Counted from the first letter of the stretch, positions 1 to 64,000 are shown. The stretch: DNA of 64,000 nucleotides from Mobula hypostoma (GCF_963921235.1 NC_086097.1:25732001-25796000); one strand, 5' to 3'. The notes: generated by a model from the letters alone, not told the origin. Numbers and translations are program-made.

Positions 1-1251
1 TTCAGCTGCTCAACAGTCCGTGGTCTCCATTGTCTGATTCTCCTCTTCATGATGCGCCATACATTTTCAATAGGAGATAGATCTGGACTTGCAGCAGGCC
101 AGTCAAGCACACGCACTCTGTGTCTACAAAGTCACGCTGTTGTAGCCCGTGCAGAATGTGGTCTGGCATTGTCCTGCTGAAATAAGCATGGACGTCCCGG
201 GAAGAGACGTCGCCTTGATGGCAACATATGTCTCTCTAAAATCCTCAGAGTCAATGGTACCTTCACATACATGCAACTCACCCACGCTGTGGGCACTGAT
301 GCACCCCCATACCATCACAGATGCTGGCTTTTGCACCTTTCGCTGATAACAATCTGGATGGTCGTTTTCATCTTTGGCACGGAGAACTCGACGTCTGGTT
401 TTTCCGAAAACTAGCTGAAATGTGGACTCATCTGACCACAGCACACTGTTCCACAGTCTTTTGGTCCATCTGAGATGAGCTCAGGCCCAGAGAACTCGCC
501 GGCGTTTCTGCATAGAGTTGATGTATGGCTTCCTCCTTGCGTAATACAGTTTCAAGTTGCATTTCTGGATGCAGCGACCGACTGTGTTGAGTGACAATGG
601 TTTTCCGAAGTACTCCCGAGCCCAGGTGGCTATAATTGTCACAGTAGCATGACGTTTTTTCAGGCAGTGCCGCCTGAGGGCTCGAAGATCACGCGCATTC
701 AACAGTGGTTTCCGACCTTGCCCTTTACGCACTGAGATGTCTCTGAATTCTCTGAACCTTTCAAAATATTATGTACTGTAGATGTTAAAAGACCTAAATT
801 CTCTGCAATCTTGCGTTGAGAAATGTTCCTCTTGAACTGACTAACAATTCTCTCAAGAATTTTGGCACAAAGGGGTGAGCCACGACCCATCCTTGCTTGC
901 AAAGACTGAGCCTTTGATGGATGCTACTTTTATACCCAGTCAGGATACCTCACCTGCTACCAATTAGCCTGCTTAATGTGGAGTCTTCCAAACCGGTGTT
1001 ACTTGAATATCCTGTGCACTTTTCAATCTTATTTTAACTCTGTCCCAACTTTTGTTGAGTGTGTTGCAGCCATCAAATTCTAAATTTCTGTATGTTTACA
1101 AAATACAATTAAGTTGGTCAGTAAAACTATTGAAAATCTTTTCTTTGTACTTTTGCCAGTTAAATAAAGGTTTACGTGAATTAACACATCACAGATTTTT
1201 GTTTTTATTGCATTTTGGAAAATATCCCAACTTTTCTGGAAATGGGGTTTG
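1..1251 (-). mobile_element. Tc1/mariner DNA transposon (IR/DR type), 5' part with frameshifted transposase; continues beyond window start
   Basis: Minus-strand ORF pieces MGRGSPLC...SQRKIA..STVHNI, GQGRKPLLNARDLRALRR, WSDESTF and VMVWGCI are Tc1 motifs. Terminus CAAACCCCATTTCCAGAAAAGTTGGG at 1251 is next to TA. An inner repeat TCCCAACTTTT lies at ~1043. Confidence 0.92.
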
Positions 1252-1350
1252 TATATGTGACAAATAAAGGTAACCTTTATCATCTTTGATTACATTGAGA
1301 TCTGAAGAAAAACACAGCATTTTATGGCCTAACCATAACATCTCCTTTAC

Positions 1351-1462
1351 CTGCAGCTGAGTCACTTTGCAGATCACTTGCACGAAGAGGAGCTATTCCA
1401 GCATTTCTGCTCAATCGCTGGCTTCGCAGTTCATCAATGGATTGTTCTAAATTATCTCGCAG
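1351..1462 (-). CDS. CEP128: CEP128 third coding exon (LRDNLEQSIDELRSQRLSRNAGIAPLRASDLQSDSAA)
   Basis: Bounded by ttttgaag| and |gtaaag; 112 nt, starting in phase 0. Resembles recalled human CEP128 LKESLEQSIDQLRSQRLLRNSG..SASDL. Confidence 0.92.
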
Positions 1463-1559
1463 CTTCAAAAAAAATATGGTAGAATTGTATTATGTTGCTG
1501 TTTCAATATATCATTTCAATTTTGATAATAAGGACGGTTCAAGACAAATTCTCCATAAA

Positions 1560-2165
1560 TCATACTGTAGGAGGAGTATTAGGCCATTTGGCTCAACCAG
1601 TCTGTTCTGCTATTTTCATCATGGCTGATTTATTAACTCTCTCAACCCCATTCTCTTACCTTCTCCCCATAACCTTTGTTGCTCTCACTAATCAAGAACC
1701 TAGCAACCTCCTCTTTAAATGCACCAAATGACTTCACCTCCAGAACCATATGTGGCAATGAATTCCTCAGATTCACCACGATTTGGCTAAAGAAATTCCT
1801 CCCTATCTCTGTTCTAAAGGGTCATCCTTCTTTTCTGAAGCTGTGCCCTCTGGTCCTAGACCTCCCCACCATTGGAAGCATCCTCTCCACATCCACTCTA
1901 GGCCTTTCAATATTCAACAGATTTCAATGAGATCCTTCCTCATTCTTCTTAAGTCCAGTGTATACAGGCCCAGAGCCATCAAACTCTCTTGGTACATTAA
2001 GATTTTCACTCCCAGTACCATTGTCATCACCCCCATCAGGACCCTCTCCAACACCAGCACCTGGTCTCTGGTTAAGGGGACCAAAACTACTCACAAACTC
2101 CAACTACAGATTGACCAATGCCTTATAAAGTGTCAGCATTATATCCTTGCTTATTTTTATTACTA
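1560..2165 (-). mobile_element. CR1 LINE 3' fragment (decayed)
   Basis: Similar to the CR1 3' ends at 2783-3400 and 33931-34700. Confidence 0.8.
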
Positions 2166-2569
2166 TTGAAGCTATGCAGTGGAATGACTCAAGACTGCAC
2201 TAGAGATTATGGCATAGAAGGAAGCCATACAGCGCACACTGCCCATGCCAAGTTTGAGGATTTACAAAATAAAACAAATATCAAAGAGCCACAAAGCACA
2301 GCAATGTATTCAGAAGACATTCATCCCAGAAGGTAGAAGTACATGACCTAAAATCAGATAGGGCACCAACAAATTTCAATGCTGAAAGATATTTTCTTAA
2401 CCCTCAAGATACTAAAATGCAGATTTACTCTTTGAGTTCTGACCTTGCACAATGAGAGTAAATACCAAGAAAAGCCTTCTATAAAATAATGTTGAAAATA
2501 TGTAGAATCCCACCACACAGTAAAATCTTTCATAATTTAAGTGGTCTTCCACACGCAAAATAAAATTTC

Positions 2570-2780
2570 TGGCATGGTAGCGCAGCAGACAGCACAACAC
2601 TTCACAGCGCCAGTGATAGTGTTTGAGGTTCAACTCCTGACACCGTCTGTAAGAAGTCTGTATGTTCTTCCCGTGACTGTGTGGATTCCCTTCAGATGTT
2701 CCATAGGTTAGGCTTAGTAAGATGTGGGCATACTGCGCTGGCACTGTAAAGATGGCAACATTTGTGGGCTGACCCCGGCC
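2570..2780 (+). repeat. tRNA-derived SINE (V-SINE-like), decayed
   Basis: Degenerate A/B boxes and a core like gaagtctgtatgttcttcccgtgactgtgtggattcc, shared with 13830-14095 and 59285-59460. Confidence 0.55.
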
Positions 2781-2782
2781 AA

Positions 2783-4900
2783 TAAGACCATAAGATATAG
2801 GAGCAGAAGTAGGCCATTCAGCCCATCGAGTCTGCTTCGCCATTCAATCATGGGCTGATCCAATCACCCCCACTCCTCTGCTTTCTCCCCATACCCTTTG
2901 ATGCTCCAGCTAATCAAGAACCTATCTATCTCTGCCTTAAATGCACCCAATGACTTGGCCTCCACAGCCACTTGTGGCAACATCTCCCTCCTAAATGGAC
3001 GTCCTTCAATCCTGAAGTTGTGCCCTCTTGTCCTAGACTCCCCTACCATGGGAAATAACTTTGTCATATCTAATCTGTTCAGGCCTTTCAACATGCGGAA
3101 TGTTTCTATGAGATCACTCCCTCATTCTCCTGAACTCCAGAGAATATAGCCCAAGAGCTGCCAGACGTTCCTCATATGGTAACCCTTTCATTCCTGGAAT
3201 CATTCTCGTGAATCTTCTCTGAACCCTCTCCAATGTCAGTATATCCTTTCTAGAATAAGGAGCCCAAAACTGCACACAATACTCTAAGTGTAGTCTCACG
3301 AGTGCCTTATAGAGCCTCAACATCACATCCCTGCTCTTATATTCTATACCTCTAAAAATGAATGCCAACATTGCCTTTGCCTTCTTCACCACTGACTCAA
3401 CCTGGAGGTTAACCTTTAGGCACGTGGCCAAGTGGTTAAGGCATTGGACTAGCGACCTGAAGGTTAAGAGTTCAAGCCCCAGCCGAGGGAATGTGTTGTG
3501 TCCTTGAGCAAGGCACTTAATCACACGTTGCTCTGCAACGACACTGGTGCCAAGCTGTATGGGTCCTAATGCCCTTCCCTTGGACAACATTGGTGTCATG
3601 GAGAGGGGAGACTTGCAGCATGAGCAACTGCTGGTCTTCCACACAACCTTGCCCAGGCCTGCGCCCTAGAGAGTGAAGACTTTCCAGGCACAGATCCATG
3701 GTCTCACAAGACTAACGGATGCCTTTACTTTATCCTGCACAAGGACTCCCAAGTCCCTTTGCATCTCTGCATTCTGAATTCTCTCCCCATCTAAATAATA
3801 GTCTGCCCGTTTATTTCTTTCACTAAAGTGCATGACCATACACTTTCCAACATAGTATTTCATTTCCCACTTCTTTGCCCATTCCCCCAAACTATCTAAG
3901 TCTCTCTGCAGGCTCTCTGTTTCCTCAACACTACCTGCTCCTCCATCTATCTTTGTATCATCAGCAAATCCATTAATCCCATAGTGCAAATCATTGACGT
4001 ACGTTGGAAAAAGCAGTGGTCACAATACCGAACCCTGTGGAACTCCACTGGTAACTGGCAGCCAGCCAGAGTAGGATCCCTTTATTTCCACTCTCTATTT
4101 TCTGCTGATCAGCCAATGCTCTACCCATGCTAGCAACTCCGCTGTAATTCCATGGGATCTTATCTTGTTAAGCAGCCTCATGTGCAGCACCTTGTCAAAG
4201 GCCTTCTGGAAATTCAAGTATACCACATCTACTACATCTCCTTTGTCTACCCGGCTTGCAATTTCTTCCAAAAATTGCAGTAGGTTCGTCAGGCAGGATT
4301 TTCCTTTCAGGAAACCACGCTGGCTTTGGTCTATCTTGTCACGTGCCTCCAGGTACTCCGTAATCTCATCCCTAACAATCGATTCCAACAACTTCCCAAT
4401 CACTGATGTCAGGCTAACAGGTCTATAGTTTCCTTTCTGCTGCCTCCCACTCTTCTTAAATAGTGGACTAGCATTTGCAATTTTCCAGTCATCCAGTACA
4501 ATGCCAGAATCTATCGATTCTTGAAAGATCATCGTCAATGCCTCCACAATGTCTCCAGCTACTTCCTTCAGAACCCCAGGGTGCATTCCATCAGATCCAG
4601 GAGATTTATCCACCCTCAGACCATTAAGCTTCCTGAACACCTTCTCAGTAATAATTTTCACTGCACATGCTTCACTTTCCTGACACTCGAGTGTCCGGTG
4701 TGCTACAGATGTCTTCCACTGTGAAGACTGATGCAAAATACCTATTCAGTTCCTCTGCCATCTTTGCGTCTCTCATTACAATATCTCCAGTGTCATTTTC
4801 TATTCGTCCTATATCTACCTTCAACTCTCTTTTTACCCTTTGTATAATTAAAAAAGCTTTTAGCATCTTCTTTGATATTAGTTGCCAGCTTCCTTTCATA
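2783..4900 (-). mobile_element. CR1 LINE ORF2 (RT) fragment, decayed
   Basis: NYRPVSLTS, GKSCLTNLL, FQKAFDKV, FADDTK and LEYCVQFW motifs in broken ORFs. Confidence 0.92.
3419..3727 (+). repeat. tRNA-derived SINE nested in CR1
   Basis: A box TGGCCAAGTGG and B box GTTCAAGCCC. Interrupts the CR1 reading frame. A related inverted copy lies at ~29250-29460. Confidence 0.75.
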
Positions 4901-5934
4901 ATACCTCCCCCAGAAGAGGCCCCAATGATCCAGGAACTTGAAACCCTGCCCCCTACACCAGTCTCTCAGTCACGCATTAATATGCCTGATCATACTATTC
5001 TTGCTCTTGTTAGTATGTGGCACAGGCAGCAATCCTGAGATTACTACCCTGAAGGTCCTACTTTACAGCTTGGACTGTGATGGCCATTGATGCAAACGAT
5101 GCTTTTCACTGCATGCTTCAATATACATGTGACAAATACAGCTAATCTTTAATCACTCTTTAATCTTTTGTTCATTGAATATTGGTGTGAAGTTGATACA
5201 GAGAAAGCAACATGGTAGGGGTTGGGTAAAGGAGAGGACAAGAATTTCCAAAAATTAATATGAGGAAAATAGAAAATAAATCAAAGCCTGCAAATAATCA
5301 TGATGTAATTCCCAGAAAGTGTACCACCCTCAGTACTGCTTAACACAGTGTTCAAAATGCACTCAATACAAAACTACCGTAACGAATTGCAATAATGGTT
5401 ATAAAGGCAAAGTCGAAAAATACTGCTGTTTCTGTTGCTGAATGAAGAAACAGTTGATTGTGCTCTACAGTGTGTGACCAATACACAGATTCAATCTTCA
5501 TCTTAGTCTTATGATAACCAAACTCAGTTATAGGACAGCTACAGATGGAATAAGGATTACAAGCCACTTTACTTTCTTTGGAGTCCTTGTTTAAAAAAAT
5601 CAAAGGAACTCTTTGTCAAAACAATAGCTTATTTTTTTTCTACCGTTCTTCTCATTAAGCAGTACATGCTTTGATATTGCACTTCTAGAAGTAAACATCA
5701 AAACAAAAAAAACAAGATATTTGAGTTTGAGGAGACCATGCTTTTTAAGTACCTGATGATGCAAAAATTCACAAAAGAAACTTTACTTTCAGCCTCTTTT
5801 GTTGTAAGTACTGAAGATATGACCAACTCCAAATAGGGAACATTGCTAGTCAACCTCCCTACAACCTGCTGACTTTTCAAACAGCTTCAGAATCTGATTA
5901 TGATTTTCCTGAAGTCAATTTTATTGGAATGAAA

Positions 5935-6836
5935 TTGTTGTGGTGCCGATTTCCGATCGCGTCGTCTCTGATCTGGGCCGACAATTACGTGTTGGCGGCA
6001 CCTAATTAATTAGCAAGTTTATTTCGGCTTTTTTCTTAAAGATGTGCTGTGTGCCTCCCGGCTACCTTTGCATCCTCCGCAAAACGGTATCTGTCCGTGG
6101 CCTGGGATTTAGGGTGGTGGGACACTGGGGTGTCATCTCGTCACCCGTTTCCATTAAAGCAGGCAGGTCATCTTCTTCTATCTCTGCCCGCCTCAATGTC
6201 GAAGGTCGAGGTTCGTCGTCTGCTGTGGCTGATGTGGAAGGCTTGCTTGACTGCTGAGCCTTGCGCATTTTTCTATCACACAGTTCTTTAATAAGGACTC
6301 AAACCATCCTGCAAATTTCCCCTAAACCGACGTACCCTTTCAAAATTAAGGTTGTACTTTATCATTACTCATTCGGTTTCCATTGTTATCCTTTTTTCTT
6401 CCAATTGCATCAGCTCTTCATCTGTCAGTTCTTGGTGATGGGATGCCAAAACTTCTTCAATATCATGTTCGTCAGCTTCCACAAGCCAAACTCACGTTGT
6501 CCTTACTTCGTTCACCACGATCAAAATGCTTAATAATGTCTAGTTTTACCGTAAGTGTAACACCCTTACCAGCTCTTTCAGGCTTTTCCGATACCATAGA
6601 ACTCATCTTGCAAACAGCTGCTCACAGGCACGTGTTAAAGCAAAGCAGTTGCGAATCCGGGGGAGAGCAGCTGCTCGGGGCACACTGCCTTTTATCGCAC
6701 GCTGATTTTTTTGCGCCCTGAATTTCTTTCCGTAAAAGTGAAAACACCTTCTGAAAGCGAAAATAGGGTACTAATGTAGGTCTTTCGTAACAGTGAGGTT
6801 TCATAAAGCGAACGTTCGAAAAGCGGGGGACACCTG
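5935..6836 (-). mobile_element. Tigger/pogo-like non-autonomous DNA transposon
   Basis: Minus-strand terminus TA|CAGGTGTCCCCCGCTTTTCGAACGTTCGCTTTA, plus a remnant peptide resembling a Tigger C-terminus (SKPSTSATADDEPRPST). Confidence 0.6.
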
Positions 6837-7224
6837 TAGTCATTTTGTATTTGGCTCAGTACTTAAAATTTAATACTGGAAAGTATTAAACTGGTTTCTT
6901 TGATAATGAGGAACTATGTCATCGTCAAGGCCCTGGGAATCTTTGACTGTTTAGCAACATATAAATCAACAGTTTTTGGCTATAATTTTTATTATTAATA
7001 TTAATTTATAATTCTATTTATTTAGAGTGGACAGTTAGTGTGTTTTTCCAAGGACAGCGACAACTAATACCAGAGGACATCTAGGCAGAGCAAATTAAAA
7101 CTTCTTCCTCGCAGAAAAGGTTCGATTGTTCACTCGATCTTTCAGCTGGGTGAATGCATACTGCTGACCTGTAGAAGGGCAAGATAAAGAACATTTGGAT
7201 GGTTTATCTTTTACTGGTACATAC

Positions 7225-7311
7225 CTGTGCCACTGCCTCCATTTGTTCATTGGTATAGCCCCTGTACCGTCCCAGCATCCGATCCACAGCCTTCAGGTCT
7301 CGACTGGTGTC
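7225..7311 (-). CDS. CEP128: CEP128 second coding exon (DTSRDLKAVDRMLGRYRGYTNEQMEAVAQ)
   Basis: Bounded by aatttcag| and |gtatgt; 87 nt, phase 0/0. Resembles recalled human DTSRNLRQVDQMLGRYREYSNGQAGAIEH. Confidence 0.93.
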
Positions 7312-7444
7312 CTGAAATTAACTCAAGCTTTAAGAGAACTTCTCAAAAAAAAAATAATGCTATGACCATCACTGGTTCTAATCTTTTTAAAGTGGACAAA
7401 CCAATTTAATTAAACAAAATAGCAACAGATATCATTATTTTTAA

Positions 7445-7635
7445 ACACAAGAGATTCTGCAGATGCTGGAAATCTAGTGGAACACATACGAAATGCTGGA
7501 GGAACTCAGCAGGCCAGGCAGTATCTATAGACGGGAATAAACAGATTGACAGGGCCTTGGCTTGAAACATTGAATGGTTATTCCTTTCCAAAGATTCTGC
7601 CTGACCTACTGAGTTCTTCCAGCGTTTTGTGGGTA
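7445..7635. repeat. Penelope-derived 3'-end fold-back element (decayed)
   Basis: Same sequence family as 21368-21500, with two inverted arms. Confidence 0.7.
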
Positions 7636-9293
7636 TCCTTATTTATCTGTAACATTGGAGAAACCCCAAGCAGAAAGCTCTTCAATGTATCTAAAGGAGA
7701 AAAAAAAAGTCCTAATAATTGCAATTGCTGCCTCTAAATCTCTTTACAAGACTTTACAAGACTCTTTACAAGACTTTAACATCATTGAACAGCTCTTAAG
7801 TGAAAAGAGAAATTAGTTAATGATCAACTGATATCAGTTCTCAAATGTCCCCCAAATTCTCAGTAACACCCACAGATATAAAACCACAAATCTCACCACA
7901 CCAAACTCTCTCAAGTTTCCTAGATCATCAAGATAACAGCTTCACTCTTCAGAGAATCTGTAACATGCTCTAACATTTAACATCTATTCAAAATCAGGGC
8001 ATGGGGAGAAATCAGTATTATTTCCAACCATGGGGGTGGGGAGGAGGTAACAGCTTCATACTTCAGAGGGCCTGCAAAACACTATAACATCTAACATCTT
8101 CATCATTATGGGGATAGGAAGTGATCAGTGTTATTCCCCACCACAGGGGTGGGGAACGATTTGTAACAGTTTGGAAACAACTGATTTTCCAAAATAATAC
8201 TAAATCCTTCCTGCCCCTGTTTCTAATATCTACAAATATATATTTAATGTAACTTTTAGGTATTTGGAGGGGACCTCAAAGGCTTTGTTGAAGACAGTCA
8301 CAGTCACCATATCAAACAAATACTTATGCACATGATAAAAACCTTATTTTTGACACTGATGTTCACTGTAAGATTGCAACACTTGTTACATACAGCTGTT
8401 AGGGTGCATTCTCCAGTTACCTTATAAAGGTAACTGTAGCCTTCACTAAAGCTTCTCATAACCAGTTTTGTCAAATAACTTTCTTAATTGGTTGTGAACA
8501 CAAGAGTTTCCGCAGATGCTTGAAATAACGAGCACACACAGAAATGCTGGAGGAACTCAACAGGTGAGGCAGCTTAGAGATATTGTATTTGCACATTCAT
8601 TGTTCGTCAGTCTTTATTTGTGGGTGGTTTTTCCATTGATTCTTTTTTATTGCTTTGGTCTATGTACCACATAGCCTACTGTATAATATGGGACTATTTT
8701 ATGTCGTAGTAACACGTTACTAAGCATGCGCTATTAGGTGCATATTGATCTGTATATATGCATTCAGTTCAGGTTCCGTAAGTAAAAAGCCCTGTTAACT
8801 TAGCTCCAGTCTCCAGCGTTTTTATTTATAGTTTTGTTGTGTAACCGGCCACATACACAACAAATTGGTGACGAGGTTAATGAACCTGCATCATATCAGA
8901 ACGCCGTGTTTTAATTGATAACGGCACTCAGAAGAGGCAGAGTGAGGCCGCGATTCTGAAAAGAAGCAGGAGTTCAGCTGGAGTCAGAAAAGTCGGGAGA
9001 CCGAAAGACAGAATCGGAGCCGTGGCGCATCCAGACAAGACCACAGCAGGCGCTGGAGCCCAGGGCTGAGGGTCTGCCGGCCTCAGAAGGGAGATAAAAA
9101 AAAAGAGGAGCGACACATGCGTCTAGCCAGAGTACACTCACGACACCAGCAAAAAAAAAAGGTCACGTGAGTCAAAAAGAAAACAAAGGACCAGGGTTAG
9201 ATTCACATAACAAGGATGAATTAACACAACAAGGATGGCGTTAATTGGAACCATTACAGCATTTGATAGTGGCATTGAAGACTGGGCAACTTA

Positions 9294-12200
9294 GGCTACG
9301 TACACACTGGACCGGATAAATCTGTAACCGAAGCTTTTTCTCTTCGTTTTGACCCTCCGTCCACACTGAAACGGCGTTTTCCTCCCCCGAAAATGGAGAT
9401 TTTCAGAAACGCTCTCCAGAGTGAATAAATCTGAAAACGCTTAATATCCAGCGTAGTGTGTACGGGGTAGCCGTCTATTTTTAAAACCGCTGTAATGACG
9501 TGCTGGAACAAATGGTGGCCGCAGCGCGGCATTTCATTGTTTTCATGAACGTAACCTCAAACACCACAACAATATCTGACAATAGATGTGCAGCAGCCTA
9601 CTGCAACGTTATATAGAAATACAAGATAACACTGATGCAGACACGTTTTATACATTTAACAAGGTGCTTTATTAATGTATTGCTTGTGCAAACATTCAAT
9701 AGATGCAATTGTCACTTTTGCCCAGTAACTCATTTTATTGCACATGTTAAATACAGCAAAATAATACACAAAGATATGGCAAAAGTAAAGGCAAGCAAAT
9801 TTCACTTTTGCCCAGTAACAAGCCTTATTGCATTTAGTTGTAGCTGTCATCCCTTTCATCAGTGAAGAGACTATAGCTGTTGGAAATGCTTCTGGACAAA
9901 CGCGCACCAAGTCTTTCGTTTGGTGATGTAAGTTTTTCTAGTCTGTAACTGGACAAACGTGCACCAAGTATACCATTTCCTCTTCACTTGTTTTCTGTGT
10001 GCCCTACACATGCCCAGTAGGAGGAGATTTGCCCAAATATCCATTTTGATGTGGACGGAGGTATTTTTAAAAACGCTTAGTGTGGACGCCTGTCGTTTTT
10101 ACATGAAACCGGCATTTTCAAAATTATCGTCCACACTAATCGTTTTTGAAAATACCTCCGTCCACATTAAAACAGATATTTGGGTGAATCTCCTCCTACT
10201 GGGCATGCGCAGGATACATCTACAGAAAACAAGCGACATGTTTGGTGTCGAATCTCGCTGTGAAAGTGCACGTTTGTGCAGTTACAGACTAGAAAAACTT
10301 AAAAGGAATTGCCGTTGGCTCTCGCGCAGGAGGACTTAAAACTAAAAAAAACAAATACTGGAGTGTATGGAGGCAACCAACAGGGAGTTCAGACAGTATG
10401 ACCCAGCTGACGACGAACATTGAAAAACTGACTAACTCTGTTGCGTTGCACCTTGTTAAATGTATAAAACATGACTGTGTCAATGTTATCTTGTATTTCC
10501 ATACAATGTTACATTAGGCTGTTATACATCTACTGTCAGAAAAGTACTTGCATAAATAAGTAAACCACCTTTTCCAAGCAAGGACAGAAAACAGGGCAAA
10601 GTGTGCTTATTTATTCAGTAAGCTATGGGTCAAAGTATTTGGTGAGTACATTTCTAACACTTCTGGCTTCAGTCTCATTGCCGTCTGTTCTGAAATTGTT
10701 AGGTTTTGTGGGGGGGTTGCGTTCAAGAAAACATGAATTGCCGCACTGCCGCCATCTGTTCCGGCACGTCATGACAGCATTTTCAAAAATATCCGTTTAC
10801 CCCGTCCACACTGCTCTGCACAATCGGCGTTTTCAAATTTACACACTCTAGAGGGCGTTTTAGAAAATCTCCATTTTCCGGGGAGGAAAACGCCGTTTCA
10901 GTGTGGACGGAGGGTCAAAACGAAGAGAAAAAGTTTCGGTTACGGATTATACAGTCTAGACCGGATAATTTTGAAAACGCTGGTTTTGCGTAAAAACGAT
11001 AGGTGTCCACACTAAGCGTTTTTGAAAATACCTCCGTCCACATTAAAATGGATATTTGGGCGAATCTCCTCCTACTGGGCATGCGCAGGACACACAGAAA
11101 ACAAGCGAAGAGGAAACCGTATACTTGGTGCGCATTTGTCCAGTTACAGACTAGAAAAACTTAAAAGGAAATTGCCAAACCAAAGACTTGGTGCATGTTT
11201 GTCCAGAAACATTTCCTACAGCCATAGTCTCTTCACCGATGAAAGGGACCACAGCAATAAGGCTTGTTACTGGGCAAAAGTGAAATCTGCTTGCCTTTAC
11301 TTTTGCCATATCTTCGTATATTATTTTGCTGTATTTAACATGTGCAATAAAATGAGTTACTGGGCAAAAGTGACAATTGCATCTACTGAATGGTTGAACA
11401 AGCAATACATTAATAACTACTACTACAACGTCGACTCAGGCCTAGGGGGCCGGCGTCGGGCACGATGACGAACTCTCCACTTCTCCCTCTGCCTCATCAG
11501 TGTGTTCAGTTCATCTACATTAGCCGCGCCGCTGTCTTCTAGGAGCATGTTGACCATAGTCTTGGGAGGGCGCCCAGGGTTCATCCTCCCGTGCTTGGGC
11601 TCCCATATAATGACTAGGCTGGCAGGTAGCTCGGGGTGGTGTAGACAGTGCCCCGCTAGTTACAGTCTTCTCGCCTCGATTTTAGTGGTGAGCATCAGTA
11701 GGCTGTTATGGAGCTCGACATTCATCATGTGCTGTTGCCAACTCACATCAAGAGCCATCCGGAGCATTTGTGTATAGCAACAATCTGGAGACTTTCACAT
11801 CATCTTGGTGAGTGTCCACGTCTCGCATCCGTATGTGAGAATGGACTCTGTGACTGCTATGAAAATCCTCTTTTTAAGCCCTCTGGTCAGGTTTGACTTC
11901 CCGATTTCCTTCATGTCATTCATAGCCCTCCGCGCCAGCGGCTTCCGTATCTTTATGTCCTTCTCTGAACTCATCATTCTTGACCCTACGTACTTGTAGT
12001 CAAAGACTTTCTTAATGGTATCATTCTCTACGGTCTTGAGAGTACCTTCGTCACAGTTAAATGCCATGTATTCTGTCTTTTTAGCATTTAGGTGAAGTCC
12101 AACTTTATTGCACTCAATTTCCACTTTTGTCAGTAGCTGCTGTGCTTCCTCCATCTGGTCAGAGAGCAGGACTATGTCATCTGCAAAATTGAGATCTGTG

Positions 12201-12520
12201 AGCGTAACTGGTCTGACCCTTTTGGTTCGTCCTAGTTTTATGGTAAAACTTGTCATGATCTTTGGTAGCTTGTCGCAGACCATAATCAAGGACGATTATG
12301 AAGATGTAGGGTGCCAGAGTGTCTCCTTGCAGCACACCAGTTAGGAGCTCGAACACTGCTGTTTCTCCGTCTGGTGATACAATTTTCGCCTTGGTCTTGG
12401 TATAGCTGGACTCTATTGCTCTCAGTAGATGGTCTGGCACTCCATAAGCTTTCAGGATCTTCGGCATTTGACATTAATAAAGCACCTTGTTAAATGTATA
12501 AAACATGTCTGCATCAGTGG
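9294..12520. mobile_element. Three Harbinger-like non-autonomous element copies (one forward, two inverted) inside the LTR element
   Basis: Terminus TTA|GGCTACGTACACACT with repeated GTCCACAC subterminal motifs. 9294-9530 is inverted at 10730-10948; 10010-10128 is inverted at 10129-10205 and 10957-11090; 9635-9905 is inverted at 11151-11415. Confidence 0.65.
11417..12470 (-). mobile_element. 5'-truncated RTE/RTEX-clade LINE
   Basis: GVLQGDTLAPYIF, FADDI and LTYGCETWTL motifs. (TAG)n tail. 10-bp TSD ACATTAATAA at 11407-11416 and 12471-12480. Confidence 0.88.
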
Positions 12521-13829
12521 CAGCAAGTGCATATCGTCTTTGCTGGACCATTCATGGACTCTTTTAATCACCGTTGATGCACATTCCAAACAGCCAGAGA
12601 TCATCAAAATGAAGACAACCACATCAGAAAAGACCATTACAGTGCTGAGGACCATGTTCGCCCGGAATCGCATACCAGAGCAAATCTGCACAGACAATGG
12701 ATGACAATTTGTCTCTGAAGAATTCCAAAGTTTTGTGAAGAACAGTGGAATCAAGCACTTTATATCGGCTCCTTTCCATCCATCCACAAATGGCTTGGTA
12801 GAAAGATTTGTACAGACATTCAAGAAAGCCCTCAAGGCAAGGGACAGCGAAAATCGACCACTACAACACAAGATAGACAGCTTCCTCCTTGCCTATCGTA
12901 ATGCAGTATATGCAACCACTAACCAGACACCAGCGATGATGTTTCTGAACAGGAACCCGAGGTCCCGCATGGATCTTCTCAAACCAAATGTACGGCGTGA
13001 TGTAGAGAACAGACAGTTCAAACACTTGAATGTTAAGTCAACACGGAGCTTCAATATGGGACAGTCAGTTCTTGCACAGGATTACCGGACTGAAAAGTGG
13101 CAGCTGGGTATAATTTCCGCCATAGACGGGCCACTGATGTATAGAGTACAGGTGGGAGAGAATGTATGGAGACGTCATGTGGATCAAATCCTGGATGCTC
13201 GGGTGAAAAACTCAACAACACCTTACCCGGACTCCCATGACATAGAAGCAAACACTCCTGATGTGACCACATCAGCCTCGTCCACAGATAAGCCTGTCAT
13301 CAGTGCTGAGGACCCACTTGATGTACCTGTGGAGACTAATTCCCCAAATCAAACATTGCAGGGCAGACGTTACCCGGAGAGACAGAGAAGGGCCCCCCAC
13401 AGAGACTTCAGTTATACTTATTATTATTACGTTACCTTGTTATAATTTCATATTATTACGTTACTAATTAAACAGTTGGTGGGCGTTTGTATATTAAGGG
13501 TACACATACAGTATTTGTTTAGCATAGTGCCTGTTAACTTTAAAAAAAAAACAGTTGATACACTTTTAAAATAAAAGGGGAGGAGTGTACCATATAGCCT
13601 ACTGTATAATATGGGACTATTTTATGTCGTAGTAACACCTTATTGAGCATGCGCTATTAGGCACGTATTGATCTGTATATATGTGTTCAGTTCGGGTTCC
13701 GCAAGTTTAAAAAAAAACCCTGTTAACTTAGCTCCAGTCTCTAGCGTTTTTATTTATAGATTTGTTGTGTAACCGGCCACATACGCAACAGTCTACCATG
13801 AATGTCTACAAGAAAATGAATCTCAGGAC

Positions 13830-14095
13830 ATCACACTAGCGTAGTGGTTAGCATGACACAACTACAGCTCAGGGTGCCAGAGCTTGTAGTTCAATCCCAG
13901 TGACCTCTGCAAGGAGTTTGTACATCCTTCCCTTGAGCACATGGGGTTCCTCCACATTCCAAAGGTGTACTGGTTAGCAGATTAATTGGTCATTGTAAAT
14001 TGTCCTGTGATTAGGCTAGGGTTAAATAGGTGGGTTGCTGGGTAGTGCAGCTCATAGGACCAAAGGGCCTGTTCCACACTATATCTCTAAATAAA
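13830..14095 (+). repeat. tRNA-derived SINE (V-SINE-like)
   Basis: A box TAGCGTAGTGG, B box GTTCAATCCC, core GGAGTTTGTACATCCTTCCC and a (TAAA)n tail. Confidence 0.65.
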
Positions 14096-14227
14096 TAAAA
14101 TATGGTGACACATACATACTATGATATTAAATTTACTTTGAATAGGTGCTGCCTAACCTGCTGATATGCATTCCTCCTGCATTCTGTGTGTGCCAGTTGG
14201 TTGTACTTGTTTTATAGAATTCAGTAC

Positions 14228-14377
14228 CTGTAAAGTGTTTGCTAATGTGTCAATCTTTTCAGTGACTCGAGCAGCATGGTGCAACCTGCTCCTTCCCCTC
14301 GCTGTCAGGTTCAGTGAACGTCGCCTCCTGGAGAGATTATGCAGCGATGTGTCGGAGTCACTCGACGAGTCTGCCAT
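14228..14377 (-). CDS. CEP128: CEP128 first coding exon (MADSSSDSDT...VTEKIDTLANTLQ); exon starts at 14394
   Basis: Acceptor ctttgtttcag| at 14395/14394, ATG at 14377, donor |gtactg; 150 coding nt. Resembles recalled human MAESSSESD...VTEKVNTITSTLQ. The frame continues into the next two exons. Confidence 0.93.
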
Positions 14378-14642
14378 AGGTACTGTGCTGCCTTCTGAAA
14401 CAAAGAGCCAAAACTTAGAAAAAAAATGAGTAAAGCAAACTGTCAACTTTATAACATGGCTGTTTGTAACGCAGAAGTACCTCTCAGGCTCAGAGGATGA
14501 TGGGTTGGGAAGAAAAGGAATAATAAAAATCTGGCATTAGTGAACAGTTTGTCAATATGACCTCAGAGCTTCTTTCCCACTGCTATCAAACATCTGAACC
14601 AGTTCTTTCATGCCCCCTTTCCAGTGGTGTTGGCACACTCTC

Positions 14643-15716
14643 TTTCTTTCTTTCTTTCTTTTTAAATCTTTTTATTGAGTAAGTATACAAAAAAGGTAAG
14701 CCATATAAACATTAATACAATGTTAAAGTATAATAAAATTCCAAAAGATAACAATACCAAAAAGAAAATACTACAAACAATGTAATTTAAGCATAAGAAA
14801 CCAAGATAACATAATAGTATACTAGATTTTATATATATCAATGAAAAAAAAAGAAAAAAAACCCCCCAAAAAAAAACCCACCGTGCAACTAACTAAAAGC
14901 AAAGCAAAGCAATGGGCTAACTTGAAACCAAACAGAGTTAAACTTAAAATCACGTCCTCAATCCCGACCTCCATTAAAACAGTGAAAAAAAAACAAGAAG
15001 GGTAAATATTACATTAAATGAAAATATCGAATAAAAGGTCCCCAAATCTGTTCAAATTTAAATGAAGAATCATAAAGGTTACTTCTAATTTTCTCCAGAT
15101 TCAAACATAAAATCGTCTGAGAAAACCAAAAAAAGGTAGTTGGAGCATTAAGCTCTTTCCAATGTTGTAAAATACATCTTTTCGCCATTAAAGTAAGAAA
15201 TGCAATCATTCTACGGGCTGAAGGGGAAAGATTACTAAAAATTTTAGGTAGTCCAAAGATAGCAGTAATAGGGTGAGGAGAGATATCTATATTTAATACC
15301 TTAGAAATAATATTGAAAATATCTCTCCAAAAAGTTTCCAAAGTAGGGCAAGACCAAAACATATGAGTTAAAGAGGCTATCTGCCCCGAACATCTATCAC
15401 AGAAAGGATTAATATGCGAGTAAAAACGCGCTAACTTATCTTTGGACATATGTGCTCTATGAACCACTTTAAATTGAATTAGGGAATGTTTAGCACAAAT
15501 AGAGGAAGTATTAACTAATTGTAAAATCTGCCCCCAATCATCCACAGAAATGGTAAGCCCCGATTCCTGTTCCCAATCTACCCTAATCTTATCAAATGGA
15601 GCTTTCCTAAGTTTCATAATAATATTATAAATCATAGCCGATGCACCTTTCTGACATGGATTAAGGTTAATTATCGAATCTAAAATATATATAGGAGGAA
15701 GCATTGGAAAGGAAGA
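14643..15716 (-). mobile_element. 5'-truncated L1/Tx1-type LINE (ORF2 C-terminus)
   Basis: Open 231-aa frame with a CDRC..HMFWSC zinc knuckle. AATAAA and (GAAA)n tail. 11-bp TSD GGCACACTCTC at 14632-14642 and 15717-15727. Confidence 0.9.
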
Positions 15717-16199
15717 GGCACACTCTCGAACTGTTAGTTCGACCTGTTCTGTTATTGTTAGTACTTGTTTCTTTTTGCCCTACTTCATCTTGAATCAATA
15801 TACAGCAAAAAAAAATACAGTAAGTGCAAAAACTATTCTACATCGGTATAGTTCTGGCACTAGCTGTATTTAATGCCCTATTTATTATTTACCTGTGCAT
15901 AGAGTTTCACACCAGCAAGGAAGTTCATTGCCCCCTGGTGCATATAACAATAAACTAATCTGAACCTAAATCAAAGTCACATTAAATTATCAAAGTACAT
16001 ATGTATTACCTTGAGATTCATTTTCTACAGGCATTTACCGAAAAATAAAGAAACACAATAGAACTATGCATAGATGAAGACTGATAAAGTGCAAAAGAAG
16101 ACAGATTATCCAAATTAAAGTATAAAAATAATATCAAGGACATGAAATGTAAAGAGTTCTTCAAAGCAAGTCTATAAGCCCTGGAATCAGTTCAGAACT

Positions 16200-16740
16200 G
16201 AAGTGAGTGAGTCAGAATCAGAATTAATATCACTGACATATGTCATAAAATTTGTTAACTTAGCAGCAATTGTACAATGCAATACATGATAAATTTAGGG
16301 GCAAAAATAAAATAAATAAATAACAAGTGTGTATGTATGTGTGTGTGTGTGTATAGTGGGTATTTGTGTGTGTGTGTGTATAGGTTAAATAGTTAGAAAG
16401 TGCAAAAACAGAAATAATTTTTAAAAAGTGAGGTAGTATTGATGGCTTCAATGTCCATTTAGAAATTGGATGGCAGAGGGGAACAAGCTGTTCTTGAATC
16501 ATTGAGTGTGTGCCTTCAGGCTTCTGTACGTCCTTCCTGATGGTAACAATGAGAAGAGGACATGTTCTGGGTGAAACTATCCACAGTAGTTGTAGATTGG
16601 TAACTGTTCCTGAACCTGGTGGTGTGGGACCCAAGATTCCTATACCTCCCTCAAGATGGTAGCAGCGAGAAGACAGCATGGCCATGATGGTGGGGGTCCT
16701 CTCCTCTGACAGCATTGCATGTAAAAGTGCTCAATGGTGG
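16200..16740 (-). mobile_element. Rex1/Babar-like LINE 3' fragments with (TG)n microsatellite
   Basis: Similar to 62085-62835. Confidence 0.6.
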
Positions 16741-17180
16741 ACTGTGTGACTGTTGGTGAATTATTGCACATTGTCTCTCATCTGCTTTCATTGTATTAGT
16801 CTAGCACCTAAACAGTCAAACTAAATTTATTATCAAAGTGCATGTATGTCATCATGTGCTACCCTGAGATTTATTTTCTTGCAGGCATTTACAGGAAAAT
16901 AAATACAATAGAACTTATGAAAATATATGTATAAACAGAGACTGACAAATATGCAGATTGCTGAGGCTAACACAGCCAGCAGAAAATTGGACTCAGGTGC
17001 AGTGACATAATTCTGAAGTGCAGTTGACTATCAGCTGCAAACACATCATTCCATGTATCAGCACATTGAACTGCACTTGTGACTGTGGTCCAAGTTTCAA
17101 CTATGCAAGATTTTACAACAAAACAAGTTAATAGAGTTAAGAAGGTATATGGTGCATTGGCCTTCATTACTCGTGGGACT

Positions 17181-18508
17181 TGTAAGGGGTGTCTTCTTTT
17201 ATGTTACTGTTAAGGCTAATAAAATGGCTTCTTTGTTATGTTAACTGCTGAGAAAGTGCTTCTCTCTCGCAGCTTGTTTGGGTTATAATTACTGATAAGA
17301 GAATTGAATTCATTTGCTAACCAACTGGGACAGATGTTATTCTTTCTTGTGTGTCTGTAAGCTATTGTTTTTGCGGGCTTTGGGGCAGAAGGCACGATGG
17401 GGACAGAGAGAGGAGATGTGATGCTGTAAGCTGGTCAACGGAATGGACTGCGAGCAGGAGTCTGAGACCCAGGGTCTTCGGCGAGGAGAGGAGACGAAGA
17501 CAGACTCGTGTGGAGCATCTGGTCGACCACCGTGGTTGGTCCCAGGCGGCGGATCGAGGAGGTGGGAGGGGATCGAGTGGTGGAAAGAAGACTCCGTTAA
17601 TTGAGCTCCGATGGTTGCGCACAAAGTAGTTGAACTTTGATAAATTTGGTGCCTTCTACTTTTCTTTTTATATTTTATCTCTATTAATTACATAGTTCCA
17701 GTAAGATCTATAAAGTGTAATCATTTAATCGCATATGAGAGGGAGGAGAAGGTAGCAGCGCGACACGCGCGCGCAGCTCTCCGGTGAAAATGATATCGTA
17801 TCCATTAAGTAGGGGCCATGGACAATTCTGATTTGATGGAGACAGATGTGAAAGCACAGAGGAACATCTAGAAAAATTTCTGAAACGCCGGTTCGCTGCC
17901 GCTGTTACTGGGCGATCGAGAATCTTCCGGAGGGTAGGCCCCAAAATCCCCGGCTTTGCCTGCTGTTGGTGACTGAGGCTGAGGTCGAATCGTTCGGACA
18001 GAGATGGCGCTCAGTACTCGATGTCGGACAGCTGATCAGAGCTCGAAGTTTTCGGACGACTCAGAGTCAGACTGTGGTCGGGCATGGCAGGGAGAGTTTT
18101 TCTTCCTTCTCCCATCTGCGTGAGATGTGGGACTTTCGAGAGACTTTGAACTTTTTTTTACTGTGCCGTGGCCTGCTCTTCATCAAGTTATGGTATTGTT
18201 GCACCGTTGTAACTGTACGTTATAATTATGTGGGTTTTGTTAGTTTTTCAGTCTTGGTCTGCTGTGTTTTTGTGATATCACACTGGAGGAATATTGTATC
18301 ATTTCTTAATGCATGCATTACTAAATGACAATAAAAGAGGACTGCGTGTTCTTATAATCTAATCTAATCTAATCTGGTGTATTGTCTGTTATTTGGCGGG
18401 GTGGGGTACATCACACAGCATCCACACAAACTTGATTACCCAGTTTGGCAGGGCCGAAGGCTGCTCCCCCTAGACGAGAGCGAGCCTGAGGCTCACCAGG
18501 GGGCTACA
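17181..18508 (+). mobile_element. Solo LTR inserted in a CR1 fragment
   Basis: TGTAAG...GCTACA ends with 4-bp TSD GACT at 17177-17180 and 18509-18512. The flanks rejoin as CR1. Confidence 0.8.
17737..18375 (+). mobile_element. Non-coding retroposon with 3' stem-loop and (AATCT)n tail, copy 1
   Basis: Colinear with 47448-48126 and nested in the solo LTR. Confidence 0.7.
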
Positions 18509-19850
18509 GACTGTTCAAGAGCCGTGAGTTAATGTTGCAGCTCTATAAAACTCTGGTTGGAAGATTGCGCTCAGTTCTGGTCACCTCATTACAGGAGGGA
18601 TGTGTAAGCTTTAGACAGGGTGCAGAGGAGATTTACCAGTATCCTGCCTGGAATAGAGAACATGTCTTATGAGGATAGGTTGAGCAAGCTGCAGCTTTTC
18701 CCTTTGAGGTGAAGGAGTGTCTTGATAGAAGTGTACAAGATGATAAGAGAAATAGATCAAGTCGATAGCCAGAGACTTTTTTTCAGGACAGAAATGGCTA
18801 ATACAACGGGGCATAATTTTAAGAAGATTGAAGGAAAGTATGGGGGGGAGGCGGTAATGTCAGAGGCAAGTTCTTTACAGAGAAATGGGAGATTGCATGG
18901 GGAACCCTGCCAGGGATGGTGGTAGACAGGCAGCTACATTAGGAGCATTTAGGTAAGCACTTGAATGATAGAAAAATGGAGGGTTATGTAGGAGGAAAGG
19001 GCTAGATTTATCTTAGAGTAGGTTAAAGTTCAGCACTACACTGTGGGTCAAAGGACCTGTACTGTGCTTTAGTGTTCTGTGGTCTCTGAAGGAACTCAAC
19101 AGATCAAGCAGCATCTAGTTTGTTATAGTTCTAGCCTTTTAGTTTCTAATCCAATGTACTCATTCTGTTTCAAGTAGCTCCTCGGACGGTCACCAAAAAT
19201 AACAGAAACTTACCACTCAGACTCCCTTTCATCATTTTTGAATAGGGTGAAACCTTGTCTAGTGTATTAGAAAATCATTCTGATCCCTATCTTTCAAAAA
19301 TCTGGCAGTAAATATTCAAGTTTTACTAGTCATACCCTAAACTTACTGACTAGAAATCAGAGGACAGCCTATAGCAAACACAGTCACATTTAGAAACTTG
19401 GACAGACTACAAGGGTTTGGTGGCTCTGGAACTGTATTCACTGGAGTTTAGAAAAAGAGAGAGGATCTCATTGAAACGTCAAATATTGAAAGAACTAGAT
19501 AAATTAGACATATTTGGTTCCAATAATGGGGGAGTCTAGGACCAGAGAGCACAGCCTCAGAATACAAGGATGTCCCTTTAGAACAGAGATGAGGAGGAAT
19601 TTCTTTAACCTGAGGATGGTGAATCAATGGAATTTGCTGCCACAGACGACTGCAGTGGCCAAGTCATTGGCTATATTTAAAGCAGAGGTTGACAGATTTT
19701 TGATTAGAAAAAGGGTTAAAGGTTACAGGGAGAAGGCAGGAGAATGGGGTTGAGAGGAATAATAAAGCAGCCATGCTGGAACAGCAGAGCAGACTTTATA
19801 GGCCAAAAGGTTTAATTTTGCTCCTATTCCTTAAGGTCTATGGTCATATG
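18509..19850 (+). mobile_element. CR1 3' fragments (18509-19085 and 19415-19850)
   Basis: IEVYKM and GESRTREHSL..RRNFF motifs. Confidence 0.75.
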
Positions 19851-21367
19851 GATTCCTTTCATTAATCATGTATGGTTTCTAGTTATTGGCAGAGAAAACA
19901 ACAAAATACAACATCATAAAACAAAATCTACCACACTATACTAGCAGTGAACATACGCGAAACCATAACTAAAAAGCAAAAAATGCAGATACTGTAAATT
20001 TCAAATAAGAGGAATTTGTAAAAAAAAATCACCATCACAAGGGACAGAGTATTAAATAAAACTAGAACATTATAGTCAGTAAGTGCCCATAGGCCCATGG
20101 TGTTGAACAATGGACTCACTTTCAAGAACTCTTCCTCTCATATTTTCTACATTTATTGCTTATTTATTTATTATTATTATTACTTTCTGTATTCGCACAG
20201 TTTGTTGTCTTTTGCACACTGGCTGAATGCCCAAGTTGGTTTAATTTTTCATTGCTTCTATTATGGCTATTATTCTATCATTATTAGGTATGCCTGCAAG
20301 AAAACGTATCTGTGTTGTATATGGTGACACATACTTCAATAATAAATTTACTTTGAACGTTGATGTTGTGCCAACCTTTAAATCTACTCTAAGATCAATC
20401 TGACTTCTCCCGCCCATATAGCCCTGCATTTTTCTTTCATCCATATGCCTAAGAGTCTCTTAAACATTCCTAATGTATCTGTCTCTATCACCACCCCTGA
20501 CAGTGCATTTCACGCACCCATCACTGTGTAGAAAAAAATTACCTCTGATATCCCCCTATACTTTTCTCTAGTCATCTTAAAATTATGGCCCAGCATATTA
20601 GCCATTTTCATGGTGAAAAAAACTCTTTCCATTCAATACAAGCCTCAAATCATCTTGTACACCTCTATCAAGGCACCTCATCCTTCTTCTCTTCAAAGAG
20701 GTGCATAATGTATTCTCATAAGACATGCTCTCTAATCTAGGCAGCATCCAGGTAAATCTCCTCCAGATCCTTTCCAAAGTTTCTACATCCTTCCTATAAT
20801 GAAGCAACCAGAACTGAACACAATATTCCAAATATGATCTAACCAAGGGAGCTGCAACTTTACTTTGTGGCTCTTGAACTCAATCTCCTGACTAGTGAAG
20901 GCTAACACACTGTATGCCTTTTAAACAACTCCAGACATCCCACCTCTCCCGGAAGTTCCGGGAGTCTCCTGCATATCGATAGTGGCTCCCTGACGCCCGG
21001 AAATTATATACAATATCCCGGAAATAGATTTTTTTGAGAGGGAGAGGGAGAGGGAGAGCGAGCATCCTGATTGGTCTCTCTTCATGCTGAGTGGTCCCCA
21101 ACCACCGGGCCACAAGGAAACGATATGATTTGGCGATATGAAACGATATGAGTCAACTGCACCTTTCCTCATTCCCTGTCACGCACTGTTGATTTTAACA
21201 CACGCGAAGTCATCAGTGACCCAAGACGTGCAAAGGAATGGGTCCATGACCCATTTGTGAATGTCCCCGGAGAATCTTCCATGTCAACGCGGGAAAAAGA
21301 TCAACTCCTCAAGCTTGCAAATGACGGTGGGCTGAAAAGTATGTTTGACATAACATCTCTGCCTGCA

Positions 21368-22169
21368 AACAACAGGAATTCTGCAGATGCTGGAAATTCA
21401 AGCAACACACATCAAAGTTGCTGGTGAACGCAGCAGGCCAGGCAGCATCTATAGGAAGAGGCACAGTCGACGTTTCAGGCCGAGACCCTTCGTCAGGACT
21501 AACTGAAGGAAGAGTGAGTAAGGGATTTGAAAGCTGGAGGGGGAGGGGGAGATGCAAAATGATAGAAGACAGGAGGGGGAGGGATGGAGCCGAGAGCTGG
21601 ACAGGTGATAGGCAGAAGGGGATACGAGAGGATCATGGGACAGGAGGTCCGGGAAGAAAGACGGGGGGGGGGTGACCCAGAGGATGGGCAAGAGGTATAT
21701 TCAGAGGGACAGAGGGAGAAAAAGGAGAGTGAGAGAAAGAATGTGTGCATAAAAAAGAGTAACAGATGGGGTACGAGGGGGAGGTGGGGCCTAGCGGAAG
21801 TTAGAGAAGTCAATGTTCATGCCATCAGGTTGGAGGCTACCCAGACGGAATATAAGGTGTTGTTCCTCCAACCTGAGTGTGGCTTCATCTTTACAGTAGA
21901 GGAGGCCGTGGATAGACATGTCAGAATGGGAATGGGATGTGGAATTAAAATGTGTGGCCACTGGGAGATCCTGCTTTCTCTGGCGGACAGAGCGTAGATG
22001 TTCAGCAAAGCGGTCTCCCAGTCTGCGTCGGGTCTCACCAATATATAAAAGGCCACATCGGGAGCACCGGACGCAGTATATCACCCCAGTCGACTCACAG
22101 GTGAAGTGATGCCTCACCTGGAAGGACTGTTTGGGGCCCTGAATGGTGGTAAGGGAGGAAGTGTAAGGG
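21368..22169 (-). mobile_element. 5'-truncated Penelope-like element (GIY-YIG endonuclease and 3' end)
   Basis: GVIYCVRCSRCGLLYIGETRRRLGDRFAEH...QPDGMN in an open frame. Exact 14-bp TSD CATCTCTGCCTGCA at 21354-21367 and 22170-22183. Confidence 0.92.
21465..21500 (-). ncRNA. Minimal type I hammerhead ribozyme motif in the Penelope end
   Basis: Minus strand reads AGUC-CUGACGA-AGG-GUCUCGG-CCU-GAAA-CGUC-GACU. Confidence 0.75.
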
Positions 22170-23239
22170 CATCTCTGCCTGCATTCTGGATCAAAGTCAA
22201 GGCTGAATATCCTGAGATAGCCATGAAAGCACTGAAAACGTTGCTTCCATTTCCAACATATCTCTGCAATGAATGCAACGAAAACTAAATTGCGGAATAG
22301 ACTGGACGTAAGGAACCCCCTTCGAGTATCGCTGTATCCCATCACCCCTTGATAGGACCGTGTTGTTGCAGGAAAACAAGCCCAGGGCTCCCATTGATTC
22401 AGCGATATTGGTGTGTTGCAATGATTTTATATGTTCATACGGGGAAAATATGCGCTGTGTGTTTAATATCCAGATGTTACTTAAAATGTTATGATGCGAT
22501 TGACTTATCACCTATATTCCAGTTGTGATTAACACCCCCTCCCCCGGTCAGCCGGTCTGCAAGAATATTGTCAATATTAAACCGGCCTGCAGTGCAAAAA
22601 CAATTGCGGACCCCTGCTAAGTAGACCTATCAGTTTTCTCTATGGGCGGGCTTTACAGTTGACCCCAAAAATAATGACAGTGTTGCTCGCTGCACTGTTT
22701 GCAAGTGACTTTTCTATTGCCCATGGTGGGTTAAAATGTAAAAGACATGTTGAGGTGAGTTTAACAGGTGTCATTCGTTCATTAGCATAGCTAACGTTAT
22801 TTAAACTAGCTGGCTAGCTGCTAAGGAGCTACGCTATTGATGTCCTACGTGATGAGGCCAAACTCCCTGTAGACTTGCTTAAAGTTGTAATAGAATAAAC
22901 ATGTTAATATAATATATGCACATATTTTAAAGTCACATTTTCTGCATATACCCAACTTGGTTCACAGATTAGACAAAATCACTAAACAAAGTATTACATA
23001 CACCCCTGGAGGTCGACCGTGGGGGGGGGATATGGAGTTGCGGGGGGCGGGGGTACTACCTCCCTGAAATGAGTTTTTGCAGGGTGGGATGTCTGCAACT
23101 CTATCAACCTGAGCAGCAACTTTGAGGATCTATGGATTTGAACCCCAAGGTCCCTGTTTCTCCACACTACTAAGAATCCTGCCATTTACCTTACATTCTG
23201 CCTTCAAATTCAACCTTCCAAAGTAAATCACTTCACACT

Positions 23240-24770
23240 TTGGCCGAATCAAAGGGATCAAAGGAGATTGAAAATCTAGTTGAATGGTGTCACAATAATA
23301 ACCACTTAATGTCAACAAAACCAAAGAGCTGATTTTCACCAACAGGAGGAAAAAGCCAGAGGTCCATAAGCCAATCCTCATTAGGGGATTGGAAGTGGAT
23401 TGGGTCAGTAACTTTAAATTCCTTGCTATCAACATATCAGAGGAGCTGTGCTAGGACCAGCACATAAGTGTCAAAAATAAGGCACAACTCTACTACAAGA
23501 CCGTAAGATATAGGAGCGGAATTAGGCCATTTGGTACAAAAGGAATGGGTTGCACTTGAATCAGTTGGGGACCAATATTCTTGTGAGCAGGTTTACTAGA
23601 GCTGTTAAGAGCAGTTTGAACTAACATGCCGGAGGGATGGAAACCAATATGATACAGCTGAGGATGAGCTAGCAGGCTTAATGGTAGATGATGGATGTAA
23701 CACGAATGTAAGGAAGGACAAGTCAATGATTGGGTACAAATGCAGACAGATCCATGCTAGAATCCTTCCAATAATACCAATAGCTCGTAGCTTGTTAGCA
23801 GCCTCATGTGAGGCACTTTGTCAAAGATCTTCAGAAAATTCAAGTACACAACATCAACTGATTCTCCTTTGTCTATCCTGCTTGTTATTTCTTCAAAGAA
23901 TTCCAACAGATTTGTCACGCAAGATTTTCCCTTGATAAAACCATGCTGACTGTGGCCTATTTTATCATGTGTCTCCAAGTACCCCGAGACCTCATCCTTA
24001 ATAATCAACTCCAACATCTTCCCAACCACTGAGGTCAGACTAACTGGCCTAAAGTTTCCTTTCTGGAGCCTCTCTCCCTTTTTGAAGAGTGGAGTGGCCT
24101 TTGCAATTTTCCAGTCTTCCAGAATCTAGTGATTCTACTAATCCTTCACAATTTCTTCAGCCACCCCTTTCAGAACTCTGGGGTGTAGTCCACCTGGTTT
24201 AGGTGATTTATCCACCTTCAGACTTACTTATCCACCTACTTTCCGAGAAGTTTGAGTAGATTCAGCATGTCACCAAAAACTTTGAGCAACTTCTTTCAGA
24301 GAATATCTTAATTGTATCACAGCCTGGGATGGAAATAATGCCCAGGAATGGAAAAGGCTATAGAACACGGTGGACATAGTCCAGACCACCACAGGTAAAG
24401 CCTTCTCCATCACTGAGTACACTTACAAGAAGCAACTCCACAAGAAAGCAGCATGCATCAAAGACCCCCATCACCCAGGGCATGTCTTCTTCTCATAACT
24501 ACCATCAGGAAGGAGGTACAGAAACCTTAGGTCCCATGCTACCAAGTTCAGGAACAGTTATTACCCCACAAACATCAGACTCCTAAACCAGTGTGGATAA
24601 CTTTACTCACCACAACTCTAAACTGACACTTCAACCTACAGATTCAGTGTTATATCTATTTTCACAGTCTGCCTTCTTTTGCCATGGTGCTTGTCAGTCT
24701 TTTTTATGTATTTTTGTAAAATCCTATTGTATTTCTTTTTTCCTGTAAATGCCTGCAAAAAAAAAGAATC
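23240..24770. mobile_element. Rex1/Babar-like RT 3' fragments (+) interrupted by CR1 fragments (23500-24225)
   Basis: LNVNKTKELI and FKFLAINISE-type motifs. CR1 QHGFIKGKSC on the minus strand. Confidence 0.65.
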
Positions 24771-25483
24771 TCAGTGATATAAATCCTCAGCCAACAACAG
24801 GAAAGAGGAAACAATCAGCGGATAAGGCAGCATCCATACAAGGCGAAACAAACAAAATACTCATGCCAACAACCCCTTATCGTGAAAGACCATCAGCCAG
24901 AAATGTCATCCATGTCCCCTTCCCATCATCCAGGTCTGATGCTCAATAGGTCTGTGAGGAACAGGTAGCACTTATCTCCACATCAGTAAGTGAGCCCCTA
25001 TCCCACTCCATCTACAGCGTCTGCCCCATCCTCTACCCCCTGATTCCTACCCAAACCCGTCCCTTTCCCATCTCCGAACCAGTACAATCCCACAATGTGC
25101 GGCACCATATTCTCCCACCCAGGTGATACCCAGTGTTCCAGCCTCCTGTACTCCCGTCTCCCTCCCCGTCCCTCACCTCTAAATTCCCATCACTCTCTCC
25201 CCAACCTTCACTCCTACCCCCAGTCCATTTTCCCACACACACTCGTCCCCTGTACCCGTGCTTCTGTCCCCAGACAACTCTAGTTCCCCACTCTTCATCC
25301 GTCCACAACCCCTGACCCCTCTCAACTCCGTCCCCCACTACCTCTGTCTCTACACACCCCCTTTCCCCGAGCCCTATTCCTATCCCCCGTTCCACCCTGG
25401 GCCCGAATCATTTCCGATCATTATTATCACTACGTCCTTTATAATAATATAATAACACCGGGAGGGATTTAAACTTCTGATAC

Positions 25484-25800
25484 CTTAAATTCGCCGTCGA
25501 GTTCCATACCGGCTATAGCCGCCAAACCCCGACCATCCCCGGCCACCAGTCCCGCTATCGCCGCTGCTCGGCGTCTATAGCAACTTGAAATGTCCGCCCT
25601 CGCCCCGCCGCAACCAAGGACCCCCAGTTCGCAGGATCGACTGGGAAATGTAGTCCGTTGCTTCCTCCACAAGTAACAGAACAAAGAATTTCAACTATAG
25701 ATCCCAGAAGGCCTCGCGGCCAAGCAACAGCCCGGTAGAGGTGTCCCATTCTAATGCCTGCAGGAAAATTGCGCCAAACGTCCCGCCTCTGACCTAGTGA
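25484..25800 (-). promoter_or_regulatory. CEP128: CEP128 CpG-rich promoter and candidate non-coding exon 1
   Basis: Unique CpG-dense segment upstream of the first coding exon. GACTACATTTCCCAG motif (25641-25655, minus), RFX-like GTCTATAGCAAC (~25573-25584), GC boxes, and candidate donor AAG|gtatca at 25484. Confidence 0.75.
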
Positions 25801-25959
25801 CAGACTGAGCGCCAGTGAGTGGGACAGGGCGCTAACTGTGCATCTGCTCGAGGGCACATAACTCTCCCTGACATCTGTATCTGTTTGCCGTAAGACCTTC
25901 AACTTATTTGCATTGTCTGTTTCAATGTTAAACAAACTAAAATGTACAGTTATAAAGTT

Positions 25960-26225
25960 AAAAGATTCTGTAGATGCCGGAAATCAGGAGCAACGCACAA
26001 AACGCTGTAGGAGCTCGGCAAGTCAGGCAGCACCTATGGAGAGACTCAATTCTTCTTATGAAGAATCTCGGCCAAAACGTAGACTTTTATTCCGTTCCAT
26101 ACATGCTGCGTGACCTGCAGCATTTTGTATGTGTTACTCTGGATTTCCAGCATCTTTTATCTATGGAGGGAAATAGACAGTTGACCTTTTAGACCCAGAC
26201 CCTTCATCAGGATTGGAAAGGAAGA
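25960..26225. repeat. Penelope-derived 3'-end fold-back element (decayed)
   Basis: Same family as 21368-21500, with inverted arms. Confidence 0.65.
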
Positions 26226-26596
26226 GGGAAGAAACCAAATTATTTATCACCCCCTTACCCTTTTATTCCGGCTTTTGCCTTCTTCCTGTGTTCCAAGGAC
26301 AATATTCCTAACCTTTCTAATTTAATATAGCCTAAGTCCTCTTTGCCTCTCCGTATACTTCCCCAGAAATCCACAAGAGCCCTCTGCCAGGGCAATGCAG
26401 GCCGATCCCAGCAATGGAGAGGTGCTGCTCTTGGCACCTACTGAATGTGTTGGCATCCCAGACAGTGCATAGCAAGCTGTCGATCTGGTCATACTCTCTT
26501 CTCCCCGCTTCCATGGGGCAGAAGATACAAAAGTTTGAGAAAATATGCAACCAGGATAATGGAAGGCTTCTGTCCTGCTGTTATAAGACTCTTAAG

Positions 26597-27270
26597 GGTG
26601 TATGGGGTGTCAGGGAGGGGTAGCACCTCTAATGGGGAAACATGTTGCGTCCTTTTCAAGGCAGTTAGTCCACATTTGGTCCCCACCTGGCACTCAGCTC
26701 TCACCTGTGGCTCCCCGTAGGTGTTTGCATGCGATAGTGGCCACACCCCGGGCAACGGCTTCAACAGGCCAGCTAAACCAGGTGAGGGTAACCGACGGGT
26801 CTCAAACCCTCAGTGAGATAGGGAGTTGTCTATCCCAGCATGTGAAGACAGACTCCAACGGATTGAGCGAACGAGACCAATGGAAGGTCCAACAGTCAAG
26901 AAGGCGGTCTCTGCAAGCGTCGTGGAACGTATAGAGCAGGACAAGATACAGAAGATGTCTTGGTCATCCTCTGCACCTAGTCCCTTTTCCAGCCATCTCG
27001 GCTCTTGTCTTGCCACTGGATCCAGATGGGAATTGGGAAGAGAGAGTGAGGCTGACGCTGCACAACTCTCCCTCACTTAAATCCAAATCAAGCGCTAGTC
27101 TCAACACCATCAAGCAAGCTGGTGGCGTAGTGGCATCAGCGCTGGACTTCGGGGCGAGAGGTCTCTTGCACGCTCTCTATTCGTGCTGGGTTGAGCATCG
27201 AGCTAGCAACTCGACCTCGTAAAAAGTACCAATGGTGTCGAGGTCTTCATTGATGACGATGAATGAACCT
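26597..27270 (+). mobile_element. Non-autonomous retroposon (probably RTE-dependent) with 5' HDV-like ribozyme and an internal tRNA-like segment, copy 1
   Basis: Colinear inverted copy at 29480-30180. (GAT)-like tail. No coding capacity recognised. Confidence 0.65.
26604..26786 (+). ncRNA. Candidate HDV-like self-cleaving ribozyme
   Basis: P1 GGGGTGT/ACACCCC, P2 CTCACCTG/CAGGTGAG, P3 GGC/GCC, L3 starting TCCCCGT, then GGGCAAC, P4 GGCTT/AGGCC and J4/2 GCTAA, all in canonical order. Confidence 0.6.
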
Positions 27271-28850
27271 GGTATCATACACCATTAAGAAAGCTCACCG
27301 ACACCTCTGCTTTCTGAGGAATCTGAAGAGAGCTGGACAATGCAAATTCTTCTTCTACAGATATGCAGTAGAGAACATCTTAACATGCTGCATCACTGCT
27401 GTGGAAACTGGAAGGCTCTACAGCAGGTAGTCAAAACCACCCAAACCATCACCAGCATCAGCCTACCTGCCACCAAGGACATACAGTTTATACAGACAGG
27501 TGCCAGAAAAGGGTCAGTAACATAATGAAGGATCCCTCCCCACCCTGCTCATGGACTGTTTGTCCAACTTTCAACAGGGAGGAGGCTACGTGGCATCCAA
27601 GCCAGGACCACCAGACTCAAAAGCAGTTATTTTCCCCAAGCAGTAAAGCTAATTAACACCTCCACCCACTTACCCACCACTCCACACCCCTCATCACCAC
27701 TTCTTTATCATTAGTCACCATAAGCTCAGAGTCACCTTATGTACAGACACTCCTGTGCCTAGCATCACTTTGTGGACATGCAATCAGCCTATGTATATAA
27801 GCTATCTTATTCACATTTATTGTGTCTTTGTGGCGGAGTACCAATTATTTCATTCTCCTTTACAGTTGTGTATTGGAAATGACGTTAAGCAATCTTGAAT
27901 CTTGTAGTGTATATGATAAACACAAACCTTTAATTTCTCACTCTACCTCAACATAATCGTTACACTTTAGGTGTCCCCATCTGCCCGGCACATTCTCTGG
28001 AATATAACACTATATTTTTCATTCTGTTTTGCCTGGAAGGAATGTCGTGATGAATTGATCTGTGTGGATGGCATACAAACAGAGCTTTTCGCTGAACCTC
28101 GGTACGGGTGACAATAAGAAGCCAGTTGCCAGATATTTTGTTACAGAACATAATCAATGCCCAAGTTTCTATATTTAGAAGCTGAAAACAAGGAAAAGCA
28201 GTAGTTACCTGTCCATTACACTATTACCATTTATGGATGCCTGCTATGGTCAAACTGGACACCAATTTTCCTACATCACCGCACATGCTACATTTCCAAA
28301 GCTCTTCAATGACTATAAACTTTCTTAAGACGTTGTGAGATCCTTAACTTCAAAGTAAATTTATAATTAAAGTGCGTATATGCAGCACTGCCTGGTATGG
28401 AGGGGCTACTGCACAGGATCAGAAAAAGCAGCAGAAATGTGTAAACTCAGCCAAGACCATCATGGACATTAGCCTCCCCAGCATCCAGGACACATCCAAG
28501 AGGTGATTCCTCAAAAAGGCGGTATCCATCATTAAGGACCCCCATCACTCAGGACATGTCCTTGTCTCATTGCTACCTTCAAGGAGGTGGTACAGGAGCC
28601 TGAAGACAAACACTCAACGTTTCAGGAACTGCTTTTTCCCCTCTGCCATCAGATTCTAAATGGACAATGAACCCATGAACACTTCTTCAGTATATTCCCT
28701 CTCTTTCTGCACTACTTACTTAATTCATTTTTCACATATACTTATTGTAATTTATAAATTTTATTACAGTACTATGTATTTCCATTGTACTGCTGCCACA
28801 AAGCAACAAATTTTATGACATATGCCGGTGATATTAAAACTGATTCTGAT
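27270..28850 (+). mobile_element. Rex1/Babar-like LINE 3' fragments (27270-27900, 28385-28850)
   Basis: Reverse-complement similarity to 62085-62835. Confidence 0.65.
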
Positions 28851-29479
28851 ATAGTACCATATACTACCTTGAAATTCATTTTCTTGGAGGCATTTGCAGT
28901 AAAATAAAGGAATACAGTTGAATTTATGGGAAAAATAACTATACTCAAACTAAGACTGACAACCAATCAATGTGCAAAAGGCAAATTGTGTAAATATAAA
29001 AAATAAATAATACTGAGAACATGAGTGGTAGAGTCTTTGAAAGTGAGTCTGTAGGTTGTAGAATCCATTCAGAGTTGTGGTGACTAAAGTTATCCATGCC
29101 CGTTCAATAATCTGATGATTGTAGGATACAAAATGTTCCTGAACCTGGTGCTTTGAATTGATTTGACTTTATTTCTTACATCCTTCACATACTTGGGGAG
29201 TAAAAATCTTTATGTTATGTCTCTGTCTAAAAGTGCAATGTGCAATTTATAGTAGTAGGCAGCCATCAATCCTGGAGATCATGGGTTTGCGCCTCTGGTG
29301 GCCTGTGTCCTCTCCAGGGCGCAACCCTGGGTGGGAAGATTTGGGGAACCGGCTGTTGCCCATGCAGTGGGATCCCCCTCTCCATGTCTCTGATGTAGTC
29401 CAAGGGAAGGGTAAGCACTGATACGGCTTGGCACCAGTGTCGCCACAGAGGTTGCCAGAGGGAACATCAATAATAATAA

Positions 29480-30180
29480 GGTTCATCCATCGTCATCCAT
29501 GAAGGCTTCGACAACATAACTACTTTTTTTTTACCAGGCCGAGTTGCGAGTTCAACACGCAACCCGGCACGGATGGAAATTGTGCCTCGGAGCGGCCTGA
29601 CTGGATTCAAACCCGGGAACCTTCACTCCAGAGTCTGGCGCTGATGTCACTGCGCCACCAGCTGGCTTGATGGTGCCAAGACTAGTGCTTGATTTGGATT
29701 TAAGTGAGGGAGAGTTGCGCAGCGTCAGCCTCACTCTCTCTTCCCAATTCCCATCTGAATCCAGTGGCAAGACAAGAGTCAAGACAGCTGGAGATGGGAC
29801 TAGATGCAGTGGATGACCAGGACATCTTCTGTGTCTTGTCGTGCTCTACACGTCCCACGACGCTTGCAGTGACCATCTTCTTGACCATTGGACCTTCCAT
29901 TGGTCTCGTCCGCTCAATCCACTGGAGTCTGTCTTCACATGCTGGGATAGACAACTCCCTATCTCACCGAGGGTTTGAGACCCATCGGCTACCCTCAGCT
30001 GGTTTAGCCGGTTTGTCGAAGCCGTTGCCTGGGGTGTGGCCGCTGTCGCATGCAAACAGCTACGGGGAGCCACAGGTGAGAGCTGAGTGCCAGGTGGGGA
30101 CCAAAGGTGGACAAACCGCCCTGAAAAGGAGGCAACATGTTCCCCCACCAGAGATGCTACCCCTCCCTGACATCCCATAC
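29480..30180 (-). mobile_element. Copy 2 of the HDV-like-ribozyme retroposon
   Basis: Inverted, colinear homolog of 26597-27270. The spurious ORF translations are nearly identical. Confidence 0.7.
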
Positions 30181-30184
30181 TCTC

Positions 30185-30560
30185 CGGTAAACATCAAACT
30201 GCCTTAGGGACCACGGCTCCAGATTTCTTCCTCGGGATTTACCCCAGAAGCCTTTCGCATGGGTGGGTATGGCCACAAGGCAGCGGACGTTCAAAATCAG
30301 AGTTTTCCTTCTCCTAGGTGGGCTGCCGTCTAGGGCAGATGAGCCCCACCTGCCCGAAGGAACTGGTTTTGAGGCACCAGTGGTCCGCCTTACCCCTTCT
30401 CTTGTCAGTAGAAATGGTTCCGCCAGGCCTAGTAGCTAAGCCACACGTGAAGGCCAAGAGTTGGACTTGGTTGTCAGAGGCTGTTAGAGTCGCATGCCAT
30501 TTGGAGCACTTTATAGGTAGTGGGAGATTATCCCCACTACCACCCTGGCTATGACAACCT
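30185..30560 (-). repeat. Second non-coding retroposon family (RTE-5'UTR-like); related copies at 41520-42030 (-) and 54220-54600 (+)
   Basis: Shared blocks such as GGCCTTCACGTGTGGCTTAG (with 41520-42030) and CCCTAAGGCAG (with both). Confidence 0.55.
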
Positions 30561-30569
30561 TAGTAATTC

Positions 30570-31850
30570 ATAACAAATAGTAGTAGTAAATAGTATGTAC
30601 AACAGGACAGTCAATATAGAATATAAATACAATTGTATCAGAATGAATTAATCAGTCTGATGGCTGGTGGAAGAAGCTGTCTCGGACCCTGTTGGTCCTG
30701 GCTTTTATGCTGTGGTACCATTTCCCGGATGGTAGCAGATGGAACAGTTTGTGGTTGGGATGACTCAGGTCCTCAATGATCCTTCGGACCCTTTTTACAC
30801 ACCTGTCTTTGTGAATGTCCTGAGTAGTGGGAAGTTCACATCAACAGATGCGCTGGGCTGTCCGCACCACTCTCTGCAGAGTCCTGCAATTGAGGGAAGT
30901 ACAGATCCCATATTAGATAGTGATGCAGCCAGTCAGGATGCTCTCAATTGTGCCCTTGTAGAAAGTCCAGGATCCAGCTACACAAGGCAGGGTGAAGGCT
31001 GAGGTCTCTGAGCTCCTTGTCGAGCCTGGAGGGAATTATGGTGTTAAATGCTGAACTGTGGTCCAAGAACAGCATTCTCACAAAAGCATCCTTCTTCTCC
31101 AGATGTGTAGGGACAGCATGTAGAGCTGTGGCTATTGCGTCATCTGTCGATCAGTTGTTTCAGTAGGCGAATTGTAAGGGGTCCTGTGTGGGTGGTAGCA
31201 TGCTGCAGATGCAGTCCTTGACCAGCCTCTCAAAGCATTTGCTGTTATTGAGGTGAGTACGACAGAATGCCAGTCATTCATACATGTTACCTCGGTCTTT
31301 TTAGGTACAGGGACAAGAGTGGATGTTTTGAAGTGGGGGAGGCACTGTATCATGGGAGAGGGAGTGATTAAAAATGTCTGTAAACACACCTGCCAGTTGT
31401 GCCATGCCACCCTGGGAACGGTCCGGTCCCGCAGCCTTGCGGCTGTCTGCTCGTTGGAAACACCTGCATACTTCAGCCTCAGAGATGACCAAGATGCAGG
31501 TTGCTTCGCCGGCTGTCCTTGGCCAGCTCAGTGTTGATGACATCGAACCGAGAGTAAAAAAGATTTAGCTCATCTGTGACAGTGGCAGCGATGCTGGCAG
31601 CACCACTGCGCTTAGCTTTGAAATGTGTGGCGGTGTGCAGACCTTGCCATGAGCTGTGTGTGTTGTTGGTGGAGAGCTGCATCTCGTTCTTGTCCCTGTA
31701 TTGTTGTTCCACTACCTTGATGACTTTGCATAGATCATAGCTGCATTTCTTGAGTTCCTGTTGGTTACTGGCTAAAGCTCTGTCTGGCGCAGTTAGTGCA
31801 GCTCGCACAGAACTGTTGATCCAGGACTTCGGGTTTAGGGCCTTAGGCTC
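30570..31850 (-). mobile_element. Rex1/Babar-like LINE RT fragment
   Basis: RKAAGPD, LAGVFTDIFNHSL and FKTSTLVPVPKK..NDWHSVVLTS motifs. Confidence 0.8.
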
Positions 31851-33360
31851 CTGTACCTCGTGCCCAAAGGTAATAGCGAGAAGAGAACATGGCCTGGATC
31901 GTGGGGGACCTTGATAATGGATGCTGCTTTCTTGTAGCAGGGCTTTTGCAAATAGAAATCTTGCCTTGAATTTTATAAGATCCAAATTCACTAAAAGGCA
32001 AAATAGTCAAGGGTCTGCCCATCCTCTGATGGATTGTATAGTGTACTGTAGATTATATACTGTAGATTATATAATTCTGCATCAGTTAACGCAAGGAGTA
32101 ACCCGACTAGTAACAGAGTGATGTGAGCAAACAAAACTGGATCCTTTATAAATTCAGTTAAAAACTTAGAATTTGGGAGGAAAACACCAGAAGGTCTGAG
32201 TGATAATGACCATGCAAACTGAAAATTTCTCATCAAAACCAACCTGGTTCACAGGTGACCATCCCAGCCAATATAGAAACATAGAAAACCTACAGCACAA
32301 TACAGGCCCTTCAGCCCACAAAGTTGTGCCGAACGTGTCCTACCTTAGAAATTACTAGGCTTACCCATAGCCTTCTATTTTTCTCTTAAAAGACCCTATG
32401 GTATCCGCCTCCACCACCGTTGCCAGCAGCCCATTCCACGCGCTCACCACTCTCTGCGTAAAAAACTTAATCCTGACATCTCCTCTGTACCTACTCCCTA
32501 GCATCTTAAACCTGTGTCCTCTTGTGGCAACCATTTCAGTCCTGGGAAAAAGCCTCTGTCTATCCACACGATCAATCCACACGTCACCTTATACACCTCT
32601 ATCAGGTCACCTCTCATCCTCCGTCGCTCCAAGGAGAAAAGGCCGACTTCACTCAACCTGTTTTCATAAGGCATGCTCTCCACTCCAGGCAACATCCTTG
32701 TAAATCTCCTTTGCACCCTTTCTATGGTTTCCACATCCTTCCTGTAGTGAGGCGACCAGAACTGAGCACTGTACACCAAGTGGGGTCTGACCAGGGTCCT
32801 ATATACAGTAGCTGCAACATTACCTCTTGGCTCCTAAATTCAATTCCATGATTGATGAAGGCCAGTACACCGTATGCCTTCTTAACCACAGAGTCAACCT
32901 GCACAGCTGCTTTGAGCGTCCTATGGACTCGGACCCCAAGATCCCTCTGATCCTCCACACTGCCGAGAGTTTTACTATTAATACTATATTCTGCCATCAT
33001 ATTTGACCTACCAAAATGAACCACTTCACGCTTTCCTGGGTTGAACTCCATCTGCCACTTCTCAGCCCAGTTTTGCATCCTATCAATGTCCTGCTGTAAC
33101 CTCTGACAGCCCTCCACACTATCCACAACACCTCCAACCTTTGTGTCCTCAGCAAACTTACTAACCCATCCCTCCGCTTCCTCGTCCAGGTCATTTATAA
33201 AAATCACGAAGAGTAAGGGTCCCAGAACAGATCCCTGATGCACTCCACTGTTCATTGACCTCCATGCAGAATATGACTCGTCTACAACCACTCTTTGCCT
33301 TCTGTGGGCAAGCCAATTCTGGATTCACAAAGCAATGTCCCCTTGGATCCCATGCCTCCC

Positions 33361-33821
33361 ATGATGTCTTCTATCCAGCTGTGGTCACCGACTGTGACCC
33401 CTCCGTTCCGGATACGACCGTTCTTCCACAGTGAACCTGGCACCCAGGCAAGGGCGGACACACACACCAGGTTCCCACCGATCGTACCTTTTCACCCTGT
33501 GAGTCTATGGTCGGTTCCCGCAAACCGGACCTCCAAACTCTCACGGGGGCACACCGCTCTTCCAGGGTCTCGTTATCTCGTGATCTTGTGGTGTGTCCGT
33601 GCCTAGCAAACCTGTTCTTTTTATCCCCCTGCTGGGGTATCGCCTGTCCATCAAACTTCAAACAGTTCAGGTTCAAAGCAACCGGTCCGTCAATATTCTG
33701 AATTGTGTTTCTTTTCTGTTAAACTCTCTCTCCTCTCTCATTAACATTTTGAATGTTTCGCCATTGTCTCCCTTATCTCTCTCATTAGCATCAATCATCT
33801 GATAACTTGGTTTGGCGTCAC
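33361..33821 (-). mobile_element. Truncated LTR-like sequence at a CR1 deletion junction
   Basis: Begins TGTGACGCC on the minus strand. It is non-CR1 sequence joining two non-contiguous CR1 parts. Confidence 0.45.
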
Positions 33822-33930
33822 AATAGAGAATACTGAAGTAAAGTATTCATTAAGTACCTCTGCTATTTCCTCCAGTTCCATATACACTTTCCCACTATCA
33901 CACTTGATAGGTCCTATTCTTTCACGTCTT

Positions 33931-34720
33931 ATAGAAACATAGAAACATAGAAAATAGGTGCAGGAGTAGGCCATTCGGCCCTTCGAGCCTGCACCGCCAT
34001 TTATTATGATCATGGCTGATCATCCAACTCAGAACCCCACCCCAGCCTTCCCTCCATACCCCCTGACCCCCGTAGCCACAAGGGCCATATCTAACTCCCT
34101 CTTAAATATAGCCAGTGAACTGGCCTCAACTGTTTCCTGTGGCAGAGAATTCCACAGATTCACCACTCTCTGTGTGAAGAAGTTTTTCCTAATCTCGGTC
34201 CTAAAAGGCTTCCCCTCTATCCTCAAACTGTGGCCCCTCGTTCTGGACTTCCCCAACATCGGGAACAATCTTCCTGCATCTAGCCTGTCCAATCCCTTTA
34301 GGATCGTATACGTTTCAATCAGATCCCCCCTCAATCTTCTAAATTCCAACGAGTACAAGCCCAGTTCATCCAGTCTTTCTTCATATGAAAGTCCTGCCAT
34401 CCCAGGAATCAATCTGGTGAACCTTCTTTGTACTCCCTCTATGGCAAGGATGTCTTTCCTCAGATTAGGGGACCAAAACTGCACACAATACTCCAGGTGT
34501 GGTCTCACCAAGGCCTTGTACAACTGCAGTAGTACCTCCCTGCTCCTGTACTCGAATCCTCTCGCTATAAATGCCAGCATACCATTCGCCTTTTTCACCG
34601 CCTGCTGTACCTGCATGCCCACTTTCAATGACTGGTGTATAATGACACCCAGGTCTCGTTGCACCTCCCCTTTTCCTAATCGGCCACCATTCAGATAATA
34701 ATCTGTTTTCCTATTTTTCT
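33931..34720 (-). mobile_element. Young 5'-truncated CR1 nested in an older CR1
   Basis: Uninterrupted 211-aa C-terminal ORF2 frame and a (TTTCTATG)n tail. Confidence 0.88.
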
Positions 34721-35758
34721 AATTTTATTATCCTCTTGCTCTTCATATACTTGTAGAATGCCTTGGGGATTTCCTTAATCCGGCCCGCCATGGCCTTCTC
34801 ATGGCCCCTTCTGGTTCTCCTAACTTCCTTCTTAGGCTCGTTCCTGTTAGCCTTATAATCTTCGAGATCTTTAACATTACCTCGCTCTCTGAACCTTTTG
34901 TATGCTTTTCTTTTCTTCCTGTCTAGATTTATTACAGCTTTTGTACACCGTGGTTCCTGTACCCTGCCATAACTTCCCTGTCTCATTGGAATGTACCTAT
35001 GCAGAACTCCACACAAATATCCCCTGAATATTTGCCACATTTCTTCCGTACTTTTCCCTGAGAACATCTGTTCCCAATGAAAGTTTCCAATTTCCTGCCT
35101 GATAGCCTCATAATTCCCCTTACTTCAATTAAACGCTTTTCTAACTTGTCTGTTCCTATCTCTCTCCAATGCTATTGTAAAGGAGATAGAATTATGATCA
35201 CTGTCTCCAAAATGCTCTCCCACTGAGAGATATGACACCTGACCAGCTTCATTTCCCAATACCAAATCAAGTACAGTCTCTCCTCTTGTAGGCTTATCTA
35301 CATATTGAGTCAAGAAACCTTCCTGAACACACCAAACAAACTCCACCCCATCTAAACCCCTTGCTCTAGGGAGATTCCAATCGATATTTGGGAAATTAAA
35401 ATCTCCCACCATGACAAATCTGTTATTATTACACCTTTCCAGGATCTGTTTCCCTATCTGCTCCTCGATATCCCTGTTACTATTGGGCGGCCTATAAAAA
35501 ACACCTAGTAAAGTTATTGACCCCTTCCTGTTCCTAACCTCCACCCACAGAGACTCTGTAGACAATCCCTCCATGACGTCCACCTTTTCAGCAGCCGTGA
35601 CACTATCTCTGAACAACAGTGCTACGCCCCCACCTCTTTTGCCTCCCTCCCTGTCCTTTCTGAAACATCTAAAACCCGGCACTTGAAGTCACCAATCCTG
35701 TTCCTGAACCATCCAAGTCTCCGTAATGGCGACCACATCATAGCTCCAAGTACTATGT

Positions 35759-36460
35759 CAGGGGTCCCCAACCTTTTTTGCACTGCAGACCGGTTTAATA
35801 TTGACAATATTCTTGCGGACCAGCTGACCAGGGGGGCAGGGGATAGGGTTGCCAACGGACAAAAGTAGCAGTCAAATACGGGACATTTGTGTTTACCCCG
35901 AGAAAGACTACCATGATCATGAAGCCTTGCGCGGGCACCTGTGTGCGCATGCGTATGCATGCTGATTTTTTTCTACAAATCGTTTTTGGCGATTCTGTTC
36001 AATGAAACTACACTGTACATACATTATTTCTACTTTATATAGGCTGTGTATTTATCATATCATTCCAGCTTTTACTATATGTTAGTGTTATTTTAGGTTT
36101 TCTGTGTTATTTGGTATGATTTAGTAGGTTATCTTTTGGGTCTGGGAACGCTCAAAAATTTTTCCCATGTAAATTAATGGTAATTGCTTCTTCACTTTAC
36201 GCCATTTCGGCACGAAAGGTTTCATAGGGACGCCTGACCTTAGCGGGGGAAATACGGGACAAGGGCGGTCCCGTATGGGACAAACCAATTTAGCGCAATA
36301 TACAGGATGTCCTGACAAATACGGGACAGTTGGCAACCCTGGGGGCGGATGTTAATCACGGCCGGAATATAGGTGGTAAGTCAACTATAAGTCACTTATA
36401 AATGGCTAATACACACAATTTAGTTTCTAAAAGGGTTTATCTAACAAATTTAATATTCAT
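35759..36460. mobile_element. Nested DNA transposon remnants: Charlie-like end containing a Tip100-like MITE (35844-36341) containing a Tigger-like end
   Basis: CAGGGGTCCCCAACC terminus, homologous to the inverse of 22500-22617. Inner TIRs TAGGGTTGCCAAC / GTTGGCAACCCTG. Confidence 0.65.
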
Positions 36461-37004
36461 CTGCAGCTGCACTAGCGCGAGATGAGGAACTGCTGTGTAC
36501 TTTCTCTGGCAGAAACATGGCTCCAGGGCAAAATCCTATGCATCTTCAATGAAGTCAGGAACTTGGGCTATATGATTGTTTGCAGCTATATGTTTACCTG
36601 CTATCGTAATTATATGTGATATGTGCTGTGTTCTGTGTGTGACTGCATACATGTGTATAGTTGAATGACAATTAAACTTGAACTTGAACGTAAATGCCTT
36701 CAGAAGTGATGTAGCAAATTACCTTCACCACTATGTTTTCAAGGGCAATTAGGGATGAGCAATAATTACTGGCATGGCCAACAATACCAAGATATAGAAA
36801 CATAATAATTTTTAAAAATCTTCTTTATTAAACTGTTATCTCACAGAGATTCACTCAAGACCACAGTCCAGAAACTACTACTATCAATATTAGTGAACAT
36901 GTATTCATTGTGTTCCCTTTGTTTACAATTGTATTTATTTGTGTATTTGAGTTATTTATTTGTGTTTGCAGTACAGAGTGGGTGGGAGAATGTAATACTA
37001 ATAC

Positions 37005-39467
37005 TTATGTAATACTTAATACTTTAAGATCTTTCGTGCACTGGTTACATTGTGCAAAATTCATCTCCCAACTTTCAATTCCTACCAGTCTTCTGCAAGT
37101 CCTACGGCGATGGGGGAGTGGCGAAGCAACAGGTGGAGGTGACCACTGGGAGTTGTAGTCACAAACCCGCACGTAGGCTGCCTTTGGACAAGTGGTCGTT
37201 CTTCTCTGTACCCAGGGCAGCAGAGGGGTCCGGCAGCACCAATGGCGACTGAGCAGCCCTTTTCAGGACAGCACTGCTCACCCTTTGATAGGGAGAGGCC
37301 TAGAAAAGGTGGTTAATCATTGCCTGCCCTACAGACAGATAACTGGCCAGCTTGCCGCGGCTGGCAGTTCATCCGCCAATGCGGTTACACTCAAAAGAGA
37401 AGAAAGAAACTTCTGTTAGGATCATGGACTGTCCGCACACTCATGGACAGAGAGCACTCAGCAGGACCCCAAAGAAGAACAGCCCTTGTTGCCAAGAAAC
37501 TTTCACGCTACAACATCAACATCGCAAGTGAAACCAGGCTTGCAGAGGAAGGATCCCTGACTGAAACCACCAGCGGCTACACTTTCTTTTGGAAGGTAAA
37601 AGCGCAATATGAAGAGAGGATTCATGGAGGTTGATTTGCAGTCAAGTCCAGCTTCCTGAAACAACTCTCCGACCTGCCCGTGGGAATCAATGAAAGGCTT
37701 ATGTGGCTACGTCTGCCCCTCAGCCACAAATGTCACGCAACAGTCATCAGCGCTTATGCCCCCACTGTGACCAGCAAATACAAGACCACTGAACAGTTCT
37801 ACTCCGACCTTAGCTCTGTTCTGCGCTCAGTCCCTGCCAACGACAAACTAATCCTGCTCGGTGACTTCAATGCCCAAGTAGGCTGCGATCACAGTTGCTG
37901 GGAAGGGGTTCTAGGCAAACATGGTATTGGCAATATGAACAGCAATGGCCTCCTGCTCCTTAGCAAATGTGCAGAATACGACCTCCTCATCAAGAACACA
38001 GTGTTCAGGCTGGCGAACAAGTACAACACAACATGGATGCACCCAAGATCCAAACATTGGCACATGATTGACTACGTTATAGTACATTGCTGAGACATCC
38101 GGGATGTCCTCATCACCAGAGCCATGCGAGGAGCAGAGTGCTAGACTGACCACAGGCCACATTGAAGCTACATATTGCTCCCCACCATCCCAAGCGCCTT
38201 AAGTTCATCAGAACAGCTTTTCACACCACCAAGAGCCACTATATCTTTGCAAGTTCCAGACCACCCGTGATGAGAAGCTGTCTGCCAATGGACCACGAAC
38301 TGATGGGCCAACCCAGAAGTGGAATCAGTTTAGAGAGATGGTGACGGAGACAGCAAAATCATGCTGTTAAGGACCTAGACCTGGGTATTTACATAAGATA
38401 TCGCCTAGACGGATCAATGTTTGACCTGAGACGCCTTGCTGCAAAGACCAAAACGTTGAGGAGGCTCATCACTGAAGCCCTGTTTGCTGACGACTGTGCT
38501 CTCATGGCCCACCAGGAGAGCCACCTGCAGACGATTGTCAGCAAGTTCTCTGCAGCCTCAAAGCTGTTCAGTCTGACAATCAGCCTCGGTAAGACAGAAG
38601 TTCTCCTACAACCTGCACCAAACAGTCACCCTCCTCAGCCATGCATCACCATCGACGGCACTGTCCTGAAGAATGTGGAGAGTTTTAAGTATCTAGGAAG
38701 CACCATCTCCAGTGACGGATCCCTTGACAAAGCGATCATAGCAAAGATCCAGAAAGCCAGCCAGGCACTCGGGAAACTCCATGTCGAAGCTCTGGAGCAC
38801 AAGGACATTCAGCTTTCAACCAAGCTCAAGGTGTACAAGGCTGTGGTCCTCACCTCTCTCCTGTACGGCTGTGAAACCTGGACCCTGTACTGCAGGTACA
38901 TCAAACAGCTGGAACCGTTTCACATGCGCTCCCTGCGGTCGATCATGAGAATTCGATGGCAAGACCGAACACCAACCAGGAAGTCCTTGACAGAGCCAAC
39001 AGCACAAGCATTGAGGCAAGGATCCTGCAGGCCCAGCTACACTGGACTGGCCATGTAATCCACATGGGTGAAGCAAGAATCCCCAGGCAGCTGCTCTACA
39101 GTGAGCTTGAGCATGGCAGTTGCAATCAGGGCTGCCCCAAAAAAAGATTTAAAGACAATCTGAAGTCGTACATCAAATGGGCAGACTGCCAGCCTCAACA
39201 ACTTGAGGAGTCCACAGCCGACAGGGCTGTGTGGCATGCCCTGACCAGAAAAGCTGCATCTGACTTTGAGGATGACCGAAATCAGCACCTTGCAGCAGCA
39301 CGAGACTGACACCACAAAGCTGTGTGTGCACCTATTCTAACAACCGCCATTCCATGTCCAACCTGCAACCGCATGTGTGCTTCGGCCTTTGGCCTCCGAA
39401 GCCAACTGCGTATCCACAGATGACTGCACAATGTTTAGTCTTCCTCGGACCCCGAGAGACAACCACC
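37005..39467 (+). mobile_element. RTE (BovB-like) LINE with both ends and a large internal deletion
   Basis: APE motifs GSWTVRTLMD, ISAYAPT, LGDFNAQVG and TWMHPRSKHWHMIDY. RT C-terminal motifs LFADDCAL, FKYLGS and LLYGCETWT. Exact 32-bp TSD at 36973-37004 and 39468-39499. Confidence 0.92.
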
Positions 39468-42049
39468 ACAGAGTGGGTGGGAGAATGTAATACTAATACC
39501 TCAAAGAGTAGTTTCCTTAAAAACGTGGAATGCAAGAAACCAATATTATTTATTTTTAGACAGCACAACATGCATGTATGTATGAATACTGTCCATCTTA
39601 TGGTCAACATTTCTAACAGCATTGCTATGAAATTGTATATTTCAGTAGTCATAATTAAGTTTTATCAGTGAATAATACTTTCTGGATTTGTTGGCAGCTT
39701 TTGTTGTATGTGTATCCTAGTAACCAGTGCTTTAAAAACACAAAGTCAACAAAGCAAAGCCCTGAGCTCAATCCAGAAAGTAATAGTTGCATGTCTGCAA
39801 CACATCAGAAACACTGTTCACATACTTAATACCACAATGAAATGTATAGTAGCCAGTATTTCCAATACCTAGTGTATAACTAGGAAAATAATTTAATTGC
39901 TGGATGTGCTGTGCGGAATTAATGCATCAAAAATTAGCATTGTTAATAAGGTTTACAGAACTGTATCTACTTTGACGACAGATGCCTGCATTAAACTTCT
40001 GCAAGCTTTTCTCTTTTCAAAATCTGTTTCAATATTTTCTGAGTAACACACACAAAATGCTGGAGGAATTCAACAGGTCAGGCAGCATTTCTGTGTAGGA
40101 ATAAAGTTGATGTTTCAGGCCGAGCCCCTTTATTAGCACAGGAAAGGAAAGAGGAAGAAGTCAGAATTAAAAGATAGAAGGAGAGGAAGGAGTTACAATT
40201 GGAAGGCAATAGGTGAAGCCAAGTGAGGGGGAATGATCTGAGAAACTGGAAGATAATAGATTGAAAAGGTGAAGGGTAGAAGAAGAAGAAGGAATCTGAT
40301 ACGATCTGATCTGATAGGAGAGGAGAGTATTTTCTGGGATCTTTTCAAAATTCCATTATCTTTATCAACAAGATCTTAAAGTAAAATTTGCACAAGACAA
40401 TGGTACAAGCCCAGGTATTTGGAGGAATGTATTAGGGGATGTCAGAGTCAGTTTTTTTTTACTGTCAGAGTAGTGGACAGTTATTACGCTATAACAATCA
40501 GGTGCCTGAACCAGCGTTGGTATCTTCACGCACCTCAACAATTAACTGATTCTAAGACCTACAGACTCACTTCTAAAAAATTATTTCTAACTCAAGCTCA
40601 AGGTATTATTTTGATTTGCATATATCGAATCTCCTCACACTCCTAATTCAATTCAAGTTTAATTGTCATTCAACCATACATGAATACTCATGTGTACAGC
40701 CAAACGAAACAGCATTACTCCAGGGCCAAGGTACAAAACACAGAACCAACAGTCACACACAGCACAAAGCACACATAGCACATACAAGATAGACAGCACT
40801 TGTAAGCTATCAGTAACACAGAGCCCGGAAAAAAAAAAGTCCAGACCATGAGTCTGGTACTACTGCAGAAATCCGTAGTTGATGACAATAAAGCTTGCCT
40901 TCTGCCGAGCAAAAACCAGGGGGTCAGCACTTACTCCAGCCTGGGTGCTGTGCCCCAGTGGAGTGCACCAGCTTCAACGCCTCTCTCTTGACCGTAAACA
41001 GGCAACACTGCAGCTTGAGGCATCATCCTCACTACGACCAAGGCCACACAGCTCCCCACCCACCATTCGCCAATAAATCACTGAGATGAACTTGCAGCAT
41101 TCCTCATTAATAATGTCCAAAAGGCTCCCACAATCACAAGAAAAGCAACTAAGATGGTCACTCACTATTAGACTGCACGCTTCCTTCACGCACTGACTCC
41201 TCTGAAGCCTCTCTGATGCAAGTAGAAAAAGAATGTTTAAAAAGGACAGTAGCACCATTTGTTCACCCCATAGAAGCCACTGCAATTGAACGCGCTACTG
41301 TCTTACCAGAAGTCAAGCCACCGGTATGCCTTCTTTGTGATTGCATTAATGTGCTGTGTCCTGATAGATCCTCTGAAATGTGAACATTTGAGTGTAAGAC
41401 CGATCCTCTGAAAGGTTCACATTCAGGAATGTTAACTTATTGTTTAGCGAATACAAGGGTAGGGAAGTTATGCTTCAGCTATGTAGGGCATTGATGAAAG
41501 CACAACTGTACTTCTGAGGCCTTCATTGGTCAGAGTTGACCATGGATATTGTGTCTAAACACGCATGCCTGGGCAATTCAATATGGAGAGCAAGTTCCCC
41601 CCTCCACGCATCTAATGAACCCAAAGGAACGGCAGAGACCGATACAGTTTGGTACCAGAAGCATCGCGGGAATTGCCAGTCAGCATTGAACTCCATGTAG
41701 TACTGCCTTAGGGACTCCAGATCCAATCTTTCCCTTGGAATTTACTTCCTGAAGCTGAGGTTTGAGATCAGGGTTTTCCTTCTCCAAGATGAGTTGCCAA
41801 TCAAGGCTGACGAGACCCATCTGCCCAAAGCAACTGGTTTTAATGCGCCAGTAACCCGCCTTTCCCTTTTCTCCTGTCAGCAGATACGGCTCTGCTGGGC
41901 TTAGTAACTAAGCCACACATGAAGGCCAGAAGCTGAACTTGGTTGTCAGAGGTTATTAGAGGCACACGCCATTGGGAGCATTTAATAGGCAGTGGGAGCT
42001 TATCCTCACCACCACCCCTGCCTATAACAACATTAAGGAACAGCTGTAG

Positions 42050-44940
42050 TACTGCATACAATATTGGTCTACCTGTTTAAGGAAAGATAGTAATGTGCTG
42101 GAAACAATTCAAAGAGAGGGCATATAATATAGCAAAAATCAGTAGGAAGCTAGAGGATTGGAAAGGTTTCAAAAACCAACAGAAGACAACTAAAAAAGCA
42201 ATAATGAGGAAAAAGATGAAATATGAAGATAAGCTAGCCAATACTATGAAAGAGGACCAACATTTTTTTTCAGATGTAGAGTAAAAAGAGATGCAAGGGT
42301 GGACATCGGACTGCTGGAGAGATAGGAAAGGGGGAGACAGAAATGGCAGGCAAACTTAGTAAGTATTTTGTGTCAATCTTCACTATGGAAGACAACAGAA
42401 ATTTGAGAGTGCTAAGAGGCAAAAGTAAATGTAGTTGCTATTACTAGGGAGAAGGTACTTTTGAACCTGAAAGGTCTAAAGGTAGATGTCATCTTGACCA
42501 GAGGAACTACACCCCAGGGTTCTGAAAGAGGTAGCTGAAGAGATTGTGGAGCCATCAGTAATACAAAAATAAGCTAACCAATAATATTAAAGAGGATACC
42601 TAAAGCCTCTTCAAACACAAAGTCTAAAAGTGAGGTGAGAGTGGATGTCAGAACGCAGGAAAGCAATGCTGGAGAGGTAGTAATGAGGTACAAGAAAATA
42701 GCAGACAAACTGAATAAATATTTCGCATTAGTCTCACTGTGGCAGACACTAGCAGAATGGTAGAAGTTCCAGGCATGAATTCTGTGAAGTTACCATAACT
42801 AGACAGAAGATTCTTGGGAAACTGAAAGATCTGACGGTAAATAAGTCACCTGGACCGGATGGACTATACAGCAGGGTTCTGAAAGAGGTGGCTGAGTAAT
42901 GATCTTTCAAGAATCACTAGATTCTGGAATGGTTCCAGAAGACTGGAAAATTGCGAATTTTCTCTTTAAGAAGGGAGAGAGGCAGAAGAAAGGAAACTAT
43001 AGACCAGTTAGTCTGACCTCAGTGGTTGAGAAGATGTTGGAGTCGATCATTAAGGGTGAGGTCTCAGGGTACTTGGAGGCACATGATAAAATAGACTGTA
43101 GTCAGCATGGTTTCCTCAAGGGAAAATCTTGCTTGACAGATCTATTGGAATTCTTTAAAGAAATAACAAGCAGGGTAGACAAAGGAAAATCAGTTGATGT
43201 TTGTACAGAAAGCCTTTGACAAGGTGTTACATACGAGGCTGCTTAACAAGCTATTACAGGAAAGATTCTAGCATGGATAAAGCAGTGGCTGATTGGCAGG
43301 AGGCAAAAAGTGGGAATAAAGGGAGACTTTTCTGGTTGGCTGGTAGTGACTAATGGTGTTCCACAGGGTTCTGTGTTGGGACCAATTGTTTTTACATCAT
43401 ACAGTATGTCAATGATTTGGATGATGGAATTGATAGCTTTGTTGCAAAGTTTGCAAACATTATGAAGAAAGGTGGTGGGGCAGGTAGTTTTGAGGAAACA
43501 GAGAGGCTATGGAAAGACTTAGACAGATTAGGGGAACGGGTAAAGAAATGGCAGATGGAATACACTGTCGGCAAGTGTATGGTCATGCACTTTGATAGAA
43601 GAAATGAAAGCATTTACTATTTTCTAAATGGAGAGAAAATACAAAAAAATTAAGGTGCAAAGAGACTTGGGAGTCCTTGTGCAGGATTCTCTAAATATTA
43701 ATTTGCAGGTTGAGTCTGTGGTGAGGAAGACAAATGCAATGTTAGCATTCATTTCAGGAGGATTAGAATATAAAAGCAAGGATGTAATTTTGAGACTTTA
43801 TAAAGCACTGGCGAGGACTCACTTGGAATCTTGTGAGCAGTTTTGGGTCCCTTATCTTAAAAAGGATGTGCTGAAACTGGAGAGGGTTCAAAGGAGGTTC
43901 AGGAATATGATCAGGCAACACACGTAAAAGTTGCTGGTGAACACAGCAGGCTAGGCAGCATCTCTAGGAAGAGGTACAGTCGACGTTTCGGGCCGAGACC
44001 CTTCGTCAGAACTTGGCCCGAAACGTCGACTGTACCTCTTCCTGGAGATGCTGCCTGGCCTGCTGCATTCACCAGCAACTTTTATGTGTGTTGCTTGAAT
44101 TTCCAGCATCTGCAGATTTCCTCATGTTCACGAATATGATTCCAGGATTGAATGGCTTGTCATATGAAGAGCGTTTAATGGCTCTGGGCCTTTGTTCACT
44201 GGAATTAAGAAGAATGAGTGGTGGCCTCGTTGAAACCTATTGAATAGTGTAAGGCCTTGATAGAGTGGATGTGGAGAGAATGTTTCTGATGATGGGAGGG
44301 TCTAAATATAGGGGTGTCCTCTTAGAACGGAGATGAGGAGGAATTTAGCCAGAGAGTGGTGAATAAGTGGAATTCTTTGCCACTGGCAGCTGTGGAGGCC
44401 AGGTCTTTATGTATATTTAAGCCAGAGGTTAATAGTTTCTAGGATGGTCAGGGCATGAAGGGATTCAGGAAGAAGGTAGGAGATTGGGGCTGAGAAGAAA
44501 GTTGAATCAACCATGATGAATTGGCAGAGCAGACTCGATGGCTTAATTCTGTTCCTATATCTTATGGTCTGATGATCTTATGGTAATGATCTTTCAAGAA
44601 TCACCAGATCCTGGATGGTTCGGATGGCTGGAAAGTTGCAAACTTCAATCCATTCTTTAAGAACGGAGGAGGCAAAAGACTGGAAATTATAGGCTGGCAA
44701 GCCTGACTTCAGTGGTTAGGAGGATTTTGGAGTCCATTATTAAGGATGAGATTATGGGATACTTAGAAGCAGGTGATAAAATAGGTCGAAGTCAGCATGG
44801 TTTCTTGCCTGACAAATCTGTTGGAATTCTTTGAGGAAATAATGGCAGATAAACAAAAGAGAGTCAGTAGATGTTTACCTGGATTTTCAGAAGGCCATTG
44901 ACAGGGTGCTGCACATCAAGCTTCAAAACAATGCCCAAGG
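42050..44940 (+). mobile_element. Tandem decayed CR1 ORF2 fragments
   Basis: NYRPVSLTS, QHGFLKGKSCLT and QRDLGVLV motifs. Confidence 0.88.
43912..44125. mobile_element. Penelope-derived fold-back insertion with hammerhead motif (43978-44013, minus)
   Basis: 80-bp inverted arms at 43915-43994 and 44015-44094. 15-bp TSD GTTCA(G/C)GAATATGAT at 43897-43911 and 44126-44140. Confidence 0.85.
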
Positions 44941-47447
44941 TATTACAATCAGATGAACATTGATCTTATTATGAGATGGAGTAGACTTAAGTGGCTAAAA
45001 TGGCGAATACTGCTTCTAGTGCATGTTTAACTGTTTGTATATTGAATATATTCAAAGATTCAAGTTTATTTATTACATATACAGTTAAATGTGCTGTTTG
45101 TGTTAAAAACAAAACACACCTGAGGGCAGCCTGCAAGTGTCACCACACATTTTGCGCCCACAGAGTATGCCCGTAATGCTCGGCAGAACAACACAGAGCA
45201 CAACCAGCAACAAAACAGTAACACCAAAACAAGCTCTATTCCTCCCTCCCACCCATACACACACACATACCATCTTCTAAACGCAAGACAAGTTGTTCCT
45301 CTTTGGCCTCCAGTGGGACTCGGATTTGGACTTGGACACACAGATAACGGGCTTCGACTACCCCACCAGATTTGCAGAGATATGCAGACCTGGTGCGCCG
45401 GCCAACGGGCCTCAATTTCTGGACACCTGATTTGCCTCGGATTTTCTCTGGCTCCCTCTGTCACAGTGGTTACTGGCACCGGCTCAACCCAAGAGTGCTA
45501 GACAACTGGCTCATGACTCAGCCCAGGAGCAGAGGAATGGCAGAATCTCCAAGAAGAGATGGAAACACAAGGTTAGGCATAGGAATAACTACAGAGCCTC
45601 GGAGGGACAACCAAGTGACACCGTGTGACAAACAATTCTCTGTAACACAGTCAGCGCTTACAGGTGTTTGAGAAACCTAGAAGATCAACATTCTACAGCA
45701 AGCCACTGGGCTTATGACACACTCAATGTCTACCTAGTCTCAGCCCTTAGAATCACATGTTCCATCGAGACTATCTGTCAATCTTCCAAACTCCAAACTC
45801 CATTCTGCCAACCTGCAAACCTTCCTTCACAAGACCATTCACCCGTCCCAAGAAACAACCCAAGAACCTTCTCTGAAATGCCTTTGGTGTATTTCTTCTT
45901 GTGCAAGAAGACCAAACCTCTACACATTACATCGGATGTGTCTCACCAATGACTTCTACACTTCTAGCAAAATTTCCCTATTGGAATTGGAAATGAAATT
46001 ACTTTATTACTGTCACATTTATCAAGATACAGTGATATTGTTGATATCACTGTCTTGATATTTGTCTGATATCTGTCAATATTTGTCTTGATATTGTTCA
46101 TACAGATCAATTCATTACATGGTACATTGAGTCAGTAAATCATCAGTCCAGATGAAGGATCTCAGCCCAAAATGTCAACTGTTTATTCCACTCCAGAGAT
46201 GCTGTCTGACCTGCTGAGTTCCTCCAGAATTTTATATGTGTTGCATTGAGGTAGTACAAGGTAAATCAGTAAGGGAATGCAGAATAGAGTGTAACAGCTA
46301 CGGAGAAAGTACAGTGTAGGCAGAAGATAAGGTGCAGGACCATACCAAGGCAGATTGTGAAATTAAGAGTCCATTTTATTATACTAGGGAAGAACTCAAT
46401 AGCCCTACAACAGCGAGATAGAATATGTCCTTGAGCCATTTGTATCTTCTGTCGATGGGAGACGAGAGATGAATGTCTGGAGTGGGTGGGATTTTTTAAC
46501 TTCTGTGATGAGAGTCCTTAACAAGGATGGTTTGGACCCAAATGCTGCAGTATCTGAAGCAAGGGTCAAGACATGGTATCAAACGGGATCAAGAATTGAG
46601 TACAAAATAAATGCTAGACGATATCACTTACGATTGAGCACCAAACCTCAGTGCTCTTTAAATACTCAATTCTAGGCACTATCCGTACTCCGGAGTGTTA
46701 GAGCATCTGAATCCCTGAAGTTGGCGGGGTTGAGAGCACCTGGTAATAGGACCCCGACCCCATGGCTGACTCTCAATGGCCACAGCTGCTCGGAGAGACG
46801 GTGATGGTAGTCGTGGATGAGAGCCAGATTCAAGAAGCCTCTTTCAGGCACACAGAACCTCTCCTTGGGTCTGAATCTTTCCCAGTCCGTGAGGTATTTC
46901 TGAACACTCCGAACAGTGCAAAAGTCTTCTCACTGTGAAGACCTGTTCCTATCGATAAGGGGTTGATAGTGGTGGGGCTAAGGAGCTTGTGCAGACATGT
47001 TTTAATTTAGAAAACGTGAAAAGTGGGATTGATTTTTGGGGTCTTGGGGACCTGCAAGGTGTAAATCGCTGGGTTTACTTCCCTCAGGACTTTGAAGGGT
47101 CCAATGAACTTGGACACCAACTTTCTAGACTCCTCCCGGAGAGAGGCAAATCATGAGTGGACAGCCAGGCCTGTTGCCCACATTGCAATGCGGTCCCTGT
47201 CTTCTTCAGTTCACCTTGGTCTCTGCCTTCTGTGTAGAAGCCAGCAAGATCTCTCTTGCCCTGCTCCATTTTTACTAGCAGAATTGGATGAGATCTACGG
47301 ACACAAGAACCCTGTTCTGGAAAGAGAGGTGGAGGATAACCAAACTGGCACTCAAAATGTGATATTCCATGCACTGAATGCTGTAAGGTATTGTGGATGA
47401 CCTCTGTCGCCTGGGACACCTCCTTGTAACTTGGGACACCTCCTTGT

Positions 47448-48126
47448 GGGAGGAGGAGGAGATGGCGGCGCGACGTAGCTTGCGCGGCCACTCCGGTGAA
47501 TGATATCTGTAATCTGTCAAGTAGGGTGCCATGCACAATCCTGATTTGATGGAGACAGACGTGAGAGAACGGAGGAACATCTGGAGAAACTTCTGAAATG
47601 CCTTTTTCGCTGCCGCTGTTACTGTGTGATCCAGAATCTCCGGAGGGGAAGACCTCGAATCCTTGGCTTTGCTTGTTGCTCGGCGGTCAGGATGGGGTTG
47701 AAGCGCTCGGCAGAGATGGTGCTCGGTGCTCGGTGTTGAAGGGCTGGTCAGAGGCTCAAAGTTTTCGGGCGGACTCAGAGTCCGCTGTGGTTGGGTGCTT
47801 CCAATGCATCGACAGTTGTCGGTGCCTGGAGGTTTATGGCAGAGAGAGTTTCTCCCTTCTGCCGCCTGCTATCAGGGACTATCGGGAGTCAATCGGAACT
47901 TTAAGACTCTTTTTTACCATTCCATGGTCTGCTCTTTATGAAATTATGGTATTGCTTTGCACTGCTGTAACTATATATTATAATTATGTGGTCTTGTCAG
48001 TGTTAGTCTTTAGTTTGTCTTGTTTTTTTTGTGATATCACTCTGTTGGAATATTGTATCATTTCTTAATGCATGCATGCATTTCTAAATGACAATAAATG
48101 AGGACTGAGTGTCCTCATAATCTAAT
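47448..48126 (+). mobile_element. Non-coding retroposon with 3' stem-loop and AATCT tail, copy 2
   Basis: Colinear with 17737-18375. Hairpin ATGAGGAC-TGAGT-GTCCTCAT at 48098-48118. Confidence 0.7.
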
Positions 48127-49793
48127 AGTTACATCATTCATCAGGTCTTTCTGAGGCTAGGCATCTTAGAGTATGTTCTAAATCTTGGTTGGTCCACTCC
48201 ATCTGGCCATTGGACTGTCGGTGAAACCCAGTGTAAAGACTTGCTCCTGCCCAATCAGCTTACAGAACGCCCTCTGGGGACCACGATCCAAGACAATGTC
48301 CATGGATCCTAAGGACCTGGTCCAGGACAAGCTCAGCTGTCTTCGTCTTAGCTTCTCCAAGGTAATGAACTTGCAAGCTTTCAAAAATTGATAGGCAAAT
48401 ACCATGACAGTCTTCCTTTGGATCGTGGAAGACCCATGACAAGGTCCATGGGGACATGCGCCCATGGTCTTTCCAGAACAGGTATGAGATGAAGGAGACC
48501 TTGAGGTTGAGTACAGGGCTCCTTGTTCCGGGCACACACCTCGCATGCTTGCATGTATTGCCAAACCTCTTTCATCATTCTGGGCCACCAATACCTCCTT
48601 TTGATAAACTTGAGGGTCCTGACAATCCCTGAGTGAGTGGATATTCTCGATGAATTACCCCATTGGAGTACATGGGACCAGACGTAACTTGGGACAAACA
48701 GGCAACCCGGAAGACCATTCTTGGGAACCTCCCCTTCTGCTTGGACCTTGTGAACAAGAGCATTGATCCTCCAATGAATTAGTGCTACCACCTTGGCCTG
48801 GGGGAAAAAATGGTGGTAGACTGCTCCCCTCATTCCAGTTTGTCGAACTGATGGGACAAGGAATCTGGCTTCTGGTTCTTTGACTCCAGTCGATAAGTCA
48901 GGATGAATTCAAAGTGGTTAAAGAACAAAGACCACCTGGTCTGCCTGGAATTCAGCATCTTGGCCTCCTGAATATAAGCCAGGTTCTTGTGGTGTGTTCA
49001 AATGATAAAAGAGTTCTTGGCCCCCTCCAGCCAGCGACAACATTCCTCTGAAGTAGGGGTCGCCAACCAGTCGATCTTTGAGACTTTCCCAGTAGATCCT
49101 GAAAAAAATGAAAAATACACAAATACATTATGCCTGATAAACCTTTTGATGCAAAAGCAAATTTTACCCCTAGAGCGCTTATGTGAGTCGTTTTTAACCC
49201 ACACTTAGTTGCTTTCCCTGGTTATTGTGTCTCTCTTTTTCCACTGCCCAGCATCGTGCGTCACATGTGTGCCGACATCATGTGATTATTGCTTCTGTCT
49301 GTCAAATTTCCATGGAGCGTGGCAGAGCTTCGTTTATCTTAAACATAAACGAACAAACGGGCAAACTGTCCAATGGCAAAAGAAAACAACACGTGTCGGT
49401 AAAAATGACTCACTTATGCAGTCATGACTTAACTAAAATTTGATCAACTTTAATCGGTTTTGACTCTATTATGCTGCTATTTATATTACGTCAGTTATGC
49501 AAAACTTTGATCAGTTGTATTGCTCTTTCTTTCTTTCGAATTTTTTGCCTTTGATAGCGTGAATTCATATTTAGCATTTCGGATAGTGTGCTAGTAATTA
49601 GCATTAATTTTAGTTTTTACTGAAAAATTAGTGCCTCTCTCTCTCTCTCTCTCTTTTGATTTAGCTGTTGTACTTTTTTCAGCGTAGATTGTGCTGCATC
49701 AAAGTGACCAATTAGATTAGATAACAGTACAGACTGTTGCAAACATCAATATACAGCACTTGCTGGTGATATCCTGCAAGGTAGCTAGCTAGC

Positions 49794-51635
49794 ATGGCGG
49801 AGGCTCCACCAAAGAAGACGAAAATGTACAAATTCCACCCAGAATGGGAAGAGGAATTCCTGTTTACCTTGGTGAAAGACAAGTGTGTACGTATGTTGTG
49901 CCACCAAACACAAGCACTGACTAAAAGAGGGAATCTGGAGAGGCACCACAACACCAACCATCAGGAATTTAACAGACACCTACCCCCCAAAGAGCACAAT
50001 CCGTGCCAGGACAGTTGAGGAGCTGAAATCTGGGTTGAAGGCCCAGCAATCATTTTTCAGAAAACATGCTGCTCAAAATAAGGCTGCTATTGAAGCATCA
50101 TTTCATGTAAGTCACCTTTTGGTCAAACACAAGAAGCCCTTTACAGATGCCGATTTATTCAAGGAAGCAATGGCCATTACTGCAGAGACTGTTTTTAATG
50201 ACTTTAAAAACAAAAACGACATCACAACCGCAATACATAATATACCGCTTGGCCCTGCAACAGTGACAAGGAGGGTAGAGTCACTGTCAGAGGACGTGGA
50301 TCGACAAGTGCTAAAGGACTTGTCACTCTGTGAATATTTTTCACTACAGTTCGATGAATACCTGAATGTAATGCAAACAGCTCAGCTTGTATTTGTCAGA
50401 ATAGCTTTCCAGGGTTTTACAACAAAGGAGGACTTCCTCACTCTTTTGCAATTAAAGGAGAGAACGAGAGGTGAGGATATTTACAATGAGTTTAAAAAAT
50501 ATGTCCGTGAAAATGACATCCCCATTCATAAACTGGTGGCAATTACTACTGATGGGGCCCCAGCAATGCACGGTGTGTGCGTTGGTTTTATAGCACTGTG
50601 CTGTAATGGCCCTGATTTTCCCAACTTCCTGAATTATCACTGTGTGATTCATCAGCAGGCCTTGGCTGGGAAGGTCATGGACTTTTCTCATGTAATGACA
50701 GTGGTGGTCAAACTGATGAACTTGATTCGAGCAAAAGCGCTTTGCAATCGCTTATTTGAGGCGTTATTGGATGAGCTCGATGCCTCTTACGGAGACATAA
50801 TTCTTCATGCTGACGATCGGTGGTTGAGTCACGGGAAAGTGCTGCAACGATTTGTTGACTTGCTGCCTGAGATAAAGGACTTTTCTGTCCACAAGAAACG
50901 AGAAACACGAGGAACTGTCAGATGATGCGTGGCTACTGGATTTAGTGTTTCTGACAGACCTAACAGCTAAATTAAATGCACTTAACAATGAGCTCATGGG
51001 AAAATACCAACACCTGCCCCACATGATAACCGCAGTAAATGCGTTTAAGGCCAAGCTCTGTATTTGGATTTCAAATTTAAAGAATGGGAGGCTGACACAT
51101 TTTTCCAACTTGGAGAAAATGTTACAGGCCATCAAGGAAAAAAGTGCTTTTCGCCCTGAGCGGTACTGTGCTTACCTAGACAAACTGGCAATAGAGTTCG
51201 ATTGGCGTTTTGGGGAGTTAAACATCATGAAAGATATTGCTGCATTTATGTCAAACCCATTTCTGCCTATTGATATAGAACAGATAGCAGCCAAATTCCA
51301 GCAAGTGTTTGGTGTGCCAAGTGATATTGAAATGGAAATAATTGATTTACAAAATGACATCGAGCTTAAAGCAAGATCAAGGGAGGGTGACTTTTGGTGG
51401 CTTGTCAGCAGGGAGAAGTTTCCTCATTTCACCAGGTGCACTAAAAGTCAGTGCCTATTTCGGGTCAACTTATCTGTGTGAAATTGCATTTTCACAGATG
51501 AAAATTATTAAATCTAAGTACAGGAGCTGTCTTACTGACAGACACCTCACAGACTGTCTTAGACTGGCTGTCTGTAGTTATGAGCCAAATTTCAGGGAAC
51601 TAGCAGAAAGTATTCAGCCCCAGTCATCACACTGA
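49794..51635 (+). pseudogene. Frameshifted hAT transposase (GTF2IRD2/EPM2AIP1-like family)
   Basis: BED-like N-terminus, then YFSLQFDE, TTDGAPAM, HCVIHQQAL, RWLSHGKVL and FGSTYLCE motifs spread over four frames, implying about three frameshifts. Confidence 0.88.
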
Positions 51636-51965
51636 TTGCAACAGTCAATTTTTATTCATTTATTTTTCGTGTTGAAATAAAATTAAATAATGAAACTTAG
51701 AATTAAAGGTATGAAGTATTGTAATATTCTTAAAGAAAGACAGCTGTGGCCTGTTCGATATGCTAGTTACATTGTTTTCTTGGTTGAATTAATTTGAAAG
51801 TTTGACAAAAGCATCTTATATAATTCAAATACAATTAGCCCAAATAAAAGGCCTCAAGTTGGAAGTACAATCTGAGTTGTTTTTTCTCTAAACGATTTAG
51901 TAGGTCGATCTTGCCTTTCACTAAGGCTGAGGTTGGGGATCTTGGGCTTAAAAAGGTTGGCGACC

Positions 51966-52183
51966 AATAACTCCAAAAGACTGAAGTAGGGTAAATACTG
52001 AAAGGCTTTTATTCGCAGTAAAATACGACTTCCATGCTGAGTGTCTGCCCCCAGACTGAGAGGGAGGAGCAGGGCGAAATCACCTTTATTCAGGGGACTG
52101 TGGGAGAAGCCACAGGGGCAGTCAGCAGAGGGGTGTGTCCAGACAGTTAATCCAGTTACAACATAAATATATGGTTTACCACA
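51966..52183 (-). mobile_element. LTR-like insertion inside the right TIR of the hAT element
   Basis: Begins TGTGGTAAACC on the minus strand and is flanked by GCGACC / GCAACC. Confidence 0.55.
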
Positions 52184-53270
52184 GCAACCACTACTCTAAA
52201 GCTAACTTAAACACAAGAAGCTCCTGATTCCCAATGTCTTGGTTTCTCTCTGTTGGGGATAGGCTCCTGGAGAAAAATGCACACAGGTGCAGTTTACTGT
52301 CCAAAGATGCCTGTTAGGACCACACAGCACCCATTCCAATATCTGAGGTGTCCACCTCCACGATGAAGGGAAGGTCGAGGTTTGGTGAAACCAAGATGGG
52401 AGCTGATGTAAACTGCTGTTTAAGCTATGGAAAAGCACACTTCACTACAGTAGTCTAGACAAAAGTGCCCATGGATTTCTTAGTTGGCGCCATTGGTGGA
52501 GCTACCACCAAGCTGAAGTTCCTGACGAACTTCTGGTAGAAGTTTGCAAACCCCACAAATCATTGGACCTGTTTGACGCTGGACGGTTGTGGCCAATCTC
52601 TGGCTGAGAGACTCTGATAGCCCACTGAATCCATGTGCGCTCAATCGTACTGTGACGAGAGTCCTTGACGAGGATGGTTTGGACACAAATGCTGCAGTAT
52701 CCGAAGCAAGGATCGAGACGCGGTATTTAAATGGATTGCGATCTGAGCACAAAACAAATGTTAGACAATATCACTAGTAAGCTTACAATTGAGCACCAAA
52801 CCTCAGTTCAGGTGCTCTTTAAATACTCAGTTCTTGATGACCAAAACCAGATTGCCAATTAGTGAGACTGTTCTGAACGCTTAAAGGGGCCGTGCCAGCT
52901 AGCCATACTCTGGAGAGTTAGAGCGTCCAAGTCCCGGAAGCTGGTGCGGTTGGGAGCATTTCATACCAACTTCATCCCCTTCGCAGTAAAGGTCAATGTT
53001 TGTCTTTCTAATGATTTGCCATACCTATGTTCAAACTTTGTGTTTCACTTCAAGGTTCAAGATTTAAAATCATTTAATGTCATTTCCAGTACACGAGTGT
53101 AAAGAGAATGAAATAATTGTTACTCCAGATCCAATGCAGCAAAAAAGAAACACAATAAAGATAAAAAGCACAATAATAATAAAAATATATATAAATACAT
53201 AAGTTAGCTTATATACAGAGATTGATAGCATATCCATAAAGTGACGCTCAACTGTACATAAGGTGACTGA

Positions 53271-53837
53271 TATTGGAAAATGCATTGTATTTTCTATGTA
53301 TTCACTATGTACTCAACAGTATTTACTCAAATGTACACATTGTATTTTCTATATTTACTATGTAACCACTGCTAGCTGAATAGAAGGTAGTCACTATGTA
53401 GCCATGACTTTTGACCTGATCACTATTAATTCATGAAGAGAACTAGAATGAAACCAAGTAGAAAGATAACAGTGGCGAGTAAGGTGATGAAATATGTGGC
53501 AGTATGTTAACGTAAGACTAATTAAGAAATAACTGTGGTTAGGGATGAGAGGACATTGGTCTAAAATGTAAACTAGGACATAATTAAGTTGGGGAGTAAA
53601 ACAATAGTGGAAAGTCAAGAGCGGATATATTGATGATATGTAATCACAGGCCGACTGGATATGATAATGTAGCTAAGATAGGAAATTGCTATAAAAAATG
53701 TTGTATACAAGCCTCGACGGGCAGTCAGCTACTAGCTTTCTGATTGTCTCAACTTTGATTTGCAAATTAAAGTTTAAAACGTCTTGACGAGTTTTCTGCG
53801 TCTCCTTGTCGTTTGTGAGAAACAAGAAACCACGACA
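53271..53837 (+). mobile_element. Solo LTR inserted in a Rex1-like tail
   Basis: TA(TG-like)...CA ends with 4-bp TSD CTGA at 53267-53270 and 53838-53841. TATAAAA and ATTAAA motifs inside. Confidence 0.65.
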
Positions 53838-54967
53838 CTGACAGGTAATGATAAAGTTGTGGTGGTTGAGTGCATGGCGGGGTGGAGTTAGTGGGTGGAG
53901 GTGTCAATCAGCTTACTGCTTGGAAAAAATAACTGTTTTGAGCCTGATGGTCAAAGCCTCCCCCTTGGTAGGAGTGGGACAAACAGCCATGAGCATGGGA
54001 TCCTTCGTGATGTTGCTGGTCATTTCTGGCATCTATCTACATTCATTCAGTATTTCTTGTCACTCTCACTTTCAGCTTCCACCACTGGCTAGCAGTCTCA
54101 CAAATAGGAGAGCTGAATGTGTAAGTCTCTCCCTAAGAGTACACCGCCTCTCCAACAGCAAGCCTCATGTAGTGTCTCCTTGCTGGCGACACACAGAAAC
54201 TGATCTCTTTTCGGAGTCAGGCTGAATTACAGAAGACGGGGAGATCCGGCCCCTGCACAGATCGCACATTGGCCCACCGGCATGTAGACACACCCTGGTG
54301 CCCGTGAACCAGATCCACAGCTAAGGTTAAACAGCCCCACTACCTTGTGGGCACCATCGGGAGAGACGAAGGCTACGGGAGTAAACTCAGACAGAAAATC
54401 CAGAGTGGAGCCCCTAAGGCAGCTGGATGTCATTGAACATCCTCCCAGCAGCTCCTGCATCCAAGCTGGTGCCAAACATATTGTGTCATAAGCTTTTCTT
54501 TGGACTACACTGATGAGGCCGAGAGGGGGATCTTGATGACTGGGCATCCCAGGAACTCCACACCTTCTGCCCAGGATTGAGTCCTGGAGAGGTCACTCTA
54601 GTGCTGCTGTTTGCTGTCCCAGTGTTATAGAGTCATAGAGCACCACAGTGCAGAAACAGACCCTTCAGCCCATTTAATCTGTTCTAAATTGCTATTCTGC
54701 TTAGTTCCATTGACCTGCACCTGGACCATTGCCCTCCATACCCCTCATAGCAAAGTACTTATCCAAACATCTCTTAAATTTTTAATGCAAATCCATATCC
54801 ACTACTTCTGCTGGCAACTTGTATCACCCTCTGAGTGAAGATATTCCTTCTCAGGTCCTCCTTAAATATTTCACCTTTCACTCTTAACCTATGACCTCTA
54901 GTTGTAGTCTCACCCAAACTCAGTGGAAAAAAACCTGCTTGCATTTACCCTATCTTTACCCCTCATA

Positions 54968-57169
54968 TATACTTTAAAAACTATCCAAGCTGCTTGTGGA
55001 CCTGGAAAAGTCCAGGTGAAATCAAATTGACTTTATTACTATAAACCAAAGATTTAGAAACTCAGTGACTCAATGCAAAACATATCCAGGTGCAGACTGT
55101 AATAGTGACCATAACCCAGTAGTATGTAATGTAAAAGTAAAACTTAAAAAAACTAAAGAAGCAAAAATCTGAACAATCCCTTGACTACTCACAATTAAAG
55201 AAGAAAACTTAAGACAAAAATTTACAGTTGAAGTAAGGAATAGATTTCAAAGTCTAGAAATAGAATCTGTTGAAGATGATAGCAATCATGTAGAAATGAA
55301 GTTTAACTCTCTAAAGGATGCCTTGGTAGAATCAGCAAAGTCAGTGATTCCTAAAAAAGAAAAAAGCACCAAGAATAAATGGATGATGAATGAAATCAAA
55401 AATCTAATGGAAGAAAAGAGACGGAAGAAAGCAAATCCTATAGAAGATAAGTCCTTAGATTAAAAAAAGTTAAAAGCTTATGTCAAAAAGCCAAAGTGGG
55501 ATGGTTAAATTAGGAAGAACAGAAAGAATCCCTATTACTGATCCAAAAAAGGTTACATTAACAAATCAAGAATATCACTGGTAAAAAGCTCCTCTGTTCT
55601 TCAGGTGGATGTTTGAAAGCAAAGGACAGTACCATTATCATGGAAAAAGATGAGATTATGAACAGATGGACTGAGTATATTCAGGAATTGTTTGAAGACG
55701 ATTGAGGTGAAAAACCAGAAATTAAGAAAAACATTGAAAGTCCAAGTACAGTATTTTAAAATCTGAAGTTTGTAATGGAATAAATAAGATGAAGAAAGGA
55801 AAGGCAGCAGGTCCTGATGAATTAGTAATAGAAAAAACTATTGCCCTTGAAGATTATGGAATTGAAAAACTTACTGATTTAATCAATGACATTTATGAGA
55901 CTGGAATAATACCAGAAGAGATGAAAAAAATCAGTATTTATCACTCTTCCTAAGAAACCTGCAGTAATAAAATGTGAATTACATAGGACCATAAGTTTAA
56001 TGAGTCATATCACCAAGCTATGTGGTTTTGTGAAAGACAAAGGGTACAAGGAACGCAATATTGATGTTAAGGATACTATCAGAATGAGCTATTCAAATGC
56101 AAAAAGATTTGTTTGTTTATCGACTACACAAAAGCATTTGATAAAGTGCACAATAAGTTATTTGAAATATTACAGGAAACTCTAGATCTAGATTCAAAAG
56201 ACCTCCGCCTAATCAGAAATCTGTACTGGGAACAAACTGCTGCTGGAAGAATAAATGGAGAAGTGAGTCAGTTTACAAAAATCAAGAGAGGCGTTAGACA
56301 AGGGTGTGTTTTCTCCCCTGATTTATTTGATGTGTACAGTGAAACAAGATTACAAAAAATAACAGACATCTAGGGAATCAAAGTTGGCGGTGAAAAGTCA
56401 ATAATTTTAGATATGTGGATGATACTGTGTTAATGGCAAGTACGGAGGAAGAATTACAAAACTTAATTGATATAGTTGTTGAAGAAAATGCAAAAATGAG
56501 TCTATCTATCAATTGCAAAAAGACAGATTGTTATGGTGATAACCAGAAAGAAGGAGAATCCTATCTGCAGGCTGAGAATAAACAGGGAAGACATAAAACA
56601 GGTACAGAACTTTTGCTACTTAGGAAGCTGAGTGACATCAGATGACAGGTGCGACATGAACAGTAAAAGAATAGGGATGGCAAAAGACACCGTTACGAGA
56701 ATGAAGAGTATACTGACCAATACTAAACCCGCCTCAGAGTATTGAAATGTTACGTTTATCCAGTTATGTTTTATGGCTCAGAATGTTGGACAATATCTAG
56801 TAACATGAGGAAACAAATTGAACAGCAGAGATGTGGTTTTTGAGGAGGATGCAAAGAATATCATGGACAAAATGAATATCTAACGAGGATGTTATGAACA
56901 GAGCAAACACAAAAAGAGAAATAATATATGAGATCATGAAAAGGCAACATAACTTCATTGGACATGTGATTAGGAAAGAGGAGTTAGAATGCACAGTAAT
57001 TATGGGAAAGATTGAAGGGAAGAAAGCAAGGGGAAGACAAAGACAAATGATGATGGAGACAGCAGCCAGAGAACTGGAAATGAATACCAATGAACTGATC
57101 CAAAACAGGAGTGTGTGGGCCATGGCAGTCAAAGCTCAAACTGGGCACGGCACTTGATGACGATGATGA
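54968..57169 (+). mobile_element. 5'-truncated AT-rich RTE-clade LINE nested in a minus-strand CR1
   Basis: WTWKSPG..NQIDF, FIDYTKAFDKV, GVRQGCVFSP and GKIEGKKARGR motifs. (GAT)n tail. 11-bp TSD TACCCCTCATA at 54957-54967 and 57170-57180. Confidence 0.88.
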
Positions 57170-58469
57170 TACCCCTCATAATTTTGTATGCCTCTATCAA
57201 ATTCTCTCTCATTCTCCTCTGCGCCGGGGGGAAAAAGTCCTAATCTATCCAACCTTCACCATTAACTCAGGTCCTCAAAACCCAAAAACATTCTTGTAAA
57301 TCTTCAATCTTATTGATAGCTTTCCTGCAGTTAAGTGACCAGAACTGCACACAGTACTCCAAATTCGTAACAATCTTTTTATAACATCCCAACTCCAGTG
57401 CTCACTACGTTGATTTATGAAAGCTAATGTGCCGAAAGCTCTCTTTACGACCCTATCTGTCTGCTGGTGATGCAACTTGCAAGGGATTATGGATCTGTAT
57501 TCCCATGGGGAAAGGAGAGACTATAGTCTTCTGTAGACTCTCCATTTAAAAAATGTTTTGTGTAATGGGGTAGGTATTTAAAAATATCTTACCCATTTTA
57601 TCAAAGTGGACACCCTCACATTTCTCCATGTTATACTCCAGGGTAGTGAAGTAGACATACATCCCTAAAAAAAAGGTGTAGGGCGCTTCCTTCCGCTAGC
57701 CTGCAGGTCACCCTTGGTCAAGGTGTAGCACATAATTATCCCTCTCTGCTCCCCCCCCCCCGCCATGGATCAGAGTCATGTGAAGCCATGGGAATAGGTG
57801 GTGTGTGGCCATATGAGCAGGTGATACACATCACACATTCTGGTTATGCAACCACTGACACTGAAGAGTATTGATAATGGCTGGGGCCGCCCATCTTGTA
57901 AAGACATTGCCCAGAAGAAGACGATGGCAAACCCTTTCTGTAAAAAAATTTGCCAAGAAAAATCATGGTCATGGGAAGACCATGATCACCCACATCATAA
58001 AACACAGCACATAATGAAAGAACAAATATTCTATTGCCATATAGCTGCCCACTTACTTAATCTATCTACATCCCTCTGCACACTCTTCACTTCCTCTGCA
58101 CAAATTAATATCCAGTTTGCCAAATGCAGCATACTTCCTAAGAATATAAGATTCCACAGATGTGGACTTTCAGGAAGAAGGTGTCAGGATAGGAAACAGG
58201 CTTTGAGTTTGATACAGTGAGAGTGCAGAGTGCCCTGCTCATAGAGGTTGGAAGATAAAGGGAGAGGGAAGGAAAGGAACTGTCAATGTTTTGGACTGAA
58301 ATCTGAATCAGTCCTTACCGCCCAAACCACATAATGACTGAAACGCCAAAGGAACATGAAAATGTGTGATAAGAAAAACGTACAACATTGATCTGATGGC
58401 TTACTTGCCCTATGGGAGATATTTTTTATTCTGAAGAATGATTATCTTATCAGTAAAGAGTATATCAGG

Positions 58470-58791
58470 AACACAAGTGATTCTGCAGATGCTGGAAATC
58501 CAGAGTAGCACATACAAAATGCTGGAGGAATTCACCAGGTCAGGCAGCATCAACGGAGAGGAATAAAGGGCCAGCATTTTGGGCCAAAGGGTCTCAGCAT
58601 AAAACGTCGGCTCTTTATTCCTCTCCAAAGATGGTGCCTAGGCTGCTGGGTTCCCACAGCATAATGAATACGGGGGCACAAGAGAGTGCACGTGCTGGAA
58701 TCTAGAGTAATAAAGAGTCAAATGGAGAAATTCAAGAGATCGAGCAGCATCCATGGAAGGAACTGTCAATGTTTTGGACTGAAATCTGAAT
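58470..58791. repeat. Decayed Penelope-derived ends
   Basis: GATTCTGCAGATGCTGGAAATCC..GCTGGAGGAA family sequence, with an inverted arm at ~58590-58660. Confidence 0.65.
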
Positions 58792-59469
58792 AGAGCTGTT
58801 TAAATTACGTTACAGAGGTGTTCAAATTATGCTGGGAGGAGGTGGCTGTAGATAAAGTGAATTCACACAGTCTTGTTTACAGAGGAAGAGATTCAAAAAA
58901 GTAGAGGGCATAGGCTTAATGTGAGAGGGGAAATATTTGAAAGGGACCTGAGGGACAACTTCTTCACACAGAGGGTGGTGGGCACGTGGAACAAGTTGAC
59001 AGTGGAAGTAGTTGAGCTGGTATTATTACAATATTTAAAATGCATTTAGACAAGGTATATGGATAGGAAAGGTTTAGATAATTATGGCCAAATGGAATAG
59101 ATTAAATAGACATCTAGACTGGCATGGGCAAGTTGTGCCAAAGTATCTGTTTCTGCACTGCATTGCACCATGATTCTCTGACCCGTTGAGTTCCTCCAAA
59201 TGACTATTTGTTGCCTGGGAGTATGCGGGTCAGGAATGGTGGAGGGGAATAGGTGTGGTAGGATAGTGATGGTGGAGTAGAGGGTGGGACAGTAGCTTAG
59301 CATAGCAGCTTTACAACACCAGCAGTCACTGATCAGGGTTCAATTCCCGCCACTGTCTGTAAGAACTTCGTATGTTCTCTCCATGACCGCATGTGTTGCC
59401 CCTGGCTTCCCCCAGTTTCTTCCTACATTCCAATGTTGTACCATTAGGGTTAGGTAGTTGCAGGCATGC

Positions 59470-60880
59470 TATAAGATAGAGGAGCAGAATTAAGCCATTT
59501 GGCCCATCCAGTCTACTCCACCATTTCGTCATGGCTGATCCATTTTTCCTCTCAACCCCAATCTCCTGCCTTATCCCAGTATCTCTTCATGCCCTGACCA
59601 ATCAAGAATCTATCAACCTCTGCCTTAAATATACTTAAAGACTAGGCCTCCACAGCTGGAAAGAAATTCTTCCTCACCTCCGTTCTAAAAGGACGCCCAC
59701 TATTCTGAGGCTGTGTCCTCTGATTTTAATCTCTCCCGCCACAGGAGACATCCTCTCCACATCCACTCTATCAAGGCCTTTTACCATTTTATAGGTTTCA
59801 ATTAGGTCTCCCCTCATTCTTCTGAATTCTAGTGAATACAGGCCCAAAGCCATGAAACACTCTTCATATGACAAGCTGTTCAATCCTGGTATCATTTTTG
59901 TGCATCTCCTTTGAATCCTCTCCAGTTTCAGCACATCCTTTCTAAGATAAGGGGCACAAAACTGCTCACAATATTCCAAGAGAGGCCTCACCAGTCCTTT
60001 ATAAATTCTCAACATTACATCCTTGCTTTCATATTCTAGTCCTCTTGAAATGAATGCTAACACTGCATTTGCCTGCCTCACTACAGACTCAACCTGTAAA
60101 TTAATTTCTAGGTAACCCTGCACAAGGACTCCTAAGTCTCTTTGTGCCTCAGTTTTTTGTATTTTCTCTCCATTTAGAAAATAGTCAATCCTTTCATTTC
60201 TTCTACCAAAGTGCATGAGCATACACTTCCCGACACTGTATTCCATCTGCCATTTCTTTTCCCATTCTCCTAATCTGTCAGTCCTTCTGTAACCCCTCTA
60301 TTTCCTTAAAACTACCTGTCCCTCCACCTATCTTCATATCATTCGCAAACTTTGCAACAAAGTCATCAATTCCATCATCCAAATCATTGACATATAACAT
60401 AAAAAGAATCAATCCCCACACTGCCCCCTTTGGGACACCATTAGTCACTGGCAGTCAAGCAGGAAAGGCTCCCTTTATTCCCACTCTTTCCCTCCTGCCA
60501 ATCAGCTACTGCTTTATCCATGACAGAATCTTGGGCTTGTAGCTTGTTAAGCAGCCTCCTGTGTGGCACCTTGTCTAAGGCCTTCTAAAAATCCAAGTAC
60601 AGAACATTATTCAATTCTCCTTTGTCTATCCTGCTTGTCATTTCTTCAAAGTATTCCAACAGATTTGTCAGACAAGATTTTCCCTTGAATAAACCATGTT
60701 GACTACGGTCTATTTCATCATGGGCCCCCAAGTACCCTGAGACCTCATCCTTAATAATCGACTCCAACATCTTCCCAGGAGTGACATTTGCAATTTTTCA
60801 GTCTTCCAGAACCATTCCAGAATCTCATGATTCTTGAAAGATCATTATTAAAGCCTCCATGATCTCTTCAGCCACCTCTG
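59470..60880 (-). mobile_element. CR1 LINE ORF2 fragment
   Basis: QRDLGVLV, LEYCEQF and GKSCLTNLL motifs. Confidence 0.88.
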
Positions 60881-62084
60881 ATGTTGGTGCCAGAAGCATG
60901 GTGACACTTGCAGGCTTTCCTCCAGTACAATTCTCAGACTGTGTTGGTTGTTGACGCAAAACAACATATTTCACTGTACAATTTGCTGCTTTGTTGTACA
61001 TGACAAATAAATCTAATTTCGATCAGTACAGGTTGACTCAACCTATACTGCTTGTGATTAACCTTACTTGGAAACCCTGTGGGAAAATGCATGGTGCATG
61101 TATAGAATCTCCAATACGCATGTTGGATTTGGATTCAGTCATAGTGTCATAGAGATGTAGAGCTCGGAAAAGACCCTTCAGCCCACCCATGTCCATGCCA
61201 ACCATGAAAGGAATCAAGTTAATTCCTTTTCCCAATACTTGGCCAACATCCCTCTCAACCCTTGTTATCCATGTATCTATCCACATCCTACATGTATCTA
61301 ATGTACCTGCCTCAACCACTTCCTCTGACAGCTGCTACCATATACAATATCTACCACCCATTGAGTAAGATAGTTGCCCCTTGGGTTCTTATTAAACCTT
61401 TCACTGCTAACCTTAAAACCAGTAAAGAAGACAATGGCAGATATGGACAGATCAGAATCATAGTCAGGTTAACTATCACTAATATATGTTGTAAAATTTG
61501 TTCTTTTTCTGATAGCAGTACAGTGCAAGACATAAAAATTACTATAAGTTACAAAAATAAATTAAAAAAAGCACAAAGGAGGAATAGTATGTCCATGGGC
61601 CATTCAGAAATCTGATGGCAGAGGTTCCTAAAACACTGAGTGTGTGTCATCAGACTCCTGTTCCTCCTTCCTGAGGTTAGTAACGTGAAGAGAGCATGCC
61701 ACCTTCTTCAGCTGATGTAAATTGGAAATTAGCAAGAAATTAGGATGGCAGCAATTATGAGGAAAAATTGGAAGACAATCCACAAGACTCAATCACATTT
61801 ACTTTCCCCAATCCGTGAGGCTCATCTTCCCCTATTAACCCACCTTACCACCACTACTGTATCATTTCCTGTCTGAGTCACCTTATGTACAGATACACCT
61901 GTACCCAGCATCACTTTATGTACATACAGTCAGTCTATGTATATAACACTGGACTACGAAGATTTTGCTCTCTGAATGCTTTTGGGTATATCTATGGATT
62001 TTAGGCTGCTGATCATGAAAATCTCCAGGAAATTTTGAAATTGCCTGTATTTGCTGTTTCAATTCATAATTCAAGTCGATTCAG

Positions 62085-62835
62085 AATCAGAATCAGGTTT
62101 ATTATCGCCGCCATGTGTCGTGAAATTTGTTAGCTTAGCAGCAAGTTCAACACAATACATGACATAAAAGAAGAATAAATAAATAATCTATATATTACAG
62201 TATATGTATCTTGAATAGATTAAAAATCATGCAAAAACAAAAATAATATACATTAAGAAAGTGAGGTAGTGTTCATGGGTTCAATGTCCATTTAGGAATC
62301 AGATGGCAGAGGGGAAGAAAAGCTGTTCCTGAATCGCTGAGTGTGTGCCTTCAGACTTCTGTACCTCCTACCTGATTGTAACAGTGAGAAAAGGACATGC
62401 CCTGGGTGCTTGAGGTCCTTAATAATGGACGCTGCCTTTCTGAGACATCGCTCCTTGAAGATGTCCTGAGTACTTTGTAGGCTTGCAACCAAAATGCAGT
62501 CGACTAAGCTTACAACCCTCTGCAGCTTCTTTCGGTCCTGTGCAATGGACCCCCATACCAGACAGTGATGCAGCCTGTCAGAACGCTCTCCACGGTACAA
62601 CTATAGAAGCTTTTGAGTGTATTTGTTGACATACAAAATCTCTTCAAACTCCTTATGAAGTATAGTCACTGTCTTGCCTTCTTAAACGTCATCGATATGT
62701 TGGGACCAGGTTAGATCCTCAGAGATCTTGATACCCAGGAACTTGAAACTGCTCACTCTCTCCACTTCTGATCCCTCTATGAGGATTAGTATGAGTTCCT
62801 TCATCTTACCCTTACTGAAGTCCACAATCAGCTCT
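62085..62835 (-). mobile_element. Rex1/Babar-like LINE 3' fragment
   Basis: KLQRVV..AASIIKD..HPGH..SGRRYRSL..RFRNSF motifs and a (TTCTGA)n tail. Confidence 0.8.
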
Positions 62836-63399
62836 TTCGCCCACAATGTAAGCCGAAATGTTTCTATCTTGGCATGCTTAGGCAGGGTGGATACTGCATG
62901 GCAGAACAGGTTTTAGAAAGGTTATAAAAGCATCAAGCACACACCCTTCTATGCATTGCATTTACATTTTATTGGTTTGCAATCACATTGATGCGTATGC
63001 TCTATGCGTATAGCATATTGTGTGTACTCATTATAATAAAGTAATTGATTTTTTTCAGGAGTATTTGTGATAGCAAAATGCCTCGCCACTGTTGCGATAG
63101 CTGCAATACTTTGTTATATTTATGCCGAGGATATGCTTAAATCCCAAAGACGGAGCATGACTCCACTTATTAAGAAAGTCAATGAGCTCTAATTTGGGTG
63201 TAAAATTGGTAACCAAGACAAAGCCCATAGATGCTGCCTGGCTTGCTGAGCTCCTCCAGCATTTTGTGTGTGTTAATCAGCAGCTGAGCAGCATCTGTGG
63301 GGAGAGGGGGAAGTAAAGGTCAACGTTTGGGGCCTGTTTCTATGCTTCAAAATACACTACAACCCGTTGCACCGACAGTGGAACGAAAGAGAGTAAGAG

Positions 63400-63657
63400 C
63401 TTCTAAATAGTGCATTTTCAAAAACTGGTTCATTGCTTCCCGTTTGCAATTGTTTGAACAGACAAGGTAGAGGAGGACGGTAAACTGTCAATCAACTCGC
63501 AGCTCCTGGGATCACCAGCGCTGGCCTTTGCAAACCTGCGTGAGTACTCCTGGCGGCGGGAACTCGAATGTAACGCTGCAATATTATTTTGGGAAGTTAG
63601 AGAAAAGATTTGCAAGCTTCCTTGAATGGTTTGCCCTGAGGGAGACTGAGTCGGACG
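63400..63657 (+). promoter_or_regulatory. TSHR: CpG-enriched TSHR proximal promoter / 5' UTR region
   Basis: Unique CpG-enriched sequence directly upstream of the TSHR ATG. The TSS cannot be determined from sequence. Confidence 0.5.
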
Positions 63658-63842
63658 ATGCTTCTGCTAACCTTGCAGGCGCTGACTCTGACAAGAGTCT
63701 CCACGGGATTGAGCCGGGCTGGAAGCGAACGTGAGACGGGTCAATGCCCGAGCGCCTGCGAGTGTTCAGAGTGGAACTCCTTAAAGATAACCTGCAAGTC
63801 CATCGATCACATTCCGACTTTCCCCCGGAGCACGGAGAACAT
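63658..63842 (+). CDS. TSHR: Thyrotropin receptor coding exon 1 (signal peptide and N-terminal cysteine box)
   Basis: MLLLTLQALTLTRVSTG..CPSACECSEWNSLKITCKSIDHIPTFPRSTEN, compared with recalled human [33 protein letters not shown]. In-frame stop upstream, phase-2 donor |gtgagt, and divergent from CEP128 as in human. Confidence 0.9.
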
Positions 63843-63929
63843 GTGAGTAGCCGACCTCTGAGTGCGAGCTCTCCTCCCCCGGGGTGACCGAGCACGGAGG
63901 GACAAGGACTTCGCATTTAGCCGGCTAAG

Positions 63930-64000
63930 TATAGAGTTGGCGTGGAGAGGATGTTTCCTATAGCGGGGGAGTCAAGGACCAGAGGCACAGCCTCAGAATA
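63930..64000 (+). mobile_element. CR1 3' fragment at the start of TSHR intron 1
   Basis: VERMFPIAGESRTRGTA motif. Confidence 0.7.

Follow-up and report, generated by a model that had tools for sequence, protein, structure and literature searches.

At positions 26595-26786, the window (the whole 64,000-nt stretch of Mobula hypostoma DNA that was analysed) contains the 5' terminal module, in a decayed copy, of a non-LTR retroposon that is non-coding and non-autonomous. Judged from sequence comparison, this module is probably a genuine HDV-like ribozyme (probability roughly 0.6), at least ancestrally active, that would cut at the first G of the element. It would represent a new structural variant of the HDV fold because its L3 loop is opened by an extra helix. 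The directly observed material consists of the pairings, the element boundaries with their target-site duplications (TSDs), a conservation profile, and a few compensatory changes. An initial annotation of the window had proposed a variant ribozyme that frees the RNA of a retroposon from read-through transcripts. The 5' position, the conserved core, the L3 hairpin kept in all three families, and compensatory changes in P4, P1, and J1/2 speak for that proposal; its register, which placed the cut at G26604, and its open J1/2 did not hold.

The placement of the fold at the 5' end of a non-coding retroposon, which the initial annotation had suggested, is borne out by copy ends, TSDs, a high copy number, and an ORF search. 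Two copies lie in the window. Copy 1 (26595-27270, + strand) belongs to family A, in the form with a tRNA-SINE-like insert, and is decayed (e.g., the first G of most copies is replaced by A at 26595). Copy 2 (29477-30185, - strand) is about 90% identical to copy 1 and also decayed, with GGAGAGT as its first repeat, AG in P1.1, and CAGCTGAG as the P2' strand. Both carry mutations in P1, P1.1, P2, or the L3 hairpin and are fossils. The family element is about 560-675 nt long, non-coding, and flanked by TSDs. A search of the 3.48-Gb, 200-contig genome with a 561-nt query returned at least 6,562 first-look candidates, of which 40 were scored (40/40 at E<=1e-218). Divergence of the window copies and of all other copies seen is 8-28%. 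The 3' end of most copies corresponds to 27270, in the sequence ...GAACCT, and is often followed by a short T/A-rich tail. Insertion sites are dispersed and AT-rich, with TSDs of 10-15 bp; of the 22 copies with complete 3' ends, 17 have duplications of 9 nt or more. Relative to 26596, the TSD ends between -3 and +4 in 15 of these 17 TSD-bearing copies and at -9 in the remaining 2. Together with 5'-truncated copies (L054 and L058), the TSDs and the defined 3' tail are marks of target-primed reverse transcription on elements that start with the first GGGGTGT. Some copies have untemplated bases (g, tg, or ttg) between the TSD and the element; such short additions at the 5' junction resemble the variable junctions described for R2 when its RNA is cleaved right at the end of the element (PMC3774820).

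Within the 3' half of copy 1 lies a secondary insert of 119 nt (27114-27232, + strand) with box A- and box B-like motifs of tRNA-SINE-like character. It is missing from a subfamily: in the copies L018 and L027, position 27113 joins the 3' tail directly, and contigs of three of four sequencing data sets join 27110-27112 to 27230-27234. The insert was also considered as a tRNA and set aside, with no gene called by ARAGORN and no Rfam match. Across the element, five stop-to-stop frames had no Pfam match at E<=0.001; a DUF746 match (E = 0.049) was rejected as falling under its cut-off.

The 5' terminus of the element reads GGGGTGT-AT-GGGGTGT and lies 9 nt upstream of G26604. Of 31 family-A rows, whose flanks are unrelated, 25 have G as their first base, four further copies have the same start, and in contigs of another data set the sequence likewise departs immediately ahead of 26596, following a G. 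A clustering of element 5' ends at G26604 had been proposed as a check; the alignment starts at 26591-26599 in 28 of 29 other genomic copies, and at exactly 26596 in 16 of them. A cut 5' of G26604 had been predicted, and it does not agree with the copies: the second repeat is the start of none of the 17 that are delimited by TSDs, and the retroposed RNA has its 5' end 9 nt farther upstream. The stretch that both window copies share upstream of G26604 had been given as about 4 nt (GTAT). It is actually 8-9 nt, (G)GGGTGTAT, and contains a second copy of the P1 strand together with the true element start. Since the element starts 9 nt upstream of G26604 and with the first repeat, the P1 strand is duplicated, and it is with the first repeat that the retroposed RNA begins. 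The first GGGGUGU repeat (26595-26601, + strand; AGGGTGT in copy 1) is proposed as the true 5' strand of P1, with cleavage proposed 5' of 26595. The second (26604-26610, + strand), which the initial annotation had taken as P1, is reassigned to the closing stem of a hairpin in J1/2.

This hairpin replaces what had been described as a long J1/2 linker. Both the MFE fold and the RNAalifold consensus give a closed domain at 26605-26695 (+ strand; a "P1.2"-type peripheral domain) that includes the originally annotated P1 strand. In the MFE fold of L018 (a natural, near-consensus copy) and in the consensus alike, the second GGGGUGU pairs with 26686-26695. The hairpin is separated by 3 nt from P1 and by 1-3 nt from P2. 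Its 27 pairs are 92.8% paired across 55 sequences, and two of them show family-level compensation (GC 31 / AU 23 and AU 29 / GC 17). The inner copy of the P1 strand appears to be reused as a clamp on J1/2. Large HDV-like ribozymes are known to be activated by a J1/2 helix that pinches P1 and P2 together (PMC4908430). A T-to-C change inside the second repeat is present in 7 of the 31 family-A copies; it would do less harm to a peripheral stem of 10 bp than to P1, and it looks like the mark of an amplified subfamily that tolerates the change. In families A and B, the two repeats are equally complementary to ACACCCC. The first is nevertheless favoured as P1 on the strength of the element ends, the covariation in a metagenome copy described below, and the J1/2 hairpin, so cleavage would fall at 26595, the first base of the element.

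The remainder of the core is largely as first described, and all the pairings listed in the initial annotation are present where it had put them. GGGGTGT at 26604-26610 is complementary to ACACCCC at 26743-26749, and CTCACCTG at 26700-26707 is complementary to CAGGTGAG at 26779-26786; the latter two are the 5' strand (CUCACCUG, + strand) and 3' strand (CAGGUGAG, + strand) of P2. P2 can be extended by two pairs from 26698, and 93.6% of its cells are paired in 55 sequences, without covariation. The 5' strand of P3, GGC (26709-26711, + strand), pairs with GCC at 26740-26742; it is 97.5% paired and essentially invariant. On the 3' side, GCC (P3') directly abuts ACACCCC (P1', 26743-26749), so that the two strands form one uninterrupted stretch at 26740-26749 (+ strand). 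Next comes the GG of the P1.1 3' strand (26750-26751), followed by the joining strand GCAA, the whole spanning 26750-26755 (+ strand). This GG can pair with C26713-C26714, the P1.1 5' strand. Of the two P1.1 columns in the alignment, 132-170 has CG in 51 of 54 cells and 133-169 has it in 34, the latter with losses that resemble CpG decay. The P4 hairpin (26756-26771, + strand) has in copy 1 the five pairs that were annotated, GGCTT (26757-26761) with AGGCC (26766-26770), a description that has to be amended for the family, where the majority form is a clean 6-bp stem, CGGCTT/AAGCCG. J4/2, GCUAAAC (26772-26778, + strand), contains the putative catalytic C26773. The P1 pair at the proposed cleavage site is G-C; in HDV the cleavage-site pair is a G-U wobble.

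The helices follow the nested double-pseudoknot order P1, P2, P3, P1.1, P4, and in 55 sequences 89.3% of cells are paired, versus 31-49% when the partners are slid. P1 has 7 bp (GGGGUGU/ACACCCC; 6 bp in the copy L061) and P2 has 8-10 bp, in agreement with the published requirement of 6-7 bp for P1 and 5 bp or more for P2 (PMC3774820). The core letters are present as well: U1 and G6 of L3, and C followed by A in J4/2, occur in family A, in family B, and in L061. A U-G reverse wobble in L3 and a catalytic C with a constrained A are described as required (PMC3774820), and an A three bases 3' of the catalytic C contacts P3 (PMC13635239). The conserved U and G of L3 and the J4/2 sequence GGCUAAA match these two published requirements (PMC3774820, PMC13635239).

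The unusual feature of the module is L3. At 26712-26739 (+ strand) it is 28 nt long (27 nt in L061), which confirms the length of about 28 nt and the internal hairpin that had been annotated, and it reads U-C-C-C-C-G-U-A, then the hairpin, then G. The hairpin pairs 26720-26724 with 26734-26738 (+ strand), a helix of 5 bp, around a loop at 26725-26733 that contains GCATGC. It is 96.3% paired in 55 sequences, without covariation, and is kept in three families. The form given for it in the initial annotation, GCUGU..ACAGC, is the family majority (GCTGT/ACAGC); in copy 1 the helix is degraded to GGTGT/ATAGT. L3 of the known HDV-like ribozymes is a short closed loop of about 7-8 nt, a form that is not found here. 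With an 8-nt strand (U-C-C-N-N-G-U/A-A), a 5-bp helix, and a single G on the other side, L3 is in effect an asymmetric internal loop, and the extra helix could disturb the active site. A reading in which the L3 hairpin is P3 was set aside, because P3' and P1' would no longer be adjacent and the loop of the hairpin has no CC for P1.1.

Three families share this fold: the young family A, the older family B of the same genome, and a single copy on a metagenome contig, L061. Family B copies have the same architecture at about 70-74% identity to the query copy, and L061 is about 76% identical to family A over 440 nt. Kept in all three are P2, P3, the L3 hairpin GCUGU/ACAGC with its GCAUGC loop, the GG of P1.1, and GGCUAAA. 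The J4/2 motif GGCTAAAC is identical in the majority sequences of A and B and is GGCTAAA in L061. Positions 4-5 of L3 vary (CC, AA, or UC), and U1, C2, C3, and G6 are constant in the three families. A-versus-B majority identity in the first five 40-nt bins (200 nt) is 0.97, 0.56, 0.95, 0.90, and 0.88, the bin of 0.56 being the tip of the J1/2 hairpin. It ranges from 0.35 to 0.85 over nt 200-560, and beyond that the bins lie at 0.00-0.10 as the family A insert has no counterpart in B. The ribozyme-like core is the best-conserved part of the element across the three families.

Compensatory changes are few. Families A and B differ at the second pair of P4, with G-C in A and C-G in B (24 GC and 12 CG). 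In L061, P1' is ACCUCCC and the first repeat is GGGGGGC, so that the fifth pair, U-A elsewhere, is restored as G-C within six contiguous pairs; the second repeat of this copy, GGGGUGG, has a mismatch to P1'. Counted by column, the first-repeat pair of P1 (5-153) is UA in six sequences and GC in one, whereas the corresponding second-repeat pair (14-153) is UA in five and unpaired in two. The P1 covariation comes from a single copy on one contig and is for that reason suggestive only. P2, P3, P1.1, and the L3 hairpin show no covariation in this sample of neutral fossil copies from only three families. Conservation is what supports most of the fold, since P1, P2, P3, and the L3 hairpin hardly vary. 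Searches of genome-contig and viral-contig collections returned no further relatives, and a search of the animal's own genome with L061 returned family-A copies only.

Descriptor searches that allowed a long L3 gave a divided answer on how readily such a site arises by chance. A relaxed descriptor (7-bp P1 that may include G-U pairs, J1/2 of at most 120 nt, L3 of 7-35 nt, 6-bp P2, 4-bp P4, and C.A in J4/2) had 3 matches in the window, the 26604 site among them, versus a mean of 5.9 in 12 dinucleotide shuffles. This is the chance level, and the fact that HDV elements can be placed is accordingly not significant by itself. A strict descriptor (all-Watson-Crick 7-bp P1 and 8-bp P2, 5-bp P4, U1 and G6 in L3, and C.AA in J4/2), tuned after the site had been seen, matched only the 26604 site in the window and nothing in 28 shuffles. 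A rough extrapolation from the relaxed rate puts its chance rate at about 1e-5 per window, a figure that matters once very many windows are scanned. With the relaxed search at chance and the strict one tuned post hoc, the case rests on context and comparison. Rfam had no match in the whole window at the gathering threshold. Its HDV-type models had none at 26400-27000 with E<=10, where the only hits were two chance-level miRNA matches, and there was no match at E<=1 for the near-consensus copies L018 and L020 or for L061. These negatives weigh little, since the HDV-type models can represent neither the pseudoknots nor such long inserts. The MFE stability of natural copies is ordinary (z = -0.67 and -1.05), and RNAalifold prefers a nested competitor, a 6-bp GUGGCU/GGCCAC helix that takes two P1' bases and one P2 base.

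These results bear on the alternative that the module is a non-catalytic structured leader or internal promoter, an unlikely reading that still carries some weight. On this account the two long hairpins (26605-26695, and the P2/extended-P3/L3 hairpin with P4 as a side arm) are real, P1, P1.1, and the core letters resemble HDV by accident, and transcription initiation fixes the 5' end. A nested fold alone does cover most of the pairs, with RNAalifold choosing the extended P3 over P1; relaxed descriptors are at chance, and the strict rate, at an estimated 1e-5 per window, adds up over many windows; and the lack of an Rfam match and the L3 insert both set the module apart from the known family. 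The 5' element of L1Tc, moreover, is reported to be both promoter and ribozyme (PMC3383444, PMC3185411). A promoter constraint could therefore account for the A-versus-B conservation at the 5' end, which would fit an internal promoter as well as a ribozyme. A leader, however, would leave GGCUAAA of J4/2, the ACACCCC-GG stretch, and the U-C-C...G of L3 single-stranded, yet these are conserved like stems. P1 starts exactly at base 1 of the element, and in L061 P1' has changed together with the first repeat. Nor does the 5' run of G appear to be growing, contrary to what would be expected from repeated cap copying.

A second alternative, and a very improbable one, accepts the ribozyme as an ancestral structure, perhaps from the 5' end of a partner LINE, that was inactivated by the L3 insertion or by later changes, with families A and B spreading by another route to a defined 5' end. 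The L3 insert has no known precedent, all copies seen are 8-28% diverged, and the window and 58 loci (about 270 kb) yielded no autonomous partner that shares the 5' end. Against it, the L3 hairpin and the core are kept in three families, two of which reached thousands of copies at different times; retention of the hairpin while A and B amplified argues that the hairpin-bearing module was the working form. Slightly less probable still is a ribozyme in the originally annotated register (P1 at 26604-26610, J1/2 a long linker, the cut 5' of G26604), for which the second repeat matches ACACCCC equally well in families A and B, is the only one intact in copy 1 because 26595 is A, and resembles the alternative P1 strands with shifting cleavage sites documented in R2 (PMC3774820), but in which the RNA would lose its first 9 nt although copies keep them (0/17 and 28/29, as above), the mismatched repeat of L061 would be P1 while the other one compensates, and P1 would be the 5' strand of a hairpin with a covarying tip and would bear a T-to-C change midway in 7/31 family-A copies.

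Under the favoured reading, in which the module is a ribozyme that cuts at the first base of the element, we infer catalysis, its cleavage site, read-through transcription, and a LINE partner, and the steps would be as follows. A copy lying inside a host transcription unit would be transcribed by read-through. In the transcript, the first seven bases of the element, GGGGUGU, would pair with ACACCCC as P1, the hairpin at 26605-26695 with the duplicated GGGGUGU would fill J1/2 and hold the outer ends of P1 and P2 together, and P2, P3, P1.1, and P4 would complete the fold. C26773 of the invariant GCUAAAC would serve as general acid, and the cut would fall just 5' of the first G of the element. 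A partner LINE with specificity for the 3' tail ...GATGGACGAACCT would then copy the freed RNA, with its exact 5' end, into new sites, and this copying step would yield the 10-15 bp target-site duplications. As to the polymerase, the family A module contains a TTTT run. Such a run would hamper RNA polymerase III, which points to read-through by polymerase II.

The 3' tails of families A and B matched only known copies within the approximately 270 kb of the window and 58 loci. A degenerate tail motif occurs in the window in the two copies and at 57920-57933 (2 mismatches), and these 3 matches versus 1.96 expected are at chance level. The surroundings of the element in the window are a repeat mosaic with fragments of reverse transcriptase, endonuclease, integrase, and GIY-YIG domains. 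The reverse-transcriptase, endonuclease, and GIY-YIG fragments were considered as remains of the LINE partner and dropped, as they show no link to the element.

A more specific version of the ribozyme reading can be put forward tentatively. In it the module would define a new subclass of the HDV fold in which L3 is opened by a "P3.1" helix stacking on P3, the GCAUGC loop (self-complementary, and present in three families) could let two element RNAs kiss, and the P1 duplicate acts as the J1/2 clamp. Such a fold would work in vivo, setting the 5' ends of the thousands of copies that make up the retroposon family in this 3.5-Gb animal-type genome. Searches for HDV-like ribozymes usually fix L3 at 7-8 nt. 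If the module is active with its L3 helix, such searches miss part of the HDV-like family, and the module gives structural biologists a natural system for gauging what the active-site loop can accommodate. If the reading is true, a very abundant, non-coding, dispersed retroposon joins the elements that set their 5' ends by self-cleavage, not by a promoter, and provides a clean natural example of the P1-duplication route to a cleavage-site shift that was proposed for R2. If the module is inactive, the finding reduces to a repeat family that is well defined and carries a conserved, structured leader at its 5' end.

In comparison with the genomic and antigenomic HDV ribozymes, the module has the same helix order, 3-bp P3, and 2-bp G-C P1.1, and presumably the same letters (L3 starting U-C-C with G6, and a catalytic C in J4/2 followed by N-A-A). 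It differs in its L3 (28 nt versus about 7), in a J1/2 of about 95 nt, in the G-C pair at the cleavage site, and in matching none of the Rfam HDV-type models. A full-text search of the literature, incomplete in coverage, found no HDV-like ribozyme with a helix in L3 and none in a comparable vertebrate-type SINE; the L3 insert may be known to specialists. A 28-nt L3 with an internal helix is not known from active HDV-like ribozymes, and an L3 insert is not known to be a feature of drz-Agam-2-type ribozymes. The mosquito drz-Agam-2 group does resemble the module in that a helix closing J1/2 adjoins P1 and P2 (PMC4908430). The domain here differs in its size of about 90 nt and in having a closing stem made from a duplicate of the P1 strand. 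Pr77 of L1Tc/NARTc is likewise an HDV-like ribozyme at the first bases of autonomous and non-autonomous elements (PMC3185411, PMC3383444, PMC4035085). Pr77 is reported to be 77 nt long and to double as a promoter, whereas the module here is about 190 nt long.

In setting, the module resembles the retrotransposon ribozymes. HDV-like ribozymes are 5'-terminal in R2, R4, L1Tc, and RTE elements (PMC3774820), and those of R2 and of R4/Dong also occur in internally deleted non-autonomous derivatives (PMC3774820, PMC3414825). As in R2 and R4, a double pseudoknot stands at the very 5' end of a non-LTR element and would free its RNA from a co-transcript (catalysis being predicted here), P1 has 6-7 bp and P2 no fewer than 5, and J1/2 can be very large (up to 498 nt in R2/R4). 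Also shared are variable junctions, expected where RNA is cut at the element's own end, and retention of the ribozyme by non-autonomous copies. The differences are that the present element is scattered over AT-rich sites and flanked by TSDs of 10-15 bp, whereas R2 is found in 28S rDNA, that neither an ORF nor a partner was found for it, and that it carries an extra helix in L3 and uses its second P1 copy in the J1/2 hairpin. For R2, too, a duplication of the P1 strand at the 5' junction, with a shifted cleavage site, is described (PMC3774820, legend to Figure 8). The duplicated P1 strand of the present element, by analogy, matches the R2 model in which junction duplications shift cleavage sites (PMC3774820).

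The 28-nt L3 of the predicted HDV-like ribozyme (26712-26739) contains an extra hairpin, whose loop (window 26725-26733) carries a self-complementary hexamer, GCATGC. The hexamer is common to the majority sequences of family A (to which the window retroposon belongs) and of its older relative in the same genome, family B, and to a metagenome-contig copy from a third family; it occupies the same place in two fetched copies, L018 and L036, and in the metagenome copy, L061 (around 580-590). In principle, two RNAs could pair loop to loop through this palindrome. At L3 position 4, five copies (L008, L015, L022, L062, and L064) have UCCUCG in place of UCCCCG, and these are also the letters of the metagenome copy. 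The UCCUCG copies may form another subfamily.

The second GGGGTGT repeat is assigned to the closing stem of the predicted J1/2 hairpin (26605-26695). A T-to-C change (GGGGCGT) is common to 7 of 31 family-A copies (L003, L007, L008, L009, L016, L020, and L021) and introduces a C-A mismatch within the stem; GGGGCGT is probably a subfamily marker.

Elsewhere in the window, a relaxed HDV descriptor is also matched at 33471-33554 (-) and 29520-29650 (-); since dinucleotide-shuffled windows yield about six such matches each, these two sites are taken as chance. Repeats make up most of the window. LINE fragments encoding an endonuclease domain (35125-35685, -) and a reverse transcriptase (RT; 32722-33321, -) lie upstream of retroposon copy 2 on the minus strand, and within the window no tail was seen that is common to the retroposon and these fragments (32722-35685). 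Further mobile-element remnants, at 21791-22423 (-), 12705-13442 (+), 15009-15776 (-), 4095-4742 (-), 11795-12292 (-), and 38345-39055 (+), comprise a GIY-YIG domain, the core of an integrase, a zinc-binding RT tail, and a further three fragments of RT; the GIY-YIG remnant (21791-22423, -) is possibly Penelope-like.

Directly 3' of copy 1 is an unrelated 55-aa open frame (27263-27430, +) that has no counterpart beside copy 2 and may be the tail end of a different repeat. At locus L006, an older copy from family B (oriented positions 944-1496) is directly abutted at its 3' end by a family-A insertion, and it was through this arrangement that family B was discovered.

The retroposon itself harbors an insert of about 119 nt (window 27114-27232), in which box A- and box B-like motifs are followed by an A-run. 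Neither ARAGORN nor Rfam made a call on this insert, which is missing from one subfamily (L018 and L027); junctions across it are present in contigs from three of four runs. The insert resembles a tRNA-derived SINE, apparently one that integrated into a master copy.
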